Of a stretch of 64,000 nucleotides of DNA, positions 1 through 64,000 are shown in pieces (within the stretch, counting starts at the first letter, position 1; the number at the start of each line of letters is the position of its first letter). The notes under the pieces were generated by a model, which searched no databases, was not told the origin of the DNA, and saw only the letters and a program-made list of their open reading frames with translations. A program made the translations under genes and the position numbers. This stretch comes from Octopus vulgaris (lineage: Eukaryota): assembly GCA_951406725.2 (NCBI GenBank), contig OX597815.1, positions 82,832,001 to 82,896,000 of the forward strand. Direction: 5' to 3'.

Positions 1-135
1 TCTGTCTACCAAATCCACTCCCAAGGCTTTGGTCAGTCCGAGGCTATAGTAGAAGACACTTGCTGAAGATGCTACACAGTGGGACTGAGCCGGAACCATG
101 TGGTTGGTAAGCAAGCTTCTTACCACACAGACCAC
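1..135 (-). mobile_element. tRNA-headed SINE, family S1 head (cut by window edge)
   Basis: Reverse complement matches the motif gtggtaagaagcttgct...ggttcagtcccactg...aagtgtcttctactatagcctc...gtggatttggtagac, which recurs about 9 times in the window. Confidence 0.85.
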
Positions 136-164
136 TCATATATATATTTATATATATATATATA

Positions 165-1190
165 TTTCAAATGTACAGAAAACAAATAAAAACGAAGACA
201 GGTGTAAGAACAACAAGCAAGTGTATTAGTTTACTGCTTGGGAAAAATGGGAGTCTTTTACTTTTCGAGCCTACGCTCTTCGACAGATATGATTAGGAGG
301 AGAAATAAATAGAGTGAGAATGAAAAAACCGGAGTTCAACGTTCCAATATGGCGATGTGTCTAGAGAAAGAGGTTAAATGAAAGGGAAATAATTATAATG
401 ATAATGGTAAAGGTAATGGTGACCCCCAACAAACTAAGGTGCGCAAGCTTGTGTGCATATGTGAGAATGATGTGTGTGAGTGAGTATGTGTTAACGTGGA
501 GCGAATGAGTCTAACGTGTGTGTTTGTATGCGTATGTGTGTGTGTTGTGTTTAGCAGTTGATGTTTTGTTTCTTCAGGTGGTGTGTGCACATGCGTATGT
601 GCGTATGTATGTGTGTCTATGAGGAAATAGTGTGCATGTGTATAGTGTATGTTTGTGGACGAAAGTTATCATTGTCTATGCGTGTTGCATGTGTTGATGC
701 GTGTTGCGTGTATGTGTATATATTGCTTGTGTTTAGGTATTATGTGATTGTATGGGTGTGTGAGTATGGATGATGGTGTATGTTATGTGTACAGAGTTAA
801 TCAGTGTGTATTTGGTTGCTCGTATAATGGTATGTGTGGTGACGCTATTGAAGATTGTGTGTGAATGTAGGTAATGGTGTGTGATGTGGGTACTGTTCGG
901 TGTGTTTGGAGTCGGAAATGTTTGTGGGTGTAGGTGTAATGGTATGAGAAGAGAGTGATGAGTTAAACAGTGTGTATGGGTGTTTGTATAGTGGTGTGTG
1001 TGATGGGAGTATCGAGTAGGCAGCATGCAGATGTGTAGATGAAGGGGCAGTTGGATTTGGGAGGTGTGTGGTGTTACTGCCAGATGTAGAGAGATAGGGA
1101 ATTGAGCCCATATAGCACAAGGGAACGAAGAGAGAAGATTAATCCGTGTTCACTGTGGCTTCTGTGCAGAGAGAGTCCGAACACAGTATA
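165..1190 (-). mobile_element. 5'-truncated Penelope-like element: ORF C-terminus, CA-rich 3' region and pLTR with HHR
   Basis: Minus-strand 1074-1186 translates VFGLSLHR..EHGLIFSLRSLVLYGLNS, resembling the PLE terminal motif E..LIF.L.TL.P.GLN. HHR-like motif at 254-290. Bounded by (TA)n and (GATA)n. Confidence 0.7.
254..290 (-). ncRNA. Minimal HHR-like motif, family A (CUGUCGA core, degenerate)
   Basis: ctgtcga a gagc gtag gctc gaaa ag ta aaaga; homologous to 23713-23750. Confidence 0.55.
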
Positions 1191-1211
1191 AGTAAGTATT
1201 TCACTTATTAT

Positions 1212-1262
<51 letters not shown>

Positions 1263-2024
1263 TATATAGATAGATAGATAGATATATAGATATAGATATA
1301 TATACATATATAAGTATGTATGTATATGTGTGAGTGTGTATGTCACATCTGGCGTTGCTTTGCTTACATCCCCGTAACATTAGCAGTTCGGGTAAACGTA
1401 GAATATCTGCCAGTTTTAAAAATAAATACTGCGGTTGAATTTTTCAACTCGATCCTTCAAACCAGTATCCCGGCATGACTGCATAATAGATATATGGAAG
1501 CTGATTGAGTGTGTGTGTGGTATGTGTGAGTGTGTGCGTATGTGTGCGCACATGCGCACTATACCATACGACAAACTCTATTCTTGATATTGCTGATATG
1601 TTATGATCATACATTCATTGATAATTTTGATATTTAGCGATTTGTAGAAATACTACTATTTAGGTAAAACTAAATAAAATATAAACCACCTGCCCTTGAA
1701 GCATATTTACGTATGACAGGGTTAATGCCATTCGTAAGAGACGTGTGTATATCGACCAGAGAGCATTTGTTTCTTATAGCCCACTAATGACCAATATTTG
1801 GTATCTATTAACTAATTCATTCCGAACTGAGCTGGTGTAACTTACAGATAGAATATGAAATGTTGCGCAGTAGAAATGTGTACATACATAACACTTACAT
1901 ACATAAAACTTCACATATATATGTATATACATACATATCTATACATACACACACGCGTGCACTCACAAACAAACACATACACACATAAATATTAATATAA
2001 TCAACTGCAAGCTATATATTACCA

Positions 2025-2500
2025 TAAATGAAAAAATTTATCGTCACTAATTGCGACTGAGTGTGTCGAAGCACTTATATTGCAGGGAATAAGAGTTAAA
2101 AATTTTTTTATGTAAAAAGCGAATAATATATAACCACTGATAGGGGATATATCCGCCCCATGAGCGTCTCTAGGATCAATACTCTTGACTAGCCTCGCCT
2201 ATCAGTTGTAGGCTCGTCAGTAGTGACTACTCAAACGCACGATGGTTTGGCTAAATCCAGTTGTTAGTATATATATTTTGACCATAAAAATTTATGGATG
2301 ATTTCGCGAAATGCTAATGTATGTATAAAAAATTAATATAGACAGATAGTTGCAATAAAATATTATAAAGGAAAATCTTTATCGTCATTAATTCTGGCTG
2401 AGGGTACCGAAGCAACTATATTGGAACAAATAAGAGATAAAGTCTCTGAAAGCTGCATGAAGCGCATAAAAGATATATGCTGACAGGGAACATAACCACC

Positions 2501-2502
<2 letters not shown>
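2025..2502. repeat. Diverged ~340-bp-period direct repeat enclosing an HHR-like motif
   Basis: tttatcgtca.taatt...ctgag.gt..cgaagca..tatattg...aataagag.taaa occurs at ~2037 and ~2378. Confidence 0.7.
2182..2225 (-). ncRNA. Degenerate type-I HHR
   Basis: CTGACGA GCCTA-caactga-TAGGC GAGG CTAG TC: canonical core, perfect 5-bp stem II, palindromic stem III; GAAA is mutated to GAGG. Confidence 0.55.
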
Positions 2503-2557
<55 letters not shown>

Positions 2558-2559
<2 letters not shown>

Positions 2560-3237
2560 AACATCTAATTTAGGATAAAATTTTTCTAAAAAATTCTATC
2601 AATGGCCAGCATATTAAAAAATACCTTTAAAGGTTAAATTTATAAACAATTCGAAACCCGTTATTGTAGTGATAAATTACATGGTTATTGACGTGTCTAT
2701 TTTCGGCATATTTTGGCATTAGAATTTTTTTCTTTTGCCCTTACTTATAAATTGTTTATAAATTTAACCTTTAAAGGTATTTTTTAATATGCTGGCCATT
2801 GATAGAATTTTTTCGAATAATTTTATCCTAAATTAGATGTTAATTTAATACTGTTCACTTCCGGACTCTCTCACCTTACGAGAGTTTTCTGGCTCGAATC
2901 GCACGTGTATCGAGATGTGCTAGAGAGTTTCTATTTTGGATATATTTGGGGTACTTAATTGTGCTCATGATCTAGTGTTCACTTCTTCCATGGATATAAG
3001 TAAGTATTTCACTTATTTCTTTACCGCATTTATCACTGATGAAGAGAAGGTTCTTATGAGCTAACTCTGAAATCGGGTACGATATGGTAATAACGGGATT
3101 TTTTAGAAATTTCTGTCGGCTTTCTTCGTAACACGTGTTTGTAGTGATAAATTACATGGTTATTGACGTTGCGTCTATTTTCAGCATATTTTGGCATTAT
3201 ATATTTTTTCTTTTGCCCTTACTTATAAATTGTTTAT
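2558..3237 (+). mobile_element. ORF-less PLE-pLTR/retrozyme-like cassette (family C) between (TA)n tracts
   Basis: Inverted repeat 2558-2651 vs 2750-2843; direct repeat ~2665-2760 vs ~3139-3237; internal HHR at 3030-3090; homologous to 48241-48636. Confidence 0.75.
3030..3090 (+). ncRNA. Type-I hammerhead ribozyme, canonical core
   Basis: ttatca CTGATGA agag...ctct GAAA tcg-ggta-cga TA tggtaa; stems I, II and III all pair. Confidence 0.8.
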
Positions 3238-3269
3238 ATATATATATATATATACACCTATGCATATAG

Positions 3270-3343
<74 letters not shown>

Positions 3344-3510
3344 ATGCATATAGACACACACACACACACACATATATATATGTATATACATATATTGTAT
3401 GCCCCAATATTAGACTATTTTCTTTAGTCAATACACAGTGATTGCTTATAAAACATTATTACTATACATAATATATATATAGAGAGAGAGACAAATGTAC
3501 GTATGCATTC

Positions 3511-3545
<35 letters not shown>

Positions 3546-4675
3546 TATATGCATATAAACAGGCCAGTATTAAATGCAGAGCTTGTATGTTAGTTGCATT
3601 GTGACAACCCTATATCTTCTTTAGGTTTACTTCTTTAAAGAAATGCTGATAAGTTAAAGACCGCATGACATTATAAATTTGAGATTTCAACTGGAATAGA
3701 GAGAATACGCAGATGTTAAGAGAGAATGAGTAGATGTTCATTGGATACTCTACTCGTATTGATAGGACACAGATAAACATTTCAAGATAACTATACACAA
3801 TCTTACCCCCACTAAATCATACTTAACGCACACAACAGAAACTGCTTTCATTTCCATGTATATAAAGGCATGCATACAAACGTAGGCCCACCATTTCCGT
3901 ACTTGTGTTGCGCTAACATTGCGCGTATTATCAAACACCAGTTTTTCTCCGATATGGTCTCCTACCACAAAAAAAAAAAAAGTGAGGAAGCACAAAACGC
4001 ATATTCCGTCCCGTAGGAATATCTTCCCAATGAGTCGATAATCGAATTTACTTTTCTTCTTCTCACCCAAACTCACTCAGCGTTCAGCGTTTAGCGAAAC
4101 GCTTTAATTTAGTTTTTTCTTTCAAAACTATTGTGTTTGCGTGTATGGGAATGAGTGTGTACGGACATGAGCAACTGACAACCCTCTCTTCCTGTGTATG
4201 TGTACTTTTACTTATGTATGTGTGAAACTATAGACTTATATTTGTGTGCATGCATATATACTGGCATAAGCAACAACACCACTGTTAATAAGCCTCTTTA
4301 TTATGATGACTGGCATACAGAATATATTCCTGTTGCTTTAAAAAAAAGGTTTATCTTATTCTAGGAACCCTTCTCTAAATGTTTTTTTCTTTTCATCTTC
4401 CTCTCACCTGCCTTTCTCTATTCCTCCATTTATCTTTCATGAATGCGCAACTGATATCTCTCTGACATCTACTGCCATGTCTGAATTTCACCAAGCTATC
4501 ATGGACTGGCTCCTCTCCATTGAAGAAGAACTTTCTCCAAAACGTCGGAAATTCTTCTCGCTAAATCTTAGTTTCATTATTTTCGGTGCAACCCACGATA
4601 ATCCTCCTTGCACTCTGTGGTATTTATTGGGTGTGTTTATGCATACCTGTATTCATACACGAAGGGGGGTTTAAA

Positions 4676-4744
<69 letters not shown>

Positions 4745-4745
<1 letters not shown>

Positions 4746-5338
4746 CTGGATAAAGGATCCCGGGGGAGGCCAAAACAGTGCAAAGTAAATGTAAGGCAAA
4801 TCACAAAATAAACAAATATATGAATGCATGTAGACCTACCTTGCATTCAATATTTCGGGGTTATGACCCCATTTTCAAGAAATTAACGAATGTTGCCTAT
4901 GTGCATGTGTGTGAGCATGTGTGGAGTGGGCATACGCGTCAAGGTGTTGCTATAGCAACCAGCTAGCTTTCTGTAACTCTCTACTGTTGTTAATCTTAGG
5001 TTTATTTTGGTCTATGAGGATAACCTCAGAGATTCTAAGGTTTTCCCTGTTCCGCTGTGTTACCTAAGATCAGCAACAGAAGAGAGTTACAGGAAGCTAG
5101 CTAGTTGCTATAACAACACCTTTCCGCGTTTGTCCACGCCACACACGCTTACAAACACGCACATCGGCAACATTCGTTAATTTCTTGAAAAGTGGGTCAT
5201 AACCCCGAAATATTGAATACATGGTAAATCTACAGGAATTCATATATTTGCTTTCTTGTGATTTGCCTTTCATTTACTTTGGCCTTACTCACGATACTTT
5301 ATAAAATATATTCTACACTATGCTTCATAGTAATTATT

Positions 5339-5340
<2 letters not shown>
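4745..5340. mobile_element. Fold-back cassette with ~235-bp diverged arms, between (TA)n tracts
   Basis: ~4765-5001 is the reverse complement of ~5062-5290, with a ~60-bp spacer. Confidence 0.8.
5182..5217 (+). ncRNA. Minimal HHR-like motif with U3-A8 core (mirror copy at 4846-4881, minus strand)
   Basis: ttc TTGAAAA (t/g)-ggg-tcataa-cccc GAAA TA TT gaa in both arms. Confidence 0.5.
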
Positions 5341-5384
<44 letters not shown>

Positions 5385-6118
5385 TATGCATACATACACA
5401 TGTGCGGATGCGCGTGTATTTATGCATTGAGTGTATTCACATATATGCATCTATTTGTGTTCTACTGCGTCGACGTATTTATGTGTAATATATACACGCC
5501 TATATGTAGGCATATGCATCTTTATATTCATGTATGCATATACATATATGTATATTTGATAGTAAAATCAAGACAATTAGAATATAAAACATCAATATTT
5601 TTCATATCTAATCAGCACAAGCTTCGGAAAAACATTTTTTCCTACGTCACTAATCAAACAATTTGTCGAGTGCCATACACGAGACTCTGTGTCTTTGAGC
5701 CACTCTGTAAACTTCTGTCAACTAAAAAGGAAATAAATATTTATACATACATTTATATCGTCTATGCCTCTCACATATACATAAATCAATGCATGTATGC
5801 GTACATAAATTCTTGTAAATACACATACATATACACAAACCTACACACGTACAAGCACACACACAGATACATACATACACACACACACATCACACACGCC
5901 GCCATCTTGCATGTATAGCTAAGTGTCATTATTTAAACAAATATTTCATATGCCAAACGGCCACCCCTTGTGTTTGCTGTTATCATTTTAATACACACTG
6001 AGTTGCCCCCTCATTTACCTAAAGCATTTCATTGCCCAATTCAGATCTGTCTCATCGTATACTCATTCATTCTTCCATGAAACCATTCATTCAGTCATTC
6101 GTTAACGTACACATTTAA

Positions 6119-6190
<72 letters not shown>

Positions 6191-6429
6191 CGCAAGGATG
6201 TCTGTCTGTCTGTCTGTCTATCTGCCTGTCCGTCTAACTTACTAGCTGTCTGTTTATCTATCCATTAATACGTCTGGTAGTTTGTGGCAGCTTTGATTCA
6301 ATTAATACGTTCCCTCGGTGTCACAAAAGCGGACGCATATATACATCAGCAATGAATTACACAACAAACACACACACACGCACACACACACACATACACA
6401 CAAACACACACGTATACAAATACATAAGC

Positions 6430-6470
<41 letters not shown>

Positions 6471-6629
6471 TATATATATTTACACACACACATATATATA
6501 TATATACATATATATACACACATATATATTTATATATATATATATATATATACACAAATATATATATACACATATATATATATATATATATACACGTATA
6601 TATATATAGATACAGATATATATTCATAC

Positions 6630-6677
<48 letters not shown>

Positions 6678-7184
6678 ATACAAGCACGCACACACACGCA
6701 CATAAATACCTACACATATGCATACATACATACATACATACATACATACGCACAGCCACACTCGTTTCGGCTCATTCAAACATCCTCTCATTCCCCCTAC
6801 CATTGCACACGCTGTCCAAATACGCATACACAAGTAGACACACACACATACACCAAAAGAGTCAAGCCTAACAACAACACACAAGTCAAGCACCAATTGA
6901 CGATACACACACACAGACATATGCATTAAAGCACATCATTAAATACCCCCCATGCGCAGAAATACACATATTATTATATCATATAAACTAAAGAAGGTAC
7001 GCCAACAGATGTGTGAGCGTGTTTCTGTGTGTGTGTGTATGTGTGTGTTTGTATGTTTGTACGTGTGTGTTCATTTGTACTGTGTGTGTGGTGTGTGCCT
7101 GTGTGTCGCTGTGTGTGTGTGTGTGTGTGTGTGTGTAGTGTATGCGTGTGTGTGTGTGTGTGTGTGTGTGCGGAGGCATAGTTA

Positions 7185-7658
7185 GGAAGTTTGTTTCCCA
7201 ACCATGTGCTCTTGGGAAAAGTACCACAGCACCATACCTTAGACAAGTTTCTTCTACAGCAACCGCAGTCCGACCAATGCCTTGCGTGTGGATTTGGTAA
7301 GAGGAAATTGACAGAAAATTGCCGTATACACACATACATACATACATACATACATACATACATACATACATACATACATACATACATACATACATACATA
7401 CATACATACATACATACATACATACCTACATACATACATACATACATGCATACATACATACATACATGCATGCATACATACATACATACATACATACATA
7501 CATGCATACATACATACATACATACATACATGCATACGTACATACATACATACATACATACTTACACACATACATGCATACATACATACATACATACATA
7601 CATACATGCATACATACATACATACATACATACATACATACATACATACATACATACA

Positions 7659-7690
<32 letters not shown>

Positions 7691-7945
7691 CATACATACA
7701 TACATACATACATACATACATACATACATACATACATGTGCGTGTGTGTGTCTTTTTGCTTATGTTCTTTGTCCCACAACGACTTGACAACCGTAATTGG
7801 TTGTTTATGTCAATGTAACTTTGAGGTTCTTCCAGAAAATACCCAGGCTTTTAAAACATTGCCGTGATGGCTGGGCTCGACCGATGTTTTCATGGAGGTG
7901 CCCCAGCATGGTCGCAGATCAATGACTGCAACACGTAAAAGATAA
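7185..7945 (+). mobile_element. SINE S1 head, expanded (CATA)n, then S1 tail module
   Basis: Diverged head at 7185-7325; tail at 7765-7945 ending ccagcatgg.cgcag..aatgactg.aaca.gtaaaaga. Confidence 0.7.
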
Positions 7946-8060
7946 CAGATATAATAATACATGTGTTCACACACACACACACACGCACGTACACACACAC
8001 ACATATATATACATAATACACACACGTACACACACATATATATATATACATAACACACAC

Positions 8061-8132
<72 letters not shown>

Positions 8133-8179
8133 ATATATAATATATAATATATAATATATAATATATTATATAATATATA

Positions 8180-8237
<58 letters not shown>

Positions 8238-8788
8238 CATTCACTCACGTATAGACATTCACGTACATACGTTCATAGATACGTGCATACGTACATACAT
8301 ACATATGGGTAAATATTTACACATTTAAGAATATGCAAGCGTACACACCAAAATAAGCAATGCATATGCGAACACTATACCCCATCCAACCTACTCATAT
8401 ATACACTAATGTTAATATATACACCAACACATGCACAAGAAATATAAATAAATAAGAACAGTTTAAAGTATGCGCAAACGAAAGAAGAAGAAAAGAAAAC
8501 GTACAATCACAAACGAATTAATTTTACGCGCAAACACAAGTAAATACGTTTGCATACGTACGCATAAATAAACATTTACTACGCGTATAAATTACTGCTG
8601 CAATACTTTCGCAGTTACACATGCATGTTCACACAAGGAAGTACAAACACACGCACAAACATGCATATATACATCCATAAAAACAGGTATACACACACAC
8701 ACACATATATATATACACGTATAAATATAGTTATACATACATGTATATATATATGCGCATATATGTATATATATATATATATATATAC

Positions 8789-8845
<57 letters not shown>

Positions 8846-9000
8846 TATGTATGCATGTATGTTTAAGAATTAATGGTGTCACTGAGACCCAAAGGTGTCA
8901 GGTAATGCTGAACAAGTGCTATAGACAGACCATAGTTAAGTTCCAGGTTCGGTGATTATGCGAATAAGGGATTCAACGTTGGTCATATGTCAGCGTGTGT

Positions 9001-9322
9001 ATATAAGAATTTTTTGCGTAATGAGATAAAAAAAACAAGGCTGTGTAGATATTAGAACATTTATAGTTAGAATGCCTTACAGCTGTTTCCAGGATATTTA
9101 TTAATTATATCCCTTCATCGGAGACGGTGTTCGCCAGTTTCCTTCTCTGCCATGTGTGAGTATACACGCTTGGCTGGTCATGTTCATTCCAGAAGTAAAC
9201 GCATGAAGAGAAGTAAGGGATATAATTAATAAATATCCTGGAAACAGCTGTAAGACCTTCTAACTATAAATGTTCTAATATCTACACAGCCTTGGTTTTT
9301 TTATCTCATTACACAAAATATT

Positions 9323-9330
<8 letters not shown>
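9001..9330. mobile_element. Fold-back HHR cassette (family D) abutting (TA)n
   Basis: 9001-9115 is a near-perfect reverse complement of 9215-9330. Confidence 0.85.
9074..9125 (-). ncRNA. Type-I HHR, CCGAUGA core
   Basis: gtct CCGATGA a-gggatat-aattaataa-atatcct-g GAAA CAGCTG TA aggc; palindromic stem III. Confidence 0.75.
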
Positions 9331-9359
<29 letters not shown>

Positions 9360-9613
9360 TAAATGGAAAAATGTATTGTTAATAATCAAAGAACATGTAA
9401 AAGCGTATAACATATACTAAGTGTACAACGGGACGGGAGACATACACAGAAGGTCCCTAATTTTCCATTACTTATCAACTTTAATGGTATTACTCAGTTT
9501 CACATCATTAATGATATATACACACATACATACACATATATGTGTATGTGTGTGTGCGTGTGTGTGTGTATATGTATAAATATGTGTGTATTATATATAT
9601 ATTTATAAATATG

Positions 9614-9661
<48 letters not shown>

Positions 9662-9738
9662 GTATATATATATGTAAATATATATGTAAATATATATGCA
9701 TATATATTTATTATATATATATAGAGAGAGATGCATAC

Positions 9739-9795
<57 letters not shown>

Positions 9796-10048
9796 CATAC
9801 ATACACATATTTACAAACACATGTATGTATACGCATGCGTATACATACATTGAAAAGAGCGTACGGACATAAACGCGCAAGCATTTAAGCCTAATGTTGA
9901 ATATTTATACAATCTGATTATTCAACCTTTCAACAAGAGACCAACTTGGGTTTCATGCTTGCTATGTTAGGCGTTCTCTACCATTTGTGGTGCTTCATTG
10001 CAGATTTGTCTTTATATGTATATGTACACACGCACGCACATCCCCCCC

Positions 10049-10085
<37 letters not shown>

Positions 10086-10127
10086 TATATACATGTACGT
10101 ATGCATGTATATATATATAAGTATGTA

Positions 10128-10165
<38 letters not shown>

Positions 10166-10349
10166 CATATATATACATATATATGTGTGTGTGTGTATGT
10201 GTGTGTGTGTTTGTGTGTGTGTGTACTCCTAGATATGTCAATATGTCTGTGTCTGATAATGTGCCATTTGTGTACATGTTTAACGTTCAAACACACACAA
10301 ACACAAACAAACACACACACATACGCATTTCTACCCCTATCCATATATA

Positions 10350-10522
10350 TATGTGGTAAGAAGCCTGCTTCCCAATTGCATAGTTCCGGGTTCAATCCCA
10401 CTGTGTGGCACCTTAGAAGAGTGCCTTGTACTATGTTCTCGAGCCGACCAGAACCTTACGAGCGGCGTTGGTAGGCGGGAACTAAAAGATGTCTGCCGTA
10501 TATAAATATATATATATGTATG

Positions 10523-10616
<94 letters not shown>

Positions 10617-10900
10617 CAGACAGACATTTACATATATATCTGTTGGTATGTATGTGTATAAATATGTGTGTGAGTGTGTGTATGTACGTGTGTGTCTTTG
10701 CGTCTGTGTTTATCCTCTATCACTGTTGAACAGCCGGTGTTAGAGCATTTTCGTCTTCGTAACTTAGCATTTCAGCAAAAGAGGCCGATAGAATAAGTCC
10801 CACGATTAAAAATAAGTCCTGGGTTCGATTTGTTCGACTAAGAAATGACTTCAAGGCTGTGGCCGCAGTCTAATGACTAAAACAAGTAAAAGAACAAAAG
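10350..10900 (+). mobile_element. SINE S1 (head 10350-10500, internal microsatellites, tail 10705-10900)
   Basis: Same head and tail modules as the other S1 copies. Confidence 0.8.
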
Positions 10901-10901
10901 A

Positions 10902-10932
<31 letters not shown>

Positions 10933-11361
10933 TGTATGTATGTATGTATGCATGTATGTATGTATGTATGTATGTATGTATGTATGTATGTATGTATGTA
11001 TGTATGTATGTATGTATGTATCTATGCATGTATGTATGTATCTATGTATGTATATTTGCACATACATACATACTAACAGACGCACGCATGCAAACGCACA
11101 ATTTCTTCATGTGTTTTCTTCTGGAATGAACATGACCAGGCAACCGTGTATACGCACACATGGCAGAGAAGGGAACTGGCGAACAGTGCGAGACTAACGA
11201 ATGCATATGTATATATGTGTATGCACATAATGACACACGTAGAAAAATGCATATATTCACACATCTGCCTGGTTATATATTTAAATGGGCGTAGTAAGAT
11301 TTAGAGACGCATATGTGACAGTCCCTTTCAACTATGATTTTATATGTATGTTTGTTTGTTC

Positions 11362-11434
<73 letters not shown>

Positions 11435-11664
11435 TGTGTGTATGTGTGTGCTGAACGGCATTGATATATTCACATAAAGCTTAGTCTACTACAAACTGCT
11501 TGAGTGCGCAGCCGACCAAAGTGAGGATTAAACCATGGTGTTATACTTTGATCTTTGGTTATTACACACGACACATATAACACCGTGAGCACGCACAGAC
11601 ATATCTGAATATCTCAACACATTCATATGTTAATATATATATATTCATCCATATATATACACAT

Positions 11665-11880
11665 AAGGCGCAGGCGTGGCTGTGTGGTAAGAAACTTGCT
11701 TCCCAACCACAAGGTTCCAAGTTTAGTCCCACTGAGTGGCACCTTGGGCAAGTATATTTTACTGTGGCAACGGGCCGACCAAAGCCTTGTGAGTGGATCT
11801 GGTTGACGGAATCTGAAAGAAACTTCGTGTGTGTGTATGTATATGTGGTGCTCCACTGTCAAATGACTGAAACGTGTAAA
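11665..11880 (+). mobile_element. SINE S1 head with truncated tail
   Basis: aggcgcaggcgtggctgtgtggtaagaa.cttgcttcccaaccac...ggcaccttgggcaagt...gccttgtgagtggat. Confidence 0.85.
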
Positions 11881-12159
11881 AAGGTTAAAAAGTAACAATA
11901 AAGTATATACATGCTTTTGCATGCTTCATGTTTTTGTCGAGTATTTGTATGTAAGTGCGAGCATATGTAGATATATTTAAAATTCATAAACAATCCAGGG
12001 AATTTCATCGTTCGCTTCAAGACGAAATTCTTAAATACTTAATACTATTTGATACTAGTAACGAGGATATTATGGTTTCCTCACAAGTAAAGTCTTGACG
12101 CAGTTTTCATTTTGAATTACAAATATTCTATGCTGGGTGTTGAATGTATACTATGTTGT

Positions 12160-12670
12160 GACTCCCTTCGGTCATGAATGGCCATGGGATTGCACCTAGA
12201 ATGTTACCCTCCGAAGCACAAGTCTGGGCAAAGTTGTTTATGGAAGACCAGCAGTTGCCCACGCACACCATCCTCCCCTCTCCACGCCACCAGTGTTATC
12301 CAAGGGAAAGTCAAAGGCCGATATAGCTTGACACCAGTGACGTCGCAGCTCATTTATTAACGTGCAAGTGACTGAGCACTCCACAGACATGTGTACCCTT
12401 AACATCGTTCTCGGGGAGATTCAGTGTGACACAGAGTGTGACAAGGCTGGCCCTTTGAAATAGAGGTACAACAGAAACAGGAAGAAAGAGTGAGATAATG
12501 TTGTGGTGAAATAGTACAGCAGGGTTTACCCCTCCCCTGCCGGAACCTCGTGGAGCTTTAGGTGTTTTCGCTCAATAAACACTCACTCACAATGCCCGGT
12601 CTGGGAATCGATATCTCGATCCTACGACCGCAAGTTCGCTGCCCTAACCACTGGGCCATTGCACCTCCAC
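12160..12670 (-). mobile_element. Chimeric tRNA-headed SINE (S2 head, S3 body, tail Y)
   Basis: Head has A/B-box-like tggcccagtgg and .tcgattccc as at 24703; middle is shared with 17333-17652; tail is shared with 19300-19495. Confidence 0.85.
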
Positions 12671-13169
12671 GTTTACAATGTAACATATGCACTATATACA
12701 TATACATGAAAATGCTCGTGTATGTATGTGTATACGTGTATACCATTACCTTTGTCTACGTGCAAGTATTTGGTGTCTGTTCATGTGCAAATTTATATGT
12801 TTTGCTGTATGTATATGTACTTGTAAATATAGTTGCATGCCTAGATTAGTAGTGCATGCATACCTATTAGTTGATCTTTTGAAAAACTCTGCATAATTTT
12901 ACTCTTGCATTGATAACTTATGTATGTAGTTTTCTAATTAGCTTTCAACTCTCTGGCTTTGAGAAATCTAAATTTTTAACTTTGATGCTGAGTCAGCTGG
13001 TTATATATCCAAGTGCTCCAATAATTACAGGTGCAAATGTAAATATACAAATCATCGTTATATATAAATGTACACTGCATATATACACGTACATATATGT
13101 ATATATACATATGTACATACACACACATCTATGCATAGATGTATGTATGCATGCATAAACATAAATATA

Positions 13170-13560
13170 TTTCGGGGAGAATTCACGAAAAAAAAGAACA
13201 AAAAACGAAGACAGGTGGTGTAGAAAACAAACAGATGCATTAGTATAACGCTCAGGAATTGAAAAAAATCTTTAACGTTTCGATCCTACGATCTTCCACT
13301 AAAAGGAACACACATAGTATACATTCAACAAGGAGAGAAAAAAATGTGTGTAGTGGCTAGCGATCAATCATGGCGAATGCCGGACAGAAGGGTCACACAG
13401 GAGAGCTAAGAAGTAGGGGAGATAACAAAATAGTAGTGATCCTAAAACGAAGGTGCGCGTGTGTGTAAGAGAGCATGTATGTGCGTGTGAAAGAGGGCTG
13501 GTGATCTTGACGTGTGCGTGTGTGTGTGTAGGTGTGAAAATGTGGGGATGGGTTGTTTGT
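13170..13560 (-). mobile_element. PLE pLTR family A remnant with degenerate HHR (13269-13304)
   Basis: Homologous to 165-300 and 23665-23840; stem II gatc-gtag-gatc followed by gaaacgtt. Confidence 0.7.
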
Positions 13561-14137
13561 AACCGTTCCAGTCTTTAATTAAAATGTACAGCAGAAGAAG
13601 TATCTTGCGATATATAACAAGCAGTAAAGTACAGATGCTCTTAAATTTGTATATTGTTATATTCGGTAGTGAATACCAAGTGCACCCGCTGTGCTTTGAG
13701 ATATTCGTGTACTAGTTTTTAAAATAGCAGCCTTTCTATACATGTAACTGTGTATGCATATGCCAATGACCCAATATGACCGTTACTATTAGAATATGGA
13801 GTAAGCTGTGAAAGTGAAACGGGGACGAAACAAAATGAGATTAAAATGGATGAGTTGATAAACAATTTAGAAGATAGAGAACTTCAGTAGAGGAGAGAGG
13901 GACAGAAACATGATTATGTGAGAAAAACGATTTGGTGAAAAAAAACAAAATGTGAAGTATATGTATAATGAAATAAAGTAAACACTAATATAATTCATAA
14001 GAAAGTATAGAAAAAATATTGCGTGTGAGTTACAAAGATACAGAGATGGTGAAATAAGTAAAGGGATAAAGTAGAGGAAGACAAAGATGTATAAAAAAAA
14101 AAACATTCATTGGCAAGTATAAATAGAAGTATATATA

Positions 14138-14350
14138 CAGGAGGGGTGCTGAAAAGTTCCTGGCTTTGAGTAAAAGAAAATACAAGAGGATCAGTTAATT
14201 ATGATCTTATTATGTTCACCTCTCAGATTCACACACTTATTGTAGTACCCTTCACTTTTTCTAAGCCCTGCAAAAGAACTCGGAAATTTTGGCCTCCATC
14301 CAGACCTTTCACGTGACCCTTAATTTGAGAAACGTTTCAGCACCCCCACG
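14138..14350. mobile_element. Mariner-type MITE (~213 bp)
   Basis: Imperfect TIRs caggaggggtgctgaaa / tttcagcacccccacg with TA on both sides. Confidence 0.8.
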
Positions 14351-14494
14351 TATAAATCAGTCACAAGTTGTTAACAAATTCATTCATCAAATTTTATGGA
14401 ACCACACACACACACATTTATTTGAAATCTTTGCCAAGAGGCTAGTAAGTTCTTGGGTGTGGCCAATTGATTTTGCCGACCACAGTGTTTAGCT

Positions 14495-14885
14495 AGGTGC
14501 AGGCATAACTGTGAGATAAGAAGCTTGTTTCCGACCGTATGGTTCTTCGTTCAGTCCCACTGTATGGCACCTTGGGCAAGTGTCTTCTACTATAGCCTCG
14601 GGCTGACTTAAGCATTGTGAGTGGATTTGGTATATATATGTGCGTATGTGTATGTGTGTCTGTGCGTGTTTGTGTTTGTGTCTGTGTTTGTCCAACCACC
14701 ACCGCTTGACAACCGATGTTCGTGTATTTGCTTCCTCGTAACTTAGCAGCTCGGCAAAAGGGACAGATAGAATAAGTACCTGGCTTTAAATAAAAAGTAC
14801 TGGGGTCGATACTTGAGACTGAAAAACATTCAAAGCAGTGCTCTAGCACGGTCGCAGTCTACTGACAGAAACAAGTAAAAGATAA
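14495..14885 (+). mobile_element. Near full-length SINE S1
   Basis: Head, short (TG)n linker, then tail ending gaaacaagtaaaagataaga. Confidence 0.85.
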
Positions 14886-15086
14886 GATAGTACTAGTTAG
14901 TCTACCGCCTCCGAAGTTCGGTGGTGAAGTCGATCTTGGCGGGATTTGAAATCAGATGGCAAAGACATGCCACTGAGCATGCTAATGATTCTGGCTGTCC
15001 TGGGGTCGATTTGCTCGACTAAAGGCGGTACTCCAGCATGGCCGCAGCGAAATGACTGAAGCAAGTAAAAGTATATATATATATTT

Positions 15087-15800
15087 ACTAGACTACCCGT
15101 GACCCGTTGGGTCACCGAGATAGTCTGGGTTTCTCAGCAACGGTGTTTCGTGGGTAATTTTTTCTGTTCCATGTTATTTCACATGGTTTCAACGAATGTG
15201 ACATCGAAATCACGCGTAAATGGCTCCTTTCCTGAGATTTGACAGCTTTTTTTCTTGCACACCCTGCTACCACGTAACAGGTATATCCGGTCCTTTATTG
15301 CAAATAGGGTTGTTATGTGGTGGTAGCCAAATCTTTGGAGGTGAGATGCGTTGAATGCACTCGAAAGAAACCTATGGGAAAACTATTTCACACTGAGGGT
15401 ACGAACGGATCTTTACGAAATATTTACTTTAATTTTAATGTCCCTTTCACTTTAAAATATTTTGCCCATCAAATGCACTGAATATGACGTCGAAATCAAC
15501 TGTAAACAACTCCTTTTCTCAGAAAAGGGAAAATGTGCTGCTGTTTCTTGCACGCCCTGCTACCACGTAATAGGTATTTCAGGTCCTTTATCGCAAATAG
15601 CTGTTAGGTGGTGTCAGGGCGTTCTAGAAATAGCAGCCAAATGCATGGAGGTGAGATACGCTGAATGTACTCCAAAAAATCCTATGGAAAAAAATTATTT
15701 CACACCTAGGTTACAAACGTGTCTTTTATGAAATATTTACCGTATTTTTGAAGTCATTTTCACTTTAAAATATGTCTAAATCATTAAAATATCGTGTTTA
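15087..15800. repeat. Element containing two diverged ~285-bp tandem units, possibly Helitron-like
   Basis: Units ~15196-15470 and ~15481-15773 align (tgac.tcgaaatca...ttcttgcac.ccctgctaccacgtaa.aggtat...ttcactttaaaatat). Begins tactagactacccgtgacccg. Confidence 0.6.
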
Positions 15801-15930
15801 ACAGAAGCGAAGAATTCGCCAAAACTATTTGTATAGTAACCCACTTGTGAGAGATCGATGCAGGATGGGTGGAAACGAACGTTGTGAGCAATAAAGTTCA
15901 CATATATATATATATATATGTGTGTGTCTG

Positions 15931-15982
<52 letters not shown>

Positions 15983-17332
15983 TACATATATACATATATA
16001 TATACATACATACATACATACATATATATATCAATCTCAAGAGTAATCAGCCGAAATTGCGAGGATGATCCGGTTCTTGACTGAAGATTAGAGGCTTCGA
16101 ATGACCCGTCCGTTTTTTGTATCGTCTATTTAATGTTTTGCGTTCTTGTCCCATATTTTTATACATATATATATATATATATCTTACCAAATATGGTATT
16201 TTCCATACCGATAAATCTACTAGGTGAAATTGATTAATTTTATTAAATTAATTATATTCCACCCTTTATTGCATATATATATATATATATATATAAATAT
16301 AAATGTGTGTGCTTGTGTGTGTGTGCGCGCGCGCGTGTATTTGTCATCTCCACGTCGCTTAACACCCGCTCTTGCCTATTTTTGTCACCATAACTTAACT
16401 GTCAGCAAAATTGACCCATAGACGTAGTACCAGGCCTTAAAAGATGAATTCTAATATTGTTATTGATGTTTCTGTCCATCGTCCTTTGTGGGTAGCAAGG
16501 AAGACACGATGGTGGTGTCTTTTCTTTATCAGAAGTTTTGTACTTGTGACTAGAAGATTCAATGTTCCGTATCTTTTTTTTATAGAGTATAGTGTAAGAT
16601 TTGATAGACGTTTGTCTGTTTTACTGCGTCATGACTTACTCGTTGTTTTGAAGTACTTAACTGTAAATTGATACTCTGTAAACACAGTCATTTGACTGCT
16701 ACGCGAAACAGGTTGAACTATAAGGTACACAATTCTTGAATTGTTATTACCATCCTTGTTTATGATAAGTTGTACAGACATAACATTACGAACAGTTTGG
16801 TGTATACAAAATGTGACGTAGACGAGGAAACCATCTCACATACCTCAGTAACATACCACTGTTTTATGAAGTATATTTGGGATAGATTTGACTAACTGCA
16901 AATTCCAATATGAAAATCTAACTGCAAATTCCAATATGAGGATCTCACTGCCATTTTATTCCTGGCAAATTATTATGCGGTTAGGATTTTGTTTGTTTTT
17001 CTCTCATTGGTCACAAAAAATGAAATAAACTGTTTTGTGCTAAGGTAAGATTTTCGTTGTTTTTCAAAGAAACTCGACTTGCGTGATGTGTGAGGTGATT
17101 TACGTCAAGATAAATGCTAACATCCTGAGAACTTTAGAAAATATTGGTCAAGGTCGCAAGTTTAAGAGGTGTCAAAATTTCGAACAGGAATATATTAATC
17201 TTGGATAGTGGGTGGTTAGGTTTTCGTAAAGCACTGATTTGTAGCTAGCTTCTTTGTAGAAATTCACTGATTTATACGACATCTATGTCCATCTCTCTCT
17301 GTATATATATATATATATAAATATATAGGAGA

Positions 17333-17648
17333 ACTCCGTCGGTTACGACGACGAGGGTCTCAGCTGGTACAATCAATGGAAGTGCTTAGTCGTGAAATCA
17401 ACATGCAAGTGGCTGAGCACTCTACAAACACGTGTACGCTTAACGTAATTCTCGGGGAGATTCAGCGTGATACAGAGTGTGACAAGGCTGGCCCTTTGAA
17501 GTACAGGTATTAATCATTTTTGCCACCTGAGTGGACTGGAGCAATGCGAAATAAAGTGTCTTGCTCAAGGACACAACGCGTCGCCAGGAATTGAACTCAG
17601 GACCTTACGATCGTGAGCCTTAATCCCTAACCACTAAGCGACGCGCCT

Positions 17649-17652
<4 letters not shown>
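17333..17652 (-). mobile_element. Complete tRNA-headed SINE S3 between (TA)n tracts
   Basis: Head gcttagtggttaggg...gagttcaattcc (A/B boxes), then gtgtccttgagcaagacactttattt, tail ending cgtcgtcgtaaccgacggag. Confidence 0.85.
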
Positions 17653-17694
<42 letters not shown>

Positions 17695-18471
17695 AACGAG
17701 CAGATGACACTGGAAAAGACAAAGATTATAAGGTTTTTATGTGGTGGTAGCCAAATCTTTGGAGGTGCGAGTTCGTTGTAACCGTTGCAGGCTGTGAGTT
17801 TGCACAACGTTTGCATTCTTGTTGATTTGATACGACTAGGATTTGTAGTAGTAGTAGTAGTAGTGACAGCAGCAGCAGCAGTAGCAGCAGTATGGTTCTT
17901 TGTTCATGCTGACAGGTAGTTGCGTTGAAAAATGCTAAAAGATAGTGAAAGGTGAGTAGCGAAACGAAAACAAAAAGAAAGAAATAAAAATATAAAATGA
18001 AAAGAAAAACATCTCTGGTAAAGTTTACAAGTTAACATAAAAAAAGAAACAAAAAATACAAACACAAATCACAAAACTAAGCTGTAAAAAACAACAAAAA
18101 AAAAGAAGATCCATTCAATTCAGGTCCTGATACGTTATAAGATTTTTTCTATATATCTTTCAATTTCCTGTTCTTTCTGTTAGTTCATTTACATAAATGT
18201 GGGCGTGTCAATTTGTTCGAAAGTGTCAGAAACTTTGTAATTGATAACCGTTTATAACGTCATTCACCTGATTTTTTTCTTCCACTTTTTTCTTTTACGT
18301 AAAGACCGTAACACAGAAAAGCAAATTTAAATATTGAACGCATACAAACTTCATGAACACATACAAACTTACATACAGAGACAGATGAAGACATGCGCAT
18401 CTCACTCTCTCCTTCTCTTTCTCTCTTTCTCTCTCTCTCTCTATGTATGTATATATGTATAGCTATATATC

Positions 18472-18518
<47 letters not shown>

Positions 18519-18525
18519 ATAACAT

Positions 18526-18582
<57 letters not shown>

Positions 18583-18629
18583 CAGAGAGTGAGACAGACA
18601 GGCTGAGAGAGAGAGAGAGGCAGACATAC

Positions 18630-18674
<45 letters not shown>

Positions 18675-19169
18675 CAGATAGAGAAAAAGGCAGGGTGTTT
18701 ACGTTTTAGTGCAAATATGGACCAAGTAGTTCTGAGAGAGATCGAATATGTCGTTGGTCTTCTGAAAAAAAATATCGTAAATTAGCCCCAAAGAAAGTAC
18801 TCCCCTATGAAGATTCATAATAGTTCATATAATTTTTGTTCATTTTTGTTAATAATATTGTCTCAGTATTACACCTGTTTAAGTCATACGTATTATTCTG
18901 ATGCACTGATCATTTGAAACAGTTGTAAAGATATTATCTGCTTATATCTTGTAAATTGCATATTCAGTTTTTCATACAATGCATTCCTTACACATATGTT
19001 TGTCAGTCATTCTCATCTCGCGCGCTCTCTCTCTCTCTTTCTCTCCCTCAGCTTTCTCTCTGTCTCTCTCGTTATCTCCCTCCACTCTCTCCTCCACATA
19101 AGTATGTCTATGTATTTATATATATATATATACACGCACACACGCACACACACACATATATATATAGAC

Positions 19170-19495
19170 TATGGCTCAGTGGTTAGAGCGTCGGGCTTAC
19201 GATCGTGAGGTTGTGAGCTCGAATCCCGGACCGGGCTGCGTGTTGTGTTCTTGAGCAAGGCACTTTATTTCACGTTGCTCCAGTTCACTCAACTGTAGAA
19301 ATGAGTTGCGACGTCACAGGCGCCAAGCTGTATCGACCTTTGTCTTTCCTTTGGATAACACTGGTGGCGTGGAGAGAGGCCGGTATGCATGGGCGACTGC
19401 TGGTCTTCCATAAACAACCTTGCCCGGACTTGTGTCTAGGAGGGTAACTTTCTAGGTGCAATCCCATGGTCATTCATGACCGAAGGGGGTCTTTA
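19170..19495 (+). mobile_element. SINE with S3-like head and tail Y
   Basis: tggctcagtggttagagcg...tcgaatccc head; tail nearly identical to the reverse complement of 12160-12355. Confidence 0.85.
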
Positions 19496-19632
19496 ATGGG
19501 TATATACCAATGTGTATTCTTGAGTAAAGCGCTGGCATGATTTGGGCAACCTTTTGGTTCGAAACGATCGTTGTACAAAAGAGTTATACCAAATTGATCT
19601 TCTGTTCCTTATCGATTATATATAGATAGAAG

Positions 19633-19684
19633 GTCTTACAGCTGTTTCTAGGATAATAATTAATAATATCCTTTCATCGGAGAC
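19633..19684 (-). ncRNA. Type-I HHR, family D
   Basis: gtct CCGATGA a-aggata...tatcct-a GAAA CAGCTG TA agac; stem I gtct/agac is perfect. Confidence 0.78.
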
Positions 19685-20230
19685 GGTGTGAGAGGAAAAT
19701 TAAGCCATAGTTAGTTTAGATGTGATAAAAATAGAGAGTGGGGTGGAGGAAAGAAAATAGATGTAAGATACCTATGGGTATTGAAGTTGTAAATCCGTTT
19801 TATAGGCATAATGGTATATATGCAATATTCCAAAATCCTTTGAGTAAAATCCAAAAGTCCAACAGAGTTTAATATGAGTCCTTCCAAATATAGAGTTTAT
19901 AAGTAATGTAAGATTCCCTTATGAGTGAGATCCAGCATATTTTTAAACTTGATAATTCCCAGTAGGGAATTTATATACAGTGTTGCAGAGTCAAAGGCTT
20001 GTGTTTAAAATGACCTAAAAATAGGGAGTATATTAGTATGGTTAAATTGAAAACAGGAAGAAAGGAATGAAATAAAGAGAAAAAAAGGAAGAGAAAGAAG
20101 AGGAGAGAAAGAAAGAATGAAAGAGAAAGGAAGGGAGAAAATTAGTAAAAATTGCAAAATAAAAATAAAATAATAAAACCCCTGAAGATAGGAATAAAGG
20201 GAAAAAAGAAAAATTAAGATATTAAAAAAT

Positions 20231-20515
20231 CACTTCACCTATGCTTCGAAGAACTTAATCTATGCTCTCAAAAGTGGAGGGTGTGGTGGAGACTACATAG
20301 GTCAAACTAGTTTAACCTTGAGGGACAGATTAACGAAGCACAGGCAAAATATCCGGGACCCTACGAGTAGGAAAATTCCTATAAACAAACACCTAGACCA
20401 ATAACCGAAATACCAAATCTTCCCTGTCTATCAATGCACCGGAAACACTTCAACCAAATTCCGTTTAAATAAGGGAAGCATACTCATTAAAAAATATATA
20501 TATACAGCTGAATAT
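20231..20515 (+). pseudogene. PLE GIY-YIG endonuclease fragment
   Basis: HFTYASKNLIYALKSGGCGGDYIGQTSLTLRDRLTKHRQNIRDPTSRKIPINKHLDQ*PKYQIFPVYQC...; NLIY, YIGQT and LR.R..KH motifs; in-frame stop at 20402. Confidence 0.9.
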
Positions 20516-21365
20516 CCTTTAGAAAAAACCCCACTAAAGTGTAAAAGGCTCAATTTCTCCACACACATACAAATAAAGGAACAACAAACAATTTTAAAAA
20601 CTTTAGTAACAGCTCTCCACCCGGGTTTTGAAACCGCAACTCCAAATCACCATACAAACACCAGTTGCTGACGTCACCTATCTCTAGACCAATGAAATTT
20701 TACAAACACTAGTTGCTGACGTCACCTACCCGACTTATCAAAACCGAACTTCAGCAAATACACACAAATGACCCTTTAAAAGAATCAACCAAATGGAACG
20801 ACTGATGACCGTTCCCCACACGAAATTCAACTAGGCAGAACGACAAACTTGACCACCGGAAAACCAAGACATCACCAATATTTTAACGAATCTAAAATCA
20901 GATCCGCTGGCGGAAAAAAAAGTATAAATACAGTAGATTCCAAAACAAACTGTTACAAGCGAAAGTTCCTACATACGACGGAATGCGGATCAGAGAAATT
21001 TCTTCATTTCTCCCTTGTTTTTCCCCCGCTCTTAATTCAGTATAACTGAGACTCTGTTGATATTCATCTAGTCAACATCGAAATTTTTGAACATGTCTTT
21101 CTAATTCACAATTCTAAATTTGACTGTTATGAACATTTTAATTTGTCAACATTGAAACTTTTGAACATGTTTTTCTAATTTATAATTCTAAATTTTTACC
21201 ATTGATAAACAAAACATATTGTTGAAACTAGTTTTATATATATGTAAATAAATTAATTTTAAGCAATTACAAATTTTTCCAAATTTAGGTGCATTTCAAG
21301 AACAAATTTGCCCAAATTTTTTCCTGCGTGGAAATGTACTCTCACTTTTGTTATATACACACACA

Positions 21366-21432
<67 letters not shown>

Positions 21433-21450
21433 CACACACACACACGCACA

Positions 21451-21509
<59 letters not shown>

Positions 21510-22686
21510 GTATGTGTGTATGTATATTGGTTGGATTCGTCATCATCAATATATTATTTCATATGTTTATACCTGTTTATAGTTTACCTGTAAATGGTGG
21601 ATTACATTCTATGATGCAATCTATAGATACACCAATAAATTCTGCAGAAATAGCTGTAGTAAGTTTTAAACCTCACTTTTATTCATTTTTATATCTACGC
21701 ACCACTTAGAACCAGCCCTGAGTCGGATCTACGGTCTAAATAAGATTTGGTCCTTACATAGTATCCTACCAGCACCTGATAACTTCATAACTGTTGTACC
21801 TCACTCTGAAACCCGTGTTATTGTACGTAACTATTTCTTGCGTACTACGTATTGATCTGCCTAGATTCTCATGTATTCTATGAAATATCTCTCTCCCCCT
21901 CTATCTCCCCTCTTCTCTCTCCCATTCGCTCTTCCCTCTTCTCTCTACCCTTCTCTCTCCCCTCTTCTCTCTCCCGCTCTTACCCCTCTCTATCCCTGTC
22001 TCCGATTTCTCTCCCTCTCTCACCCCTCTCTCTCCCCTCCCTTTCCCTCTCCCTCTCTCTCTCCCTCTCTCTCTCTACATACAGACACTTACATGTATAT
22101 ATATTGTGGCAACATCTGTTTCCTCGTATACAAACGTACATTCCAGCAAGCATACATATACACAGACATACATATACAGACACAGGCATTAATACACATA
22201 CTAACTTTAATACATGTGTAAGTATGCAGGTATGTATGTATGTATGTATGTATGTATGTATGTATGTATGTATGTACGTACATACATGCATATATAAATA
22301 TAAAGCTTTGATGTGGTAGAGTAGTCAAAGCTCCTGCGCTCTGAATTAAAACTGCCTGCTCTCTGAGTTCAAAATAGCACCTAGGTTAAATTTGCCTTTC
22401 ATCTTTTCGATTTAGATAAAGAAATTGCCATTCCAGTATAGGGGTAGAGACTGCATTAATTCACCTGTTTGTCTCTCGAGCGCGGTCTCAAAATCAAAAT
22501 CGGCTGTGATCGAACCTGAAGAAGGATGGACACCGCCATGCTTCAAATATTCAAGATTTAGTATATCATATTAACGCTTCAACCACTACCTCAGGTGTTG
22601 CGGCCCCTACCAGGCACACACAAACACTCACACACACACATTTTCGTGTTTATTATAAATACATATATGTATGAGTACATTATAAT

Positions 22687-22908
<222 letters not shown>

Positions 22909-23449
22909 TCATATACACACATACATAAATACATACATATACAAATATACATACAAAAACACACATGCACATAAGTACGAGCATTTTCGCATGCAAATGT
23001 GGAATTCATTTTGTTAATTCTGAAGTTTGTTTTAGCGATCATGTTTAAGCTCATATCAAAGAACCCTCTTTTAGTCTTTTAATTTGTTTTGCTCATTAAG
23101 TTTAAGACCATTCGTCAGCACTACGCATGCGGTGCTGACTGTTCAACATTATTTTTATCGTTTCTACTTTATAATATTGGATGCGATTTCATTGTTGATT
23201 TATTTAAAGATTATTAACCATAACTAAATGATCAGCGAGTTATTGTAGGAGGGACTCCTCTGGTTATAAAATTTTATGAATGCTTGCTTTGGGCCATTTC
23301 AAAAATTTACGCCTACGCATGCTTTGAACCGCTTTAAGAGTATAATTTGTATTCCTTAACGCCTTTTGCGAACGACCATGTGTGTGTGTGTGTTTATGTG
23401 TGTGTGTGTGTGTTTATGTGTGTGTGTGTGTGTGTGTGTGTATGTTCAA

Positions 23450-23837
23450 TATGTGACCGCGTGTGTATCGTTGGCGATTTTCTTTCTCCGTCTTCCTTTC
23501 CTTGAACCTTCTTTTTTCTATGATTTTGACGAAAAGCTCCGATCGAAACGTTACATCCTGCTTCTTTTTTTCCTTTACTGAGCGTCCAATAAAACTCTAC
23601 TTGTTCCACGTTCTCGCGTTGTTGTGTTTTCTCTTTGTTCAGGTTTGGAACCGTTAGCCACTACATACATTTCTTTTCTTTCCTTGTTTCTCTCCTTGTT
23701 TTTTTCTGAGTCTCTTTCTGTAGAAGAGCGTAGGCTCGAAACGTAAAAGACTTTTTTCTATTCCTGAGCGTTATGTTAATACATCTGTTTGTTTTGTACA
23801 TCACCTGTCTTCGTCTTTTGTTTTTTTCGTAAACTCT

Positions 23838-23840
<3 letters not shown>
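23450..23840 (+). mobile_element. Tandem pLTR units (family B then family A) ending at (TA)n
   Basis: 23450-23660 matches 38165-38375; 23665-23840 matches the reverse complement of 165-300 and 13170-13340. Confidence 0.8.
23713..23750 (+). ncRNA. Minimal HHR, family A (CUGUAGA core)
   Basis: tcttt CTGTAGA a gagc-gtag-gctc GAAA CG TA aaaga; stem I tcttt/aaaga; ACGU palindrome in place of stem III. Confidence 0.7.
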
Positions 23841-23890
<50 letters not shown>

Positions 23891-24324
23891 GATAGGTAGA
23901 TAGATAGAAAGAAAAATAGATATATGTGTGTGTATGTATATATATATATATATATATATACTTATACAGGCACACATACGTACATACATATATATGTGTA
24001 TATATGTATTTATGTGCGTGCGTGTGTGTGCGTGTGTGTAAGTTTCAAAACAAGCTTGTTGAAAGATCTTGAACGAAGCTGCACAGTAAGTATTTCCATA
24101 TTTCTAGTTGCATATGCTATTATTCATAACCTATGCAACGGAAACACGTGTAGGTCGTCCTAACTATAAAAATATGATGTATGACTCACCGTAAAATAAT
24201 AGGAAATATATTTTGAGCCAGTGCCGTTCTCCATATTCTCTATCGTTATAATTACTACGTGTGAATGAGTGCGTGAGTGAGTGAGTGAATGAGTGTGAGT
24301 GTGTTTGTGTGCGCAGGTGTGTGT

Positions 24325-25005
<681 letters not shown>

Positions 25006-25203
25006 GTGATATATATATATGTATATATTTATGTATATATATGTGTGTATATATGCATATATATATATATACATATATATGCATATATATATCTATATAC
25101 ATATGTATGTATTTACATGTTTTTATGTGTATGTTTGTGTTTGTATACATCTGTGTGTGTACATACAGACATGTATGTATACACACACGCACACACACAC
25201 ATA

Positions 25204-25254
<51 letters not shown>

Positions 25255-25544
25255 GTGTGTATATATTTATGTATATATCTCCCTGTTCCTATCCCGTATA
25301 TCTCTTTCTCCTATCTATCTTCCTCGTTCCTTCTCTCTAAGAAGTGTGTGTGTGTGTGTCTGTGTGTATGTGTCTGTCTGTGTATGAATGTTTACATGCA
25401 AAAAATCCTCTCTCGTATTCGAAAGATGAGCATATTGACTCATTACAAATAATCTACATCCTCAGGCTCCCAGACAGGCTTTGTGCCCCCACTCTTGTCG
25501 TTTTTGTTTCTCTTGAGAGAGGTACTTCACTATTGTCATGTCTT

Positions 25545-26280
25545 TAACTGAGTTTCTTCTCATGACGGTAGCATTGGATAATCTCATTTCTTCTGTTTAG
25601 TAAGCATATTTATATTTAACTTGTATTTTCGTCCGTAAACAGGGTATACTATTCCATCAATTTTCGTTCGACGGTTTCTAGATATTTGGATATTTATAGA
25701 TATAATAGTGAAGTTTACGCTCCTTTTCGTGTCGTATCTATCTTTAGTTTTGTTCGTACTGAACAGCTTATGATATTTATAATCGGTTAGCAAATTTTTG
25801 GTAATTACTTTAAGAAAAGTTTTGTTGTACCGTTGTTTGTGAAATGTTTTCTTTTTCTTCTTTTTCTGGACAAAAAAGTTGTAAGAACATTGATGTACTG
25901 ATAGGAAGAAGAAAAGTTGATGTCTGTAGAATGGGAGGTACATATGCATGGGATTTACAGACGGCGTGAGAGCAGGGAGACCAGTTCAACTACCTCCGGT
26001 CATTAACTCATGCTGTGGGGACCATGAGAGAAAACAAAATTTCTGAAACACAAATCTCGCTATCCAACCGCTAGACCATATGCTCTACATCTTCACCTCC
26101 TCGACCTCAAAGATACAAGTCTAGAAATGAGCACGATCTTCCTAGATGTGAATGATTGTTTGTTATTCTTAGACATGAGGTGATAGTATATTCAGATTAG
26201 TGGCTCTTCATTCATGTACAGGACCTAAAAGGCCGGATCTTTTAAAATGTTATGAAGCTTTCCTAAAAACAACCTGTTCT
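25545..26280 (-). pseudogene. Heavily decayed, internally deleted Naiad-like PLE ORF
   Basis: Minus frames give TFLKVITKNLLTDYKYHKLFSTNKTK (cf. FL.LI.KHFP..H..HKIFN.N..K) and terminal LLNRRNEIIQCYRHEKK (cf. LLNKRSEIISKCRH.NK). The 25950-26280 part is weaker. Confidence 0.6.
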
Positions 26281-26912
26281 ATAGAGATAGAGGATAATAC
26301 AGTATGAACTTAGAGAGCAATTTTAGGTTACGAAACGAACATAAAACCAACAGGTGTGGCTTACAGGTGCAACCGTGGCTGTGAAGTTAAAAGACATGCT
26401 TCCCAACGACATGCTTCCGAGTTCAGTCCTATTGCGTGACACCTTGGGCGTGTGTCTTCTACTTTCATTAATAAGTATCATCCACAGCTCAACATGACAT
26501 TACTAACCTTACCAATAATCCCACTAATCTCCATACATCCCATACACCATTCAAATTCCAGAATTTATATCTACCTTAATTGCATCACTTTCAGAACTGC
26601 TTAACTCCCTTGCATGTAATCTTTTCTCTCAGGTACTATTAGACCCAACACCGTTTGGAAATCGCTGTTCATTTAAAGTCAGTGATCAGCTTCTGACGAT
26701 ACCGGTATGACTTTGAATCTCAATAATGATTCATAATAAGGATTTTTATACTTCATAATTCCACATCAAATCATCTAATTGTATGTATATATCCTTGCTT
26801 TTCTTAAAAAATGCCGTTATTTTTTTTAATATCTAATGTACATTTTCTTTGTCTTCTTTTTACTTTCCCCCTATTTATACCACGTGTAGTCTTTTTCTTT
26901 GAAACCTATTTC

Positions 26913-26963
<51 letters not shown>

Positions 26964-27685
26964 TGTTTTTAAGTTTATGTTTATCCCCTGCCACCTCTTT
27001 AAAACCGCTGTTGATGTATTTACGTCACCGTAATCTAGCGGTTCAGTAAAAGAGACCAATAGAATAAATGCAAGGTTTATAAAAAAAAGGACGGGATCGA
27101 TTCATTGGACAAAAAACCTTAAAAGACGGTGCGCCAGCATGATCAACACGACATTTACTGGTGGAAATGCTCAATACTGAGATTAGAGTAATAATCTTTT
27201 TTATGAAATTTGTCATGCGTAGGACATAAATTGTCGTCTGACGGATTATTCAACCAGACTAGTTGAATAAGTGGTGAGGCGAAGCTCTAAGTGCCAGTCA
27301 ACACGAGATTCTTTTATAGAAATTAATGTGTGTGTGTGTGTGTGTGTTTGTGTAGGCGAACACAAAGAACTGACTAAAAAAAGACAGCGAAAATAGATCA
27401 CAGGAGTGTTAAGAAAGAATTTGATACAAATAATTAAACAATAAAGATGTGAATAATAAACACATTGTATATCCCATTCGCTTTAGTGATAAATAGACAA
27501 TGACTTGACCTTTCGTGATCATCAGATGTAGTATCAATAGGTATTTGACCTTTTCCAGGAGATTCTCTTGCCTACGCCCGACAACTTATTTCAGAGACAA
27601 ATCACCTGCTGTCTGTTTGAACTTACAACTTTTGAGCGTATAGTTTGATATGTCACTCAATTAACTTACTTTTATAAACTCTCTG

Positions 27686-27741
<56 letters not shown>

Positions 27742-29417
27742 ACATATGCTCTCATACATACATTCGCAAACCAAAGGTAGACATACACATACACATACCT
27801 GAACAACGAGAAAGCCTCGACATTGTTACTCGACCTCCTAAATATATTAGCCAAATATTTCTCAATTTACAATCCTGTTTAAACAAAAGACGGAATGTTC
27901 ATTGTCGGAACTTTTTTGATCGTAAGCCTAAACGACGCAAAATACCGTCTTCGAGTCACGAATTTCAGATTTATCAGATGTTGCTACCATTAAAAATATT
28001 ACGAAACGCATGGCCTAGTTTTTAAGGCATCCGACACACGATCATACGTTGGTAACTTCGATTGCTGGACTGGGTGCGTTGCTGTGTCCATAGCAAGGCG
28101 CATCAATTCATGTTGCTCCTTTCTGCTCAGCAAAACATAGCGCACCAAAGGATTTCTTGATGAAATCCGTTCTCCTTTTGTCACTTGTTCGAGTCAATGG
28201 TAGGATAGTCGACAGAATGTCTAAATCTGGTGGCGACAACATAGACTTCTAAATCAATCAGTGAAAGCATGGTGCATGCGACAAGTGAAGACTCACTCGC
28301 AAATAACGGCTAACGTTTAGATGATGACATAGGGCTGTAGAATTTAACTATGGTATCGTGCTTTTAACACTTGTGTTAATCCAGTTACATTTGTTTTGTA
28401 GGCAGATGGCACATATGTAGCTGTATAAATGCCTACAAGCAATCAGTAGATCTCATTCGATGAATATGTTAAGTTAGCATGCCTGAAACATGGGATTGTT
28501 GTTGAGGGCGCTGAGATTAAATGACAGTTGTTGGTGAACGAATCGATAAAGACCGGAAATATCAGGTTTATATATCCTGTTCAACGTTAGTCGTATGACC
28601 ATAACCTAAATATATTCGAGTCCTGACATTCAAGTTTGCTTCACAGTAAGTATTTTGTTCTATGTGTATCTACTTACTGTAAGCAGTAGTATCAGCGCAG
28701 AAATTAAAGTGAGTTTGGTTGACTTGTACATTTTAAGCTCGTGCCTCTTTTCTTTAGATTTTAGTCGGATATACTGATACACTACAAAACATACATTTAA
28801 ATCCTCAGTAGTAATTCCACAACCAAATGGGTTATGAAATTCGCCAAACTCCAGCATTGATCAAGGTTCTTATTATGATAATCCTATATTTATTACTGAA
28901 CATCTTTTCACGGTTTAGGATTCAAGACTCAGTTTTTCTTATTAAGATCATATTAAGAAATATGTCCAACGAAAATTAAAGAGAAAATGCACTTATCAGT
29001 TACAGAATTTCTACATGGTCAATTGATTTACTAGAAACAGCTGTTAAAACTCATTCAAATCACATACTGCAATGAAAAATGGTTGCTGGATCAAATTGGA
29101 AAATTTTGTACTGGATATATTGTGTCTTTGTAATGGGATGGTCTTGACGGAAACTCCTTTGATCTACTTATTGAAAACTGATCTGAGACAAACGGTAATT
29201 TAAGCACTCTCACACTAATAATGTGTGACTGCTACCTAGAGCATATATCTTCTTAACAGCAATTTAGCTCCTTACTTCCGAAGGACATCACGTGTAAAAT
29301 CCTTCCACCAAACATTTATATTCCTTTACATTCTCAAAATTTCTCCTTGTGCTATTCCTCTACCCACTATGTTTCGGTTGGTTTTCTCTTCAAAATTCTT
29401 TCTTTATAAGTACATAT

Positions 29418-29456
<39 letters not shown>

Positions 29457-29570
29457 TGTAGAAGGTATGAAAATATATTGTATATACGCATGCAAGTATG
29501 TATGCATGTGTATGCCTGTAAACACACGCACACACACACAAACACACACACACACACACATACACACACA

Positions 29571-29614
<44 letters not shown>

Positions 29615-29801
29615 CATATGTAGTGATGAAAGGCTAACAATTAGTCAAGGCAGGACAAGGACATTTGATTTCATTTAATTCAATCTAAAAGTTAGCTCCA
29701 TAACAAATGGTAAAATTAGTACAAACTTGTGGCACACCTATTTGAGAACATTCTACGCATACCTAGTAGCTTGAGTCAACTTGACCTAAACTCCACATGT
29801 C

Positions 29802-29846
<45 letters not shown>

Positions 29847-29902
29847 CGCGCGTGTGTGTGTGTAAAATTTTATTGACGTCACATATATAATGTTTTGTTT
29901 AG

Positions 29903-29937
29903 ATGATTCTGCCCATGGCTGCGGCATTTCGTACAGG
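29903..29937 (+). other. Candidate 35-nt exon
   Basis: tgttttgtttag|ATGATTCTGCCCATGGCTGCGGCATTTCGTACAGG|gtaagt; strong splice signals, no partner exon found. Confidence 0.25.
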
Positions 29938-30629
29938 GTAAGTCTCTTCAAGACATCGAGCGTTAAAAAAACGCTATATACTTTAAAACCAGGCTAAACG
30001 AATCGCCCCGTAGGTGAACGACAACAGTGGACGACGCTATTTTGCTGTTATTTCGAGTCACCCGCGAAACGAACCCAAATCGATGATTTGATGTATAAAC
30101 AGAAATATCGACTTTCACCGTTCTCGTTCATCTGCGGCGTGATTCATTTCGCCTGTCTTTGAATTACACAGTGTTTTTCTTTTAATAATCGACGTATTAA
30201 AAGGACTTTGACTGGACGAAATGCCCCAGTTGAGAGCGTTTAAACAAAACACATACAAAAAGAATATGACATCAATAATGTCCACACTAGTTTCTAACTC
30301 AAATTTTACTTGTGAAGCGCAGTTGCACGTCAGGAAATATAATTTACTCTAGCTGCATATACCTCAGGTCAGCAATTCGAGTTCGATTTGAGGTTGACTT
30401 AAGCATGCAGGACCAACAAGCTGAAATAACAGCGAAATATAGATAACCATCATTTTCCTTCACCTTCGGCGCTATTTCATTTGCCTGTTTCATAGGCATA
30501 AAGTAATTTTCAACACTTGAAGTCTTAATGGGACTTGCCTAGGACGAAATACTGCAGCCTAAAAACGCTTCAGCAAAACATATGCATTACGCATGTGACA
30601 GCAATAAACTAAACATATATACATATATA

Positions 30630-30688
<59 letters not shown>

Positions 30689-30757
30689 GTGTGTGTGTGT
30701 ATGTGTGTGTGTGTGTGTGCGTATATATATACATATACATATATGTGTATATATATG

Positions 30758-30815
<58 letters not shown>

Positions 30816-31732
30816 AGTTTGTGTATGTGTGTGTGTGTGTGCGTATATATATACATATACATATATGTGTATATATATGTATGTATATATATATATATAG
30901 AGATAGATGTATAAGAGATGACTTCTGTATGCGTATATATACATATACCTGTATGTCTGTACAGAGGTATATATTTATATACCACATACTTAGTGTCTAG
31001 AATGTTCTACATATTTTCATATTTCATTCAGTAGCGTGAAATTGTAATTTCTTAATTAGCTGTGTCGTTTCTAGTTTTTTGAAACATAGATTCAAGTTTG
31101 ACATTGAGACAGCTATATACATAAGTTTTAACAGAATTATACCACTAACAATTTTTTTTCATTTACGTACGATATAACGTCTACTTGTTTATAACTTCAA
31201 ATATTTCGAGAGTTAAATTTATCTCCACTTAAACGTGCATGTTGTTAGAGCAACCTATACAGAACATCCTCGATTAATTGGGGATAAATATTACCTTTCC
31301 GTATTAATTACTGCCTATATCGCTGATATACATTTAAAAAATATTTTGGTCTTTATACAAATTGCACTGTATAGTGTTTTTGACTCTACCTTATAACTCA
31401 TAGTTAAATAGCGCTGCTGAAAACTACTTAGCATATAGGTGATATCTTCGGTGTTAATTCCATCGATTTTGAAAGTCAAAACACCTTAATGAGACTTTCG
31501 TCACAGCTTAGTGTTTGACTTGAAATTTATGTGTGTATAGTTCCTTAGTTTTATCTTTTTTTAAATTTGTCACAAATAGAGAAAGAGCCGGTTTGTAGTT
31601 AAAAAACAAGTCTCTTCCATTGAAAAGTAGAAGTTAAACAATATCAACAGTTAGAGAGTATGTATGTATGTATGTATGTATATATCTATGTATGTATGAA
31701 GGTACTTATTCATGAATATAGGCACACCTATA

Positions 31733-31792
<60 letters not shown>

Positions 31793-32249
31793 CATACATA
31801 CATGCAAACGCAAACACATACTCACACACACACACACCACACATATAAGTATGAGAGGCAAAAGCATGGGCGTGTTGGTAGAATTTGAATAGGTCACACA
31901 ATTATGCAGACATCGGAAATGATTTAAAAATTTGTGAAAGTTGTGGTTTTAGTGCATTAGGTTGTTGCTGTTGTTTCGTATCTGGTCCGCACCAACGCTG
32001 TTGTGTCATTACTAGCAATAGTAGTAATGCTAGTTTTACTGGTTTCTGAAACTTTTGGCCAACGTAGACAATGCAAATTAGTGAAAGTAATTGGCATATT
32101 TTAAGGAAGACAATGCTGGAGCCGACACAATATTGTACCAGTACCTGCAATTCCAGCATGCAAAATTCAGCTTCCTACTTACCAGCAGACGTGCATACAG
32201 TCTCGAGATGCTAACACATCTCCACTTGTCTTAATGATGTTCCACTAAC

Positions 32250-32276
32250 ATGCAGTCTACACTTGCAAGAGTTTAT

Positions 32277-32327
<51 letters not shown>

Positions 32328-33243
32328 GTGCGCACACTAATTCACATACACACAGACACACATACATACACACAACATATACCTCCACGCGCACGCACAC
32401 ATACACATACGTACACACATATAAGCACAGTCGCAAACACATACATACGCTCACCAAAACATGCGCACACATACGCACGCACACGCGTAAAAAGAAACTC
32501 ACAACCCCACGGATACACGCATATACATCCATTTACGCTTACACACACATACAAACGCACACATACACGCACATACATACACACGTACACGCACACACAC
32601 ACAATTGAACCCACACATACATCCCATACGGCACACAACCATACATACACGCACACAATTATACATACATATATATACACACACACGCTCGTACAAGCAC
32701 ACACAAACACATGCACTAAGTTAAGCACAGTTACTCGCCATACACACAAAAAACGCACACCTACACACACACATACTACAACAAAACACACACACGATAC
32801 ATATACACGCACACACACATACCTCGCTGTTTCTGACCTGCCTTTCTGACTTGCTAGGGTGCCCCTACACCACTCCTTTAATTCTACTACTGCCTGCTAC
32901 TAGCCATTGTCCACCATACACACACATACACACACATACACACACCCTTGTCATCTCGCACACCTTTTTTACCATTCCTTCTTTGATTCAGCTCTCTTGT
33001 TTTTAAAAGCATTTTCCTCCTTTTTTACCACTTCCGTCTTTTTAGTATGTGACCTCGTGAATACTACCTGCAATGTTTTTTCCTCTGTCCTCCCGCCTCG
33101 GGATCTTTCTTTCTCCTATGTTTCCGACGAAGAGCTCCGCTCGAAACGTCAAACCCTCTTTTTCCCTTCTTTCCTGAGCGTCCAATAATACTTTATTTGT
33201 TCCACATCCTTGCGTTTTTGTCCTTTTGTTTTCTTGTTTGGAT

Positions 33244-33250
<7 letters not shown>
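32250..33250 (+). mobile_element. PLE 3' region: degenerate CA-rich tract plus family B pLTR ending at (TA)n
   Basis: 33045-33250 matches 38165-38375; same layout as 165-1190. Confidence 0.65.
33120..33154 (+). ncRNA. Minimal HHR, family B (CCGACGA core, GUC site)
   Basis: gttt CCGACGA a gagc-tcc-gctc GAAA CG TC aaac; stem I gttt/aaac. Confidence 0.75.
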
Positions 33251-33294
<44 letters not shown>

Positions 33295-33297
<3 letters not shown>

Positions 33298-33512
33298 ATA
33301 TGTTACAATTATTCAATAGTCAAGATAAAACTCTGAGTTTCGGATGCCGAAGTGGAAATCCACAACACCAGCTCTTCGGTTATCTGGCCATCTGAAAACT
33401 CAGAGTTTTATCTTGACTATTGAATAATTGTAACATATTATTTTATAGATAAATTTCCTCTATTTACATAATATTGAGGTCTCTTTCTTTCTTTTGCTAT
33501 CTTACCGTTTTT
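33295..33512. mobile_element. Fold-back HHR cassette (family E) between (TA)n tracts
   Basis: ~33295-33354 is the reverse complement of ~33387-33441. Confidence 0.8.
33323..33385 (-). ncRNA. Type-I HHR, CCGAAGA core
   Basis: agataa CCGAAGA gctggtgtt-gtgg-attt-ccac-ttc-ggcatcc GAAA CTC-A-GAG TT ttatct; stem I is a perfect 6 bp. Confidence 0.72.
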
Positions 33513-33540
33513 ACATATATATATATATATATATATATAT

Positions 33541-33606
33541 GTTTGCAAAATACAGTTTGCAGAATACAGTTTGCAGAATACAGTTTGCAGAATACAGTTT
33601 GCAAAA
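33541..33606. repeat. 14-bp minisatellite (gtttgcagaataca) x ~4.7
   Basis: Directly visible. Confidence 0.9.
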
Positions 33607-33890
33607 CCTAGCACTCTGGAGCCTACCCAGCTGTATTTATAGCACAGAGTCGCTCATCTTGCTACGGTCAAAAATTGTGAAGCATGACTGTCAACACTGC
33701 TGCATGGACCCGAAGATTGCAGAATTCAATGCATGAAAGTACTGGTTCAATCAGAATGAATATTTAACATTCTACTATTTCATTTTATTTTATTTTATTC
33801 AATTATAATATATTATCTTATAATATATCATTGTAGGATTGTAAATAAAACGTGAAAATCAGACAAGGTTGGAATTCTTTTTATTAATAT

Positions 33891-33974
<84 letters not shown>

Positions 33975-33978
<4 letters not shown>

Positions 33979-34700
33979 AAATGCCTTCACTTTGGCGCGC
34001 TGAGATCGGAAAATAGCGATTTGACGTCTATATCTAGCATCTTGACCGTCCACTTTTTGAGTGGTCAGTCCTTTGAATTTTGTATGTAAAAATATTTTAA
34101 TCTTCGGATTTTTTAATATGCTGGGCCACTGGTTTTAATTGATTAATATCAATTTCTACCCTTATTAAATTTTAAATTAAATAAATATGTTCTCTAACCG
34201 ATAAATTGACTGCTGCTACTTATTAGCTGCAGGGCGGTTTTTCCGATCTCAGCGCGCCAAAGTGAAGGCATTTGAAAGATAAACAAAAATATAATCGGTT
34301 GGACTCCATGCATGCGAGACTCCGGTCAAACGTTTTTACATCTAGTCCTGCAAATTGTATTTCTATATGACAGACCATGCTGACGAGATTAAAGTTTATC
34401 CTTGCGGATATTAATAATCGAAACTGATTCAGTACATGGGTAATCATTGTTATTTCGTATATTTTCATTTGTCTTGCTTATTTATAATGCTTTGGTTTTG
34501 TGCTGAGTTTTTATTTGAGAACATGTTCTTTATGGAAAATAGCGATTTGACGTCTATATCTAGCATGTTGACCGTCCACTTTTTGAGTGGTCAGTCCTTT
34601 AAATTTTGTATGTAAAAATATTTTAATCTTCGGATCCTTTAATATGCTGGGCCACTGGTTTTAATTGATTAATATCAATTTCTACCCTTATTACATTTTA
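33975..34700 (+). mobile_element. ORF-less greater-than-unit-length HHR cassette between (TA)n tracts
   Basis: Short inverted repeat ~33978-34013 vs ~34239-34274; direct repeat ~34008-34170 vs ~34534-34695; HHR at 34375-34439. Confidence 0.8.
34375..34439 (+). ncRNA. Fully canonical type-I hammerhead ribozyme
   Basis: ccatg CTGACGA gatta..tatcc-ttgc-ggata..taatc GAAA ctga-t-tcag TA catgg; all stems Watson-Crick; GUA cleavage triplet. Confidence 0.88.
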
Positions 34701-34722
34701 TATTATATATATATACATATAT

Positions 34723-34870
34723 ACGACGAGCTTCTTTCAGTTTCCGTCTACTAAATCCACTTACAAGGCTTTGGTCGGCCCGAAGCTATAGTAGAAGACA
34801 CTTGCCCAAGGTCCCACGCAGTGGGACTGAACCCGGAACTAGCTACTTACCTCACAGCCACTCCTACGCC
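34723..34870 (-). mobile_element. SINE S1 head
   Basis: Reverse complement of the S1 consensus. Confidence 0.85.
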
Positions 34871-34995
34871 ATGTCGATATTGATACGTGTTCTTACTTTT
34901 TGGTCACCACAACAATGTTCGGTTTCCTATGTCTGGTCAGGTGATCGTACTGCATCATTACATCCCACAGGGTTTTGCAGTTCTCATTTTCGGAA

Positions 34996-35037
<42 letters not shown>

Positions 35038-35183
35038 ATTAGTGAAATGCTAAATCAATTAGCAGTTATGTAATCTTGGTGACAAGGTTCCTCAAATCTA
35101 AAGTGTCTTTGATTCCTAAAATGGAAATGACACGCAAATGTAAAGCATTACCTGACAGGAACAGTATTTAAAGTACAAAATGC

Positions 35184-35184
<1 letters not shown>

Positions 35185-35243
<59 letters not shown>

Positions 35244-35298
35244 GTGCCGCCGCCACCATTACCACTATAACCACCACTACCGCCACCACCATTAATAT

Positions 35299-35338
<40 letters not shown>

Positions 35339-35400
35339 GCTACTGCTACTGCTACTGCTACTGCTACTGCTGCTGCTGCTGCTGCTACCGCTGCTGCACC
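35185..35400. repeat. (ACT)/(ACC)/(GCT) compound trinucleotide array
   Basis: Directly visible; similar arrays at 43717-44120 and 62372-62600. Confidence 0.9.
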
Positions 35401-35759
35401 CGCGATCCTCAACATTAACCCTTACGACACCAATTAAGTGTACTAAGACGACGGCCTAAATTGGAACCTGTAAAACTAGCATTACCACTACCGCCGTCAA
35501 TGACACCGCACGATGTAACAAATACTAAAACGAGTTATGTCAGTATGATGTACACCGTTTTCATTTGCATCATCGTCATCATCAATATCGTCGTCGTAGT
35601 CAATGCTTTCATGTCACCAACATCATTACATCAAATGTCACTATGACAATAACTCAAGCGATTGAGCCCCTTCATGTTCATGCTATCTGCAAGAAATAAC
35701 AAGAACTACCTCCCGGTATTACACACACGCATAAACATATGTCCAGATATATCGTTTAC

Positions 35760-36125
35760 ATTTTACTTGTTTCAGTCATTGGACTGCGGCCATGCTGGAG
35801 CACCGCCCTGAAGGATTTTAGTCGAACGAGTCGACTCCGGTACTTTTTTTGCGTTTAAACGCAAGGCTTAATCTGTCGGTCTCTTTTTCCCGAACCGCTA
35901 CTATGGAGACGTTGACAAGCCGACAGCGGTTATTATGATGTGGTGGAGGCGAATACACACATGCACACTGGATTCATTTCACTTTCTGTCTATCAAATCC
36001 ACTCACAAGATCTTGCTCGGTTCTGGGGTATTGTAGAAGACACGTTTACCCAAAGTGTCAAGCAGTGGAACAGAACCTGAAACCATGTCGTTGATAAGCC
36101 AGCTTCTTATTACACTGCCAGGCCT
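35760..36125 (-). mobile_element. SINE S1 (tail 35760-35945, head 35970-36125)
   Basis: ttttacttgtttcagtcatt.gactgcggccatgctggagcaccgcc is the reverse complement of the S1 tail. Confidence 0.8.
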
Positions 36126-36128
36126 GCA

Positions 36129-36181
<53 letters not shown>

Positions 36182-37209
36182 TGTGTGTGTGTGTATTCGT
36201 GCGTGCGTGAGCGTAAGTCCTATCACATCCTAGTCGAATGAGTAAATGAAGTAAAAAAACATGTTTCACTATGGTATGAAATAGCTCGGTTTAGACTGGG
36301 GTGTTATATTCTGCAATAGTGGGTGGCAGTGCGTGTTTTGGTTTGGTGTAATGCAATGTAAAGGCGTGTGATAGGATATAAGGTCAATTGTAGTTTATCG
36401 CTATAATCTCTCTCTTACAGACCAACAGATAAATACATCACATAGACAAGATATCGTAGCGCATGAAGGTATGTTTCGATAACTTCATGTTTAGGTCAGG
36501 GCGTATATGACCATGTCTATGTTTGTATATATGTATGAACTGAAGCTGAACTATGTCAGTGTGTGTGTGTGTCTGACTACCTGATTCTCATAATATACAT
36601 TTGAATGAGGAAATGTTATCTGATAAGAATATGCAAATATATATGTGAATGTATGCCTGTTTGTATGAGTATGTGTAACTGAAATGAATGTGTGTGCGTG
36701 TGTGTGACTACTTTAAAGAGAGAGGTATGTATGTCATGCTTACATGTATATACTCCCAAAATATTTGCATACTCATATGGCTAACTGGTACATAATGAAC
36801 AAAAGGGACAAAATGTAAGTAAAAATGTCGATTACGAGTACATTTCAGTGGGATATATACAATACACAATCGACCACTTCCCAGGAATTTAACGATTGTA
36901 CTATCTCTCATTACGCATTAATGTTGACAAAACAATACACAACGCCATATATAAACAATAATACTGAAAGTATCCAGGTACATGTATATCAATACAGAGA
37001 ATGCAGGTAGAAGAGTCTCATGAAAACTTCTGCGAGATGAAGGTATAGCAAGTAAGCGGACACTCACTACGCAGCGAGCAGACTACAAGAGAAATCTATA
37101 GATGATGAACTCCTGTCAAGTGTTTCTGTCCATCCGTTACGGACACTGTAAGGGAACCGGATCGACCTTGTTTCCGTTAGAGTGTCGGTCCCCACGATTT
37201 CTTGGTGCG

Positions 37210-37280
37210 CTATTGTTTTCGAAATGCTGCTTTTTTGGGAGATTGAGCCCGGAACATTCTGGTTGTCTTATCCCACTGAA
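37210..37280 (-). CDS. Candidate terminal coding exon of an unidentified gene
   Basis: ttgttttccag|TT CAG TGG GAT AAG...AAA CAA TAG = (V)QWDKTTRMFRAQSPKKAAFRKQ*; phase 1 matches exon 47572-47737. Confidence 0.45.
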
Positions 37281-37850
37281 CTGGAAAACAATTATGTCAT
37301 TCATAGATGATCAGCTGTCAGGCAAATAAGAACATTTCTTCCTCAATCGCAGTAAAGGAGAATATTTATGGTCAACTGCTTTGAAATTCACATTTATACC
37401 AATAACAAATAGTACATTTGGCTATGTAAGTAAATATTCAAGCTGCATTCTGGAAAAATTAGCATTTCCCGGTAAAGGAAATTGCCAGCAAACTCGCAGT
37501 AAAATTTTACAAGGAGTAAAATTTATAAGCAGTAAAATTTTATAAGAATTACAAAAATTTTCTGAAATCGTTTCCCTCATAATAATTTCAACAGTTGAAC
37601 TTTATTACTATAGTGAAAAGAAGCTCCTATCTTGTAGACAGAAGTGAAAAATATGTACATATTATTATAAAGGAATACACATGTACACACATAGACAGGT
37701 AGAAAGTTGCTGAGTGACTTTTAAAGTTCAGATTATGAACGATAGAGAGATGGTCAATTAGAATTATGCATATACTTACACATACGTACATACACACACA
37801 GACACATACGCACACACACATATATATATATATATAGATGGAGAGATAAA

Positions 37851-37897
<47 letters not shown>

Positions 37898-38014
37898 TTA
37901 TATCGTTAATAAAAATAAAAAAGAACGAAGAAAAGCACAACAAGAAAGAACAACAAGGCAAGGACGTGGTGCAGGGAAAATATTAGCAGACGCTCAGAGA
38001 AGGAAAGAAAGGTA

Positions 38015-38049
38015 GTTTTACGTTTCGAGCAAAGCTTTTCTTCAGAAAC
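38015..38049 (-). ncRNA. Minimal HHR, family B, canonical CUGAAGA
   Basis: gttt CTGAAGA aa-agc-ttt-gct-c GAAA CG TA aaac. Confidence 0.7.
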
Positions 38050-38241
38050 AGGAGACAAAGGAAAGTCCAAGAGAAAAGGAAGACGGAGGAAAAAATCCCC
38101 AGCAATCCGCATGTAGTTACATTTTGATATATATATATATATATATGATATGTATCCGGTCATTCAAAATGTGACCGCGTGTGTACCGTTGGCGATTTTT
38201 TCTCCTCTGTCTTCCCTTCTCTGGACCTTTCCTTCTCCTAT

Positions 38242-38276
38242 GTTTCCGACGAAGCGCTCCGCTCGAAACGTCAAAT
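38242..38276 (+). ncRNA. Minimal HHR, family B
   Basis: gttt CCGACGA a gcgc-tcc-gctc GAAA CG TC aaat; one stem II mismatch. Confidence 0.65.
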
Positions 38277-38375
38277 CCCCATTCTTTCCTTCTTTCCTGA
38301 GCGTCCAATGATACTATATTTGTTCCACGTCCTCGCGTTGTTGTGTTTTTTGTGCTTTCATGTTTGGATTAACTT

Positions 38376-38432
<57 letters not shown>

Positions 38433-38438
38433 TATATA

Positions 38439-38521
<83 letters not shown>

Positions 38522-39240
38522 GTATATATATGTATCTAAAGGAAGGGTGATGACAATGAAAAAACAAAACTGCGGAAACAATCGCACACAGTTGCTATCA
38601 AAACTACAACCACGGAAACGTAGACACCCAAATAAAGATAGTTCAAAAACACAATTAAGCACTATTCGCATATTGAGTGTTGAAGTATACACCCACAACT
38701 CGCTACACGCTAGATTCAATCTGACCTTCAATGCAGGTTGTTACACCTCACGAAGTGATCTTCAATTATCTGAGTTACTTTATCGCTTTTCAGACGTGAA
38801 AGAATTTCTAAGGCCAGGTGTCTGTAAATGCGTAAGCCTGTGAATGAATGAATGTATGCATGTGTGTATATGGAAGTGGAACGGTGTGGGTGGGTGGAAC
38901 AGGCTTATTTCGTGCGTGCGTTTTGTTTTGGTGTCTCTGTGTGCGTCTGTCTGTCCGGTGGTGCGTTTGCCTGCGCTCTCTTTGGTTTGTAGGAGTTCGT
39001 GTATGTTCATGTTGTGTGTACTTACAGTTTTCGCAGTTGAGCTAATATGAACGATATGCGAGTTTGTGCGTGTGTGTACACGGGAATATAAAACTGTCAC
39101 TGGCGAGATGCTTTGGAGAATATGTAGCTTTATATGTACACACACACACACACACATATATGTGTGTGTATGTATATGCGTATATATATATATATATATA
39201 TACATATCTGTGTGTGTGCGCGCGTATACATGTACGTATG

Positions 39241-39287
<47 letters not shown>

Positions 39288-39368
39288 TGCCCCAGCATGG
39301 CCACAGCTCATAAGCTGAAACTAGAATCAATCAATCATATGTATATATATATATGTATATATATATAT

Positions 39369-39425
<57 letters not shown>

Positions 39426-39490
39426 CTGTGTGTGTGCGCGCGTATATATGTACGTATGTATATGTATATATATATGTATATATATATACA

Positions 39491-39570
<80 letters not shown>

Positions 39571-40150
39571 TATATATTTGTATGTATGTATGTATATACG
39601 CACAGAAAGACAAGTACCTATGTAGATAATGTGTGAGTAGGTGTGCAATTATGCGTGTGTTCCGCGTGAGATTGGAAACATGGAAGCATGCGTGTCGGAA
39701 CTGTGAGTGTCTTCTTTGACACTCAGAGAAACGTATGTGTGAGAAAAAAAGAATTACAATGAATAGGGCTCGTGATTGTGAGAACAGGCTTTCAAACATG
39801 GAACAACTGAGACTGCAAAGGGTAATGCCACAAAGAAAAAGGCGTAGATACAGACACAGGTACACACACATACACACACACACACATACATACATACAGA
39901 CACAGGTGCACTCGGATGTATACACACATAAACCCACGCACACAAACACACACTATCGTAAACATGCTAAGAAGTGAAGTAGGAAGTTTTTTATATTTAT
40001 TTATATATTTAGTATATCGAGCTTTAGTTCGTCACCTTCACAGTATATATATAACATTTACGTAGACCTCTTAGCTGTATTTCCCTGCTGCTTTCACTTC
40101 ACCCCAACACATCATTTTCATCTTTCCTCTTTCCCCCTTTCTCCTCTCTT

Positions 40151-40210
<60 letters not shown>

Positions 40211-40236
40211 TACATACATACATATATATATACATA

Positions 40237-40283
<47 letters not shown>

Positions 40284-40289
40284 TGTATA

Positions 40290-42030
40290 TCATCCCTTTC
40301 CTAGGTTTTCCATCTCCAACGCCTCTGTAGTGGAAAGCAGAACTTTAATCGATGTGTTTACCCACCTTTCCTCATGAAAAAGGTCCTTTCTTGTGCCCAC
40401 GCAATTGATCACCTTTCGCCAGTCGCACCCTCCTTCAAGGACCCTCCCAACCACATACCCTTTTACATACTCTTTACTTTTTTAAAACTATGTTCACAAC
40501 CTCTATAGGTGCTTGCCCATAACTCTTTCTTCACTACTCATCGTCCCAGTCTCCTTTGCTGCTGCCATGTCTAACTTTCCCTCTCAAATACCACAAAACT
40601 TACCATCCTGAACTACCGCGTCTACCACATTTGAGACTCCTTTTACTTTACACTTAATAACCTGATATATATATGCCAATGTTCCTTCTGTAATTTTATG
40701 TATGTGAAGCAAATCAGCCACGGGCAAAGAAACGTGTTCACAAAGCATCTCAGAGACATCTAAAGTGTCAACGGTTAACCTGTTTCCCGTCATTACACCT
40801 CCACTGTCCATTGAACTAACAAACTTTGCTTTTCGGTATAACTTCCTCCGGTGTATAACCTTACGTTTTCAAACAGAACAGTAGCGCATCTTCCCTCTCC
40901 AAACATATGCCCTAAGACCTGAATCCACCTATTCAGTTCTTATAACTATGTTTTTCCATTCCTGCTTTATCATTATACCCTATTAATTTTCTTTCTCCAC
41001 CACCTCTCACACCAATCGAATGTAACTCACTTGCCTTCATACTCTTTCCTACTGCCTAACTATCACCCACAGAATTCGCACACTTGTATACCAACGGTAC
41101 ACTAACTCCGTTTCCCCAAACACATGTCAGCTGCTACTCTCCTCCTACTCACCTTCATATCTTTCAATTACAGATACACAAACCTACACCTCCAATCATC
41201 TACCATTTTATCCCCTTAATTCACCGACAAGAACCAGCGCTGTTACACAAACACCGACTCAAAACGTCTTGGTGACACATATCCTCACATATCCACGATC
41301 TGGATACAGATGATTCTACATACGTCACTTTTCACCAAATCGTCTCTCCAAATGGATTTTTGCATCCACCCACGTACCTCCAACGCACCAACTTCCCATC
41401 CACATTTCCCACTCCCCACATCTCCACACCTTTTAGACATGCACACAGCTCCTCTCTTCTCACAACTTGTTCCCTTGTACACTTGCACAATTAAACACAC
41501 ATAAATACACAAATGCCCTCATGCTGATACATGCATTCCCACACGTATCTACTCTCACCGCATTTGTAACTTGCCACACATAAACACAAACGCATACATA
41601 TTATTATTCATACACTTTCGTATCTCCCTGGCACCTGCACACACATCCACTAGCACTCTCAAACGTTGTCTCTTTTCACCAACGCAAATACTCAAAATTG
41701 CATGCACACGCATTATCACATTCAACTATACGCTTCTCCCTCCTCACCACTTTTGGTTTGCTCGGCCACTTTGTTTCATATGTTCCTTACCATCCATCTC
41801 TAGATTGGGAACATATACGCATATATACACACATTCACACTCACATGCGCACGCTCACGGGTCCAGATAGTTTTTCTTCTATTCTTCTTAAATCTTCCTT
41901 CCATTTCTCTTTTACACTAAGCTTTTTTCCCTCTACCATATTCTTTGTACTAAGTGATTGTACCAAATCACCATTCTCAGGCAGAGTATTCCAAAGAATA
42001 TATTATTACACACACCCTTCCCTATTTTAA
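40290..42030 (+). mobile_element. Decayed PLE: linker, GIY-YIG and CA/CT-rich 3' region
   Basis: 40623 onward: YHI*DSFYFTLNNLIYICQCSFCNFMYVKQISHGQRNVFTKHLRDI*..PVSRHY..H; later LRFQTEQ*RIFPLQTYA; upstream LITFRQ and CLTFP linker motifs. Boundaries approximate. Confidence 0.75.
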
Positions 42031-43717
42031 GTGGATGAGGTATAATTCCAGGGAGATTTGACTGTTTTTTCTAGCTGTCCAAGTAACCACACAGAAACGC
42101 ACTCTTTTGCTCATTAATCAAATACTGTTATTACCCTTTGATGTAGTCCTATCTTGCTGATCTCGTAATGTATGCGGTGAACATTGGCTGATATTTTACT
42201 ATGAAAAGAATGTTAAGGTCCTTAAACAGATATCTCAAACCTATGAAAGAGCTTTTATGTAGTTACTTATCAAGTTAAATATTTAAGACACATCACCCTC
42301 AAGTAACATCGTACTATCTTAAAATCGCTCAAACAATTTGGGGTTTGAAGTTGTAGATATGCTATAACAAATTATTTATCGACGGAACCTTTTCAAAGTG
42401 TGCCACAATATGGTTGCAATCCAATGACTGAAACGAGCAGAATACATACACAACTCCATCCACCCATCCATCCATCCTTACGCGTGCAAACACACACACA
42501 CACATAATACATACATACATACATACATACATGCATGCATACATACATACATACATACATACATACATACATACATTCATACATACATACATACATACAT
42601 ACATACATACTTACATACATATATACATGCATACATACATATTAACCCGGAGGGAAGAGGTGTATCCATGAATTTTACCAGGAGATTGAGATTGATGAGA
42701 GAGAAACCTTCTCAGACAGGAGATCTTGCGGAATGCCTGCAACCCCTTAGGGTATGTCGAGATTTGAACTCAGGATGCATTTCGCCTCGTCTACTGGCCC
42801 GGCTGGTTATTTATCGACCAAAAATTAAGAAATGCCTATTTCATCATGGTGTGTTTTGAAATCAGAATGTTGAGAGAGTTGGAACAATATTCTATTCAGC
42901 AGACTAACGATTCTGCTACTTCACCGCCTATATCTTATATAATATAATATATTTATACACACACATTTGTGCACTCACGCTCTCTTCTATACACATATAA
43001 ATTATAAATATATACATGCATACATACATACACACACATATATGCGTGTATATTCATACTCACACATACATACATTTATATTTATATATGTATATATATA
43101 TATATATATATGATATATATGTATATATATTTCACGGTTTCACTATATTCATACAGAATGAGAAAGTGTACACACAAATCCGCGCACACAAGAATACGAA
43201 TACTGAGAGAGAGAGAGAGAGAGAGAAGAGGAGGAAGAGAGAAGAGAGAGAGAATGGGAAGGGAAGAGAGTGGGGAGAGAAATAACGAGAGAAACATCTG
43301 AATTTCAATATAACTTCCCACCGAAGTGTACATGTATTTGAATATGCATATTGATTTCAAAGGGATTTAACCAAAAACGCCGGAACGCACGGATCGGCTC
43401 ACACAAACGTAATCACAAGCGCATACATTTATATAAGAAACGGTAGGTAAATGTGTATGACATGTGGTGCACATATGTTTGACATAGATTTGAAAAAAAA
43501 TAAACTTTGCGAGTCATAAAACATTAGAAGCAATTTTGTAATAATTCTTATTAAATCAAAAATTAATTTTAAATTGAATCAGTTTTTTTTGAGAAAAATT
43601 TTTCTCTTTTTCTTCTTTTCTTTTATAATTAACCCCGCCACTCGCTATGGTGAAGCACGAGCACTTTTAGACGTATATGATTATGCGCGTGCGTGCGTTG
43701 TTTTGGGTATGCAACAA

Positions 43718-43819
<102 letters not shown>

Positions 43820-43858
43820 TAGTATTAACAGTAATAGTAGTAGTTGTAGTAGTAGTAA

Positions 43859-43905
<47 letters not shown>

Positions 43906-44561
43906 AAAGCAGCTGCAGAAGTCTCAGCAGTCTTCGTATTAGTAGTCATAGTATCAGTGTTAGTGGTAGTAGTAGCAGAACCAGCCCTAGCAGCAGTAGT
44001 AGTAGCAGTAGTAGAAGCAGTAAAAGCAGCAGCAGTAGCAGTAAAAGCAGCAGCAGTAGTAGCAGTAGCAGTAAAAGCAGCATCAGTAGCAGTAGTAGTA
44101 GCATCAGCAGCAGTAATAGTCTCAGTCTCAGTCTGCGCAAGTACTCCACCTTAAAGCTACATTGGATTGTCAACCTTTAAATTTCAACGTGTATTGCAAG
44201 TGATTTAAAATAAATCAACTAAATGCAAATAACTGCTATATCAAGGGACACTAGGACACTTATCCAGCAAACGAAGAATATACTTGAATAAATAAATTTG
44301 GGAGATATAAAATGCATTATTCTTCATTATAATGTCTTGGCTATATTCTCTGTATGCTATGTGAAAACAAATGAAGCGACCTCATAATTTACCTATAAAA
44401 TAAAGTACAGTTTAATTATTTATCTTAACCGATTCTAAGTGTTCCCTATTATTCGATATGTTTAGCCAGATCAAAATTGTATCAGAATGTTTACAAGGTA
44501 CCTGCCAAGATTTCAAATCTGTATACCTTTTAGTTATATATACAGGGTTCCGTGAACTATC

Positions 44562-45390
44562 TGTCATCTAAATTACGCATAAATGAAAATAACAATAACA
44601 CCTCATTTTAATAGATATATTTACCAAATTTACGTAAAAATATCTTGAAATACTAAAGATTAAATTCATTCAATAAAATTGCCATTGGCTTCAATCACAG
44701 CCTCCAAATGACTTCGGAATCTCCTGCAACTCTTCTGGTTGGTTTCCTTGTTTAAGATGGTGAATGCTGCCATAATCCTTGCCTTCAGTTCATCTTTGGT
44801 GTTACAAGGAGTTTTGTTGGTCTCTTGTTCAACCGCGCCCCATACATAATAATCAAGGGGGTTGCAGTCTGGGAAGTTAGCTGACCAGATGTTAAGGATG
44901 ATGTGGTCACAGAAATTGTCTGACAGCCATGACTGGGTTCTCCTGCTCGTGTGGCATGGTGCATAGTCCTGTTGTCAGATATAAGGGCTTCTAGCAGTCA
45001 TCCTCTTGACCCAGGGCAACAGTATCTCTTCCAGGCACTTGATGTAGGCTCCCGTGTTGAGAATGAGACCTTGTGAGAAGATGGATGGTAGTATAAAGTC
45101 GCCATCACTAGTGATCACACCAATCACCATGATGTTGACTGGGTGTTTGATTTCTATAACTCACGGTACATGCACTGTCCTAAGATTGACACCCAAACAC
45201 TCTGAAATGTTCGTATTGGAGCTTCCGGCGCGAATGCCAAGCAATACAGCATGTCGTTTCCAAAATACTGGCAGAGCGAATTAGGTCGCGGTTCTGTTTT
45301 TCTCACAGACACTGCCAAACTGACCTTACCATACTGTGTTGTCGACAAAATCAAAAACAAACAATGCAGGTGCGCGAAATTAAAAGTATA
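44562..45390 (-). mobile_element. maT-family (DD37D) transposon, internally deleted
   Basis: 45152-44666: KHPVNIMVIGVITSDG...YI*QQDYAPCHTSRRTQSWL...WSANFPDCNPLDYYVWG...LEAVIEANGNFIE*, with 37 residues between the last two D. N-terminal KRHAVLLGIRAG..ISECLGVNLRTV at ~45170-45260. ta-cagggt end at ~44562. Confidence 0.9.
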
Positions 45391-45399
45391 AGCAAGTCA

Positions 45400-46432
45400 T
45401 TCTGAAAGTGGACATAGCGTAAAATCCCAGAAAGCCCAGTGATCTCGCTTCTTAAACTAATAGAGCGTTTGTCCAATTCACCAGAGCTAAGAAGGAAACT
45501 ATATCATGTCGCCCATATCAACGAGAGCCCTCTGACAAGACCCTTCTCTTTGCTAAGAGAAGTGTGGAGGATAATCCTCGTTGCAAGCACAAGTTGGTGT
45601 TAGAATAGCTGTCGGATATCTTCACAAACTTGATTACTATGGCAGAGCAGCAAGAATGAAGCCACTTCTTCGATCAGCCAACATCAAGCGGAGAAAAGAT
45701 TGGGCCAGTAACATTGTAGAGAGACCACTAGTATTTTGGGACACTGTCATATTCTCTGGTGAATCCAAATTTTCTGTATTTCCTGACAGTGGTGGAGTGT
45801 TAGTCTGGAGACTTAGTGATCAAGAATTTGATGTGAAACGATTGCGGCCAACAATGAAACACGGCAGCTATTCTGTGATGATTTGGGGAGCAATTTGGAA
45901 CAATGGTTGATCAGAGCTGGTGCAGTGTGAGGGAAATAGAAACTCAGATAAATATGTATCCATATTGGGAAAAGGATTCTTTCCCATCTTTTCCAATGGT
46001 TAAATGATTATAGGAGACTGTGTTTTTGTTTATGGAAGGTGGGGTTCCTTGTCGCACAGCTAAAATGAGCTAAGGTTTGTTGGATGAGAATGGCATTAAA
46101 AAGCTTCCAAGGCCAAGCCAGTCACGAGGAATGAAATCTATTGAATATCTCTGGGGCATAAAGAACAGAGGACTTCATAATATGAACAAGAAAGTATCTT
46201 CAAAGCCAGGTCTTTTGGCATCGCTGCATGAAACTTGACTAGAAATTCCACAACAGAATATTCGTCATCTGATCTGTAGCATACCTAGTAGGGTCCTCGC
46301 ACTGAAAAGTGCAAAGGGTATGTCTATTAAATATCAAATATTCACATTAGAGCAATTAATAAATAATTTGAATGTATAATTTAGATTTAAATTTTAACGA
46401 TTATAAGTGTGTCTAGTTACTTTTGACATGTG
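45400..46432 (+). mobile_element. Tc1-family transposase pseudogene
   Basis: GRAARMKPLL..NIKRRKDWA...FWDTVIFSGESKF...VWR...PTMKHG..SVMIWGAI, followed by frameshifted PSQS..M.SIEYLWG. Confidence 0.9.
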
Positions 46433-47147
46433 TGCATGCATGCAAGTATGCATATATGTATGAATTTATGTATGTATGTATGTATGTATGTATGTATACA
46501 TGAATTTATGTATGTATGTATGTATGTATGTATGTATGTATGTATGTATGTATGTATGTATGTATGTATGTATGTATGTATTCATGTATAGTATGTATAC
46601 AAAGACAAATTTCAAACAGCAGAGTGCAGTAATCCTCGATAAGTAACACCTCAGTAATATAGAGTAAAGATTTCTTGTGTTTATTGTCTTATATATATAC
46701 CACAAAGCCAGATTTTTCAACTCTGTCTCCACAGATAAGACTGACGAGACGAAGGACATAACATCTGGCTATGTGCTTTGAAAACAATAATTAAGGTGTA
46801 TCTATCTCTTTCTTCCTTTCTTTCTTTCTTTCTTTCTTTCTCTCTCTCTCTCTCTCCCTCCCCGCGCATGCATACAAACATATATGTATATATACGTATA
46901 TATGTATACCGACACGTGTTCACGTAACATCGTTTTTGTATACATTTTGACCAGCATTACCTCCAAGGACATGATGAATCACTGTAAATATTTTTATCTA
47001 TTTATCTTCAACGCACCATATGGATTTAATAGTTGTTATGGGTCTATTGGACTACTACAGTTTCATTTACTTGCTTTTAACTTTTTATTATTTAGAAAAT
47101 AACAGATGCTTGATGAAAATATGCGAAAGAATTTGAAATGAAGATTC

Positions 47148-48142
47148 TACTATTTTGTGTAATACTAAGTGTCATTCATAGGCAAAAACCGAAATCCGTT
47201 CTCTTACTTCAGAAACTGCTGACGATAGTAAATCAAAATAGGATAATTAGTTACTGAACATAATATATTATCAATTTATTTTCATTGTTTTGCAAAATAT
47301 TGGTTTTACTTTACAGCGATCTTCTCTCTAGTATTCAATTATATCGTCGTAAGGATTAGATGATCCATTATCAAAAAGTATCAACAAATAGAAGAAAACT
47401 CTATACTTGAATACGTTTACTATATGTATAAATATAAACACCGAAATCGACAGGAAATTAACTTTCTACATATATGTACTGCATTTCATTTTTGATGCAA
47501 TTGCATTCATACTTTTGGTTAATTTTCTGGTATCTAAAGTAAGTGTTGCACTCATAATATTCTGTAATTACCTCTAAGGTCGGTGGGAATAACGTCAGGT
47601 GGAAACTGAAGACCTGGTCCGAATATTTCCAAATGTGCTATATGTTCTAGTGAACGCCAGATCAAATTTTCTACCAAACAAACCGTACAGTCCATCTGGT
47701 GAGCATCAACTGTGATTGCGTCAATCTCAGTTTTATCCTGTAGTAAAGGCTGGGAAACGGGACCCACTTAAAATGCCCTTGACGTATAGTGCACTTCAGC
47801 ATGGTCTAATCTGAATTTACATATAAAATACTTAATTATATTACCATGCCTATGGTACTATTTTGTGTAATACTAGTGTCATTCATAGGCAAAAACCGAA
47901 ATCCGTTCTCTTACTTCAGAAACTGCTGACGATAGTAAATCAAAATAGGATAGTTAGTTGCTGAACACAATATATTATCAATTTATTTTCATTGTTTTGC
48001 AAAATGTTGGTTTTACTTTACAGCGATCTTCTCTCTAGTATACAATTATATCGTCGTAAGGATTAGATGATCCATTATCAAAAAGTATCAACAAATAGAA
48101 GAAAACTCTATACTTGAATACGTTTACTATATGTATAAATAT
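47148..48142. repeat. Near-identical ~288-bp direct duplication (47148-47435 and 47856-48142)
   Basis: About 6 differences counted by eye. Confidence 0.92.
47572..47737 (-). CDS. Candidate internal coding exon (166 nt)
   Basis: cctttactacag|GATAAA...CTTAGAG|gtaatt; only frame 0 is open: DKTEIDAITVDAHQMDCTVCLVENLIWRSLEHIAHLEIFGPGLQFPPDVIPTDLR. Confidence 0.6.
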
Positions 48143-48181
48143 TACCGGACACCTTTGGGTCTCAATGACACAATTATCACT

Positions 48182-48240
<59 letters not shown>

Positions 48241-48246
<6 letters not shown>

Positions 48247-48636
48247 GAGGGCAAGGAAAAAAATTTCTAATGCCAAATATGGCGAAAAATTGGACATATT
48301 GTCCATTAACCATATAATTTTTTCACAATACGCACGCTACTCGAATAAAGGCCGACAGAAATTTCTAAAAAATTCCATTATTACCATATCGGACCGATTT
48401 CAGAGTTAGCTACTAAGAGCCCTCTCTTCGTATTGTGAAAAAATTATATGTTTAATGGACAATATGTCCAATTTTGCGGCATATTTGGCATTAGAAATTT
48501 TTTTCCCTTGCCCTCATTTATAAATTATATAAATTTAACCGTTAAAGGTATTTTTTAATATGCTGGCCATTGATAAAAGTTTTTTCGAGAAAATATTCTA
48601 TTTTTTTTCGAAAAGAATTTTATCCTCACATTTGAT
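48241..48636. mobile_element. Fold-back family C cassette with 5'-truncated HHR (48381-48430, minus strand)
   Basis: ~48241-48332 is the reverse complement of ~48429-48522; the loop holds agag..ctct GAAA tcg-gtc-cga TA tggtaa; flanked by (TA)n. Confidence 0.8.
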
Positions 48637-48657
48637 ATATATATATATATATATATA

Positions 48658-48902
48658 TTAGAAGGTTTGGAGATGATGTACAGGTATTATATATTAGGAG
48701 AAATAAGGTTCTCAGAAATCTGGATGATTTTATATTTACAGATGTCACATGTTTTTATAAATCATATATTAGCGCTTGTGTCTACTCTGAACATCCCACT
48801 AGAGTGGACGCAAGCGCTAATATATGATTTATAAAATCATGTGACATATTAATAAATATCTGTAAATATAAAACCTCCAAATTTCTGAGTACCCTAGTTC
48901 TC

Positions 48903-48907
<5 letters not shown>
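48658..48907. mobile_element. Fold-back cassette between (TA)n tracts
   Basis: ~48692-48788 is the imperfect reverse complement of ~48801-48907; no clear HHR core. Confidence 0.7.
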
Positions 48908-48942
<35 letters not shown>

Positions 48943-49286
48943 TTGCACAAATGTTGAATCAAGGGTTGAATAAAATAATGAAAACATCAGTTTTGATTCA
49001 ACTGTTTTTCTTTTTTTTCCTATTGGCAACGTGACATATCTAAAACTGCTCTAATCCGTATATACGTGTTCAGATGCATATGTATGCCTTTTACGTCATG
49101 ATATAATTCCCCGCCCTTCTTTTATTCAAATATATGTATTTGAACGAGTTAGAATGCCTGATTGTCTGATTTTCAAAGCAGACAAATTATCAGATCGTAT
49201 TAAATCATGTTGGCGTTCGAAATCCAAGGGGAAAAATTAACTTTAACAAGTTTAATGTTGAACTGAAGGTAAAGAAGGCAAAGCTT

Positions 49287-49364
<78 letters not shown>

Positions 49365-49429
49365 CAGAGAGAGGGGAGAGAGAGAGCAGAAGAGTGACAC
49401 TTATTGCGTTTCAAAACTATCGAATTAAG

Positions 49430-50245
49430 ATAGCTAAGTGATATTAGAACTAAACCACAAATTTTCCGTGTGTCACCCAAACCCATTTGTCGTGAGCTCC
49501 ATAAAGTGGCTTATTATGATAGGCTACAATTGCTAAATGTCTCCTGACCATCATCAAATTTGTTAAGTGGAAACACTGATGTCTAGACTATCCGAAGTAG
49601 CCAATGGCTCAACAGAAAAATGTCGTTTCGTCTGATGTATCACCAATCACCTTTTTACCAAACTTGCGGCGCGTTTGGAGACAACCAAGAGAAACCTTCA
49701 ACCCTAACTATTTGACGTCTACTGTAAAGTATGGAGGTGACTGTGATGATTTGAAAAATCATGTCGAGGAAATTTCTTGGTTCTCTAGTTGCTCTAAGTA
49801 GCAGAGTTAACGCCAAACAGTATCTGAGTTCTTTGGCTAATGCTCGTCCTATGATATAAACATTGTTTCCTGAAGGTAGCACAATCATCCAGAAAGATAA
49901 GGTGCTGATTCACACAAAGAGAGAGCAAACATTAAGAAGACTATCTGGATTCCCCCACCCTCACCCTGCCCCCAGTCATCAAATCTCGATATGTTTTAAC
50001 ATTTATTGGCGCATCTTGAGTCAGCCCATGAAAAGGCGCTTAACTCCACCATCATCACTGAAAGAGTTTAAACATCTTTTATTTGAAGATGGTTCAGAAT
50101 TCCCTTAAGAACCGTTCAAAACCTGTTGAGTCAGTTTCGCGGTGTATTAAAACTGAGATTGGTGCCAAAAATTGGACCGACATGGTATTAAAGGAAAATT
50201 TTATTTACAAAGTTGTTTGGAAAATTTTCTCCTAGCTCTTTATAT
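49430..50245 (+). mobile_element. Degraded Tc1-family transposon
   Basis: VVSSDVS...RRVWRQPRETFNPNYLTSTVKYGG; FPEGSTIIQKD...IHT; several frameshifts. Confidence 0.8.
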
Positions 50246-51791
50246 GTATATGTATAATATGGCATGGTGGTTATTGTATTCGGCTCCCGATTGTAAGGTC
50301 GTGAGTTCCATCCCGGAGGTAGTTTGTGTTTTTGAGCAAGACGCTTCATTTCACGTTGCTTCAGTACAACCAGCTTCCAAAAATGAGTTGGACTTATATT
50401 TCAAATATAAATCAAAGGCGATCACAAAATCACTCTTATCACGTTTAATATACAAGAGATTGGTTGTCCTTTGTATTTCAAAGATTTATTTTCAACGTAT
50501 TATCAATGGCTTGACAAATCGAGAACAGGGAAACAAAGGCTTGAAGAGTTTAAAAATCTGTAAAATCTGTAGCTAAATACGAACTCGTAATTCCTGGTAT
50601 ATCAATTCCCTACGTTATTCATACCGCTATTTTACCTTCATATCAAAAATTGGCTCTTCTGCCAACTTTCTACGGTTCCATTTTCATATCAATAAAACTA
50701 AGATAAGCTCCACCCATAACCGTTTTCGATATATTTACCGCTAGCAGAATTATTATAACATAGTTATACCCCGCCCACCATAATTATTTCTGATAGGCAG
50801 GGAAAGGCTGCCATTTAAAATTTTAAGTCATAATTAAGGCTGACAGCTGATAAAATGCAGTAAGAAACCACCTACAATAATTAATTCTGACTTACAGATA
50901 TATGTGTGGTTCCATTCAAAATTAGAGTATCTAATCAGATATGACAAGGATATAATATGCATAAACTCCACCTACTCTTTCGAGATGTAAGAATTCTTGG
51001 CAATCTAATGATAAGGCCAAAGCTTATTCGTAGCCTCAATTCTCAGCGTCTCGACAATACTTTACATATGTACAGTGTGAGATAGCAAGAAGCGATTAAA
51101 CATTCTATTCGATACACTATGCTATTTAGTTAAAACTCATCTAGGTGTGTGTGGCTGAGTTCACGTCTGTCGAGGTCAAAATTACTGCTTCTCTTGCTTG
51201 CTCAATAGAATAATTGCCAGTAATACACAAAGGTAGATGCACGGAGCATACGATTCTTCAGAAATATTTACTCTGTGTAAGGATGCTGTATTATTTTTAT
51301 TGAGCGTGGTGAAATTGTAGAGCAGTAGAACGTCAAACTAATACCTTTATAATATATGGTTTCTTAATTCTATATGTTCTCTGAAAACCCTACCAATGTC
51401 TACTTTACAATGAATCTCTCGAGGTTCTGCGAGTTCGATTAATCAACTATATACGTCTCAGAACAAATTTGTTGATATTTGTGCCAATGTAATAAATCTA
51501 TTCTTAAGTAAATACACTTGTGTGTGCAATACAACAAAAGCTTCTGTTGTTGCTTTGCATCAGATCAGTTCACATCCTACAGTCCTATAATCAAAATTAT
51601 TTCAACTATATTTTTAGCCGACAGAGTGTCTCTATAGAACCATATTCTCTAAAATATCGTTTTTTAAAAATGGTACGATATTATTTAAAAGAAAATTGAC
51701 GGCTACGTCTAGCATGTGTTCTCTATCTTCTACAGTAGTTTAATCTCAAGGTAAATATCTGCAGCATCCCGTGGTACACTAACATACAAAT

Positions 51792-51886
<95 letters not shown>

Positions 51887-51965
51887 CAAGCATATGCACG
51901 TACGTACTCATTTTTACAGGTATATTTATACGTATTCTCAGAAAGAATTGCAACGCGATTCATAC

Positions 51966-52057
51966 CGACGTTGAACCTGACATGCTTAACAATTCTTTAC
52001 TCCGAAGTCGTTTCAAACCACTCTCGTGATTAAAGCGCTTGCAGGAGTCATAAACAC
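51966..52057 (-). CDS. Candidate internal coding exon (92 nt; may extend to ~52166)
   Basis: aattccag|GT GTT TAT GAC...ACG TCG|gtatga = (G)VYDSCKRFNHESGLKRLRSKELLSMSGSTS; phase 1 in, phase 0 out. Confidence 0.55.
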
Positions 52058-53718
52058 CTGGAATTTCATTAATCTTTATTTCGTAAGTAAAATGGTTGGA
52101 ATGTTGCAGTAGACCAACACAATGTCTCACAACTATAGGGATGTTGCATTTTAAGGAGGACAAATCTTGATTTTGAAATGTCATATTGATAAAACAATGA
52201 TATTCGCAGTAACAGAAAACGGTAGGGCGAATGAAGTTGTTACCAGCCTAAAATTGAAACTTGAAATCAAATAAAATTCAGTTAAACATAAAAATCGAAA
52301 TTGTTTTTTATCGATTCAAAATTAAATTTAGGAGAGGCTTTTATTTTTAATTGAATCTTGTATCGTGTTGGTATTTCAATTTCCGTTTATAAGATATAAT
52401 TTTATTTCGACTATGTGTCTTCGTGATTGAGTTTTATGTAAACGTCTCAGGTTTTGTTTATTAATTAAAGATCGATCACAATTCGGAGCAGAAAAATGTA
52501 AATAAATAGCAATTGATCAGAAATCATTGTTGAAAAAATATTTCAGTAAAGTAAACATATGAAATAGTTTACTGAAAATGGTAGCTAAAGATGGTTAAAA
52601 ACGGTGGTTGTTAATATCCTCGAGAAGTTCTTGAATGTCACATAATTTTGAGAATGGGCGGATCAATGATCAGACAACATGACAGAGTTAGTGACTCGAA
52701 CCTTATATTCTGCAACCACTTGTGATCATAAGTATGTTACTTAAATTTCAATGGGTGAAAGTCCATTACTAGATTGTATAACTCCCAGCTATAAGTTACA
52801 GCGAAAGCATTGTGGGACTGAAAAGAGACTAAGTGAGATGAATTCTATTGAGGAAAACTACTTGGTACCGTCACATCTATGTAAATATTTCTCTTATATC
52901 CTCAGAACTAAACTTAAAACTTATGAAAATATGAGCAAAAATTACGGAAAAAAATCATTCATTCTACTGTTAAGATTTTGTACCAATGTAATAAATTTGT
53001 ATTGGTTATACGCATTGATCAATTCAGCCTTCATGAAGCAAACCCACAATCAAAGAGATTCAATTTATGACTATCCCATTTTCTTATATATATATTCAGA
53101 ATAATATTACCCAAGTTGTACTCAAAAAAATACTATAGTGTGAATTGACATCTTATCCATTTTTAGCTTTATATCATTCCCAGTGAGACTGCCTATAATT
53201 AAATATAGTCAAGACTTGCAAGCCCAGATAAAATATTGACAAAAGTATAGGTTATGTAGGACTACATGATGCAGTGTGTTCATCTTGTCTTAAAACGGTA
53301 AGATCTGGTGTGGGGTAAGTCTATTTTCGTTTTCTGGAAGGTCCAGCAACTGCGTATGTGAAACAGTTAATTCATAACGTAAGGTTGCTTGTTTGTGTAA
53401 TTTTTGGTGTTGTTTTGTCTTGAACGACCATAGATTTTAAAAAAGGCATTCGAGCCTTCAAATTGTGATTGCTATATGCAGTAACTCCTGACATTACTGA
53501 CATTACGTGTAATCTCCAAGTATTTTCGTGAACATATAGCAAAAGCCAAAAGTTGTACTTTCGAAGAGTCGAAAATGCAGTCCATCCAAATTTGTAACAA
53601 AGCCAAATTATGATCATCTTTGCGCCATTAAATACTATGTACACACCCACACGCACAAACCTACACATACGCGAACACACATACACACGCAACACACACA
53701 CACACACACACACGCGCG

Positions 53719-53763
<45 letters not shown>

Positions 53764-55328
53764 ACACTAACACACACACACGCACACACACACACACACA
53801 CACTCATACACACACTAACACACACACACGCACACACACACACATACACACATGTCCAGAGCAATGTTTCACAGTAACTTTGTAGAACAAATTTAATTCG
53901 AATAATCTACATATGTTACAGTCGCGAACGTATAATGACGGCAAAGTTTTCAGTACTATGACGTTGTAGCCATGAGAGTTAATATTAAACGGGAAAAATG
54001 GGTTTCAAACACAGCATAAAGAAAATCTGGAATATTTACCACGTATATATCTGTGTTTGAGAGTGTATACGTACGCATATGTACACATGCGTATTATATG
54101 TGTGTACCCCTGAATGTGTATGTGTGTGCGTTTGTGTATGCATACACGTGGGTGCATTTGTGTATGTGTATCCGTTTGTGTATGTATGTATGTATGTATG
54201 TATGTATGTATGTATGTTCGTGTATTTATGTATGTGTGTGCGTTTGTGTATTTATATGTGTGTGTATCGCATGGACGCAATCGCAAACATTTTATATATA
54301 ATATTGCGATGCGATTGATACTATTTTCCTTACAAAAGATCAAACAGGAATTGAAAACCTTTTAGAGGGGCTTCGGAAAAATTATTTCGTATTGCGATAC
54401 AATATATTCTTATCACTTCATAACAGTGAACGCCCCTTCCTTGATATTGATGTTGGAAGCAACATTTTTCTATTCACAAAAAGACGGAAATAAATGATTT
54501 AATAAAGTCAATGGAGAAAGCGCAAGTGCTGAGAGTTATCAAGATCCAACGGTTTAAACTAAACTAAACTAAAATAGAATAAAATAAAATAAAATAAATG
54601 ATAAGAAAAGCTGTTTAGACGAGCGTTTAATGTTTCTAGTACTGAAGATGCCCTTTATCATGAGCTACTGAGATTAAACTAAATTCTTATCAACAATAGC
54701 TATTGTAATAGGCTGATAGAATTAAATACAAATATGAAAAGATGTAGACGTCACATACATACATACATACATACATACATACATACATACATACATACAT
54801 ACATACATACATACGCATACATTCATACATACACACACATACATACATACATACATACACACATACATACATATTTCATCGGTATATACATGCATACATA
54901 CAACCGTTTATAGATACATACGTATCCGCACACACATTTATATGATCAAACAGAGTTTTTATTTATTCCATTTTTAGTTCCGATATAGGTTAACTGAGCA
55001 TATGTTTTATAGACATTCATCTACTAAAAAAAAAATTATGGAATGATTATGCATACACACTTACATACGTATGTAAGTATGTATAATTTTCTCATAATTA
55101 CGTATGTATGTATATATGTATGTGTGTATGTAATATGTATGCATGCAAGCATGTATGTATGTATGTATGTATGTATGTACGTATGTTTCTACGTTTACAA
55201 CACGCGCACACATATATATATATTTATATACAGAGATACATATATGCTTATATATGTATACATATATATATATATATATGCATATATATAGACATACACA
55301 CACACGCACACTCATACATATATATGCA

Positions 55329-55366
<38 letters not shown>

Positions 55367-55384
55367 GTGTGTGTGTATACTTGC

Positions 55385-55452
55385 CCGCATACATAAATAC
55401 AGAAATTTCGTAGCAGAAATCGTGCCACTCGCGACGAATAATTTTTTGGCGG
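55385..55452 (-). CDS. Candidate coding exon with GC donor (5' boundary uncertain)
   Basis: tttacctttgaaag|C CGC CAA...TAT GCG G|gcaagt = RQKIIRREWHDFCYEISVFMYA(G); CpG-rich relative to its flanks; phase 1 out. Confidence 0.45.
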
Positions 55453-56264
55453 CTTTCAAAGGTAAATTTCAATACATGAATTGTTACAACGGTCACCTTA
55501 GTACTAGACTGTGACACGTATGAATATTCCTCCAAGAAAATAATACCATTGCATCACACAATTTGACAAAGCATAATGATTTTTTTTTCTGTCTATAGAG
55601 AAACACAAACACTAGCATCATGCATACCTTTTCAATATGGAATCCTGCAGGAACAAACAATGTCTAACTTAAAAAGTACTAAAAAACAAAAAAATTAAAA
55701 GAATCGTAGACCTTTGTTCGACTTGTACCACCCACTCTCATTCCCTTATAACAACGGAAAAAATTTTTGACCCAATGTTAATAAAATATCAATATACGAA
55801 AGTAAAAGTACCTTGTATTGAAATGTAATTTTCCGTATTTATAGTCGCCAATCTCAGATGAAATAGTGTTGCTATGTAACTATTTGTATGGATGTTCTAT
55901 TTTAATTGCATTTTTTTTATGTTACAGATTTCCTTTTTCATATAATCTATAGCTCATCAAGCATATCACACATTGAAATGAAATGCTGTGGGCTACAAAC
56001 TAAGTGGAAAAATAACTGTCTAAAGGAAAACAGCATTCTGCAAATTATTTTTTAAATAGAATAGAAAAAGAAAATCAGTTAAATTTATTTTCAAATAATT
56101 AATGAGCACAAATTTATTCTTCCCGCTGTCATTAGTTTTTAAACTGTGACAACATAATTTTGTGGGTGTGTGTAAAAGAACGGGGTATGTATTACACAGT
56201 GGTGCACCTCATAGTGCTCTTCACACTAAAAATTATAAGATGGTATGGCATATATTTTAACCTT

Positions 56265-56665
56265 TTATGTCTTACTTGCTTCTGTTAAACTGGGTCACGC
56301 CTTAGAAGTTTTAGTCGATCAACCTCAGTACTTCTTTCTTTGTTTGCATAAGCCTGATACTTATTTTATCTGCCTCTTTTTTTACCGACCCGCTAAGTCA
56401 CGGGTACGTAAAGAAACCAACGCCAGTTGTCAAACGGTAGTGGCAGACAGCACAAACACCATAACACCATAACATGCCCGCTCGCACACGTATTCGCGCA
56501 CTCATAATACGGACTTCCTTCAGTTTCCGTCTAGCAAATCTACTCACAGGGATTTGAATGGCCTGAAGCTACAGCAGAGACTGTTGCATAAGGTGCTACA
56601 AAATGGGACTGAACCTGGAACCATGTGGCTGGGAACAAACTTCTTATCAAACAGCTGCACCTATT
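56265..56665 (-). mobile_element. Diverged SINE S1
   Basis: Reverse complements of the tail (56265-56445) and head (56510-56665). Confidence 0.7.
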
Positions 56666-57163
56666 GAAGATGTATGGACATGTAGAGTTTTAAACTCTCT
56701 TTCGGAGACTTTAAAATACCATTAACTTACTTCCAATAAGACATAAAGATTAAAAAGTAATGTATCTGCATTATGTTTAAATTCGTTTCTTTTTACATTG
56801 TTTAAAGCAGTACAGTCACAAAAACAATGATAAATATTTGCATACCACTAAATATAGCATAATTTGAAGAAGAATGGATGATGCACTCTAGGTTACCTTC
56901 ACAGTAGCTCTTATACTGGAGAAATTGATGCAAATGATGTTAACCTGGACATCTGTTATATGACAACTGCAGAATATATGTTGGTAGGAAGAACATTCGA
57001 AGAATGTTCGGCACGCTGGTTAGCAACTGCGTGAGTGGAGTTTATGTGAGCATGTACGCCTTTTATTTCGGGAGGTCTTGGCTCGAGATAGCATTCAAAT
57101 ATCTAGTACAGATGTGTAGAAACCATTAGAAAACACAAACAAACAGACAGTGATATAATATAT

Positions 57164-57201
<38 letters not shown>

Positions 57202-57204
57202 ATA

Positions 57205-57574
57205 TTATTACCTCCACCGTAGCAAAGGTGGAGGTATTGTTTCAGTCGTGTTTGTTTGTCCGTGGACAAAATACAACAAAAATCGCTGGATGGATTTGGA
57301 GGAAACTTTTTGGGATGTTTGGCCTCGTGACTAGCACGAACTGATTAGGTTTTTGGGATCGAACCATCAGTGGATAAAGATTCTGGATTTTTTTTTCTTT
57401 TTTTGTTTCTTAATTCAATTTTGAGAGCGGTCATGTTCAGTTTTAGCATTCTCGTTTTCGAAAGCAGTCCAGTTTATTTCAGATATTACCATTTTAAAAA
57501 TCATCTCTGAATAATTGTTGTGAGAACATTGGTGTTCCCTTGGCGGAGGTTTGCGCTCTCTGACTGCTCTTGTT
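57205..57574 (+). mobile_element. Non-autonomous Helentron/DINE-1-like element
   Basis: 5' ttattacctccacc..ggtggaggt hairpin, (gttt/gtcc) tract, 3' ccttggcggaggt subterminal IR followed by the gcgctctctgactgc stem-loop. Confidence 0.8.
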
Positions 57575-59052
57575 TGTATTGTTATTCGGTGATTCTTTGA
57601 CCATCCGACGAATGACTTTCATTTAAATGCATTTTTTGAGCATTCGGAAATACGGACATTCATGTGGGAGCAGTACTTTATTGTGTGGCGTAGGAAGGTA
57701 GTGACTGAAATTGAAAATTCTTTCTGAGGTTGTTTTGTTAAATTCACCAATTATCTTTATATGGTCCGATATTGATAGAAGTTACTTTTGCAGTAGTATG
57801 ATATAACTGTCTCTGATTGTCAAAAAGGAATGTATGAAAACGTTTCCTTGAAGTGAGCATCGTTTCCGTATGTTATTCCACTAAAAACAAAAAACAAAAA
57901 AAAAAAAATACAAAGGTTAGTGATCTCCCGATTCATTAATAATCCAAAATGAAACAGTTTTCCGTATGGAATCTAATAATTACGCACACATATACCCGTC
58001 AAATGAAACCCCTAATGTACATTGAAATACGCCGTCTAATGGAATGTAATCCACAACTATATTCTATAAATGAAAGTAGAATATGTACACTCACTCTATA
58101 AATACAGTGTAGCACATACACTGTACACGTTCTAATGAAATATTTTCCTGATGATGGCGGCATTCATGACCACTCAATTTACTGGAATTAGCAGACTGAA
58201 CGACATCAACCTCAAATTACACTCTTTTAACATGAAAAGTACACGTTTGATAATATAGTTCCATGTATCTGTAAAACGTCAGGGCGGATACGACTGGAAC
58301 GCTTTTGTTCATAACTCTGTTCGATCAGTGAAGACCTAGAGACTAATATCCTTAGAACAAAAAAAGTCTTTTTTTTTTCTTTTTTTGTCAACGTTTATGC
58401 TGAAGATAAGTGGATAAGACATTGAAACATTGGTGATACGCTGAAAAAAATATACAAAGTGAATTTTAAAATAAAACATCAGACGGAAGAAATGAATAAT
58501 AAAATATTATGCAATAGAAACAGACACATTACATTGCTTTTGATATATACTGACGACTTCCTTTTATATACAAGAACAAACGCTTCTACACAGATATAAG
58601 TCATCAGCTTCGTATGAATATTTCCGACACATACATAAACATATATGTAGAAACCGGCATTCAGAACTCATATATGCATAAAAATTATATATACGTATAT
58701 AGTTACCGGTACACGCACTGACACACACGTGAAAAGAGACACACAATATATTTGTGTGTGTTTGTGCTTCTCTCTGCGTTTGTGGTAAACAAAGTCGACA
58801 GATGAATAAAATAGGAAGATGTATACGTACATAACATATTTCTTCAAAGTAAAGTCATCGATCATTTATACGCATGCATCTATAACTTGTACACGCATAT
58901 AGAGAGAGATACTTATAAATAGATTATTATAATGTAATACAGGTATACGTGTATCTGTATACCCAAACACGCACACACACATATATACGGGTATACACAC
59001 GCATACACACGAACGCAAACTCACACACATATATAAGTATATACACACACAC

Positions 59053-59091
<39 letters not shown>

Positions 59092-59131
59092 CACATGCAC
59101 ACATATATTCACACACATACATACAAAAAGA

Positions 59132-59176
<45 letters not shown>

Positions 59177-59179
<3 letters not shown>

Positions 59180-59379
59180 GGTCCCGGGTTGATCCGGGGT
59201 TAACCACAGTAAGTAAGGTACTCAATACATAGCAGAGTAAAATTAATTTATTATATAGAAGGAGCTTCTACAGGACTAGTACTGTTTCATTCAAGAGAAA
59301 TCTTCAGGAAGCTCAGGAGCTTCCTGAAGATTTCTCTTGAATGAAACAGTACTAGTCCTGTAGAAGCTCCTTCTATATA

Positions 59380-59385
<6 letters not shown>
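59177..59385. mobile_element. Fold-back HHR cassette with perfect 69-bp arms, between (TA)n tracts
   Basis: 59246-59314 is the exact reverse complement of 59317-59385; 2-nt spacer. Confidence 0.9.
59316..59370 (+). ncRNA. Type-I HHR, canonical core (mirror copy at 59261-59314, minus strand)
   Basis: ggagcttc CTGAAGA t-ttc-tctt-gaa-t GAAA cag-tactagtc-ctg TA gaagctcc; 8-bp stem I. Confidence 0.82.
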
Positions 59386-59419
<34 letters not shown>

Positions 59420-59772
59420 CGAGACAGATACGTCGATGTTATGAGAGAGGATAGAATAGATATTTTGCGAAGACAGAATTAAATTATCCGTGAAATTAGG
59501 AGAAAGATATTATTATAGACAGAAAACGTAAAAATGTAACAACAATACCCCGCTCACACACACACACACACACACACTCACACAAGCACACAGACAAATA
59601 TACTTACAAATATGTTTGCGTGTTTCTAAAGTGGATAATAAAGGATGAATGAAATCTATGAAATGAGTGGAAATATGATTAAGCGAAAAATTACTCAATA
59701 TTGTAAAGTAAAGAAAAATGTAAAAGATTTTCAGGGATGCTACTCAAGTTTTGTGGTTTCTCTTCTTTAGAT

Positions 59773-60652
59773 TAAGGGTAATGCGAAACATATATTCTCG
59801 ATGCGACAATGCCGTTGTAGTTCGGGCTTCCAGCGCTAGAAACCTATTGCTGCAAATCTCAGGCATCAGTCTGCCAACCGCCATCGTGTAGTAAAGTCGT
59901 ACAGCCACGTGGTACGCCTTTGTTTTACAGCGCTTCTCTATTATTCGTCGATTTTTGCGATGGCTGAAACGAAGGAACAGCGTGCTTCTGTGAAATTCTG
60001 TTTTCTGCTGAGAAAAACGGCAGCCGAAACAGTTGTCATGCTTGAAACAATTTACAAGGACGCTGCCATAGGCAAAAAAGAAGTTTACGTGTTTTTTTCA
60101 CGCTTTAGGAAAGGTCACTTGTCGCGTGAAGACCAACCTCGTTCAGGGCGACCGTCGACCACTCGAACGAATGAAAACATCATGAAAATTCATGAAATGA
60201 CCTTGAAGGACCGACGAACTTGCTGATATGATTAACGTGTCCTCGATCTCCTGCTAACGAATGTTATGCGAGGAATTGTGAATGAAAAATTTGCAGAAAA
60301 ATTTCTCCCTCACTTGCTTACGGAAGATCAAAAGCAGTCACAACTGAATGCTTGTAGTGAACTGAAAGAGCAGCTGGAAGTTGATCCGGACGCTTTTTCG
60401 AAGGTCATCGCTGGTGATGGAAGCTGGTGCTACAGAATTTGCAGATGTGGTAGAGGTGAAATAAATAACGACGGAGGCGTTGAAATGCATCACTTCACAA
60501 GAGTTCCAGTACTGCTTCGAACAACGGAAAACGCGTCTGGACCGATGCTTTGCTTTAAATGGAGAATTCTTCGAAGGTGATAAAAGTGAAAACAAGTAAA
60601 ACTAAGAAAATAAAATAACATTGCAAAGTTCCGATTTCTTTTGGCTACCCAC
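59773..60652 (+). mobile_element. Mariner transposon with internal deletion
   Basis: EQRASVKFCFLLRKTAAET...FSRFRKG..SREDQPRSGRPST; KFLPHLLTEDQK...FSKVIAGDGSWCY fused to C-terminal FADVVEVK...RLDRCFALNGEFFEGD; most of the DDD domain is missing. Confidence 0.9.
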
Positions 60653-61453
60653 TTTGATGTAAATATAAATTTCGCTTATGCATTGTGAGACTAATAACCG
60701 AAATTCATGCGTACGCATATATTCACATATTTCTATTAATACATCTAATTACATTTTGGACGTACACTTTTGTTATATACATCTGTATTGACTTTCTCAT
60801 TGATAATGCATTTCTCTAAATATGCACAAATATAATTCTTTCCCAAATACATTGCACTTCACACTCGAGGCTCAAATGCAGCAATAAGGTGTTATTCAGG
60901 CACTGAACTACAAGTCCTCAACATCTTATACCAGGAACAGCTGTAAACAAATGAGGTTCATTAGATGATCATTTATTACTTTGTTATCTTGTTCAACATT
61001 TGATGATACTATAAACACATCTACCGATAATTTTAGGCTCTTCTCTCTTTTACAAATTTTCTCCTCTCTCTATTGTATCCCCCAAATACATTTTCCTACT
61101 ATACCTGCATTGTAAACAGAAGTAAATAATTTGGTGTTATCTCTTTTATTTGTCTTTAATTAGTGGCATAGACCTAAAATTTAGGCCCCCTTGTTTCTAC
61201 TTTCTTTTTATCTCCTTCTATGTTTATTTTTGTTGAACATGTATCTTCACTCTTTCAATTTAGCAGGTGATTACATATCAATCAACCAATCAATCAGTCA
61301 ATCAATCAAACAATCAATCAATCAATCTACCTATCTATCTACCATCTAAAGATGGAGGTGCAAATAGGACAGAGGTAAGTCTAAGACATTTCAATTTAAA
61401 AGGGAGATTTACTTTTGTGCTATTTCAACCTCCATCTGCCATATATATATATC

Positions 61454-61516
<63 letters not shown>

Positions 61517-61569
61517 ATGCATACATACATACACACATACATGCTTGACTGCTAAATCCACAGGTTATT

Positions 61570-61655
61570 TATAAATTCTCTCTATGTCTATTTTCTCTTG
61601 TTCCTTTCTGTTGAAGAGCGTAGGCTCGAAAAGTAAATGACTTTCTCACTTTACC
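61570..61655 (+). mobile_element. Family A pLTR fragment with HHR-like motif (61604-61640)
   Basis: cttt CTGTTGA a gagc-gtag-gctc GAAA ag ta aatga. Confidence 0.65.
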
Positions 61656-61660
61656 GTCAA

Positions 61661-61701
<41 letters not shown>

Positions 61702-62379
61702 CATGCGTAGTTTATTTGATTTCTTCTTACAGAATCATTTTTCTCCTTTACTGGCATCTTTCGCTATTGGTTTCCTTTCTTTAGTATTTCAGTTCGATCC
61801 ACGCAATTTCATTTTAAATTCATTGAAATTAATTTAAATTTACATTACTTTTTTACCCCATTAATCTGATTTATTCCGAATCAGTTCCTTGGAAATTTAT
61901 TTTGATTTACTCTTCCACATTTTCTTCGAATTCTATAGTTTCAATACGTATATATTTAAGCGTTTATATAATTTTTATGTATTCATATAGATACATAAAC
62001 ACGTAAGTGAATACTTACACAGACACAATCACACAGACAGACACACACACATATGTCTACAAACAAACACATACACACACGCAAGAACACAAGTATAAAC
62101 ACACACATACATTAAACTGGCCACGTACATGTATTATATATAATTGTTTTCAACAAGCAGTTGACTGTTTAATAATCTATATCACTTTCTTAAACACCCC
62201 AGCTGTTTACCTAGATTTTTTTGTCTACCGTCCTGCTTAATTCAACGCCCAGCCCTAATTATTGCTCAGTCGCATTTTAAGTTAAAGAATTCCTTATTCA
62301 TAGAATGCATATTTAAACCAGTTTTACATTCGAACTGAATTTAGGTATTCATTGAGCGTGTGACTATAGAAGTAGAAGA

Positions 62380-62454
<75 letters not shown>

Positions 62455-63937
62455 AGTGGTGGTGGTGGTGGTGATGGTGGTGGTAGTGGCGATGGTTGTA
62501 GTAGTAATAGTAGTAGTAGTAGTAGTGGTAGTGGTGGTGGTGGTGGTGATGGTGGTAGTAGTGGCGATGGTTGTTGTAGTAGTAGTAGGAGGAGGAGGAG
62601 GGAAAATAAGTCATATGAACGTAATTGGTAACTTTTTAAGTTTGATTTTTTAAGCGCCATAACAAGAAAGTAGAAGTGTATAATGCAATCAGACGTTTAC
62701 GTGTAAATTGAAACAAACTATATCGGCGCCACTGGTGGAATCTTTAGACAGATACACCCAAACATACACATACACTATACACAAAAGGATCGCAACGTCC
62801 CTGTGCAGTCACTCTGCGAGTGAAAGGAAAACAAGATTACTGCAAATATAAAATGGCAAAATACCAAACATTCATTCCAGATTTACACATAAAGCCAGTT
62901 GACTACAATCCTTAAGGCGCGCTCATATACTTGAATATTTCGCAAAACATAAATTCTACAGAATTTTGCATTCTCTCACATACACAAGCACATACAAATA
63001 CACACAGATATTTCAAAATAAGAGAAACAAAATTCCATTAAAGAACTGATATAATTTACCCCAAAAAACATTATCTGCAAATTACTCAACCTTAATAATA
63101 CAATTCATTAGGAAATAGTTGCGAGATACGCTCTAAATTACTGTTACAAGTAAACAATTAATACGCAACATTTAACATACTCATATGCACACACACACAC
63201 ATACTGACAAACACACATATGCACACACTCACACTTACACATAAATATTATGTATCACCAAATCTCCTAAAAATAAAAAAAAATTGATAACTAAACTGCC
63301 CATGTTCAACTGCGAGAAATACAAACACTATATTATGAAGAAGAACATGAACAATCAATTAAAAGAGAAACACCAACCAATCACAAAACACCAAGCTCTC
63401 ATACACACCAAAGGATATGACTTCAGCGCTAATACCGAGTTGTAACTGTCCTCGCCTGAAGATTGTAGTGGCGTGAAACTAGAATTGCAGGAGAAATTTT
63501 ATTTAAGTTTTAACGAAAAAAACGCTTATACTTTATAACGTGTATAGAATTCTCATCTCTCATTCGTCCGACCTTAACCAACATACTAATATTTACACAA
63601 ACACCGCCCAAAGATACACGCGCGCAAACACACAAACACACATACACACGTATGTGTATATGCAGATATACGTATGAACGTTCCTGTAGGCATAATTTTT
63701 ATTGCTCTTTTGAAAAGTAATATATATATTAGAAGCCTTTCTCATTTACGAGACTCATGATGGACATGGTCATACGTCAAGATGAATATTATACATTACA
63801 TTAAAGTTAATGTGATTTATAGCATTTCCTCGTTTTTGATTTATAAGAGCTCTTAAAACGAACACTCCGTTTGAAAAATTCTTTTAGAGCAAAACTTATA
63901 GACACGTGTAACACAACACATCTATTTTGTTAAGCAA

Positions 63938-64000
<63 letters not shown>

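What the first reader, a model, noticed from the sequence alone, without database searches (positions are those of the whole stretch)
33975..34700. About 1.3-unit cassette with one perfect HHR: possible footprint of a ~525-nt circular RNA template
Seen: a ~165-bp direct repeat with ~526-bp period, no ORF, a fully canonical HHR (34375-34439) in mid-unit rather than at the ends, and a ~36-bp inverted copy of an internal segment at the left (TA)n junction. Inference: reverse transcription running more than once around a circular or tandem RNA, followed by a template switch, gives this permuted greater-than-unit layout (retrozyme-like). Alternative: the pLTR plus tail of a truncated tandem PLE.
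Basis: partly seen in the sequence, partly recalled or inferred. Interest (0 to 1): 0.75.

Follow-up and report, generated by a model that had tools for sequence, protein, structure and literature searches.

The report
Truncated retrozyme copy, Penelope-style insertion
This is a cut-short copy of a protein-less repeat that carries a predicted self-cutting RNA and is scattered through this animal genome; it belongs to a known kind of genomic parasite, and the shape of its relatives suggests that a Penelope-type enzyme likely copies one short RNA, probably a circle, from two fixed start points into both sides of a DNA cut.

Summary
Observation confirmed: 167-bp repeat at 526-bp period, canonical type I hammerhead (34375-34439), 36-bp inverted piece. 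The cassette is one 5'-truncated, 1.3-unit copy of a dispersed ORF-less family with 506-526-nt units. About 110 insertions were examined. 3' ends are not permuted: 159 of 174 arms end at one of two fixed sites about 90 nt apart, then (TA)n. Head-to-head arm pairs use one site each (52 of 53). Autonomous Penelope-like elements (PLEs) in this genome also show two fixed ends. A young subfamily forms arrays of up to about 7 units. Units and both arms of one insertion mostly share one haplotype, and cut-site junctions carry no added bases, which fits a monomer copied repeatedly, probably a circle. No arm ran into an RT ORF; the partner PLE was not found. Against a single circle: a few mixed arrays and a weak excess of 5' ends at the cut. 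No RNA evidence was obtainable. Verdict: new member of the known non-LTR retrozymes (non-autonomous PLE type); circle template about 55%. This scan reported the same pattern earlier for other repeats in this genome.

The parts
33887..33975 (.). (TA)n target tract, left side
33978..34013 (-). 36-nt inverted second arm (unit positions +331..+366 counted from the cut), joined head-to-head to the main arm through the GGAAAA microhomology at 34008-34013
34008..34700 (+). Main arm, 693 nt = 1.32 units of 526 nt; 5' end truncated at +100 of the upstream unit; crosses the ribozyme cut once
34008..34174 (+). Upstream copy of the 167-nt repeat (pLTR-like overlap)
34367..34447 (+). Type I hammerhead (core 34375-34439) with extended stem I (ATGA 34367-34370 / TCAT 34444-34447); predicted cut 34434/34435
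34534..34700 (+). Downstream copy of the repeat; holds the family's short 3' site (about 34610) and ends at the long 3' site (about 34700), the inferred RT start of this arm
34701..34723 (.). (TA)n target tract, right side

Best explanation
The cassette is a 5'-truncated, one-hammerhead copy of a dispersed, protein-less 506-526-nt tandem-unit family (a non-LTR retrozyme) whose insertions were likely written by a Penelope-like RT/endonuclease into (TA)n tracts, probably from a circular monomer RNA. Steps: (1) a copy with two hammerheads is transcribed and would self-cut to a unit-length RNA (structure and covariation shown; cutting inferred). (2) The monomer is probably circularised (inferred; shown for coral, mussel and axolotl retrozymes in PMC7229834). 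(3) A PLE protein cuts a TA tract and primes on both strands, one arm at the short and one at the long internal site (end pattern shown; enzyme inferred). (4) Each RT runs on through the cut site for 0.1 to about 7 units until it drops off (shown). (5) The two 5' ends are joined head-to-head, often through short overlaps (shown). In this copy the long-site arm ran 693 nt and the second arm is a 36-nt non-canonical piece. My odds: class and PLE-type insertion about 0.9; circle as the usual template about 0.55-0.6.
For: Family: 3087 first-look candidates, 40 scored. Ends: 159 of 174 arms have a canonical 3' end, 88 long and 71 short. Pairing: 56 of 58 canonical head-to-head pairs are long+short; 52 of 53 after strict de-duplication; 39 of 40 when pairs picked by their 3' end are left out. 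Two fixed ends also occur in autonomous PLE families here: about 33 nt apart in two Neptune-like families, +35/+155 and +50/+200 in two hammerhead-bearing families. Arrays: 16 loci with arms up to 5.4 units; longest about 7.1 units among 36 scored of 1742 candidates, no satellite-size master among them. One haplotype per insertion: young subfamily differs 0.31% within an arm, 0.54% between arms, 1.46% between insertions; rare variants shared per kb 2.84 / 1.92 / 0.07; window subfamily 4.35 / 5.04 / 0.31. 20 distinct fixed haplotypes in 30 insertions with 3 or more segments. Cut junction exact in 165 of 172, the other 7 with substitutions only. 69 of 77 approaches read through the cut. Monomers fold as circles better than shuffles: z -6.0 young, -3.7 intermediate, -2.1 window copy.
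Against: No RNA evidence of cutting or of a circle. The partner PLE was not found: no sequence match between the unit and about 140 PLE endonuclease loci of several families. 9 variants are present in some but not all units of an insertion, against 98 fixed and 99 single; in L124 and L222 the first-copied unit of both arms differs from later units, which one circle cannot give. 8 of 104 arms stop at +1..+12 against 3.5 expected (p 0.024, window chosen after looking), which hints at some templates with a cleaved 5' end; a stronger pile-up lies at +73..+96 (25 against 7.4). No A>G excess among fixed private variants (3 A>G, 3 T>C of 12), so no RNA-edit proof of a single molecule. In vitro, PMC11167929 found unprocessed RNA to be the dominant substrate of a Poseidon PLE. 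Samples are top-scoring hits, not random draws.
Confidence: 0.6

Rival explanations
1. Same family and same PLE enzyme, but the template is a linear, uncut or partly cut multimer transcribed from an existing array; homogeneity within insertions is inherited from young parent arrays that were expanded or homogenised at the DNA level.
For: Mixed arrays in which both arms share a unit-position-specific variant (L124 +286, L222 +105) and two adjacent units share a variant (L134 +317). Weak excess of 5' ends at +7..+10, with both arms of L194 and of L044 stopping there. Unprocessed RNA was the main substrate in vitro (PMC11167929).
Against: 20 fixed haplotypes in 30 insertions need frequent passage through a single unit followed by re-expansion. 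Linear copying with 5' truncation can only shorten arrays, and no master longer than about 7 units was among 36 scored candidates.
Confidence: 0.3
2. RT copies linear cleaved monomers and jumps end-to-end from one to the next, so no covalent circle is needed.
For: Explains homogeneity and occasional haplotype switches, and some stops near the cut.
Against: 0 of 172 cut junctions carry added or lost bases. Template jumps by non-LTR RTs usually leave such scars (recalled, not tested here).
Confidence: 0.06
3. The cassette is only the pLTR plus tail of a truncated autonomous PLE.
For: Tail, inverted arm, TA target and type I hammerhead are all PLE features (PMC8557442 passages). A PLE 3' end lies directly to the left (33588-33897).
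Against: Longer copies continue into more units of the same repeat, not into an ORF. PLE protein matches in 168 family loci lay apart from the arms; the one same-strand upstream case, L036, is separated by a TA tract. The only shared non-unit 5' flank was a segmental duplication. The left neighbour belongs to another family and is separated by a TA tract.
Confidence: 0.04

Closest known systems
Metazoan non-LTR retrozymes (Cervera and de la Pena 2020, PMC7229834; passages and Discussion read)
   Same: ORF-less tandem units, one canonical type I hammerhead per unit, low GC (33%), monomers to multimers, structured monomer; that paper proposes circRNA templates and PLE mobilisation.
   Different: Unit 506-526 nt against about 300 typical. 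Circles were shown there and not here. The two fixed 3' ends, long+short arm pairing and TA targeting are not in the parts of that paper I read.
Non-LTR retrozymes as non-autonomous PLE derivatives (Li, Clavereau, Pollet 2026, 10.64898/2026.07.22.740005; parts 1-3 of 5 read)
   Same: Co-occurrence with PLEs; dispersed monomers and short arrays (75% of their families reach at most seven units); unit size within their 51-972 bp.
   Different: They find sequence homology to pLTRs in Xenopus and explain arrays by local amplification. Here no homologous pLTR was found, and arrays look written at insertion (fixed ends, multi-unit inverted arms of the same haplotype). No mollusc is among the groups they list.
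EN+ Penelope-like elements (Craig et al. 2021, PMC8557442, passages; Frangieh et al. 2024, PMC11167929, parts 1-2 of 4)
   Same: 5' truncation, partial tandems, inverted 5' copy, tail often on one end only, (TA)n targets, two internal RT start sites, extension of both strands.
   Different: No ORF; tail about 90-95 nt instead of 30-40 nt (hammerhead-bearing PLEs in this genome have about 120 and 150 nt).
Non-autonomous Chlamys elements such as MRC1 (PMC8557442, passage)
   Same: Non-autonomous PLE with pLTRs and multicopy head-to-tail insertions.
   Different: Chlamys mostly lack canonical hammerheads, and these elements resemble their partner at the 3' end.

Membership tests
Non-LTR retrozyme | Canonical type I hammerhead in each unit | tested here: met
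   144 of 157 matched units keep the core; covariation in all four helices
Non-LTR retrozyme | Tandem repeats with two or more consecutive hammerheads | tested here: met
   Met by the family (L097 two intact, arrays of 5-7 units). The window copy itself has one.
Non-LTR retrozyme | No protein coding, no LTR features | tested here: met
   No conserved ORF, no Pfam match; ends in TA tracts. PBS and PPT were not searched.
Non-LTR retrozyme | Self-cleavage of the RNA | not testable with these tools
   Predicted from structure only; in the 2026 preprint 1 of 9 predicted dimers cleaved in vitro
Non-LTR retrozyme | Circular monomer RNA in vivo | not testable with these tools
   Only assembled contigs of runs guessed to be RNA were available
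PLE-mobilised element | Fixed 3' ends at two sites (tail), variable 5' truncation | tested here: met
   159 of 174 arms
PLE-mobilised element | Inverted 5' copy, tail on one end only | tested here: met
   52 of 53 canonical pairs long+short
PLE-mobilised element | Microsatellite (TA)n target | tested here: met
   Flanks
PLE-mobilised element | Sequence similarity to the pLTR of an autonomous partner | tested here: inconclusive
   No match in about 140 endonuclease loci; each search scores only 150 hits, so PLE families were not exhausted
Autonomous PLE | RT and GIY-YIG ORF joined to the pLTR | tested here: not met
   No arm continued into an ORF in 168 family loci

The most novel reading that the evidence does not exclude
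Each insertion is a double rolling-circle event: a dimeric PLE RT primes both strands of one TA cut at two fixed sites about 90 nt apart on one circular monomer RNA, and both subunits run round it. This would explain in one model the PLE tail on one end only, the inverted arm, the pLTR and the tandem arrays of animal retrozymes, and gives a small defined substrate for testing it.
Probability: 0.4. Interest if true: 0.6.

Novelty: new member of a known kind. Interest (0 to 1): 0.3.

Why it matters
The copy itself is an ordinary dead insertion. Its family gives genomic evidence for a route that the papers I read propose but do not show: that PLE enzymes mobilise animal retrozymes, and that arrays are written at insertion rather than grown later. 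The near-strict long+short pairing of arms makes the PLE tail testable with a 500-nt RNA. My searches listed no paper describing a cephalopod retrozyme, but the library lacks most subscription journals, and this scan has already noted the same pattern in other repeats of this genome.

Tried and rejected
Rfam at gathering score: no hit. RNA: no RNA holder on record; two layings used contigs only, covered parts of the unit, and cannot show ends, strand or circles. Partner search: GIY-YIG family search and three endonuclease protein searches gave intact Neptune-like (781 aa, no hammerhead found in L091) and hammerhead-bearing PLE families (976-1091 aa), none matching the unit by blastn or by an nhmmer profile. 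A shared 5' flank in L233 and L254 looked like a partner junction but is a segmental duplication. The 59-codon frame after the cut is not conserved. RNA-editing signature, prompted by an earlier scan note: not seen. A sharp pile-up at the cut: only weak; 4 arms broken by later insertions and the non-canonical arms were left out of that count, as were arms chosen for length, and 19 arm records cut by locus edges were dropped before all counts. The de-duplication over-dropped 5 arms that were probably distinct, so bracket the pair count. Clade names of the PLEs rest on recalled motifs and on PMC8557442, not on a tree; one search gave only unnamed or hypothetical molluscan and metagenomic relatives. 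Supplements of the four papers were not read and may hold cephalopod entries.

Full report
Observation. All stated features are present: the 167-nt repeat at period 526, the 36-nt inverted piece and a type I hammerhead at 34375-34439. The strict descriptor finds 2 motifs in the window and none in 30 shuffles. Across 24 family variants the four helices keep 98.3% pairing with changes on both sides in 8 of 17 pairs. The genome is 2.8 Gb and rich in microsatellites; I take it to be a cephalopod from recalled repeats and from Argonauta among the named relatives of a resident PLE protein.

Family. The cassette has 3087 first-look candidates in its genome, of which 40 were scored. Five more DNA searches gave three related subfamilies with units of 526, about 511 and 506-507 nt. 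After removing duplicates I examined 174 arms in about 110 insertions. These are top-scoring hits, not a random sample.

Ends. 159 of 174 arms end at one of two sites, about +175 and +266 from the cut in the window's subfamily, followed by (TA)n; 5' ends are scattered. Many insertions have a second, inverted arm joined head-to-head, with short overlaps or gaps. Of 58 pairs with two canonical ends, 56 have one long and one short arm; after strict de-duplication 52 of 53, and 39 of 40 without pairs selected on their 3' end. Twelve further pairs, including the window copy, have one non-canonical arm. Autonomous PLEs of this genome also show two fixed ends, about 33, 120 or 150 nt apart by family. 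Craig et al. (PMC8557442, passages) describe the inverted copy and a tail often present at one end only. Frangieh et al. (PMC11167929) tie the tail to two internal RT starts and show extension of both target strands. The mid-unit hammerhead is therefore the expected result of internal initiation.

No ORF partner attached. Longer copies continue into further units: L097 holds two intact hammerheads 511 nt apart, and young arrays reach 5.4 units per arm in 16 fetched loci and about 7.1 units among 36 scored candidates. PLE protein fragments in 168 family loci are separate neighbours; 20 arms with neither a TA tract nor an inverted partner upstream share no ORF-bearing flank. The PLE end to the left of the finding belongs to another family. 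No autonomous pLTR matched the unit.

Template. For a repeated monomer: units of one arm and both arms of one insertion share rare variants far more than separate insertions do (2.84 and 1.92 against 0.07 per kb in the young subfamily; 4.35 and 5.04 against 0.31 in the window's). 30 insertions show 20 fixed haplotypes. 165 of 172 cut junctions are exact and none has added bases. 69 of 77 approaches pass the cut. The monomer folds well as a circle (linear fold z -6.1). Against a single circle: 9 variants are mixed within insertions, and in L124 and L222 the first-copied unit of both arms differs from later units; 8 arms stop at +1..+12 against 3.5 expected; there is no editing signature. The window copy's two repeats differ at 5 sites, and the substitutions scored are private to one repeat, so it is an aged insertion and uninformative on this point. 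RNA could not be tested.

Mechanism. A two-hammerhead copy would give a unit-length RNA, probably circularised as shown for other animal retrozymes (PMC7229834). A PLE protein cuts a TA tract and primes both strands, one at each fixed site; each RT runs through the cut until it drops off; the 5' ends are joined. The end pattern, array homogeneity and junctions are shown; cleavage, circle and enzyme identity are inferred.

Novelty. This is a new member of the non-LTR retrozymes, which a 2026 preprint already derives from PLEs. Searches listed no paper on cephalopod retrozymes. Earlier notes of this scan report the same anatomy for repeats of other unit lengths in this genome; a sequence look-up with the young unit returned nothing. 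Interest is modest: 0.3.

Noticed in passing
window 2558-3244: A second hammerhead cassette of another family with the same anatomy: period 475, type I hammerhead at 3030-3090, inverted arm 2558-2651 ending about 85 nt further along the unit than the forward arm, TA tracts on both sides. A relative with two arms is in L318.
   Followed up: partly
window 33541-33897: 3' end of a Neptune-like autonomous PLE family (95% to L094 over 33588-33897), with its 5' 14-mer repeated 4.5 times; it shares the TA tract with the finding.
   Followed up: partly
window 33261-33540: Short head-to-head repeat, 76-86% like L114, whose copies carry a hammerhead-like motif; 46-nt perfect inverted arms at 33295-33340 / 33396-33441.
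   Followed up: no
window 33060-33247: Abundant repeat end with a compact hammerhead-like core variant (CCGACGA ... GAAAC), seen in several other loci.
   Followed up: no
L165, L195, L197, L198; L289-L318: Autonomous hammerhead-bearing PLE families (976-1091 aa ORFs in the first) have tails of about 120 and 150 nt, far longer than the 30-40 nt described in PMC8557442.
   Followed up: partly
L293-L318 hammerhead: Stem II of this autonomous family resembles the retrozyme's stem II in two short words; a weak lead to the partner clade, not scored by nhmmer.
   Followed up: partly
family-wide, unit positions +73..+96: Strong pile-up of 5' ends, 25 against 7.4 expected, about 80-100 nt upstream of the short start site; unexplained.
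   Followed up: no
L055, L232, L256: More distant relatives of the unit with a different hammerhead and the same two-arm layout.
   Followed up: no
L091, L092: Neptune-like PLE with two overlapping ORFs (359 and 781 aa), many intact copies, and no hammerhead found in its pLTR.
   Followed up: no
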